NCBI GenBank assembly: GCA_964426225.1
Contig: CAYRPI010000002.1
Coordinates: 1-26,574, forward strand
Length of the DNA stretch: 26,574 nt
Direction: 5' to 3'
Source of the DNA: an uncultured Candidatus Babeliaceae bacterium
GTDB taxonomy: Bacteria; Babelota; Babeliae; Babelales; Babelaceae
Each line of letters starts with the position of its first letter. Within the stretch, counting starts at the first letter, position 1. A program made the translations under genes and the position numbers. Below are positions 1 through 26,574 of the stretch, piece by piece. Below the pieces are notes generated by a model. That model did not search any database. It saw nothing but the letters and a program-made list of their open reading frames with translations, and had not been told where the DNA came from.

Positions 1-492
1 TTTTTTCTGCTCATCGTTACCTGGCACCGTCTTAGTAATTATATTTTTAAGCTTCTCCACACTCTCTTTAAAGAATTTTACTTCACCGGTAGTATCATTT
101 TTAGGGAGCAGCGATACATTATAATCAAGAGCCTGATTTAGAAACTCTTTTGAGTCCAGATCAAAAAGCGTCAAAGCCGTGACAAGTATAGCCTCAGCAT
201 TTTTAAAACTCAATCGCGATACCATCCCTGTATTCCCAAACTCCTTAACGTTCTCACGCACTAAGGTTGTTATAGGATGCAAAAGCAGGAATGCTTTGAT
301 AATAAAGTTCCCTTTATTATCCAGAGGTATTTTTGTTATCTCCCCTGCTTTAGCAGGCTCTATTTTAGCGGGTTCTTTACTCTGCGCAATTGCCGCAAGA
401 CTGCGGGCAAGCTGGTCAAGCTCATCAGCCCGCACAGGCGCAATGGCCACCAGGGCTAACAAAAAAACATTTAAAAATTTTAACAACTTCAT
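1..492 (-). CDS. Hypothetical exported protein, partial (runs off the window start; not in the supplied ORF track)
   Basis: Manual translation from ATG at 492 is open to base 1 (164 codons: MKLLKFLNVFLLALVAIAPVRA-DELDQLARSLAAIAQSKEPAKIEP...). Sec-type signal peptide, GGAG SD upstream, TTGACA promoter at 561-566. Confidence 0.85.
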   Translation of the reverse strand, partial: MKLLKFLNVFLLALVAIAPVRADELDQLARSLAAIAQSKEPAKIEPAKAGEITKIPLDNKGNFIIKAFLLLHPITTLVRENVKEFGNTGMVSRLSFKNAEAILVTALTLFDLDSKEFLNQALDYNVSLLPKNDTTGEVKFFKESVEKLKNIITKTVPGNDEQKK

Positions 493-536
493 TACACCAA
501 TCTCCCAAGCCAAATAAACTCTCTACCTACATAGCG

Positions 537-566
537 AGCCTAAAAAACGCGGGTGTAAGTTGTCAA
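537..566 (-). promoter_or_regulatory. Putative sigma70-type promoter TTGACA-N18-TAGGCT for the gene at 492
   Basis: Perfect -35 (566-561) and TAGGCT (542-537), ~45 nt upstream of the ATG. Confidence 0.6.
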
Positions 567-614
567 TAAAATGACAAATTTAGGAAGAATGGTCGCAAGG
601 TTATGTGCCGCGTT

Positions 615-693
615 GCTCCCTCGATACATTTTTACTTACGTAAAAACACTCGGGATGAGCGAATAAGATCGAAGGGGATTATTTCGAGGGAGC
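615..693. repeat. Palindromic intergenic element (REP-like / structured 3' end after rsmH)
   Basis: Perfect 10-bp inverted repeat GCTCCCTCGA (615-624) / TCGAGGGAGC (684-693) enclosing an inner hairpin TTTTTAC-ttac-GTAAAAA (629-646) with CCC/GGG closing arms (618-654). Confidence 0.55.
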
Positions 694-713
694 GCAGGGG
701 AAAATAGGTAAAA

Positions 714-1577
714 TCAATCCGCAGAAACGATTTCAGCTGCACGAAGTTTAGCAGACCGAGACGAAGGGTTTTCCCACCGCTCTTTATCACCCGCAATCAC
801 AACCTTAGGAGTAAGTTCAATAAAAAGATCTTTATGATCGCGGATAAACCGCTTCACCAACCGATCTTCAAGCGAATGAAAACTAATACAGACCACACGG
901 CCACCCGGTGCCACAATCTGCTCAAGATGCTTTAAAAAGGTCTCAATATTTTCAAGCTCATGATTAACCTTAATCCGCAAAGCCTGAAATACCCGTGTTG
1001 CAGGATGAATCTTCCCACGAATAACGGGCATGATCGAGGTTATAAGATTTACCAGATCAAACGTCGTTCTTATCCGGCCCCGCTCTTCGCCATACAACCA
1101 GAAGATATCCGCAAGCTCACTTTCGGTTGCAGAATTAATAATATCCGCCGCCGTCACCGTGAAATGCGACGTAGACATGCGCATATCTAAAGGCAAATTC
1201 TGCGTAAAAGAAAATCCAGGGAGATTTGCAATCTGAAACTGCGACGTACCAAAATCAGCAAGAATTCCATCTACCGGTCCTTCATCTATTTTTTTTAATA
1301 AATGCGGAAGCTGAGCAAAATTGCCCCAGACAAATTCAAGCCGATCTCCAAACTCTTCCTTTAAGGCAGGACCATTACCTCCATTACTATCTATTGCATT
1401 TCGATCCCAGTCGCATGCAATAACACGACATGTAGGTTCATACTCCAAAATAGCACGCGTATGCCCGCCGCCCCCAAAAGTAGCGTCAACATACACGCCC
1501 GAAGGACGTGGCGCGAGATATTGAATTACCTCGCGCACTAAAACAGTTTTATGATAGTTTTTAAGTTCTGTGGTCAC
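714..1577 (-). CDS. rsmH: 16S rRNA m4C1402 methyltransferase RsmH (MraW), with an apparent internal in-frame deletion
   Basis: Motifs HKTVL, YVDATFGGGGH, ILADFGTS..Q, PLDMRM, YGEER, HPATRVFQALRI.VN.EL, ISFHSLEDR.VK, NPSSRSAKLR. GTG start overlaps the murF TGA (GTGA). Confidence 0.95.
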   Translation of the reverse strand: MTTELKNYHKTVLVREVIQYLAPRPSGVYVDATFGGGGHTRAILEYEPTCRVIACDWDRNAIDSNGGNGPALKEEFGDRLEFVWGNFAQLPHLLKKIDEGPVDGILADFGTSQFQIANLPGFSFTQNLPLDMRMSTSHFTVTAADIINSATESELADIFWLYGEERGRIRTTFDLVNLITSIMPVIRGKIHPATRVFQALRIKVNHELENIETFLKHLEQIVAPGGRVVCISFHSLEDRLVKRFIRDHKDLFIELTPKVVIAGDKERWENPSSRSAKLRAAEIVSAD

Positions 1578-2959
1578 GCAGTAAGCCTATCGACCAAATG
1601 CTGTAACCCAATGTCATGGGATGCTTTTACCAAAATAGCAACGTCATCAACAACCAGCGTCTCAATAGCCTGATGTGCCTCTTGCCATGAAGAAACTATC
1701 TGATAACGCAATCCACGAGGTAACGTCTTTGCAACCGCCTTAACCTGCTCACCCACAAAAATAACCTGCTGAATAGATGGCGTCTTACGTAGAGAACGTC
1801 CTAACTGGCGATGCCAGAAGGAACTATTTGCTCCCAGAGCCAACATATCACCCAACACCGCTATTTTTGGACCATGCACATCAAGTCGATCAAATGCAAA
1901 AAGCGCCTCTTTCATGCTTTCAGGATTAGCGTTATAAGAATCGTTTATCACAATTCCCTTGCCCGAACGTAGATCCAACGTTTGGAATCGACCTTGCACC
2001 GCAGCAACCGATTGAATACCTTCCACAATGCAAGCATGGGGAATATCCAAAAAGCAGGCTGTTGCAGCTGCCGCCAACGCATTGAGCAGACGCCCACGGT
2101 GTGGCATAGGCAACGTTATGGCATAACGTTCTTTATAAAGTTTTAAGATACCGGTCGTACGCATTCCATCAAGGGTAACACGCCGCGCCTGTACCTGGTT
2201 AGTAGTCTTAAAACCAAACTTAACCACCGGATGCGGGTAGGACATACCCGCTAAAATAGCCTGATCCCCATTGATAATACCAATGTTATCGGGCTTAAAA
2301 TATTTAAATATTTCGCGCTTTTCAACCGCAATATCGGTTAGCGCACCTAATCCATCCATATGCTGATGCGCAATGGTCGTAATAACCGCCAATGTTGGAC
2401 GTACCATATCGGCTAAACGCGCCATCTCGCCACGCAACGAAATACCCATTTCAACCACCGCACAATGATGCTCCGGTCTCATCTGAAGTAACGTCAACGC
2501 AACACCCAGATCGGTATTATAATTCCGTTCGGAAACTGCACATGTACGCCCACTAAGGTGTACCATTGCAGCCACCATCTCTTTAGTAGATGTCTTACCT
2601 ATAGAACCTGTAATACCAACTACAGGATAGGTAAACTGTGCTCGCCATGCAGCCGCAAGCCTAAAAAGAGCTTTTTCAGCCGATGGAACCAAAGCCACCG
2701 TTACCTTTTCCGCCAAAGCAGATATGTTCTTTAAACACTCTCTTTTTTCAGCATCGATGATTAACAACGTTGCTCCACGCGCCACTGCATCCGCTACAAA
2801 CAGATGACCATCGGTTACAGCTCCCTTAAGAGCCACAAAAGCCGTTCCAGGCCCTACCAAACGCGAATCAATAACGAAACGCTCTGCCGTAAATTCGCTC
2901 TTCCCGATCCATTCAGTTTCAGGAACCGCGAAAGTAAAAAACTTTTGATTTAGCCTCAT
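1574..2959 (-). CDS. murF: UDP-N-acetylmuramoyl-tripeptide--D-Ala-D-Ala ligase MurF
   Basis: DSR..PG..FVALKG...DGH, GITGSIGKTSTKEM (P-loop), VVEMG, INDSYNANPESM, VLGDML. Start placed at ATG 2959 (AGGA 6 nt upstream). The ORF track extends to a TTG at 3043 overlapping the ftsK stop. Confidence 0.92.
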   Translation of the reverse strand: MRLNQKFFTFAVPETEWIGKSEFTAERFVIDSRLVGPGTAFVALKGAVTDGHLFVADAVARGATLLIIDAEKRECLKNISALAEKVTVALVPSAEKALFRLAAAWRAQFTYPVVGITGSIGKTSTKEMVAAMVHLSGRTCAVSERNYNTDLGVALTLLQMRPEHHCAVVEMGISLRGEMARLADMVRPTLAVITTIAHQHMDGLGALTDIAVEKREIFKYFKPDNIGIINGDQAILAGMSYPHPVVKFGFKTTNQVQARRVTLDGMRTTGILKLYKERYAITLPMPHRGRLLNALAAAATACFLDIPHACIVEGIQSVAAVQGRFQTLDLRSGKGIVINDSYNANPESMKEALFAFDRLDVHGPKIAVLGDMLALGANSSFWHRQLGRSLRKTPSIQQVIFVGEQVKAVAKTLPRGLRYQIVSSWQEAHQAIETLVVDDVAILVKASHDIGLQHLVDRLTA

Positions 2960-3039
2960 ACGCATTCCTGCCAATGAAGTTGCACATACTTCTCTTTTGA
3001 ATATGTTGAAGATAAAACTGGCTGTATTTAGCACATTTG

Positions 3040-4902
3040 TCAAGAAAGAGATGCATCCCGTTGCACTTTCCTCATTTTTCCCGCACTAGCAGGGAGAACA
3101 ACACCACGCGCTTCGAGGGCATCTACAAGGCATGCCGCTCGGTTATAACCTATTCTAAAGCGCCTCTGTATAAGGGAAATTGAAACTTCATCAACAGACT
3201 GTACAAAAATAAGTACCTGAGCAAAGAGAGAATCCTCTACTCCCCCCGTTTCAGCGCGCCCCTGTTCACCGGCGCCATGCTCTGGAATCGTTTCATAGAC
3301 CACGGCCTGTTGAGCACGCAAGTGATCAGCCACCGCAGCAATCTCTTCATCGCGCACCAGTGCCCCATGCATACGCTCAATAGTTCCACGTGAATTTAAA
3401 AAGAGTAGATCACCTTTCCCTAAAAGCCGCTCTGCTCCAGGCGCGTCCAATATGGTGCGTGCATCAACTTTAGAGGTAACTTTAAAGGCAATCCGTGCCG
3501 GAAAATTGACCTTAATAAGCCCGGTCAACACATCAACCGACGGACGTTGCGTTGCAACAATTAGATGAATTCCAGCCGCCCGTGCCATTTGAGCAAGACG
3601 CGCAAGTGCAGGCTCTACATCTTTTCCCGCCACCATCATAATATCGGCAAGTTCATCCATCATAACCACAATATAGGGCAAGGAGCCCGGCCCCTCACGA
3701 AGTCTAAACTCTTGAATACTCCGTACCCCCGCCCGAGCCAGTTGGCTATACCGATCCTCCATGATCTGCGTTAGCCAGTGCAAAAGCGCGGGAACCCGTT
3801 GGACATTAGTCTCAACTGGAACTAATAAATGTGGAATATCCGCATACGATGCAAATTCAAGCCGCTTAGGATCCACCAACACCAACCGCACCTCATCAGG
3901 AGTCTTCTTATAAAACAGACTCATAAGCATTGCATGCAATGCAACCGATTTCCCCGACCCGGTGGAACCTGCAACCAAAAGATGTGGCATCTGCGCCAGA
4001 TCAATAACTACGTCACCACCTTGGGTATCACGCCCCAAAACAAGCGGCAAAGCAGCGGTACTTTCTCTAAACGATTTACTCATAACCAAGGTTGAAAAAC
4101 TAACCACTTCCCTCACTTGATTAGCAACTTCAAACCCAACCACCGACCGCCCCGGTATTGGAGCAATAATACGCAAACTCAATGCTTTAAGCGCTAACGA
4201 AAGATCATCCTCAAGCGCTACAATGCGGCTTAACTTAACATTATCCGCCGGCGCATACTCAAACAAGGTCACCACCGGCCCCACGGTTGTTGTAACCACA
4301 CGCCCACTAATACCAAAAAACCGTAATTTATCTTCCAATTGCCGCGCCCGCTCCTGTGCAGTACGAGCACGATCTTCAGCCCCCACTTCCCCCAATGGCT
4401 TTGCTAAAAAACTCTCCAGAGGCAAAACAAAGGGTGGTATCCCACTATCAAAATTTTCTAGCTCCAAACTATCTTTCATAGAGCTCTTTTCACCAAAATT
4501 TAATTCTGGAACGGCAGGAGAATGCACCCCAAAATCTGTGCCTGCACCGGTCATCTCTGCCCCCTCAAAGAGACTAGACGGTATAGAATTTAAACGACAC
4601 TGCAACTCTGCCCAAAACTGATCATCAAAAACCGCATCTTCCTGGCTGTCGGCGCCGCCCTGTGCAGAGACAAAAACTTCTGCCTCAACTCTTTGAGGAC
4701 CGTTTTCATCCCCATCCGAGTCAACTTCTGTATGAGATAAAGATAGGCCTCTAACCGCGTTCCGCATCTGAGTAATAGCCACAGACAAAGGGACCGTTAC
4801 ACGCCGCATCACGGTGGCAATTTGTTGCGCTAGCCACGAAGTTGCACCAGCAACTACCTCTACAGAGCTGCACCGCCCAAGAAAAACGGAAGACCAAAAC
4901 AA
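3040..4902 (-). CDS. ftsK: FtsK/SpoIIIE DNA translocase, linker + motor + gamma domain (C-terminal part of a frameshifted gene)
   Basis: GPVVTLFE, PIPGRSVVGFEVAN, PHLLVAGSTGSGKS (Walker A), DPKRLE, YIVVMMDELAD (Walker B), ARAAGIHLIVATQRPSVDV, GAERLLGKGDLL, SLIQRRFRIGYNRAA. No convincing SD of its own. Confidence 0.93.
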   Translation of the reverse strand: MFWSSVFLGRCSSVEVVAGATSWLAQQIATVMRRVTVPLSVAITQMRNAVRGLSLSHTEVDSDGDENGPQRVEAEVFVSAQGGADSQEDAVFDDQFWAELQCRLNSIPSSLFEGAEMTGAGTDFGVHSPAVPELNFGEKSSMKDSLELENFDSGIPPFVLPLESFLAKPLGEVGAEDRARTAQERARQLEDKLRFFGISGRVVTTTVGPVVTLFEYAPADNVKLSRIVALEDDLSLALKALSLRIIAPIPGRSVVGFEVANQVREVVSFSTLVMSKSFRESTAALPLVLGRDTQGGDVVIDLAQMPHLLVAGSTGSGKSVALHAMLMSLFYKKTPDEVRLVLVDPKRLEFASYADIPHLLVPVETNVQRVPALLHWLTQIMEDRYSQLARAGVRSIQEFRLREGPGSLPYIVVMMDELADIMMVAGKDVEPALARLAQMARAAGIHLIVATQRPSVDVLTGLIKVNFPARIAFKVTSKVDARTILDAPGAERLLGKGDLLFLNSRGTIERMHGALVRDEEIAAVADHLRAQQAVVYETIPEHGAGEQGRAETGGVEDSLFAQVLIFVQSVDEVSISLIQRRFRIGYNRAACLVDALEARGVVLPASAGKMRKVQRDASLS

Positions 4903-5380
4903 GCCCTACCGAGCTCAACATTAATGCGGTTGCATACGCAATCAATGCATCTGTATAGACTAAAAGTAGATGTGTCCCAAACGCACCTACCACCCCACCC
5001 AATAACCCCACGCTAACCACATCATACCCTATCTGACAGCAGAGCATACCCTGCGCCACAAGCAGCACTAAAAAACCCCCTATACGAGACCAATCGGGGG
5101 TCTGCTTATTCCACCGAAAAGTTTCTAACCCTAATAAAAAGAAAAATGGAATAAGCCATAACGCGGCACTGCCACATAAGAAGAAAAGGCCTGATGCAAG
5201 ATAGGCACCAATAACTCCACCCCCATTATGATGCACAATGGGATGAAGCGATGCTATAGAGAAAAAAAATGAAGGGTCCTGTCTATTAAAGGTAAAGAGA
5301 ATTAAGGCCAGAAATAACGACACTCCCATTAAAAAAAGACCCACAACATGGCTCTTTAATACTAAGGATCGATGCACCAT
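4751..5380 (-). CDS. ftsK: FtsK N-terminal membrane domain (4TM); separate reading frame overlapping the motor ORF
   Basis: Several hydrophobic helices with the FtsK N-domain pattern DPSF...N.GG.IGAYLA..LF...G and GG.VG. Strong G-rich SD. Lies directly upstream of the motor ORF, offset by +1. Confidence 0.8.
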   Translation of the reverse strand: MVHRSLVLKSHVVGLFLMGVSLFLALILFTFNRQDPSFFFSIASLHPIVHHNGGGVIGAYLASGLFFLCGSAALWLIPFFFLLGLETFRWNKQTPDWSRIGGFLVLLVAQGMLCCQIGYDVVSVGLLGGVVGAFGTHLLLVYTDALIAYATALMLSSVGLVLVFRFSWAVQLCRGSCWCNFVASATNCHRDAACNGPFVCGYYSDAERG

Positions 5381-5503
5381 TTTAAATCCTCCCCCTCCCT
5401 TTTTTCACCACTTCACTACAATCACATCCCATCCTACAAAGGGACGTCGCAAAAATTCAAGATTTGTACAAAATTTATTTACCAACCAAAAAAACAACCA
5501 CCC

Positions 5504-6250
5504 TCATCCACGAAATAACGCACCCATAATTGGAATAATCATGTAGAGGCCAAAATACCACAAGGTCTCTCGAACCATCATAGTCTCTACCATCCATAGG
5601 AGAAAATAAGCCCCAACCGAAGCTGCTAGAATACCCAAAAGCCCACCTCCTCCTAACACCGCTCCCAGCTCTCCATTATGCAACAACATCCCCAATCCCA
5701 AAAGCGCCGCACCTCCAAATAGCGGTGCCTGAAGCGCGCAAGAAAATCGAAAAGATCGAGATGCTGTCATTCCCAACCACCTCCCTACAACATACGTCAC
5801 TGCCAATCGAGAAACACCAGGCACCATCAACGCAACTCCCTGCGCTATGCCAACCCATACCCCATCACGCCACTTCAACGGTTTCTCATCGGTCTGTTTA
5901 GCCGGAAACAGTTTTAAAGAGAGCAACAAAAGAGCGGTGCAACCAAAACCAACTACAAAAGGAGCTCTCAGAGGCATTGCATGCGCGAGTAGAAAAAAGA
6001 GCCCCGTAATGGCCTCTGCCACCCCTATAATCCCTGCCCACCGCCACAGCATCAAACTGCTACTAGAGGGGGAAAATAACAAGGCGCTCCACTCGCGTGC
6101 AAAATAAATAAGAAGCATGACCGCGGTAGGACCTTGAGCAAAGAACTCAATCGACCAGGGTACTTCAAATCCGAGCAGATGAAGATGCCCAGAACTACTT
6201 ATCGGGAGTGATTCTAATAAAATTTGCATGAACAGATATAACTGAACCAT
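5504..6250 (-). CDS. uppP: Undecaprenyl-diphosphate phosphatase UppP (BacA family)
   Basis: QxxxESLPISSSGH matches BacA motif 1 (E..LPxSSxGH); AQGVAL.VPGVSR matches motif 2 (PGxSR); multi-pass hydrophobic; GAGG SD. Confidence 0.88.
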   Translation of the reverse strand: MVQLYLFMQILLESLPISSSGHLHLLGFEVPWSIEFFAQGPTAVMLLIYFAREWSALLFSPSSSSLMLWRWAGIIGVAEAITGLFFLLAHAMPLRAPFVVGFGCTALLLLSLKLFPAKQTDEKPLKWRDGVWVGIAQGVALMVPGVSRLAVTYVVGRWLGMTASRSFRFSCALQAPLFGGAALLGLGMLLHNGELGAVLGGGGLLGILAASVGAYFLLWMVETMMVRETLWYFGLYMIIPIMGALFRG

Positions 6251-6322
6251 TTTAATTTCCTCGTCTTTCCAGTACTTTTGCCCACAAGCACTTCTACGTC
6301 AGCAAAAAATTATTAAATATCA

Positions 6323-6351
6323 TTGCATTATCGAACTGTTTTTACTAGATT
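6323..6351 (+). promoter_or_regulatory. Putative sigma70-type promoter TTGCAT-N17-TAGATT for paralogue 1
   Basis: -35 at 6323-6328 and -10 at 6346-6351, in the AT-rich divergent region; implies a ~160-nt leader. Confidence 0.45.
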
Positions 6352-6519
6352 ATACCTCAGACAAGAAAGTTTTATCTGTTCAACACACATAAAATATAGT
6401 CGGAAGGAGGATTTAACGGGCAAATAGAGTAGCATACACGATGCAGTGCATATCGGTTATGGTTTGGTTTATCCCCTAAAGATACATCAAGCTGGTTTTG
6501 GGTTCATCAGGAGTACTTT

Positions 6520-8538
6520 ATGAAGAACCTTTTTAGGTCGTTTTTATGCATAGCGCTGCTTTCAGCAGTCAGCGTTATGGAAGGATCTTGTTGCAGCACA
6601 GGAGGATGTTGTTCAACAACTTCCTGTTGTACATCAACAGGGTCAGGTGACTGCTGTTCAGCACCAAAAACCTTATGGTTCCCTCGGTCAGCTGGTGATA
6701 ACATGGTTATCGACGCTCACCGCCTAGGTTACAAATACAACGAAGAATGTTGCACCTACGGGGAATTTGACGTTTCTTACCGCTACCAACGTAGCTTCAA
6801 AGGCGAACGCATTGCCCAAAGTCTTTTTGGAACATGTGGCCTCAGCTTTGTAGGTAGCCAAGATTCAACACGTACCACAACACCTCCAACAGTTGCAGCT
6901 AATGCTCTGTTAGCAGACTATTTTGGACTTTCACAAGCACAGAGCTTACTTACAACGTCGTTCTGCCCTCGCGTTCAAAACCACTGCATAGACTTCAAAC
7001 TCTATGTTGGTGCAGATGAACTTCTAGAAGGCCTCTACATGCAGCTCAGCCTTCCATTGATCCACACTAAGTGGCAATTGAGCGGCGGGTGCTGTGGCTC
7101 TAACAACAATGGTTGCTGCAACTCCTGCTGTGGCGACAGCTGCTGTGGTGATAGCTGCTGTGGAACAACCACCAGCACAACAACCACTACCACAACCTGT
7201 GGAATTGGGGGCTGCCAAACAGGTACACTCAGCACCGTTGCATTCCCTGCAGGTTACATGAGCAACATTGCAGCTGGTACAGTACCGGTTCTTACAAGCC
7301 TTGCTGATGCACTCAATGGCAAAGCCTTTGGTGATTTCCAAGGTCGTACCTATGGCAAATTCTCAGGCTGCTGTGATGCAACTAAGCTTGCCGGCGTCTA
7401 CTTTGACTTAGGTTACAATTTCTGGGAATGCCCAGACTATCACCTCGGTGTTTATGTAAAAGTTGTTGCCCCAACCGGTACCAACATGAACTGCGACACA
7501 CACGTCAAAAATATCTTCTCCCCTGTAGTTGGTGATTATCACTGGCAATTGGGCGGTGGTATTTCCGGCGCTGCAGAACTTTACAACTGTGAAGATGATC
7601 ACAAGATAACTGCATACCTACAAGGTTATGTAGTTCACTTGTTTGAACGCGAACAAGTTCGTGCATTCGATCTTAACAACGGTGTAATGAGCCGTTACAT
7701 GCTCGCTAAAGAGTTTACCTCTGCTACAACCTTAACCTATGCCAACAAACTATGGTCTGTGATCGACTGGTCGACACGTAAAGCCAAAGTAAAAGTTGAT
7801 GTAAAAGGTGAAGGTACACTTGAGTTTGTTTACAGCAACAGCTGTGGCTTCTCAGCTGGCATAGGTTATGAAATCTATGGCCGTTCAAAGGAAAAGATCT
7901 GCAAGATCTGTAATCTTTGCAACAGCACCATGGCCTCCAAGACCCTCGGTCTTAAAGGTACAGCACCAGTTCAAGCCCCTGGATATTACGTAAGTAATGC
8001 TGTTGGTCCCGTCTGGACTGCACTCACACCAAGCCTCAGTGTCTCCGCAACCCAAAGCACTGCGACAGCATACAAAGCAGGTCTAACCCCAACTACAGCC
8101 GGTACAACTACAGGCAGTTTGGTTGATAGCCCTGTACTAGTAAGTGTTCCAAACCCAGTCGTAGGCGCCAACGTTGGTGAAGCTGCATACGTCAATCCAT
8201 TGACCATGCCTACAACTGTAAATACAACAAACATTGCCGCCAACGCCTTGATAGAATCGTCATCAACTCCGGTAACAGTCATTACTTCCCCTGCTGGTGT
8301 AGTAACAACTATTACAGCTGCTCCAACCCTCCTCACAGACGACAACATTAACAAATGTTCCGCTGCGTTGAACGGCTACATAACCAACAAAGTCTTTGGA
8401 CATGTTGATTATACATGGGACGATTGTTGCTGGAAGCCATCGGTTTACGCTGGCGCTGAAGGTGAATTTGCTAGCTGCTCCGACAAGAACGCAATGAATG
8501 CGTGGGGCATCTGGATTGGAGGCGCTGTAGCCTTCTAA
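6520..8538 (+). CDS. Cys-rich exported protein, putative outer-membrane beta-barrel, paralogue 1 (672 aa)
   Basis: AGGAG SD, signal peptide, about 39 Cys by manual count, alternating-hydrophobic strands (LGVYVKVV, FSAGIGYEIYG, KVFGHVDYTW), C-terminal WGIWIGGAVAF. Block-wise similarity to the two downstream ORFs. Confidence 0.85.
   Translation: MKNLFRSFLCIALLSAVSVMEGSCCSTGGCCSTTSCCTSTGSGDCCSAPKTLWFPRSAGDNMVIDAHRLGYKYNEECCTYGEFDVSYRYQRSFKGERIAQSLFGTCGLSFVGSQDSTRTTTPPTVAANALLADYFGLSQAQSLLTTSFCPRVQNHCIDFKLYVGADELLEGLYMQLSLPLIHTKWQLSGGCCGSNNNGCCNSCCGDSCCGDSCCGTTTSTTTTTTTCGIGGCQTGTLSTVAFPAGYMSNIAAGTVPVLTSLADALNGKAFGDFQGRTYGKFSGCCDATKLAGVYFDLGYNFWECPDYHLGVYVKVVAPTGTNMNCDTHVKNIFSPVVGDYHWQLGGGISGAAELYNCEDDHKITAYLQGYVVHLFEREQVRAFDLNNGVMSRYMLAKEFTSATTLTYANKLWSVIDWSTRKAKVKVDVKGEGTLEFVYSNSCGFSAGIGYEIYGRSKEKICKICNLCNSTMASKTLGLKGTAPVQAPGYYVSNAVGPVWTALTPSLSVSATQSTATAYKAGLTPTTAGTTTGSLVDSPVLVSVPNPVVGANVGEAAYVNPLTMPTTVNTTNIAANALIESSSTPVTVITSPAGVVTTITAAPTLLTDDNINKCSAALNGYITNKVFGHVDYTWDDCCWKPSVYAGAEGEFASCSDKNAMNAWGIWIGGAVAF
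7126..7197 (+). repeat. In-frame 15-bp tandem repeat (CCGDS x2 + CCG) followed by a poly-Thr tract
   Basis: TGCTGTGGCGACAGC TGCTGTGGTGATAGC TGCTGTGGA, then ACA/ACC/ACT codons encoding TTTSTTTTTTT. Confidence 0.9.
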
Positions 8539-8580
8539 GGTTAAGCCTTTCACACCTAAAGACAGACAAAAACAAGCACA

Positions 8581-8616
8581 TAAGGCTCGGGATTTACGTC
8601 CCGGGCCTTATTTTTT
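8581..8616 (+). terminator. Intrinsic terminator after paralogue 1
   Basis: 12-bp stem TAAGGCTCGGGA / TCCCGGGCCTTA (one G-U), 6-nt loop, followed by TTTTTT. Confidence 0.85.
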
Positions 8617-8656
8617 GTCCAAAACCAAAATAGGGACGTAAAAATCCTCAAAAAAT

Positions 8657-8741
8657 AGTAAGCTCTTGTCAACAGTGCATAACAGGTTGTTGCTTGGCCA
8701 ACCATAACATCAGCCAAGTAGGTTCATCAGGAGTACTATTT
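8657..8741 (+). promoter_or_regulatory. Conserved leader upstream of paralogue 2 (candidate structured cis-element)
   Basis: Near-identical to 10811-10894; ends in GGTTCATCAGGAGTACT, which is also present before paralogue 1. Confidence 0.6.
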
Positions 8742-10784
8742 ATGAAGAGCCCCTTGAAATTTTTATGGAAAATCACACCGCGCTACACAGCGCTAGTACG
8801 CACCACCGTGCAGTGTGTCACCGTACTAACCGTTGTCAGCACACTCAACTCACAAGGCTGTTGCGACAGCTGCTGTAATTCAACATCAAGCACAAATTCT
8901 ACAGAAATGTGCAGCCCAAAAACCCTCTGGTTTAGCCGTTCTGCAGGCGACAATCTTGTACTTGATGCCCACCGCTTTGGCTACCGATATTCCGAAAATT
9001 GCTGCTCCTACGGCGCCTTTGGCATATCCTACCGCTACCAACAAACTACAGAAGGGAAACGCATAGCAGAAGGGCTATTTGGAGGATGTGGACTCAGTTT
9101 TGCCGGCAGTTTGGCCACCAGCCGTACCAACAGCACCGTTGCCACTATCTCCCTATTAGCCGATTATTTTGGATTGTCCCAAAAACAGGACAATCTCTCC
9201 ATCTCATTCTGCCCACGTATCAAAAATCATTGCCTAGACTTTCGCCTCTATGCAGGCCTTGAAGACGTTTTAGAAGGTCTTTATATGCAATTTAGCCTAC
9301 CGCTAATTAGCACCCACTGGGACCTAGCAGGCGGAAAATGCTGTTGCCCCTGCAACGCAAGTAACAACTGCTGCTCTACAGAGTGCTGTGCAGGCAGTGC
9401 CGCTATAACCACCGCTGCAGCCCCTAATACCGGCACCTCAACCTGTGGACTAAGCGGCTGCCAAATTGGCACGCTCAATGGCACACCTTTCCCTGCAGGG
9501 TACATGAGCAGCATAGCAAACGGCACCATAGCCCCTGTCTCCACTCTTTTAGATGCTCTTAATGGCAAAGGCTTTGGGGATTTTCAAGGCCGAACTTATG
9601 GCAAATTTTCAGGCACCACAGATGACACAAAATTCGCCGGCATCTACTTTGATCTAGGCTATAATTTCATAGAAGACCCCGACTACAACCTTGGAGTTTA
9701 TCTAAAAGTCATCGCTCCTACCGGGACTAATATGGGAAAAGATACCCATGTAAAAGAAATTTTCTATCCCGTAATCGGTGATTACCAGTGGCAACTGGGG
9801 GGAGGAATTTCAGGACACTGGGAGCTCTACAACTGCGAAAATAACCACACCGTTACCGCCTACCTACAAGGCTATGTTACCCATATGTTTGCAAGCGACC
9901 AGGTACGTGCATTCGATCTTACCAATGGAACCATGAGCCGTTACATGCTTATGAAAGAGTTTGTCTCAAACACCGATCTATCTTACAACAATAAATTATG
10001 GTCTGTAATCGACTGGTCCACACGTAAAGCCACTATAAACGTTGCATACAAGGGTGAAGGATTAATTGAATTTGTGTACCATCACCACTGCGGCTTCTCT
10101 GCCGGTGTTGGGTATGAAATTTATGGCCGTGCAAAAGAGACGATCTGCAAAGTTTTCGCTCCTTACAACAGCGCCTTTACCAGTAAAACTCTCGGACTTA
10201 AAGGTAATGCTCCGGTCTATGCAGATGGATATGTTGTTGACGCTACAGGTGGTGACCACTGGGTCATATTCCCACCCTCAACTGAAGTTCCCTACAACGT
10301 CTCTGCAACACAAAGCTCTGCCACCGCCTATAAATATGGAACCGTTGATAGCGCCATCACCGTCCAATTGCCCATCCCTTTCCCAACCCCAGCTGTAGTA
10401 GGTAATGCTGCTTATGTAAACTCCCTAACGTTCCCCGGGCTTACCAATCCTTCAGTTTTTGCAACGGATACAACAAACATCCAGTCAAACGCTCTACAGG
10501 AATCTGGAACAGGCCCTATCACAGCCATTGATGCTACAACAGGCGATATAACCGGTCTAACCCGCAACCCCACTATCCTCACAGACGACAATATAGACCG
10601 CTGCTCGGCGCTATTAAATGGATACATAACCAATAAAGTCTTTGGCCACATAGATTATATCTGGGACGATTGCTGCTGGGAACCTTCGGTCTATGCTGGA
10701 GCAGAAGGTGAATTTGGAAGCTGCTGCGACAAAAATGCTATGAATGCCTGGGGCATCTGGATTGGGGGATCGGTAGCCTTCTAA
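8742..10784 (+). CDS. Cys-rich exported protein, putative outer-membrane beta-barrel, paralogue 2 (680 aa)
   Basis: Start reassigned to ATG 8742 (AGGAG SD at 8729-8733, followed by a signal-like N-terminus). About 29 Cys, shared blocks (PKTLWF.RSAGDN, LLADYFGL, WQLGGGISG, NKLWSVIDWSTR), ends WGIWIGGSVAF. Confidence 0.85.
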   Translation: MKSPLKFLWKITPRYTALVRTTVQCVTVLTVVSTLNSQGCCDSCCNSTSSTNSTEMCSPKTLWFSRSAGDNLVLDAHRFGYRYSENCCSYGAFGISYRYQQTTEGKRIAEGLFGGCGLSFAGSLATSRTNSTVATISLLADYFGLSQKQDNLSISFCPRIKNHCLDFRLYAGLEDVLEGLYMQFSLPLISTHWDLAGGKCCCPCNASNNCCSTECCAGSAAITTAAAPNTGTSTCGLSGCQIGTLNGTPFPAGYMSSIANGTIAPVSTLLDALNGKGFGDFQGRTYGKFSGTTDDTKFAGIYFDLGYNFIEDPDYNLGVYLKVIAPTGTNMGKDTHVKEIFYPVIGDYQWQLGGGISGHWELYNCENNHTVTAYLQGYVTHMFASDQVRAFDLTNGTMSRYMLMKEFVSNTDLSYNNKLWSVIDWSTRKATINVAYKGEGLIEFVYHHHCGFSAGVGYEIYGRAKETICKVFAPYNSAFTSKTLGLKGNAPVYADGYVVDATGGDHWVIFPPSTEVPYNVSATQSSATAYKYGTVDSAITVQLPIPFPTPAVVGNAAYVNSLTFPGLTNPSVFATDTTNIQSNALQESGTGPITAIDATTGDITGLTRNPTILTDDNIDRCSALLNGYITNKVFGHIDYIWDDCCWEPSVYAGAEGEFGSCCDKNAMNAWGIWIGGSVAF

Positions 10785-10810
10785 AATTTTGCGTCTCGGG
10801 CCCTATTTGT

Positions 10811-10894
10811 AGTAAGCTCTTGAGCGAATGCATAACGGGTTGTCGCTTGGCCAACCACAACATCAGTCAAGTAGGTTCATCAGGAGTACTAAAT
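10811..10894 (+). promoter_or_regulatory. Conserved leader upstream of paralogue 3 (candidate structured cis-element)
   Basis: Only 4 substitutions versus the paralogue 2 leader between TGCATAAC and GAGTACTA. Confidence 0.6.
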
Positions 10895-12898
10895 ATGAAG
10901 AACCAATTTAAATTTTTATGGAGCACCACCGTGCTAAGTAGAGTGCATAGTATTGCATTACTAGCCCTAGTAAGCGCAAACAGTTTACACGGATGTTGCG
11001 GATGCGAATGCTCTGCAATAGGATTAGGGGGAACAGAAAACGATAGAAACGAACCCAAAACTCTCTGGTTTGGCCGTTCAGCTGGAGATAACCTGGTCAT
11101 TGATGGGCACCGCTTTGGATACAAACATGTCGAAGACTGTTGCACCTATGGCGATTTTAGCATCTCCTACCGTTATCAAAAAAACTTCCACGGAAAACGA
11201 CTAGCGGAAAGTCTCTTTGGAACCAGCACCCTAAATTTTGCCGGCAGCAGAGCCCCTAGTAGGATAAACACACCTGCAACCGTTGCCGACAATACACTTC
11301 TTGCAGACTATTTTGGTCTTGCTCAAGACACCGACAATCTCGCCGTCTCCTTTAATCCCTGCGTACAAAATCACACCATAGATTTTAAACTTTACATTGG
11401 GTTAAATGAACTGTGTGATGGACTTTATCTGCAATTTAATACCCCCTTAGTTCACACCAAGTGGAGTCTAAATAAATGCAACTCCTGTGACAGCTGCTGC
11501 AACTCATGCACCTCAAGTGGCTGCTATGGGACAGGACCCCTTCCCAGAGTTGTCTCAACAACCTGCGGTCTTAGCGGAGAAATAACGGGAACTCTTTCAC
11601 AAACGCTCTTCCCAGATGGCTACATGAGCTCCTACTACAAAATCACAACGCCTCCTTCAACAACGGCAAATCCTATTACCCCCCTCGCTTCTCTTGCAAG
11701 TGCTCTAAACGGCGCCCCATTCGGCGACTATCAAGGGAGGTCCTATGGCCGCTTTTCAGGGTACTGTAACGACACTAAATTTGCAGGATTCTACTGCGAT
11801 TTAGGGTACAATTTTCTCGAATGCCCAGACTACCACCTAGGCCTCTACCTAAAAATTGTCGCTCCTACCGGCACCGATATGAACAGCGAAAATCACGTAG
11901 CCAACCTCTTCTATCCCGTTATTGGTGACTTTCACTGGCAATTGGGAGGCGGTATTTCTGGCCATTGGGAGATCTATAACTGTGACGATGATCACGTCCT
12001 AACCGCTTATCTACAAGCCTATGCCACACACCTTTTTGGACGCGAACAAGTTCGAACCTTTGATTTAACTAATGGTCCTATGAGCCGCTACATGCTTATG
12101 AAAGAGTTTACCACTACAAATACCTATGCCAACAAACTCTGGTCTGTAATTGATTGGTCTACCCGCAGAGCAGAAGTAAAAGTGGATGCGAAAGGCGAAG
12201 CATTAATTGAATTTATATACAACAATAACTGTGGCTTCTCAGCTGGTATTGGATATGAACTGTACGGTCGCTCAAAAGAAAAGGTCTGCTGCCCTTATAA
12301 CACCCCACTCAACAGCTCCCTTGAAAACAAAATCGTTGGTCTCAAAGGCTGCGCGCCTGTTGATGCGCCGCTTTATGGATTAGCAGCTAATGTGGTCCAA
12401 GCTGGGGTTATAAACTCGTACTACAACGCTGCTTATCCTGCCCCAGCAACCCCCCATGGGCTAGGTTCAACTCAAAGTACGGCTACAGCATACACATGTG
12501 GAACCGTTGACAATAAAATTGCTCTTGTAGACGCCGTAACCAACAACGTTGTCTATTCAAACCCTCTAATCTATACCAATCCGGTTGGACTAACCGGCAC
12601 GACCGTTGCCGTAGAAGACTCGGCAACCGGTAATTTAGCAATCGCACCTGCAGGCAATGTAACCGGCCTTACCGCCAATCCAACAGTACTTACAGGTACC
12701 AGCCTTAATAGATGCTCTGCTGCCCTAAAAGGCTATATCACCAACAAAGTCTTTGGCCACATAGACTATACCTGGGACGATTGCCACAATTGGAAGCCTG
12801 TCATTTATGTGGGAGCAGAAGGAGAATTTGCAAGCCGCTGTGACAAAAATGCTATGAATGCCTGGGGCTTCTGGCTTGGAGGAAACATAGCATTCTAA
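10895..12898 (+). CDS. Cys-rich exported protein, putative outer-membrane beta-barrel, paralogue 3 (667 aa)
   Basis: Start reassigned to ATG 10895 (AGGAG SD). About 27 Cys, same conserved blocks, ends WGFWLGGNIAF. Confidence 0.85.
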   Translation: MKNQFKFLWSTTVLSRVHSIALLALVSANSLHGCCGCECSAIGLGGTENDRNEPKTLWFGRSAGDNLVIDGHRFGYKHVEDCCTYGDFSISYRYQKNFHGKRLAESLFGTSTLNFAGSRAPSRINTPATVADNTLLADYFGLAQDTDNLAVSFNPCVQNHTIDFKLYIGLNELCDGLYLQFNTPLVHTKWSLNKCNSCDSCCNSCTSSGCYGTGPLPRVVSTTCGLSGEITGTLSQTLFPDGYMSSYYKITTPPSTTANPITPLASLASALNGAPFGDYQGRSYGRFSGYCNDTKFAGFYCDLGYNFLECPDYHLGLYLKIVAPTGTDMNSENHVANLFYPVIGDFHWQLGGGISGHWEIYNCDDDHVLTAYLQAYATHLFGREQVRTFDLTNGPMSRYMLMKEFTTTNTYANKLWSVIDWSTRRAEVKVDAKGEALIEFIYNNNCGFSAGIGYELYGRSKEKVCCPYNTPLNSSLENKIVGLKGCAPVDAPLYGLAANVVQAGVINSYYNAAYPAPATPHGLGSTQSTATAYTCGTVDNKIALVDAVTNNVVYSNPLIYTNPVGLTGTTVAVEDSATGNLAIAPAGNVTGLTANPTVLTGTSLNRCSAALKGYITNKVFGHIDYTWDDCHNWKPVIYVGAEGEFASRCDKNAMNAWGFWLGGNIAF

Positions 12899-12917
12899 TA
12901 AAAGTTTCATGAACTTA

Positions 12918-12975
12918 AAACAAGAGAGTATGTTCGTATAAAAAAGTAATTTTGTGCGAACATACCCTCTTGTTT
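12918..12975. terminator. Long hairpin, probable bidirectional terminator between paralogue 3 and nth
   Basis: 26-position stem AAACAAGAGAGTATGTTCGTATAAAA / TTTTGTGCGAACATACCCTCTTGTTT with one mismatch and two G-U pairs, 6-nt loop, AT-rich flanks, between convergent genes. Confidence 0.75.
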
Positions 12976-12988
12976 ATTTAAATATGTA

Positions 12989-13624
12989 TTACCCACATTT
13001 TTCTAATTGCTTCATACAGGTGCATACTCTCTTGCCCGATTTGCAGACCCACTGACCCCAGGTAACGAACAGATGGTTTATCTGGCTCCACCTATTTCGT
13101 GGCGCCAGACGCTCTAATGCTCTCTCTGTCTCTTCTGGCGTTCTTGTTTTTACTATATGCATATGATTAGCAATACGATGCACATGGGTGTCAACACAAA
13201 TTGCCGGCACCCCAAAAGCCTCAGAGAGAACTAAGTTTGCCGTTTTTCGCCCCACTCCGGGCAGAGAAAGTAATTCCCCTTGCTCTTCTGGCACCTGCCC
13301 ACCAAACCGGTCTAATAAATCTTTGCTAACCATCTGCAGCGTCTCTGCCTTTTTTCTAAAAAATCCAATGGGACGCACAATACCCTCAAGCTCCTCTCTA
13401 GGCATAGCCACAAGCGCTTGCGGTGTAGATGCTCGCGCCCATAATTTCTTAACTACCGGATAGGTAGCAGTGTCCCGTGCACGCAAACTCAATAGACATG
13501 CAACCAAAATTAAAAAGGGATCGCGTCCAAACTCATGCACCAATTGAACAGAGAGTGGTGACGGGAACTCCGCCACCACTACATTCATTCGATCAAGAAT
13601 AGATTCAAATTCTATCCGCGTCAT
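12989..13624 (-). CDS. nth: Endonuclease III (HhH-GPD DNA glycosylase/AP lyase)
   Basis: PFLILVACLLS, PIGFFRKKA, LLSLPGVGRKTANLVL (HhH with catalytic Lys), VDTHV.R, C-terminal Cys cluster. ATG overlaps the thrS TAA (TAATG). Confidence 0.93.
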   Translation of the reverse strand: MTRIEFESILDRMNVVVAEFPSPLSVQLVHEFGRDPFLILVACLLSLRARDTATYPVVKKLWARASTPQALVAMPREELEGIVRPIGFFRKKAETLQMVSKDLLDRFGGQVPEEQGELLSLPGVGRKTANLVLSEAFGVPAICVDTHVHRIANHMHIVKTRTPEETERALERLAPRNRWSQINHLFVTWGQWVCKSGKRVCTCMKQLEKCG

Positions 13625-15339
13625 TATTCCGACCGCACCGATTCTGTCAAACTTTTTGCCCGACGAACCAGCTCATCAACGGTCACTCCAAACTCTTGGG
13701 TCCCATCCACAAGCCGAAGTGTAACGGTCTGTGCCGCTGCCTCTTTTTTCCCAATAACAATCATCCACGGAATACGCTCTAACTGAGCAGCTTTAATTTT
13801 CCCTGCAAGAGGATCTGTGCTTTGATCCATATCAACACGAACACCCGCCTTCTTTAATGTATCCATAATAGCTTGGGCATAAGGGCGTTCCGCATCCGTA
13901 ATAGTCAAAAGACGTGCCTGAAGAGGCGCGAGCCAAAAGGGTAATTTCCCTTTATAATGCTCAAGCAAAATTCCAAAGAATCGTTCTAAAGATCCATAGA
14001 TGGCATGATGGATAACCACCACACGCTCTTTTTGTCCGCTGCTGGCCGTATAAGTCAGATCAAAATTTTCTGGCTGCAAGAAATCAACCTGGATAGTACT
14101 GCATTGCCATTGACGACCCATCAAATCAGAAATCCCTACCTCAATCTTTGGCCCATAAAATGCGCCTTCACCCTCTTTTATATAAAAGGTATGGCCGGAT
14201 TTTTCAACCGCTTGACGTAAAACTTCTGTAGCCCTATCCCAGACCGCAGGATCTCCCATAGCATTATCAGGCCGCGTAGCTATCGCAATTTTTATGTTCT
14301 CAAAGCCTGTCTTTACGAGCATGGCAAAGATCATTTTCAAGACATTAATAATTTCGGCTTCCATCTGGTCTAACGTACACATAATATGTGCATCATCCTG
14401 AGTAAAGGCTCTTACACGCATTAAGCCATGTAAAACACCAGAAAGCTCACGCCGGTGAACATGCCCAAACTCAGACAACCGCATAGGCAGTTCACGATAT
14501 GAACGAGGCCGATTTTTATAAATAAGAAAAGCACCAGGGCAGCTCATAGGCTTGATAGCATACTCTTCATCATCAATCGCCACAAAATACATGCTGTCTC
14601 GGTAAAAAGAGCTATGACCCGAACGCCTCCATAGGTCTGCACTCAACAAGGTAGGAGTTTCAATCTCTTGATACCCATTCTCTTCTAAAAGAGACCGCAT
14701 AAAGCTTTTAAGCTGGTTGATAACTAAGAGCCCCTTAGGATGGAAAAATGGGAAACCAACCCCTTCTGGCTGCAAAGAGAAAAGATCCATCTCTTCACCA
14801 ATTTTACGATGATCATACTCAAGAGCTTCTGCACGCTGCTTTACAAAAGTTGCAAGCTCCTCTGCCGTAGCAAATGCCACACCAGAAATACGTTGCAATT
14901 GCTCATTTTCTTTGTCACCGCGCCAGTAACAACCAGAAACAGTAATTAACTTAAAGTTCCCGAGCGTTCCCGTAGACGCCTCATGCCCACCGCGGCAGAG
15001 ATCATAAAACTCGCCTTGCGTAGAAATCCCAACTTCGGATTCTTCAATCTGCTCAATTAATTCAAGCTTAAAAGGATTATCTTTAAAAAGTGTACGAGCC
15101 TCATCCCTTGAGACCGTTTTAAAAAGAATAGGATAATTTTTTTTAACCAGCTCCAGCATGCGCTTTTCTATAGCAGGAAGATCCTCTTCCCGCAGATTAG
15201 TTCGAGGCAAAAAATCATAGAAAAAGCCAGATTCCGTAGCAGGGCCAATTGTAAAAAGGGTGCCAGGATAGAGCTGTGAAAGTGCATGCGCAAGCAAATG
15301 CGCGGTAGAATGCCTAATTCTCTCTAGTTCGTGTTCCAT
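13624..15339 (-). CDS. thrS: Threonyl-tRNA synthetase (short form without the N1/TGS domain)
   Basis: RHSTAHLL, GPATESGFFYDF, DLCRGGH, DHRKIG, KPMSCP, YRELPMR..E.G..HR.E.SG.LHGLMRVR.FTQDDAH, EGAFYGPK, HAIYGSLERF, C-terminal anticodon domain. Start set at ATG 15339 with an AGGA SD. Confidence 0.97.
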   Translation of the reverse strand: MEHELERIRHSTAHLLAHALSQLYPGTLFTIGPATESGFFYDFLPRTNLREEDLPAIEKRMLELVKKNYPILFKTVSRDEARTLFKDNPFKLELIEQIEESEVGISTQGEFYDLCRGGHEASTGTLGNFKLITVSGCYWRGDKENEQLQRISGVAFATAEELATFVKQRAEALEYDHRKIGEEMDLFSLQPEGVGFPFFHPKGLLVINQLKSFMRSLLEENGYQEIETPTLLSADLWRRSGHSSFYRDSMYFVAIDDEEYAIKPMSCPGAFLIYKNRPRSYRELPMRLSEFGHVHRRELSGVLHGLMRVRAFTQDDAHIMCTLDQMEAEIINVLKMIFAMLVKTGFENIKIAIATRPDNAMGDPAVWDRATEVLRQAVEKSGHTFYIKEGEGAFYGPKIEVGISDLMGRQWQCSTIQVDFLQPENFDLTYTASSGQKERVVVIHHAIYGSLERFFGILLEHYKGKLPFWLAPLQARLLTITDAERPYAQAIMDTLKKAGVRVDMDQSTDPLAGKIKAAQLERIPWMIVIGKKEAAAQTVTLRLVDGTQEFGVTVDELVRRAKSLTESVRSE

Positions 15340-15437
15340 GACCAGTTCCTTACGCCATGTGAAATTACTGCAATAGTTTAACAACTGGAAATAAGTATAT
15401 CACGAGAGAACTCCAATGGCCACAGAACCTAAACAAC

Positions 15438-17207
15438 CTACCAGCCGCCTCCACCTCCGCCGCCACGCCCCCCACCAGAAAAGCCTCCTCCACCTCCGCC
15501 AGACGATGTTTTATACGTTGTCAAAGGAATATTAAGGTCCGATGCAAAACTTCCAAGATCGGTAGCAAACGAATCCAACATAGCAAGTGTAAACAGCCTG
15601 CCTCCCCCATACCACAGGGGAGAATACGCATGATCTTCTGCTTCTAACTGCTTAAAGACAGATGCAAATTGCTGCGTCCACTGCCGCTCTGCATTTAAAG
15701 CAATAGCATAGGGCAAATATTTTTCATAAAGCTCCGGCGTCCTTGTAGGCGGAGTCCCCACCATATCAAGTCGCTCCGTCTCTGTCGTTTTTAAGAAAAG
15801 GGTAAACCCCTTTATCTCATCACGAATCCGACACCCTTGAGGAGTATAAGCACGAATGAGCAAAGCTCCTAAACCAACCAATCCAAAAAGAAACAGAGGA
15901 ATAATAGGATTAATCCACCCATCTAAAATCCAGGCTACAATCGTTATAAATAAACTAAAACACCCGGCCCAGATAGAATACTTTGCATTAAGAAGAAAAA
16001 AGTCCTTAAAAGCTTTTCCATGCTGTCCACGAATAAACTGAGCTGCATCCTGAACAGTTGCACGCCCCTCTTGCGAAAGCTTTACAACCTCAGATTGCCT
16101 AAACAATCTCTCCAAAATGCCGGCCTGCAGAGAATTCGGTGTCTTGATCTCCCCTCCATCTGCTCCCTCAAGCTGAGATTCAGGGTTTAACCCAGAATTA
16201 AATCCTGCCCGAACCAACCGATACGTTCCCTTACCAAACCAAGCCGTATCCTGCTCAATTTTTAGAAAACCATGAACGGCCATATCTACCAACTCCGCTG
16301 CCAGCTGCCGTGAATCATACCCCATATGAAGAATATAACGGCACCCCGACGGAGAAATATCTTTTGGAGGATAAAATAAGGGGATTATAGGACCCACATT
16401 TTGTGACTTTTTAACTCGACGCCAGACTATTCCATAAAAAATCAAAAGCGCCAAAAAGCTGAAGAAGAAAAGTATCAACCCCAGATTATCACGAACAAAC
16501 CATAAAAATTCTTGTCCCGTTGTGGGAGGCATAATAAGGCCCTTAGGCCAAGTCAAAGAGACTGAAAACCCTTCTCTAGGGCCAAGAGGCTGTATGACCT
16601 CACCATGAATTATACGGTCCCCTTCAATCCAGAATTTAGCCCCTCTTCCCGACTCCCCATAACGCCCTGTATAACCCCATAATGAAACCTTAGACGCAAG
16701 GATCTCGGGTGGAAGCTCAACGGTAACTCGTGCCTTTAAAATAGGAATTCTCCATAAATTACCCGTAACATTCCAGAAAAGCTCATCATACTTTTGAGAA
16801 AAAAAGAGCAGTTGTCGATTAGTACGATAATGAATCTTATAATGATAGATTCCAGGCGACAAAAAGAGCTCCGCCCTACCAATGCGGACGCGCTTTCCAT
16901 TCTGGACAGACTCTATATGAAACGGCTCTTGATGACCATCCCTTAACACAGATATATCTGAAAGTGCTACTGAATAATTTGTACCTGCAGGCCCTGCATA
17001 AACCGTAGGAATATCACGAAGCATGCCACGTCGTTGGACCAAAGCATTAAAGCCATAGTCCATATCTTCTGTAACATCAAGCGTCCCGTCGCTCTCTATT
17101 TTAATGGTTGCATCGAAAAGGGCCAAAAATTCGGGGAGATCCGCCCTCAAAAAAATTCCTGCACATAAAACGGAAACGCTTAATGCGAAACTAACACGAC
17201 GCACCAT
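15438..17207 (-). CDS. DUF2207-family membrane protein (LemA-associated)
   Basis: Signal peptide, DGTLDVTE, RG..RDIP, DELFWNVTG..W, central TM helices, EKYLPYAIAL, Gly-rich tail SSGGGGGGFSGGGRGGGGGGGW; directly downstream of lemA; AGGAGG SD. Confidence 0.85.
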   Translation of the reverse strand: MVRRVSFALSVSVLCAGIFLRADLPEFLALFDATIKIESDGTLDVTEDMDYGFNALVQRRGMLRDIPTVYAGPAGTNYSVALSDISVLRDGHQEPFHIESVQNGKRVRIGRAELFLSPGIYHYKIHYRTNRQLLFFSQKYDELFWNVTGNLWRIPILKARVTVELPPEILASKVSLWGYTGRYGESGRGAKFWIEGDRIIHGEVIQPLGPREGFSVSLTWPKGLIMPPTTGQEFLWFVRDNLGLILFFFSFLALLIFYGIVWRRVKKSQNVGPIIPLFYPPKDISPSGCRYILHMGYDSRQLAAELVDMAVHGFLKIEQDTAWFGKGTYRLVRAGFNSGLNPESQLEGADGGEIKTPNSLQAGILERLFRQSEVVKLSQEGRATVQDAAQFIRGQHGKAFKDFFLLNAKYSIWAGCFSLFITIVAWILDGWINPIIPLFLFGLVGLGALLIRAYTPQGCRIRDEIKGFTLFLKTTETERLDMVGTPPTRTPELYEKYLPYAIALNAERQWTQQFASVFKQLEAEDHAYSPLWYGGGRLFTLAMLDSFATDLGSFASDLNIPLTTYKTSSGGGGGGFSGGGRGGGGGGGW

Positions 17208-17238
17208 GAGCCCCTCCTAACGCCTTCTGCGCCCTTAT

Positions 17239-17805
17239 TTAAAATTGAATGTGTGGAACATTACGCTCTTCGGCACTATCCAATTCAAAATAAGGTGCCA
17301 CTACAAAACCGGTGACACCTGCAATAATACGTGAGGGGAACATCTGAACCCCGATATTATAATTTCTAGCCGCACCATTGTAGTACCGACGAGATAACTG
17401 AAGCTCATCTTCCAAGGATGCTAAATCTTTTTGAAGAGACATAAAATTTTGATTCGCTTTCAAATCAGGATAATTTTCAGCCACTGCAAAAAGAGTTTTT
17501 AAAGCAGACGTCAACTGACCTTCGGCCACCGCCTTTTGTTCAATGCCCACTGCACTCATCGAGACAGAACGCATGCGTGCTATATTCTCAAGAACTTCTT
17601 TTTCATGAATACCGTACTGTTTCACCACTGCGACTAAATTAGGAATTAAGTCATAACGACGCTTAAGTTGCACGCTAATGCCACTCCACCCTTCATCCAC
17701 CATAGCTTTTAAACGAACAAGGCCGTTATAGCCCTGCATAAACCAGAAACCAACCACTAAAATTGCCGCCGCAATTCCTATTAAAACAATACCCATAGAA
17801 GACAT
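17239..17805 (-). CDS. lemA: LemA family protein
   Basis: N-terminal TM anchor, YNGLVRL, W..I.VQLKRRYDLIPNLV..VK.Y..HEKEVL, AVAENYPDLKANQNF, RRYYN...RNYN, FPS.IIAG. Confidence 0.95.
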   Translation of the reverse strand: MSSMGIVLIGIAAAILVVGFWFMQGYNGLVRLKAMVDEGWSGISVQLKRRYDLIPNLVAVVKQYGIHEKEVLENIARMRSVSMSAVGIEQKAVAEGQLTSALKTLFAVAENYPDLKANQNFMSLQKDLASLEDELQLSRRYYNGAARNYNIGVQMFPSRIIAGVTGFVVAPYFELDSAEERNVPHIQF

Positions 17806-17819
17806 AATATTTTCCTAAG

Positions 17820-17881
17820 CAGGATTTAATCCTAAACAAGGTTTAATCAGGACTTATCCTGGAACAGGACTTATCCTAGAA
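17820..17881. repeat. Array of 17-bp palindromic units CAGGA(C/T)TTA(A)TCCT in the lemA leader
   Basis: Units at 17820 (CAGGATTTAATCCTAAA), 17848 (CAGGACTTATCCTGGAA) and 17865 (CAGGACTTATCCTAGAA), with a partial unit at 17837. Confidence 0.8.
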
Positions 17882-17918
17882 CCTGAAATAGTTAATTTCA
17901 CTCTCTTATCTACTACTA

Positions 17919-17948
17919 AGACTACAGGAAAAGAGTAGATTTTGGCAA
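17919..17948 (-). promoter_or_regulatory. Putative promoter TTGCCA-N18-TAGTCT for lemA
   Basis: -35 at 17948-17943 and -10 at 17924-17919; same layout as the promoters at 537-566 and 25689-25718. Confidence 0.55.
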
Positions 17949-18056
17949 GCCCCCACAAACCCCACAAATAAATTCAAAACTATAGCGCGAACCTAAATTA
18001 GCATGATATCCTCAAGAACAAAGGGTAAAAGCCTCAGGATTAACTAGGAGAGAAAA

Positions 18057-19445
18057 ATGACGGATAAAAAACTTTATATTCTGGATACCAATGTATTAAT
18101 CCATGATTCCAAAGCACTTTTTTCATTCAAAGGTGCCCATATAGGAATCCCGATTACCGTTCTTCAAGAATTAGATAGATTCAAATCAGAAACCACCTCA
18201 CGCGGACGCAATGCTCGCGAGGTCATTCGCACCCTCGATAAATTACGCGAACTGGGATCCCTGGCTCAAGGCGTAACACTTGAGGACAAAACAGTCGTTC
18301 AGATTCTTCTCCTCCCACCTGTCATCTCTATTCCATCATTAGGCGCAAAATCAGATGACGATACCATTCTTGCAACCATCCTCTCTATGCAAGCAAAAGG
18401 CTTTGAGATCCATTTCATAACAAAAGATCTTAATATGCGCGTCAAAGCAGACGCCTTAGGCATAAAAACAGAAGACTACCACAAAGAACATATTGCAGAA
18501 GATGATTTCTATAAAGGCTGGCTCTCATTCGCTGTTCCTGCTGGAGATTTACAAAAAGATCTACCCCTTATCCTCGCTCAAATAGCAAAAGAGCAAGACC
18601 TGCACACCAACGAATATATCGAACTTTTTAGTGAACGCAACCCAGAAAACTTCCGACTCTTTCGCTATAACGGCAACCAGATATTCAAACCCGTAAAACA
18701 TCCGCACATAATCTGGCCCATCCTTGCACGCAACCCTCAACAGCTCATGGCCCTTGATCTTCTTTTTGATGACAATATACAGTTAGTAACCCTTTTAGGC
18801 CCTGCAGGAACAGGAAAAACCTTCTTAGTACTCGTTGCAGCACTACATAAACTACTAGTGGAAAGAGAATATAAAAAAGTTCTTATCGCACGCCCTGTTG
18901 AACCACTAGGACGTGATATTGGATACCTACCAGGAGACATACAAGAAAAACTCTACAGCTGGATGCAACCCGTACGGGACAACTGGGATTTCATCTCTCA
19001 CAAAGCTCAATCAGGATATGAACGAGGACTCCACGAAGATCAACACGGAATACAAAAAGGTGCTCGAAAATCCCGAAAGAAAAGCCCTGCCGATTCCATC
19101 TGGAGGATCCCCTCAATAGACGATCTCTCTCACGCCGACAAACTTAGCCTTGAGGCCATTACCTATATGCGTGGACGCTCTATCCCTGACCAGTATATTC
19201 TCATTGACGAGGTTCAAAACCTAACGCCGCATGAAGTCAAAACACTTATCACACGAGTAGGAGAAGGAAGTAAAATTATCCTTGCCGGAGATCCCTATCA
19301 AATCGACTCCCCTTACTTAGACTTTGCAAGTAACGGTCTAGTCGTAACAAGTGAACGATTTAAAGGGCAATCTATCTTTGGATCCGTCTTTCTAGAAAAG
19401 AGTGAGCGGAGCGCATTAAGCTCTCTGGCAGCCCAACTATTATAA
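18057..19445 (+). CDS. PIN-domain PhoH-family ATPase (PhoH2/YlaK type)
   Basis: N-terminal PIN motifs YILDTNVLIHD, DD.IL, FITKDLNMRVKADALG; C-terminal PhoH motifs GPAGTGKT, IGYLPGD..EK, YMRGRSI, DEVQNLT, ITRVGEGSKIILAGDPYQID; AGGAG SD. Confidence 0.9.
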   Translation: MTDKKLYILDTNVLIHDSKALFSFKGAHIGIPITVLQELDRFKSETTSRGRNAREVIRTLDKLRELGSLAQGVTLEDKTVVQILLLPPVISIPSLGAKSDDDTILATILSMQAKGFEIHFITKDLNMRVKADALGIKTEDYHKEHIAEDDFYKGWLSFAVPAGDLQKDLPLILAQIAKEQDLHTNEYIELFSERNPENFRLFRYNGNQIFKPVKHPHIIWPILARNPQQLMALDLLFDDNIQLVTLLGPAGTGKTFLVLVAALHKLLVEREYKKVLIARPVEPLGRDIGYLPGDIQEKLYSWMQPVRDNWDFISHKAQSGYERGLHEDQHGIQKGARKSRKKSPADSIWRIPSIDDLSHADKLSLEAITYMRGRSIPDQYILIDEVQNLTPHEVKTLITRVGEGSKIILAGDPYQIDSPYLDFASNGLVVTSERFKGQSIFGSVFLEKSERSALSSLAAQLL

Positions 19446-19486
19446 AACAAAATAAATCCTAAAAACGGAAAATCAAAACGTGAGCA

Positions 19487-22400
19487 TTAGGCAAGAATAA
19501 GCTTAATGCCCACGTTTTGATCATGTAACAAAAGAAGTGTTTCCAAATCACAAGAATAACGACCACGCACCTCAAGCGCTAATGACTTACCCTGCTCAGC
19601 AAATAAAAATTCAAACCGCGTCTTCCCCGAAACAAAATGACTCTTCACCTGATGCAAAACAGAGGGCTCAAACCCTGGAGGCAACTTAAAAACTGCCTTC
19701 TCAACTCCCACCCACTCTGTAAAAATCTTCTCTAGAGGCATAATATCACTGGCTTTAATCTTACACATGCTCTCAGTTTCATCAATCATTCCACGCACCA
19801 AAAATACTGAATGGTGCTCGAGCAGATCAGAAACTTTTGCAAAAAGTTTTGGAAAAATAATTATTTCAGCAGATTCTTGGTAATCTTCAAGCTTTAAAAA
19901 TGCCATCCGATCACCTTTTTTGGTCGTTATATTTTTCTGCTCTTTTTTAAATCCGCAACAGAACACAAGCCCCTTCTGTTCCCGAGCTTGGGCAAAGGAA
20001 TCTACCCCCAACCATGATAATTGCCGACGATACGCATCTAAAGGTCGTGCACTAAGATAAAGACCCAAGAGCTCTTTCTCTTTTTCCAATTTTGCTTGCA
20101 TTTCCCAGTCATCACAAGGCGAAAAAGCATAAAACTCCTGTGTATCTCCCGCTGCTGTCGAAGCCCCAAAAAGCCCCATCTGCCCCGTCTCCGCAGCTCT
20201 TTTCTTCTCTAACGCACGCTCTATAACGGATGAAAGTTCATTAGTCTTTTGAGCACGGTTACCTGCAAGTGAATCAAATGCGCCTGCAGCAATCAGACTT
20301 TCCATAAACCGCTTATTACACGTTCTCAAATCAACACGACAACAAAAATCTAACAGATCCTTAAACACCCCTTTGCGTTGTCGCTCTTCTAAACAGCTAT
20401 CAATACCGGAATTGCCCGCATTTTTAATACCAATAAGCCCAAAACGAATTTCATTGTTTCGTGCCGCAAAATCACGTTCAGAAAGATTAACATCTGGTGG
20501 CATTACCACAATGCCCATCTCACGAGCCTCTTGAATATAAAAAGCCATCTTGTCCGGATCCTGACTCTCAAGCGAAATAAGACACGCCATAAACTCAACC
20601 GGATAATGCGCCTTTAAATAGGCCGTCTGATACGCGACCATACCATACGCTGCAGAGTGGGATTTATTAAACCCATACCCCGCAAAATGAGCCATTAAAT
20701 CAAACAACTCTCCCGCTTTTTTTTCATCAAAGCCCGCACCCTTGGCCTTTGAAACAAAAATAGCCCGCTGCTGCTCCATGACCTCGGCTTTGTTCTTACC
20801 CATAGCGCGTCGCAGAATGTCTGCTTCACCCAATGAATATTGACCGATCGTAGAGGCAATGCGCATCACCTGTTCTTGATAGACAATAACACCATAGGTC
20901 TCTTTAAGAATAGGCTCAAGCTCAGGAAAAAGATAAATGATAGTCTGACGACCATGACGCCGTTCAATAAAATCATCCACCATTCCAGAGCCCAACGGCC
21001 CCGGCCGATACAGCGCATTTACCGCTATAATATCTTCAAATCCATCTGGTTTTAAGCGGCGTAAAACATCCTTAATCCCACTCGATTCAAACTGGAAAAC
21101 TCCCGTAGTATCACCGCGTGATAAGAGTTCAAATGATTTTGCATCATCTAAGGGAAGTTGGGCAGGATCAATTTTTACCCCATGATTTCGCTCAATAAGC
21201 TTTACAACCCGCTCAATAAGCGTCAAGTTCTTCAAGCCCAAAAAGTCCATCTTAAGAAAACCAAGACTATCAAGCTCCGTCATGGCATACTGCGTTACCA
21301 AATCTTCCGTCTTAGGCGGAACGTAAACCGGTAACATTTCACAAACCGGTTCAGGCGTTATAACAATACCTGCCGCATGCTTTGAAGCATGTCTAGTTAA
21401 CCCCTCAAGCTTAAATGCCACTTCAAAAAGCTTAGCTATAGCAGGATTAGAATCACGCAACAAGACAAGTCGCGGCTCCTGCTCAAGGGCCTCTTTAAGC
21501 GTAATTTTTAACTGATCCGGAATGAGATCTGTAAGTGCATTAGCATCCTCAAAAGGAACTCCCAACGCACGTGCCACATCTTTCACTACACCTTTGGCCA
21601 TCATGGTCCCAAACGTGATAATCTGACAGACTTTATCATGCCCATACCGATCACGCACATAATTAATAACGCGCTCACGTCCCTCAACACAGAAATCGAT
21701 ATCGATATCAGGCATCGTTACACGCTCAGGATTCAAAAATCGCTCAAAAAGAAGATTATACCGCAACGGGTCTATATCAGTAATATTCAAAGCCCATGCA
21801 ACCAATGACCCTGCGGCAGAGCCCCGCCCAGGACCTACGGGAACACCATTGTTTTTAGCCCATTGAATAAAATCGCTAACCACCAGAAAATAGGTAATAA
21901 AACCCATAGTTGCAATAAGCTCTAATTCAATTTCAAGGCGGGACCAATAGACATCCGGCGTATCCGAAACTATACGATTACGATCAAAGAGCTTTTGCAG
22001 CCCTTCTCGACAAATGCGGGAAAAATAATCTTTATCAGACTCTGCCGTTGGAATCTGAAATTGTGGGAAAAAATGCTTTCCAAAATCAAACTCAAACGTA
22101 CATCTATCCGCAATCTCACCACTTCTTAAAAGAACATCTTCATTATCTGGGAATGCCGCGCGCATCTCCTCTGGAGTACGAAGATGAACCAGACAATCAT
22201 CGCCAAACGAGTAACGATCGGCATCACTCATTTTATGTTTTGTCTGTATCGCGAGCATCACCTCATGGGCATACTTGTCATCGGCGCTAAAATAATGGCT
22301 ATCGGCAGATGCAAAAACAGGAATCCCCTTTTTTTTGCCCATATCAAAAATTTTTTGATTCACTACCTTCTGATCCGCTTGGTCTCCCGGCTGAACCTCA

Positions 22401-22912
22401 AGATAAAAATTTTCCTCTCCAAAAATCCCTTGCATCTGATCTACTAAACTATCCGCTTCCACATCCCTATTTTGCAATAATAATTGCGGAATCTGCCCAC
22501 CCAAGCACGCCGAACTGGCAATAAGCCCCTCAGAATACTGGCGAAGCATTGCATAATCAACGCGAGGCTTAAAATAAAAACCTGCTGTGTACGACTCTTT
22601 TAAAAGACGACATAAATTTTTATACCCTACCTGATTTTTCACTAGGAGCAATAAATGAAAATACCGCTCGGTATTATCCCGTATAGCAACATTGGGTGTA
22701 ACATAAGCTTCCATACCAAGGACAGGCTTAATACCAGCCTTAGTACAGGCCTGAAAAAAATTCACAGCACCACAAATATTCCCATGATCAGAAATAGCTA
22801 TAGAGGGCAACTTGTGTTGTTTACAAAAACCTACAAGCTGCTCAATAGTTATAGCCCCATCAAGAAGAGAATATTCCGTATGTAAATGAAGATGAGTAAA
22901 ATAACGAGCCAC
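19487..22912 (-). CDS. dnaE: DNA polymerase III alpha subunit
   Basis: PHP motifs HLHLHTEYSLLDG and SDHGN; GPGRGSAAGSLVA; FERFLNPER..MPDIDIDF; LKMDFLGLKNLT; GVFQFES; NALYRPGP; GYGFNKSH; C-terminal OB fold (TKKGDRMAF). GTG start. Confidence 0.97.
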   Translation of the reverse strand: MARYFTHLHLHTEYSLLDGAITIEQLVGFCKQHKLPSIAISDHGNICGAVNFFQACTKAGIKPVLGMEAYVTPNVAIRDNTERYFHLLLLVKNQVGYKNLCRLLKESYTAGFYFKPRVDYAMLRQYSEGLIASSACLGGQIPQLLLQNRDVEADSLVDQMQGIFGEENFYLEVQPGDQADQKVVNQKIFDMGKKKGIPVFASADSHYFSADDKYAHEVMLAIQTKHKMSDADRYSFGDDCLVHLRTPEEMRAAFPDNEDVLLRSGEIADRCTFEFDFGKHFFPQFQIPTAESDKDYFSRICREGLQKLFDRNRIVSDTPDVYWSRLEIELELIATMGFITYFLVVSDFIQWAKNNGVPVGPGRGSAAGSLVAWALNITDIDPLRYNLLFERFLNPERVTMPDIDIDFCVEGRERVINYVRDRYGHDKVCQIITFGTMMAKGVVKDVARALGVPFEDANALTDLIPDQLKITLKEALEQEPRLVLLRDSNPAIAKLFEVAFKLEGLTRHASKHAAGIVITPEPVCEMLPVYVPPKTEDLVTQYAMTELDSLGFLKMDFLGLKNLTLIERVVKLIERNHGVKIDPAQLPLDDAKSFELLSRGDTTGVFQFESSGIKDVLRRLKPDGFEDIIAVNALYRPGPLGSGMVDDFIERRHGRQTIIYLFPELEPILKETYGVIVYQEQVMRIASTIGQYSLGEADILRRAMGKNKAEVMEQQRAIFVSKAKGAGFDEKKAGELFDLMAHFAGYGFNKSHSAAYGMVAYQTAYLKAHYPVEFMACLISLESQDPDKMAFYIQEAREMGIVVMPPDVNLSERDFAARNNEIRFGLIGIKNAGNSGIDSCLEERQRKGVFKDLLDFCCRVDLRTCNKRFMESLIAAGAFDSLAGNRAQKTNELSSVIERALEKKRAAETGQMGLFGASTAAGDTQEFYAFSPCDDWEMQAKLEKEKELLGLYLSARPLDAYRRQLSWLGVDSFAQAREQKGLVFCCGFKKEQKNITTKKGDRMAFLKLEDYQESAEIIIFPKLFAKVSDLLEHHSVFLVRGMIDETESMCKIKASDIMPLEKIFTEWVGVEKAVFKLPPGFEPSVLHQVKSHFVSGKTRFEFLFAEQGKSLALEVRGRYSCDLETLLLLHDQNVGIKLILA

Positions 22913-22966
22913 CCTCAGGAGTCCTATACATAAAATAAGTCGGAATCTTAACCCGTAGCTAAACTA

Positions 22967-23875
22967 CTATACTATATTTTGGATCTGTTCGCGGGATTTT
23001 TCAAGCTCAACTTTTATAGTAATTACAAGAGCACCCAATTCTGAGTCTGCGCATTTTGCACCGATAGTGTTTACCTCTCTAAACATCTCCTGCAAAATAA
23101 AATCAAAACGTTTGCCCTTTTCTGCCCCCGTGCTACGCAAACAGGTATTAGCACTGACTATATGAGAACCCAACCGGACTATTTCTTCATTAATATCAAG
23201 CTTCTCAAGCTGCCCATACACAAGCTGGACATAATGCTCTTTATTTTCTACCGCAACCTGCGCAAGCAATTCAACAAGGTTTGCGAGAAGCTTTTCACGC
23301 TTTGCCTCAACCACACTTTTAGCACGCACCTTTATCTCATCAAGAGCCGCCTCCACTATGGCAAAACGCTGCAGAAGGTCTGCCTCCAATGCAGCACCCT
23401 CTCGAACACGTTCCTTAACAAGATCCTGGATCAATAGGGAAAGTTGTTCAAGAATGACATCAGAAACACGAGGGTCTGGTTGCCCCCCTTCTGCAAACTC
23501 AATAGCATAAGGTAATGTCAGCAAAGTATTTATATCGACCTGATCATTAAGCTTGTAAACAGCTCCAAACTCTTTGCTAATTGCATCTGCCGCCCGCAAA
23601 TATCCTTCAATAAGGGCCAGCGCAGGAACAGGGCGGCTGCCTTGCGTAAGCGGAGAGCTTACATAGAGCATGCATTGCACTGTTCCTCGCACCAAGCCCT
23701 CTTTTAACTTTTTCAATAAAATGGTTTCTAAATGCGACAAAGCATACGGCAACTTGCACGATGCCTCAAAAAACCTCCCATTGAGAGATTTAAGATGCAT
23801 ACTAACCGAAACCACGCCTGTTGGAGTCGTAAGTTCAAATGTTCGAGACGCAAAGCCCGTCATACTCTGTAGCAT
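22967..23875 (-). CDS. yicC: YicC/YloC-family protein (endoribonuclease family)
   Basis: M..SMTGF start, KSLNGRFFE, RG.V, KLDINEEIVRL.SH, GKRFDF..QEM.REVNTIGAK, K.ELEK.REQIQNI end. Confidence 0.9.
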   Translation of the reverse strand: MLQSMTGFASRTFELTTPTGVVSVSMHLKSLNGRFFEASCKLPYALSHLETILLKKLKEGLVRGTVQCMLYVSSPLTQGSRPVPALALIEGYLRAADAISKEFGAVYKLNDQVDINTLLTLPYAIEFAEGGQPDPRVSDVILEQLSLLIQDLVKERVREGAALEADLLQRFAIVEAALDEIKVRAKSVVEAKREKLLANLVELLAQVAVENKEHYVQLVYGQLEKLDINEEIVRLGSHIVSANTCLRSTGAEKGKRFDFILQEMFREVNTIGAKCADSELGALVITIKVELEKSREQIQNIV

Positions 23876-23901
23876 AAAACCTCTTCGGGAACAAAATCCC
23901 G

Positions 23902-24618
23902 TTAACCTATATTAGAATACACATTTTGTACGTCATCAAGTTCTTCAAGCGCAGAAAGAAAATCAAACACCTGCTGCTCCTGACTTTCCGCAACTTCTGC
24001 CGCCGTTTTTGAGACAAGCTCAAGCTCCGCTTCTTCAATTTTAAAATCTAATTCTTGAAGCGTAGCCTTTACCTTTGGAAGAGCATGAGGATCACACGTT
24101 ATGGTCCAATGATTCCCATCACCTGAAACATCTTTAATGTCAAACTCAAGCAATGCCTCTAAGATCTGCTCTTCTTTCAAACTGTCACTGGTTCCACGCA
24201 CCACACCCAACCGTTCAAACATCCAGCTGACCGCTCCACTCTCGGCAAGCGATCCACCTTTTCGGGTGAATACACTCCGAACTTCTGAAATAGCACGGTT
24301 GCGGTTATCGGTAAGAGCCTCAACAATAATGGCTACCCCTGCTGGACCATATCCCTCGTAAATATGACTTTCATAGTGAACCCCTGGCAACTCGCCCGTC
24401 CCTTTTTTAATGGCACGCAACGTGTTATCCATCGGCATATTAGCTTCTTTTGCCTTCTCAATTAAGGAACGCAACGTGGCATTATGTGCAGGATCACCGC
24501 CTCCGGTACGAGCTGCAACCGTTATCTCTTTTATAATCTTTGTAAACAATTTGGAGCGCTGTGCATCAGCCGCTGCTTTTTTGTGTTTTATTGTTTTCCA
24601 CTTAGAATGACCTGACAT
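23902..24618 (-). CDS. yebC: YebC/PmpR family protein
   Basis: MSGHSKW..IKHKK, FTKI.KEITVAAR.GGGDP..N..LR, YEGYGPAGVAIIVEALTDN.NR, GGSL.E.G.V.WMF, LEELDDVQNVYSN. Start reassigned to ATG 24618 with a GAGGAG SD. Confidence 0.96.
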   Translation of the reverse strand: MSGHSKWKTIKHKKAAADAQRSKLFTKIIKEITVAARTGGGDPAHNATLRSLIEKAKEANMPMDNTLRAIKKGTGELPGVHYESHIYEGYGPAGVAIIVEALTDNRNRAISEVRSVFTRKGGSLAESGAVSWMFERLGVVRGTSDSLKEEQILEALLEFDIKDVSGDGNHWTITCDPHALPKVKATLQELDFKIEEAELELVSKTAAEVAESQEQQVFDFLSALEELDDVQNVYSNIG

Positions 24619-24658
24619 GGGGCTCCTCACTTGGAAAGAAAATTTCTGTTCAGGACCA

Positions 24659-24687
24659 ATCATAGCCCATCTTAAAGCCCTTGTCGA
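24659..24687 (-). promoter_or_regulatory. Putative promoter TCGACA-N17-TATGAT for yebC
   Basis: -35 at 24687-24682 and -10 at 24664-24659, ~40 nt upstream of the ATG and downstream of a terminator. Confidence 0.55.
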
Positions 24688-24733
24688 CGTCTATTTTTAA
24701 GTTAAAGAAAGGAGACTAAAAAATCAAAGTATC

Positions 24734-24770
24734 AAAAAAAACGTGCCAATCCATAACGAATTGACACGTT
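24734..24770 (-). terminator. Intrinsic terminator after the 191-aa exported protein
   Basis: On the minus strand AACGTGTCAAT / ATTGGCACGTT (11 bp, one U-G), 9-nt loop, followed by a T-run. Confidence 0.8.
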
Positions 24771-24792
24771 AAAATCAGGATATTCGATAACC

Positions 24793-25368
24793 CTACCCTT
24801 CAACTATCTTATTCAAAAGAGCTCTAACATTCTTCAAGAATGTAATCAGGCTTTCACGATCCCTAAACGCATTCTTCACATTACTATCGAATGTTCTCTG
24901 CGCTTCGGGCACCATCTCTTTATAGCGAGCTAAAAACTCTCCAACAAGCTCACGGTCATTCCCGAATTTATTAAGCATTTCAATAAAGTGAGAGACTCGC
25001 TTATTCATAGCCACCACCTGACTTGGGGATGGGAACGGCTTGACCTCAACGTCAACCTCTACCATTTCAGGCAAAGGCTTAGTCTCAAACCGAGCCATTT
25101 TTTCTGCTTCCCGAGCCATTTGTTCTTTCATAGCCATTTGTTCTTCCATAGCTACTTCAGCTTCTCTTTGAGACGGCCCCACAACTACAGGCTTATTGAA
25201 TAAATCTCGAACTGGCGCAACAGAGACAGGTGCCACCAAACCCGCACCTCGTTTTTCTACTGAGCCCGGCTTTACAGCCATCACGGCGGCTTGTTCATTC
25301 ACTATACGTGCATGAGCAAGGCCTGCCACACTAAGCACAGCAAGCGCTACAAAAAGCTTACTATTCAT
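24793..25368 (-). CDS. Hypothetical exported protein with a short Met/Glu/Ala-rich internal repeat
   Basis: AAGGAG SD, signal peptide MNSKLFVALAVLSVAGLAHA, own terminator; no recognisable family. Confidence 0.8.
   Translation of the reverse strand: MNSKLFVALAVLSVAGLAHARIVNEQAAVMAVKPGSVEKRGAGLVAPVSVAPVRDLFNKPVVVGPSQREAEVAMEEQMAMKEQMAREAEKMARFETKPLPEMVEVDVEVKPFPSPSQVVAMNKRVSHFIEMLNKFGNDRELVGEFLARYKEMVPEAQRTFDSNVKNAFRDRESLITFLKNVRALLNKIVEG
25091..25152 (-). repeat. In-frame 18-21-bp tandem repeats (AMEEQM-AMKEQM-AREAEKM-AR)
   Basis: GCTATGGAAGAACAAATG GCTATGAAAGAACAAATG GCTCGGGAAGCAGAAAAAATG GCTCG on the minus strand. Confidence 0.8.
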
Positions 25369-25399
25369 ACTAAACTCCTTTAAAATTTATTCAAAAAAC

Positions 25400-25597
25400 T
25401 TAACAACTCGACCGACACGAACCCATGAATCCACCACACTTGGAAGAACCACAGGAATTTGTAGGCTTGCACTTAGAGCAACATTGACAATACGCCTTCT
25501 CCCCATTACTCGTTGACGGTTTGTCCGAACCACGATGCGTATCCGTTCCCACTGTTTTCTCTTCTGCACTATGCGACATTTTATTTTTGTTATGCAT
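25400..25597 (-). CDS. Small Cys-rich orphan peptide (65 aa; metallothionein-like or precursor-peptide-like)
   Basis: GGGAGG SD before ATG 25597, upstream TTGACA promoter, 8 Cys in the last 29 residues. Confidence 0.65.
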   Translation of the reverse strand: MHNKNKMSHSAEEKTVGTDTHRGSDKPSTSNGEKAYCQCCSKCKPTNSCGSSKCGGFMGSCRSSC

Positions 25598-25688
25598 AAA
25601 ACCTCCCTTTTTTTGAAAATACAACTACTTACACAGCAGTAAAAAAATGGTCGCTGATAAAAATCCTGCCACTAATCTACTACCTTTT

Positions 25689-25718
25689 AGCCTATTAAAT
25701 TTATTATCAATTTGTCAA
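25689..25718 (-). promoter_or_regulatory. Putative promoter TTGACA-N18-TAGGCT for the small Cys-rich peptide gene
   Basis: -35 at 25718-25713 and -10 at 25694-25689; both hexamers and the spacing are identical to the promoter at 537-566. Confidence 0.6.
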
Positions 25719-25783
25719 TAGATTTGAAAAATAATTAAAAACAAGCCAATTGATTAAAATATAATAGTTCCAAAAAACAAGAT

Positions 25784-26574
25784 TTAATCGTGCAATAAAG
25801 ACGTCTGCCCTGCTATATTTTTTAAAAATAGATGAAGCATTGTTCGTGGAATTTGCCGTCCTCGGGGCGTTTTTTCTAGATACCCTTTTCGCATTAAAAA
25901 GGGTTCATAGACATCTTCTATGGTCTCACTATCTTCCCCAATCATGGAGGCAATCGTTTCTAAGCCCACGGGCCCGCCATTAAACATAGTTGCTATGGTT
26001 TCGATAATCTTTCGATCAACGGAATTTAACCCCTCTTCATCAATACCTAAAAAAGCCAACGCTTCTTTTACCAACTCCTTGGAAGCCTTATTGTTATTGT
26101 GTACCTGGGCAAAATCACGAACTCTGCGAAATAATTTCTTTGCAATACGAGGTGTTCCACGAGCACATCGTGCAATAAGACCTGCACCTCCTGGCTCAAG
26201 GGTAACACCCAAAAATCGTGCATTCTGTTCAATTATTTCGGCAAGCTCATCCTCTTGATAAAAATCCAATCGCTCCGTAATACCAAATCTACTCCGCAAG
26301 GGGGCCGATATCATCCCCGCTTTTGTTGTAGCACCTACAAGTGTAAAGTGGTTAATCGGCAAATTAACCGATTTAGCACCTGCTCCCTGTCCAATAATCA
26401 CATCCACACGAAAATGCTCCATCGCACTATAAAGCATCTCCTCAACCGGTGATGGTATTCGATGAATTTCATCAATAAAAAGAATGTCCTTATGTTCCAA
26501 ACTCGAAAGAATGGCTACTACATCACCCGCTCGTTCTAGCGTAGGGCCGCTGCAGATCTTTATTCCAACAGCCA
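25784..26574 (-). CDS. ruvB: Holliday junction branch-migration helicase RuvB, partial (5' end outside the window)
   Basis: Frame open to the window end: SGPTLERAGD..AILSSL, LFIDEIHR (Walker B), FTLVGATT.AG.ISAPLRSRFG, RGTPRIA, GGPVGL, VYEPFL...GYLEKTPRGR. Confidence 0.97.
   Translation of the reverse strand, partial: AVGIKICSGPTLERAGDVVAILSSLEHKDILFIDEIHRIPSPVEEMLYSAMEHFRVDVIIGQGAGAKSVNLPINHFTLVGATTKAGMISAPLRSRFGITERLDFYQEDELAEIIEQNARFLGVTLEPGGAGLIARCARGTPRIAKKLFRRVRDFAQVHNNNKASKELVKEALAFLGIDEEGLNSVDRKIIETIATMFNGGPVGLETIASMIGEDSETIEDVYEPFLMRKGYLEKTPRGRQIPRTMLHLFLKNIAGQTSLLHD

Follow-up and report, generated by a model that had tools for sequence, protein, structure and literature searches.

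Three cysteine-rich paralogues in a Babeliaceae genome belong to a Dependentiae-specific family of predicted outer-membrane beta-barrels

We examined a 26,574-nucleotide stretch of DNA (the window) from an uncultured Candidatus Babeliaceae bacterium (GCA_964426225.1 CAYRPI010000002.1:1-26574) and found that three adjacent genes encode paralogues which, as judged from sequence comparisons, belong to a large, uncharacterised family specific to the Dependentiae (TM6). Structure models indicate that all three are very probably outer-membrane beta-barrel proteins, and their Cys-rich stretches are optional low-complexity modules, one forming an N-terminal tail and the other inserted in a loop. We lean slightly towards an overall account in which this Dependentiae barrel family would also form a disulfide-linked surface lattice, while the lattice function taken by itself is offered tentatively, by analogy with chlamydiae. 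The array and its flanking signals are as follows.

6520-8538, plus strand: paralogue 1, 672 aa with 39 Cys (open reading frame; AlphaFold2 [AF2] model with pLDDT 87 and pTM 0.86; Foldseek matches to outer-membrane barrels)
8742-10784, plus strand: paralogue 2, 680 aa with 29 Cys (open reading frame, alignment, shared AGGAG)
10895-12898, plus strand: paralogue 3, 667 aa with 27 Cys (open reading frame, alignment, shared AGGAG)
8676-8741, plus strand: conserved 5' leader of paralogue 2 with the SD sequence AGGAG, twin of 10829-10894 (alignment)
10829-10894, plus strand: conserved 5' leader of paralogue 3 (repeat and alignment)
8580-8611, plus strand: intrinsic-terminator-like hairpin 3' of paralogue 1, a 14-bp stem followed by a T run
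12928-12965, plus strand: terminator-like hairpin 3' of paralogue 3, a 16-bp stem with a weak T tail
5504-6250, minus strand: uppP/bacA, divergent from the array (Pfam BacA match)

The open frames of the array span 6520-8538, 8694-10784, and 10820-12898, all on the plus strand. Those of paralogues 2 and 3 are open from TTG codons at 8694 and 10820, but the true starts are likely ATG 8742 and ATG 10895, because both are preceded at 7-9 nt by the same AGGAG found before ATG 6520. Both leaders lie within a 101-nt repeat (8676-8776 and 10829-10929) that is 87% identical between its two copies. At the protein level, identity to copy 1 is 64% for copy 2 and 60% for copy 3 (pairwise range 58-64%), while DNA identity among the three is 60-83%, which indicates old duplicates rather than an assembly artefact. 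The earlier note had described three tandem Cys-rich paralogues with about 39, 29, and 27 Cys; the array is real, these counts are exact, and all the conserved blocks it listed recur without change when the three copies are aligned. Other genes neighbouring the array in the window include rsmH, murF, ftsK, nth, and thrS.

Searches of Pfam, NCBIfam, and PDB sequences identified no family match for the three proteins: Pfam returned nothing at E<=1 and the PDB sequence-profile search only a single chance-level match (E 1.2). The family itself is large, comprising 2,895 clusters at 50% identity (E<=1e-3), and its named sources are TM6/Dependentiae without exception, just as the earlier note had surmised. 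Most family loci contain tandem arrays of 2-6 copies, and the site of the array is conserved beside rsmH-murF-ftsK-uppP, with the same neighbours in 20-25 of 35 Dependentiae loci. Copy number varies even among close relatives, with three copies here versus at least five in a 71%-identical genome. The family is most likely the principal outer-membrane protein of the phylum, an abundance that we infer. The earlier note recognised no named family, which holds for the databases above but not for the literature, as Pagnier et al. [quoted passage not shown] One retrieved Babela member matched the family profile over 341 columns (hhalign probability 99.8%, E 3.5e-28) and was also detected by BLASTP (E 6e-9). 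Like the present proteins, it has a signal peptide, a Cys-rich tail, an xxPR motif, and a beta-rich body in the same order, and by these sequence comparisons the Babela family is the same protein family.

The earlier note's beta-barrel assignment, for which it had proposed AlphaFold and Foldseek as a check, was borne out by two independent AF2 models (pLDDT 87 and 86). Paralogue 1 was modelled as a confident beta-barrel, and the Cys-poor homologue P0068 (4 Cys) yielded an unchanged strand order (pLDDT 85.7, pTM 0.86). For both models, FapF was the top Foldseek match in the PDB (E 7e-8 and 2e-8), at 0.57-0.67 TM per target. The COG4313 channel 4rl8 reached a TM of 0.64 per target, the next matches were the FadL, CymA, EspP, AIDA, and EstA barrels, and every match with a probability near 1 was an outer-membrane barrel. 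The predicted strands have alternating hydrophobic and polar faces, and the strand/turn pattern in the AF2 secondary structure is compatible with 12 (or 14) strands, with turns of 3-7 residues on one side of the barrel and loops of 9-153 residues on the opposite side. Secondary structure and loop length alone were used to assign strand count, the membrane side of each Cys, and the position of a plug. On this basis, the barrel appears to be small, with about 12 strands and FapF and the COG4313 channel as its closest folds, and over half of the chain is predicted to form large, partly conserved extracellular loops that would constitute a folded external cap. A 16-stranded trimeric general porin of the OmpF/PorB type was also considered and rejected, since PorB and OprO matched weakly (TM 0.23-0.24) and there was no Porin Pfam match.

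Conservation is distributed unevenly over this predicted topology. Cap loops L1, L3, and L4 are conserved phylum-wide, while L2a and L5 are hypervariable; among the three paralogues, invariance is 20% in L2a, 0-29% in the 485-507 hairpin, and 25% in L5b versus 45-85% in the barrel strands. The most conserved positions of the family (R56, S57, D133, P318-G320, R381, D384, and S391-Y393) fall in L1, L3, L4, and an N-terminal segment, the last of which includes R56 and S57, conserved to at least 85% across the family. By analogy with FapF, FadL, CymA, and MOMP, this segment is a candidate barrel plug, probably located in or under the lumen. The termini are consistent with export and BAM-dependent assembly, as the earlier note had likewise proposed. 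All three N-termini have a basic n-region followed by a hydrophobic core of 12-15 residues and, by inspection, look like SPase I signal peptides. All three C-termini end in Phe within GG(A/S/N)(V/I)AF, a canonical GxxVxF beta-signal, and the 52 family members inspected have F, W, or Y as the last aromatic residue, some with one additional residue (D, N, or E). BamA, BamD, Skp, and SurA all have entries for Babela and TM6SC1 in a supplementary COG table (PMC4378268).

6661-6756, plus strand: conserved N-terminal segment of paralogue 1, residues 48-79, PKTLWFPRSAGDN..., 66% invariant among the paralogues; candidate plug
8506-8535, plus strand: C-terminal beta-signal of paralogue 1 (...WGIWIGGAVAF); hydrophobic and small residues alternate along the final strand
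10752-10781, plus strand: equivalent beta-signal of paralogue 2
12866-12895, plus strand: equivalent beta-signal of paralogue 3

Cys accounts for 5.8, 4.3, and 4.0% of paralogues 1, 2, and 3, which contain 12, 9, and 4 Cys-Cys doublets, respectively, while for intact genes nearby in the window the figure is 0-1.8%, except for nth (2.8%). The high Cys content noted earlier is a property of the three copies but does not define the family, as its members range from 2 to 58 Cys (median 23) and in 22 of 249 the count is below 10, P0023 and P0068 among them. The residues are concentrated in two hot spots, the N-terminal tail before the PRSxG motif (9.7% Cys) and L2a (10.8%), which in paralogue 1 correspond to the following modules.

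6586-6660, plus strand: N-terminal Cys-rich low-complexity tail, residues 23-47, 8 Cys (pLDDT <50 at residues 21-42)
7078-7215, plus strand: Cys/Thr-rich insert in predicted external loop L2, residues 187-232, 12 Cys (pLDDT <50 at 191-228), including a 15-nt tandem repeat encoding CCGDS at 7125-7163

The tail is predicted to be disordered and would be periplasmic. The L2 insert is missing from P0023, a homologue with 43% identity, and Cys-poor members are predicted to fold alike. Because the modules are missing from many members, cross-linking cannot be the core function of the family. Among the 52 members, Cys 78, 304, 442, and 636 are each present in 50-62%, and these semi-conserved single Cys, together with Cys 357, are predicted to fall on short periplasmic turns. 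Cys 304, 357, and 442 co-occur (phi 0.39-0.58), as do the external Cys 285, 461, and 467, although both sets of statistics are confounded by phylogeny.

We propose that each protein would be exported by its signal peptide and inserted by BAM via the C-terminal GxxVxF signal, with the Cys-rich tail just after the signal peptide and the insert in external L2 serving as two optional modules on a barrel scaffold. In an oxidised extracellular stage, the thiols of these modules and of the semi-conserved single Cys could form intermolecular disulfides among adjacent barrels and with other envelope proteins. The rigid lattice so formed would serve an outer membrane without LPS (Babeliales) and with no classical tether detected, and reduction within the host would loosen this lattice. 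Conservation of lumen and cap residues points to a second role, as a restricted channel. Babeliales lack LPS genes (PMC4776705), as does C. destructans, whose free particle is condensed (PMC6561590), and a preprint (10.1101/2021.05.31.446380) detected none of the four known outer-membrane tethers in 10 Dependentiae genomes. The Babela COG table does contain one OmpA-like protein (COG2885; PMC4378268), an entry that sits awkwardly with the preprint's statement on tethers. The same table lists DsbD, with no DsbA/DsbG (COG1651) or DsbB (COG1495) (PMC4378268), and thus a dedicated oxidase is not evident, at least in Babela. Furthermore, the window contains the peptidoglycan synthesis genes murF and uppP, so that the chlamydial argument, in which disulfides stand in for a sacculus, applies less well here. 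Disulfide cross-linking and its stage specificity are plausible, and the interpretation in the earlier note is partly supported overall. If the lattice account is correct, the cell surface would be hardened through disulfide links, as with the main surface protein of Chlamydia.

The architecture appears to parallel chlamydial MOMP without homology. In a 2026 structure (PMC13254160), MOMP is a small barrel that devotes ~50% of its chain to an external cap, carries an N-terminal stopper, and forms intermolecular disulfides via a periplasmic region rich in Cys; elementary-body MOMP has been reported with a fully occluded lumen. The present proteins are likewise predicted to be small barrels in which a folded external cap takes up about half of the chain, and both the entry of an N-terminal segment into the lumen and the periplasmic concentration of Cys, demonstrated for MOMP, may apply to them as well. 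In both cases, too, the organism is an obligate intracellular parasite of eukaryotes whose extracellular form is condensed (PMC13254160, PMC6561590). However, Pfam PF01308 (Chlam_OMP) matched none of the 52 members even at E<=10 and none of the three proteins at E<=1. MOMP is a 42-kDa, OmpT-like barrel of 10 strands (PMC13254160), whereas the present proteins are FapF-like with ~12 predicted strands (the pattern fits 12 or 14), larger (about 670 aa), and much richer in Cys (27-39), with low-complexity CC-rich modules that MOMP lacks; no counterpart of the chlamydial partners OmcA or OmcB was identified.

Alternatively, the proteins could be dedicated channels for uptake of hydrophobic or host-derived compounds (as for COG4313 and FadL) or export of unfolded polypeptides (as for FapF), with Cys disulfides confined to single molecules, where they would brace the large loops, and with paralogues differing in substrate. 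We regard this as rather unlikely, although it is compatible with the lattice account and not exclusive of it. Its appeal is that the top structural matches (FapF, COG4313, FadL, and CymA) are all plugged channels, that the pattern of peak conservation (L1, L3, L4, and the N-terminal segment) is what a lumen or constriction site might show, that external Cys 285, 461, and 467 co-occur, and that Dependentiae, which cannot synthesise lipids, amino acids, or nucleotides, depend on importing them (PMC4776705). FapF and COG4313 are 12-stranded plugged channels that resemble the present family in their small barrel and N-terminal elements before the first strand. Even so, Pfam and PDB searches found no sequence relationship to any of the four channels: the FapF/COG4313 profile PF13557 (Phenol_MetA_deg) had no HMM match among the three proteins or 52 members and no PDB sequence match, and Toluene_X PF03349 had no Pfam match in the same sets. 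Unlike FapF and COG4313, the present proteins are Cys-rich and, owing to about 370 residues of external loops, more than twice as long. The fapA-F operon and aromatic degradation contexts are also absent here, with no fap-like or catabolic partner genes nearby; instead, the same housekeeping neighbours recur phylum-wide. FadL/TodX and CymA are 14-stranded with an N-terminal hatch, share the plug idea, and were significant Foldseek matches (E 1e-6 to 1e-4), but over their full length they superposed poorly (TM 0.28-0.43 per target; FadL 0.28-0.33). Moreover, Cys-Cys doublets in disordered low-complexity stretches are ill suited to defined intramolecular pairs.

It is improbable that the array is instead an adhesin or invasin set whose caps bind protist receptors, with the paralogues offering different binding specificities or antigenic variation. 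A host-interaction role was proposed by Pagnier et al. (PMC4378268), close relatives differ in copy number (three versus at least five), and paralogue divergence is concentrated in predicted external regions (L2a, the 485-507 hairpin, and L5b), on which the earlier note's plausible suggestion of alternative surface variants depends. Against this, much of the cap is conserved phylum-wide, unlike typical variable antigens, the copies are old duplicates, and no phase-variation or recombination device was found at the array: the promoters contained none of the homopolymer or short-repeat tracts looked for, and there was no convincing invertible segment or recent gene conversion between copies. Slimmer still is the prospect that the Cys-rich tails are metallothionein-like Cu or Zn buffers for the protist phagosome rather than disulfide formers. 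Their CC, CxC, and CxxC clusters do lie in a disordered Ser/Thr/Gly-rich context, and the thiols might stay reduced given the lack of DsbA or DsbB in the Babela table, but the idea is pure analogy, adjacent metal-handling genes are absent, and the tails differ widely in length and are missing from many members. Lastly, the Babela massiliensis gene table points to a soluble, secreted protein of beta-propeller or LDL-receptor-like type. This reading can hardly be correct, since none of 52 members had a Pfam propeller match, both confident AF2 models match membrane barrels only, the strands alternate lipid-facing and polar residues, and the chains end in a beta-signal.

The three tandem Cys-rich genes described in the earlier note proved to be real, and every sequence block that it had quoted was invariant in a three-way alignment of their products. 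The array and its terminator-like hairpins are arranged as follows:

Features of the Cys-rich array
6520-8538, + strand: copy 1, start ATG 6520, 672 aa
8580-8611: strong terminator-like hairpin 3' of copy 1
8694-10784, + strand: mechanical ORF of copy 2 from an upstream TTG; likely start ATG 8742, 680 aa
10820-12898, + strand: mechanical ORF of copy 3 from an upstream TTG; likely start ATG 10895, 667 aa
3' of copy 3: terminator-like hairpin, weaker than that of copy 1

The AGGAG that precedes ATG 6520 recurs 7-9 nt upstream of both ATG 8742 and ATG 10895, and thus products of 672, 680, and 667 aa are likely. Copies 2 and 3 share 64% and 60% protein identity with copy 1, respectively, and the DNA identity among the three is 60-83%, which indicates that they are old duplicates. 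Copies 2 and 3 have 5' leaders (8676-8776 vs. 10829-10929) that are 87% identical and therefore more alike than the coding DNA, and the AGGAG plus a small hairpin (CTTGGC...GCCAAG) is common to the leaders of copies 1 (6440-6519), 2, and 3 as well as that of the first copy in the closest relative. The conserved leaders folded no better than shuffled sequences (z -1.2 to +0.5), nothing in the whole window matched Rfam, and a sigma-70-like promoter was not detected ahead of any of the three genes. The uppP start and the divergent spacer 5' of copy 1 are covered by a 15-nt inverted repeat (6229-6243/6368-6382; 93% complementarity, with 124 nt between its arms), which may be either a regulatory site or a chance occurrence.

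The proposal that these proteins are beta-barrels was borne out by structure prediction. The AlphaFold2 model of copy 1, built from a 52-sequence alignment, had a mean pLDDT of 87 and a pTM of 0.86, with disorder confined to residues 21-42, 191-228, and 525-530. When this model was compared to the PDB with Foldseek, the confident matches were all outer-membrane barrels, led by the 12-stranded FapF (E 7e-8, TM 0.61-0.67 per target) and followed by the COG4313 channel 4rl8 (TM 0.64), a FadL homologue, CymA, and autotransporter barrels. The strands alternate hydrophobic and polar faces, and the C-terminal GxxVxF is a canonical beta-signal. In copy 1, short turns of 3-7 residues (165-171, 304-306, 358-360, 441-443, and 633-638) separate long strands and alternate with long loops (93-143, 187-283, 318-342, 383-418, 467-619, and 652-660). 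This is the standard pattern of outer-membrane proteins and is parity-consistent with 12 strands; counting the weakly conserved hairpin 485-507 as a further membrane-spanning element would raise the number to 14. The strand count, the location of the plug, and the membrane side of each Cys were all assigned from the secondary-structure pattern rather than from model coordinates. The model of P0068, a family member with only 4 Cys and ~31% identity, was equally good (pLDDT 85.7, pTM 0.86) and had the same strand order and top matches, which suggests that the predicted fold does not depend on the cysteines. Thus, the proteins are very probably outer-membrane barrels. The three proteins had no relevant match in Pfam or NCBIfam (E<=1), no barrel-family model in Pfam matched any of 52 diverse family members even at E<=10, and a search of PDB sequences with the family profile found nothing beyond a chance match (E 1.2). 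Looking up the exact sequence of copy 1 in a contig index likewise returned no record. By sequence, copies 1-3 fall outside Phenol_MetA_deg, despite the resemblance of their predicted fold to FapF and COG4313, as well as outside Toluene_X (FadL), Chlam_OMP (MOMP), and the classical porin families.

Dependentiae (TM6, Babelota) live as obligate parasites of protists; they are widespread, and very few have been brought into culture. The earlier note had guessed that the proteins belong to an expansion within this phylum, and the guess was correct. A word-indexed search identified 478 relatives, of which the named ones are all Candidatus Dependentiae/TM6, and among 1.84 billion cluster representatives, searched exhaustively with a profile, 2,895 matched at E<=1e-3, while 1,817 reached E<=1e-30. 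Species-representative genomes, searched with a 16-sequence alignment, contained 39 loci, and those with names are all TM6, Dependentiae, or Babeliaceae, except for two metagenome-assembled contigs labelled 'uncultured Pseudomonadota' (L031 and L042). Both carry 3-4 tandem family copies in an rsmH-murF-ftsK neighbourhood at 32-33% GC, and their label is probably wrong, as the gene order is Dependentiae-like. Tandem arrays are the rule: most loci contain 2-6 copies in a span of ±6 kb, and at the syntenic site of the closest relative (71% identity) four copies follow one another, with at least one more nearby. Across the phylum, one flank of the array consists of rsmH-murF-ftsK-uppP, transcribed away from it, and the other often includes fabD-gltX and a 276-aa unknown. 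This order (L004-L042; window 714-6250) is kept even where the barrel proteins of two genomes share no more than 27-30% identity. The window itself has the upstream half of the arrangement, with nth-thrS in place of fabD-gltX. That the family would be unrecognisable held for the databases, but not for the literature, in which a one-sentence mention exists: Pagnier et al. 2015 (PMC4378268) noted 7 'large secreted proteins' as an expanded group of Babela massiliensis, and one of these matched our family profile with an hhalign probability of 99.8% (E 3.5e-28). Judging from this profile match, copies 1-3 belong to the unnamed Babela family, which has thus already been noticed and never characterised. 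The published annotation of the Babela proteins as soluble beta-propellers is contradicted by the structure models, and we rejected it.

In several genomes, a divergently oriented gene beside the arrays encodes a ~530-aa protein that is more distantly paralogous to the family (E 1e-45 to 1e-55 with its HMM) and may represent a second subfamily:

Genes for the ~530-aa paralogue
L017, 1003-2601, - strand
L020, 1954-3504, - strand
L021, 1792-3456, - strand
L037, 2036-3613, - strand

In the closest relative (L001, 18742-20335), two paralogous secreted proteins of ~240 aa, each with 6-7 Cys and ending in ACCQN or ACCQD, are encoded after the fourth family copy and before the one that follows; this pair is absent from the window.

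The family is large, phylum-restricted, and multi-copy, occupies a conserved chromosomal site, and is very confidently predicted to form an outer-membrane barrel, which makes it the obvious candidate for the main surface protein; our best reading of copies 1-3 is a phylum-specific principal outer-membrane protein. The conservation pattern bears upon what else such a protein might do. The most conserved residues of the family are not confined to the strands, as they include F103, G104, G112, S113, R118, A132, D133, and F135-L137 in the predicted external loop L1, P318-G320, F333, P335, G338, and H341 in L3, F383, D384, S391-Y393, and L395 in L4, and R56 and S57 in the N-terminal segment (residues 48-79). 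The start of L2, the hairpin 485-507, most of L5, and L6 are hypervariable. From this pattern, we can conclude that the external cap combines a conserved, functional part, which probably covers or lines the lumen, with parts that are free to vary. Such conservation of lumen and cap residues, together with the channel-type structural neighbours, could also point to a dedicated uptake or export channel in which the cysteines serve only as intramolecular braces; we consider this unlikely, though it is compatible with a principal outer-membrane protein. The variable external loops and the varying copy number are consistent with a set of adhesins or variant antigens, and the paralogues might conceivably be surface variants. 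However, the duplicates are old and no switching device was found: a search for phase-variation devices returned only 15-nt and 12-nt repeats within coding sequence, and no invertible segment that was credible, so an adhesin or antigen set seems highly unlikely.

The most conspicuous feature of the three proteins is their Cys content, which amounts to 39, 29, and 27 residues (4.0-5.8%), with 12, 9, and 4 Cys-Cys doublets in copies 1, 2, and 3, respectively. The intact neighbouring genes of the window encode proteins with 0-1.8% Cys, except for nth (2.8%). Among 249 near-full-length family members, the count ranges from 2 to 58 (median 23, mean 3.6%). There are two hot spots, namely the stretch before the PRSxG motif, including the tail after the signal peptide (9.7% Cys), and an insert at the start of L2 (10.8% Cys). 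Both are low-complexity, Ser/Thr/Gly-rich, predicted to be disordered, and extremely variable even among the three paralogues (12-20% invariant). Close relatives, among them P0023 (43% identical, 8 Cys), have neither of the two. In copy 1, the L2 insert contains, at 7125-7197, a 15-nt tandem repeat (2.6 copies) encoding CCGDS, followed by an adjacent 12/15-nt repeat encoding a Thr run, and slippage here could alter the length of the Cys-rich loop. The proteins are best described, on the basis of the models, as predicted outer-membrane barrels carrying Cys-rich low-complexity modules. Outside the modules, single Cys at positions 78, 284, 304, 442, 461, 467, and 636 are semi-conserved (50-65% of 52 members). 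In the inferred topology, Cys 78, 304, 357, 442, and 636 would lie at the periplasmic rim and Cys 284/285, 461, and 467 on the external side. As a predictor of disulfide pairs, Cys co-occurrence in the 249 members was highest for 304-357 (phi 0.58), 357-442 (phi 0.44), and 285-461 (phi 0.41), moderate values that shared ancestry inflates, that a gappy alignment confounds as well, and that serve as hints only. We also considered and rejected a lipoprotein reading, since the first Cys lies 1-4 residues after AxA-type cleavage sites and no lipobox is conserved. As judged from general protein chemistry, vicinal Cys-Cys doublets in disordered segments suit networks more than defined intramolecular pairs. 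The idea, drawn by analogy, that the Cys-rich tails might act as metal buffers strikes us as scarcely credible.

The barrel family has a close architectural analogue, in overall design, in the chlamydial major surface protein MOMP, which a 2026 cryo-EM study (PMC13254160) described as a 10-stranded barrel in which an external cap takes up ~50% of the chain, the lumen holds an N-terminal stopper, and intermolecular disulfides are made by a Cys-rich region on the periplasmic side; it is not a porin. In our reading of the present family, BAM would insert a small plugged barrel with a large external cap, to which Cys-rich modules are optionally added, and these modules might cross-link into a structural, disulfide-based envelope. 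BamA, BamD, Skp, and SurA are recorded for Babela and TM6SC1 (COG table, PMC4378268). A structural role for disulfides is made plausible by the absence of LPS genes in Babeliales (PMC4776705) and Chromulinavorax (PMC6561590), by a survey of ten Dependentiae genomes that detected none of the four known outer-membrane tethers (preprint 10.1101/2021.05.31.446380), and by the condensed nucleoid and dense periplasm of the free Chromulinavorax particle (PMC6561590). However, many family members have no Cys-rich modules, peptidoglycan genes are present, and the Babela COG table lists DsbD without DsbA or DsbB, as well as one OmpA-like COG (PMC4378268). A cross-linked, stage-specific coat is an attractive hypothesis, and to the cross-linked lattice as such we would give slightly less than even chances. 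That a redox-switchable, disulfide-linked lattice of the phylum-specific barrel proteins replaces both LPS and the four tethers as an independent invention of the disulfide-linked chlamydial envelope (COMC) principle, with paralogues tuning the surface for different protist hosts, is possible, albeit doubtful. Should the modules indeed cross-link, intracellular bacteria with a condensed extracellular form would offer a second and independent instance of an envelope stabilised by disulfides, and work on envelope proteomics, cryo-tomography, and host range in Babela, Vermiphilus, and Chromulinavorax would have a concrete target. Whether or not they do, the barrel family is new to Pfam and NCBIfam, and its recognition corrects a published beta-propeller annotation.

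Elsewhere in the window, ftsK (3040-5380, - strand) is split over two reading frames, with the switch between about 4779 and 4844. In the relative, FtsK (786 aa) is encoded by a single ORF; its residues 1-184 correspond to frame -3 here and its residues 215-786 to frame -1. The split is either a frameshift or an assembly error. A LemA gene followed by a gene for a DUF2207 membrane protein with a long Gly-rich C-terminal tail (SSGGGGGGFSGGGRGGGGGGGW) occupies 15438-17805 (- strand) and is a conserved pair. Lastly, the 191-aa product of 24793-25368 (- strand) begins with a signal-peptide-like segment, contains no Cys, and matched nothing in Pfam.

Follow-up and report, generated by a model that had tools for sequence, protein, structure and literature searches.

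Introduction

Several kinds of RNA element are known in the leaders of bacterial and phage genes. The MS2 replicase operator and the RNA thermometers are initiation-region hairpins that enclose the Shine-Dalgarno (SD) sequence or the start codon. In the H-type pseudoknot operators and riboswitches (T4 gene 32, rpsO/S15, preQ1-II, and SAM-II), both stems covary. The STAB-SD of Bacillus thuringiensis cry3A is an SD-like 5' stabiliser that blocks RNase J1. The cry3A transcript starts at -129, with the element close to its 5' end (PMC4113751). The 5' UTR stabiliser of Escherichia coli ompA combines stem-loops with a ribosome-binding site, mRNA protection and efficient initiation being its presumed role (PMC7509114).

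The DNA analysed here is a stretch of 26,574 nucleotides from an uncultured Candidatus Babeliaceae bacterium (assembly GCA_964426225.1, contig CAYRPI010000002.1), hereafter the window, in which an initial annotation had drawn a textbook H-type pseudoknot in the near-identical leaders of two paralogous genes. Dependentiae, the phylum concerned, consists of uncultivated and mostly intracellular bacteria, and we know of no post-transcriptional control described in it. We think it likely that positions 8676-8741 are a 5' untranslated leader in which a conserved box, a hairpin (HP1), and a second, weaker helix (HP2) form one module; by analogy with known elements, it would probably act on mRNA stability or on translation start.

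Like the ompA 5' UTR, this would be the leader of a gene for an abundant outer-membrane beta-barrel protein, in which a conserved stem-loop lies near a strong SD that is exposed. Unlike ompA, it belongs to a different phylum, it shows no sequence or Rfam relationship to the E. coli element, and the leader of the second paralogue has sequence-conserved single-stranded flanks and a putative second helix enclosing SD and AUG. Similar to the MS2 replicase operator and the RNA thermometers, HP2 would pair a box in front of the SD with the start region; in contrast to them, it would leave the SD unpaired in the loop.

Results and Discussion

The leaders precede genes for probable outer-membrane proteins

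Besides housekeeping genes (mraW, a Mur ligase gene, ftsK, bacA, an endonuclease III-like gene, and the genes for ThrRS and dnaE), the window carries three tandem paralogues, here w1, w2, and w3 (Table 1). Their proteins start with an MK(N) signal peptide, contain many Cys-Cys runs, and end in ...AF; a Pfam search assigned no family to any of the three. Homologues were found only in Candidatus Dependentiae/Babeliales (TM6) genomes and in metagenomes, where they likewise form tandem arrays in other genomes, often directly after ftsK-bacA. The AlphaFold (AF2) model of a paralogue protein (pLDDT 69) matched FapF, FadL, a COG4313 channel, and porins with E values of 1e-7 to 1e-4 and low TM-scores. 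The model suggests that w1-w3 are probably cysteine-rich outer-membrane beta-barrel proteins and candidates for major surface proteins and, since the matches are to outer-membrane barrels, that the leader precedes a probable major outer-membrane protein gene. A literature search on the outer-membrane proteins of Dependentiae found nothing relevant.

Table 1. Features of the leaders of w1, w2, and w3 in the window, and arms of the equivalent hairpin in related leaders.
Feature	Sequence	Positions	Strand	Remarks
Sigma-70-like promoter of the gene array	TTGCAT-N17-TAGATT	6323-6351	+	Predicted from hexamers and spacing
STAB-SD-like box	GGAAGGAGG	6402-6410	+	SD-type box within the long paralogue-1 leader
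Paralogue-1 module		6448-6529	+	Box 6448-6459; GGUUUUG spacer; pre-SD box and SD 6501-6517; ATG 6520
Paralogue-1 HP1	GGUUUGGU / AUCAAGCU	6461-6468 / 6486-6493	+	From folding and model R1
w1 (paralogue 1)		ATG 6520	+	Tandem; ~670 aa
Intrinsic terminator after paralogue 1		8580-8611	+	14-bp stem and T run
Upstream box	TAGTAAGCTCTTG	8656-8668	+	Exact copies at 8656 and 10810
Conserved box (consensus RURUCGGUUG)	CATAACAGGTTG	8678-8689	+	Lineage-wide, single-stranded; contains the S1 5' arm, 8685-8689
HP1 5' arm	UGCUUGGC	8691-8698	+	From MFE fold and covariation; S2 plus two pairs
HP1 loop		8699-8712	+	14 nt; opens with CAACC, proposed as the S1 3' arm
HP1 3' arm	GCCAAGUA	8713-8720	+	From MFE fold and covariation
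Pre-SD box	GGUUCAUCA	8721-8729	+	5' side of HP2 (8721-8725, 8727-8729)
Shine-Dalgarno sequence	AGGAG	8729-8733	+	In the HP2 loop save A8729, which closes the helix
ATG (8742-8744) and codons 2-4		8742-8751	+	3' side of HP2: 8743-8745, 8747-8751
w2 (paralogue 2)		ATG 8742	+	Tandem; ~670 aa
Paralogue-3 module		10831-10904	+	Box 10831-10842; pre-SD box and SD 10874-10890; ATG 10895; HP2 3' side to 10904
Paralogue-3 HP1		10845-10851 / 10866-10872	+	7 bp, one G-U
w3 (paralogue 3)		ATG 10895	+	Tandem; ~670 aa
Terminator after w3		12928-12965		Found by terminator scan
L002_3569 HP1 arms	AGUUUGGC / GCCAAGCU			
L007 HP1 arms	GCUUAACC / GGUUAAGC			
L009 HP1 arms	GACCUAGG / CCUAGGUU			
L087 HP1 arms	UCUUGAUU / AAUCAAGA			
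L091 HP1 arms	UCUUGAUC / GAUCAAGA			
L089 HP1 arms	CUUGGUCUU / AAGAUCGAG			
L090 HP1 arms	GGCCUU / AAGGUC			
L082 HP1 arms	CUCGAUU / AAUCGGG			

A modular leader is conserved in one sub-lineage

The leaders of w2 (8676-8738) and w3 (10829-10891) differ at exactly 4 of 63 positions (8684 A/G, 8691 T/C, 8705 T/C, and 8714 C/T), the number that had been counted before. When the identity of w2 and w3 was followed in 60-column windows, the leader reached 92%, whereas coding windows averaged 58.5% and peaked at 88%, so its conservation exceeds the background; the leader is the best-conserved part of the pair. It had been remarked earlier that the signal-peptide coding sequences right after it have diverged heavily. 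The same type of leader is found before a paralogue (L002_17300; locus L002, ATG at 17300) of the nearest relative genome, GCA_003506475.1, which means conservation between genomes and more than gene conversion within one genome. The folding energy of the whole leader is unremarkable, with z between -0.1 and +1.4 for leaders of 78-84 nt and -1.6 for the 38-nt core of the w2 leader.

The loci of relatives were gathered from metagenomes, species-representative genomes, and contigs encoding individual homologues, and their upstream regions were read. A modular leader is common to one Dependentiae sub-lineage, within which the protein identity to w2 goes down to about 33-39%. The modules follow in the order RURUCGGUUG box, spacer of 0-7 nt, hairpin of variable sequence, A/U-rich spacer, (G)GUUYCAUCA, GGAGUA, 5-7 nt, and AUG. 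The search with a second covariance model (R2) gave no further strong members (L019 at E 0.03, L082 at E 0.2); the motif is confined to one sub-lineage.

HP1 is maintained by compensatory changes

The two stems of the proposed pseudoknot, S1 (GGTTG 8685-8689/CAACC 8699-8703) and S2 (CTTGGC 8693-8698/GCCAAG 8713-8718), could be drawn again as described, and S2 turned out to be part of a hairpin of 8 bp, HP1, which at least 11 leaders from 8 contigs carry at the equivalent position. HP1 is the MFE structure in w2 and also in w1, a paralogue that had been thought to keep only the two flanking boxes and that has an S2-equivalent hairpin of its own (Table 1).

A covariance model (R1) was built on a seed of 7 close leaders with S2 as the sole structure; the loops were trimmed to 10 nt by hand because MAFFT misaligned the 3' arms of the raw leaders. 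When 554 kb of loci were searched with R1, the 14 best matches all ended at the ATG of a family gene, and those from outside the seed include L087 (E 1e-6), L091 (5e-4), L089 (0.01), and L009 (0.08). Alignment A7 consists of real sequence that the covariance model had matched to the structure, and it belongs to a comparison of about 8-12 related contigs with few independent events. In it, 95.2% of the HP1 cells are paired, both partners have changed in 5 of the 8 pairs (17 cells), and none of 500 shuffles reached the observed values. Pairing falls to 25-53% if the partner is slid by 1-3 columns. Since the alignment was model-fitted, an unbiased test was added in which the segment from the box to the SD was folded alone in 17 leaders. 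A hairpin was found directly after the box in 16 of them (Fisher p = 5e-6 over 12 leaders, one per close group); the exception is L011, where GGUUG of the box is itself in the stem, so that the trimmed segment gives the inner part only.

Ten cells of HP1 in alignment A7 are G-U pairs, so the helix is specific to the sense RNA strand. The w2/w3 difference at 8714 (C/T) turns G-C into G-U, as had already been recognized. By hand inspection, the arms of relatives can have wholly different sequences and yet be perfectly complementary (L007, L009, L087 against L091, and L089; Table 1), and between w1 and its orthologue L002_3569 the changes go from U-A to C-G and from G-U to G-C. The comparison of sequences shows HP1 as a conserved structure of the sense-strand RNA, kept by compensatory mutations across related genomes. 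S2 is in this respect a real RNA hairpin, and the proposal that the conservation reflects a structure of the leader RNA is borne out by it. Covariation is present for S2 and absent for S1, and we are rather confident that HP1 is real and that the pseudoknot is not conserved.

HP1 was also considered as a possible intrinsic terminator or attenuator. The terminator scan flagged nothing at 8691-8720 or 10844-10873, and w2 and w3 have no U run after HP1; in leaders of the paralogue-1 type, GGUUUU or GUUUUU follows 0-2 nt after HP1.

A second helix may enclose the initiation region

The AGGAG of w2 stands 8 nt after the end of HP1 and is separated from the ATG by 8 nt; GGAG is invariant in alignment A5, and the 17-mer GGTTCATCAGGAGTACT is identical in w1, w2, and w3. 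When the region from -26 to +15 was folded, GGUUC.AUCA (8721-8725, 8727-8729) paired with UGA.GAGCC/GAACC (8743-8745, 8747-8751), leaving the SD in the loop. This helix, HP2, was present in the MFE folds of 8 leaders (w1, w2, w3, both L002 leaders, L007, L085 and, in an altered form, L009), with energies of -8 to -10 kcal/mol in segments of 38-41 nt. On a plain MAFFT alignment (A10, 13 leaders), 85.4% of HP2 is paired, a value reached by 2 of 500 shuffles, and one pair shows a compensatory change (G-C against U-A or U-G). The support is modest, and these results are no more than suggestive of a second, weaker helix that would enclose the ribosome-binding site and the start codon, since coding constraint also acts on its 3' side.

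Promoters and transcript context

The hexamers and spacing of the sigma-70-like promoter predicted for the array (Table 1) recur in L007, L009, L085, L087, L089, L090, and L091, about 170-190 nt before the ATG of first-of-array genes. For paralogue 1, the predicted promoter implies a 5' UTR of ~160 nt. The box and HP1 are internal to this predicted long 5' UTR of the first-of-array genes, which favours a role at the RNA level.

A strong terminator follows w1 (Table 1), and paralogue 2 therefore needs its own start or a processing site. The TAGTAAGCTCTTG box in front of the w2 and w3 leaders is also found upstream of the L002 paralogues at 7985, 15179, and 17300, and is probably a -10 region with the transcript start, or else a processing site. 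As the related TAGTAGGATCTAT is located 15 nt after a -35-like hexamer, TTGATT, in L087_3697 and L091_6001, our guess is that the w2 transcript would start near 8668. A consensus promoter scan of the w2 and w3 leaders was negative for sigma-70 sites, and the candidates read by hand (TAGTAA, CATAAC, and TAAAAT) were ambiguous.

As a separate observation, a STAB-SD-like GAAAGGAGG box recurs in the longer leaders of the gene family. Out of 124 non-redundant leaders of the family, 34 have a box of the G[AG]AAGGAGG type 67-155 nt upstream of the ATG, the density being 1.07 per kb against a background of 0.055 per kb; the w2 and w3 leaders have none. By eye, no obvious start codon follows the box in the three leaders w1, L007, and L009. 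It resembles the STAB-SD of cry3A in being an SD-like box that stands well upstream of the start codon, at about 70-155 nt in these leaders; unlike it, the box is found in a diderm candidate phylum, whereas the STAB-SD was described in Gram-positives.

The box upstream of HP1

The RURUCGGUUG box is conserved in w1, w3, L002, L009, L082, L087, L089, L091, and L019 and is degenerate in L007, L085, L086, and L090. In every leader it precedes the hairpin by 0-7 nt, and its distance to the ATG ranges from 42 to 73 nt. Its CGGUUG is retained even in leaders with hairpin loops of 4-8 nt that lack a partner for S1, so S1 does not explain the conservation of its own 5' arm; across the leaders aligned, the box is shown to be conserved independently of any S1 partner. 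No antisense partner of the box or of the pre-SD block was found within the window.

The conservation of the box could instead have its origin in the DNA. Its hexamer (CATAAC/CATATC/CATAAT) would then be a -10 element, transcription would start near 8689-8691, HP1 would be 5'-terminal like hp1 of ompA, and S1 could as a result not exist in the RNA. The hexamers, CATAAT in L002_17300 and CATATC or CATAAC elsewhere, do resemble TATAAT, and HP1 begins 7-9 nt after them, at the expected start site; 5'-terminal stem-loops are known mRNA stabilisers, reportedly from the work of Emory, Bouvet and Belasco in 1992. We nevertheless regard a -10 element here as unlikely. L087_3697 and L091_6001 have GTGTCG at the position of the hexamer, which is not -10-like, and the conserved core is TCGGTTG; there is no -35 at 16-18 nt, and the consensus scan was negative for a promoter at this place, while a far better one precedes the first-of-array genes at 170-190 nt. 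The spacing to the upstream TAGTAAGCTCTTG box, moreover, varies from 4 to 7 nt.

The box and HP1 could also be an endonuclease processing signal, the box being cleaved to separate the mRNAs of the array and the hairpin protecting the new 5' end. Hairpin-guided cleavage by RNase Y occurs in Staphylococcus and gives a precedent, the module with its closely spaced box and hairpin stands before each paralogue, and the terminator scan, which found terminators after w1 and w3, found none in the 110-nt gap between w2 and w3. Against this reading, first-of-array genes have the module as well, and these do not have to be cut from a cistron in front of them; such a function seems to us improbable.

S1 and the pseudoknot

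Similar to the H-type pseudoknot regulators, the leader is located just upstream of the SD, and two stems with short loops can be drawn for three leaders. Unlike in those regulators, one stem only covaries, and no ligand-binding core or Rfam model matches. In the same alignment that was used for HP1, S1, that is, GGUUG with the first five bases of the loop, pairs in 72.7% of cells, whereas the shuffles give 69.1% and 28 of 500 reach the observed value; a single pair has changed in both partners, a number not above that of the shuffles, and the slid controls give up to 53%. A Watson-Crick match of 5 bp to the 8-16 nt upstream was obtained for 26% of mononucleotide-shuffled loops and for 51% with G-U allowed, the composition behind such chance matches being a G/U-rich box and an A/C-rich loop. 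The complementarity of S1 does not exceed chance.

A loop starting with CAACC or CAGCC is found only in w2, w3, and L002_17300, which have loops of 14-15 nt, among loops of 4-24 nt in the other leaders. Most relatives (L007, L009, L082, L086, L087, L089, L090, and L091) are unable to form S1, as loops of just 4-8 nt leave it no partner. P0011, a candidate for a fourth leader of the CAACC type, was rejected as a fragment of the window's own paralogue 3. In w2, the isolated S1 has -4.6 kcal/mol against -9.9 for HP1. CAACC of the loop can pair equally well with GGUU 8721-8724, and in the MFE structure of L002_17300 S1 is a plain hairpin within a different long-range helix; the partner of S1 is therefore not unique.

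With S1 lacking covariation and its partner absent from most relatives, neither the textbook H-type pseudoknot nor the riboswitch-like reading that came with it is supported. At gathering score, nothing in the window matched Rfam 15; with the threshold relaxed to E up to 5, the search of 6250-10950 gave only four weak matches to miRNA models, all at 7127-7197 and none in the leaders, which agrees with the first impression that no known riboswitch class could be recognized here. From its sequence distribution, S1 is best described as a by-product: in three closely related leaders, a box rich in G/U happens to face a loop rich in A/C. The pseudoknot is accordingly not a conserved feature.

A genuine pseudoknot could still be particular to the w2/w3 lineage, with the loop of w2, w3, and L002_17300 pairing with GGUUG of the box or with GGUU 8721-8724; it would be regulatory, for instance as a switch that counteracts HP2 under the control of a ligand or a protein. 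In w2 and w3 all S1 pairs are Watson-Crick, none of the 4 differences between the two leaders breaks the stem, the A to G change of L002_17300 keeps a U-G pair, the three loops are longer than those of most relatives, and the geometry is sterically plausible. Such a pseudoknot is, however, carried by three closely related sequences only, without compensatory change, and the shuffles, the energies, the 5' arm kept without a partner, the second equal site of the loop, and the Rfam result all speak against it; we hold little expectation that it exists. It is just as doubtful that, in the w2/w3 clade, the CAACC loop toggles between GGUUG of the box and GGUU 8721-8724 and so opens and closes HP2 as a pseudoknot-based translational switch. 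If this were true, box, HP1, and HP2 would form a new class of cis-regulatory leader for major outer-membrane proteins of Dependentiae. A pseudoknot that is visually convincing from two paralogues thus dissolves on comparison with relatives.

The leader is neither a DNA palindrome nor coding

Two other explanations had been offered in the initial annotation. In the first, a dimeric transcription factor would bind a DNA operator on the palindrome TTGGCCAA (8694-8701), which is a perfect 8-bp palindrome in w2 and w3. The same position reads TTGGCCAG in L002_17300 and TTTGGTTT in w1, and the palindrome is absent from all other leaders; what is conserved between genomes, where the arms themselves differ, is the complementarity of distant arms, with G-U pairs among them that in DNA would count as mismatches, and an operator is accordingly very hard to defend. 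The second, an in-frame N-terminal extension of the protein from TTG 8694 (peptide ANHNISQVGSSGVL), can practically be dismissed although w2, w3, and L002_17300 have an open frame ahead of the ATG. Nine relatives have stops in this frame 9-33 nt before the ATG, the box-to-ATG distances of 42, 47, 50 ... 73 nt do not go in multiples of 3, the upstream peptide of L002_17300 is frame-shifted relative to w2, and an AGGAG stands 8 nt before an ATG that opens the conserved MK(N) signal peptide. Judged by the aligned relatives, the leader is shown to be neither coding nor a palindromic DNA site.

A model for the module

The leader module is not known to have been described before, but as a kind of element it is ordinary, and it occurs in a single Dependentiae lineage. 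By analogy, we suggest that it acts post-transcriptionally on envelope proteins that are presumably abundant. HP1 would be a protective or organising stem-loop beside the ribosome-binding region, as in the ompA 5' UTR and the Gram-positive 5' stabilisers, and HP2 would set the rate of translation start. A pure stabiliser model does not explain the sequence conservation of the flanking boxes; these single-stranded boxes may be contacts for a ribonuclease, a protein or other trans-acting factor, a small RNA, or the ribosome.

The box-HP1-HP2 leader motif could join the RNA family libraries. As the module is common to the paralogues and kept between genomes, it offers a handle on the co-expression of the outer-membrane barrel arrays, and these cysteine-rich arrays probably supply the main surface proteins of Dependentiae.

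Protein family

The three paralogues belong to a family with a Dependentiae-wide distribution and without a Pfam domain. Its members begin with a signal peptide, contain Cys-Cys-rich stretches, end in ...F and are predicted to fold as an outer-membrane beta-barrel. As a rule the genes stand in tandem, 2-6 to an array, and often adjacent to bacA-ftsK. Family members were found in Dependentiae only, apart from one with 27% identity encoded by a 2.2 kb contig (CAYIZV010000171.1) that was binned as 'uncultured Neisseria sp.' and is probably mis-binned. Weak, sub-threshold matches to Rfam miRNA models (E 0.05-3) were obtained on the minus strand at 7127-7197, where paralogue 1 encodes its TGC/TGT-rich Cys repeats, and are almost certainly chance hits to low-complexity sequence.

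Features of the array and their positions in the window
Feature	Position	Location
Sigma-70-like TTGCAT-N17-TAGATT	6323-6351	Before first array gene
SD-like box GGAAGGAGG	6402-6410	
Three paralogues	6520-12898	
Exact 13-mer TAGTAAGCTCTTG	8656-8668, 10810-10822	Ahead of downstream paralogues
Pre-SD block/start-region helix	6500-6529, 8721-8751, 10874-10904	

Sigma-70-like promoter and possible co-transcription

The sigma-70-like promoter is conserved: at least seven other contigs have it, with the same spacing, ahead of the gene that opens the array. This region may also serve the divergent bacA, because the minus strand reads TATAAT at 6349-6354. There are strong terminators behind both paralogue 1 and paralogue 3. 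No terminator was found from the stop of paralogue 2 to the leader of paralogue 3 (10785-10809), the intergenic gap being only 110 nt. These two genes may be co-transcribed.

Leader elements

The pre-SD block GGUUCAUCA is invariant. Its complement, UGA.GAACC, lies in the start codon and codons 2-4, and the predicted helix between the two encloses the Shine-Dalgarno sequence (SD). The Asn-to-Ser codon change of paralogue 2 retains a U-G pair of this helix.

The 13-mer box is also present in the nearest relative genome (L002, GCA_003506475.1), upstream of the starts at 7985, 15179 and 17300. Part of the L002 box, CTCTTGGCAG, near-repeats the 5' arm of the covarying leader hairpin HP1, and in the minimum-energy fold of L002_17300 it replaces that arm as the partner of the HP1 3' arm.

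An SD-like box of the GAAAGGAGG type was found in 34 of the 124 non-redundant family leaders from Dependentiae contigs (L007, L009, L019, L021, L022, L041, L047, L053 and L056 among these loci), 67-155 nt before the start codon and at about 19 times the background density. The box is reminiscent of STAB-SD, the 5' stabiliser of cry3A mRNA, although STAB-SD is known from Gram-positives and the leaders described here are those of Dependentiae.
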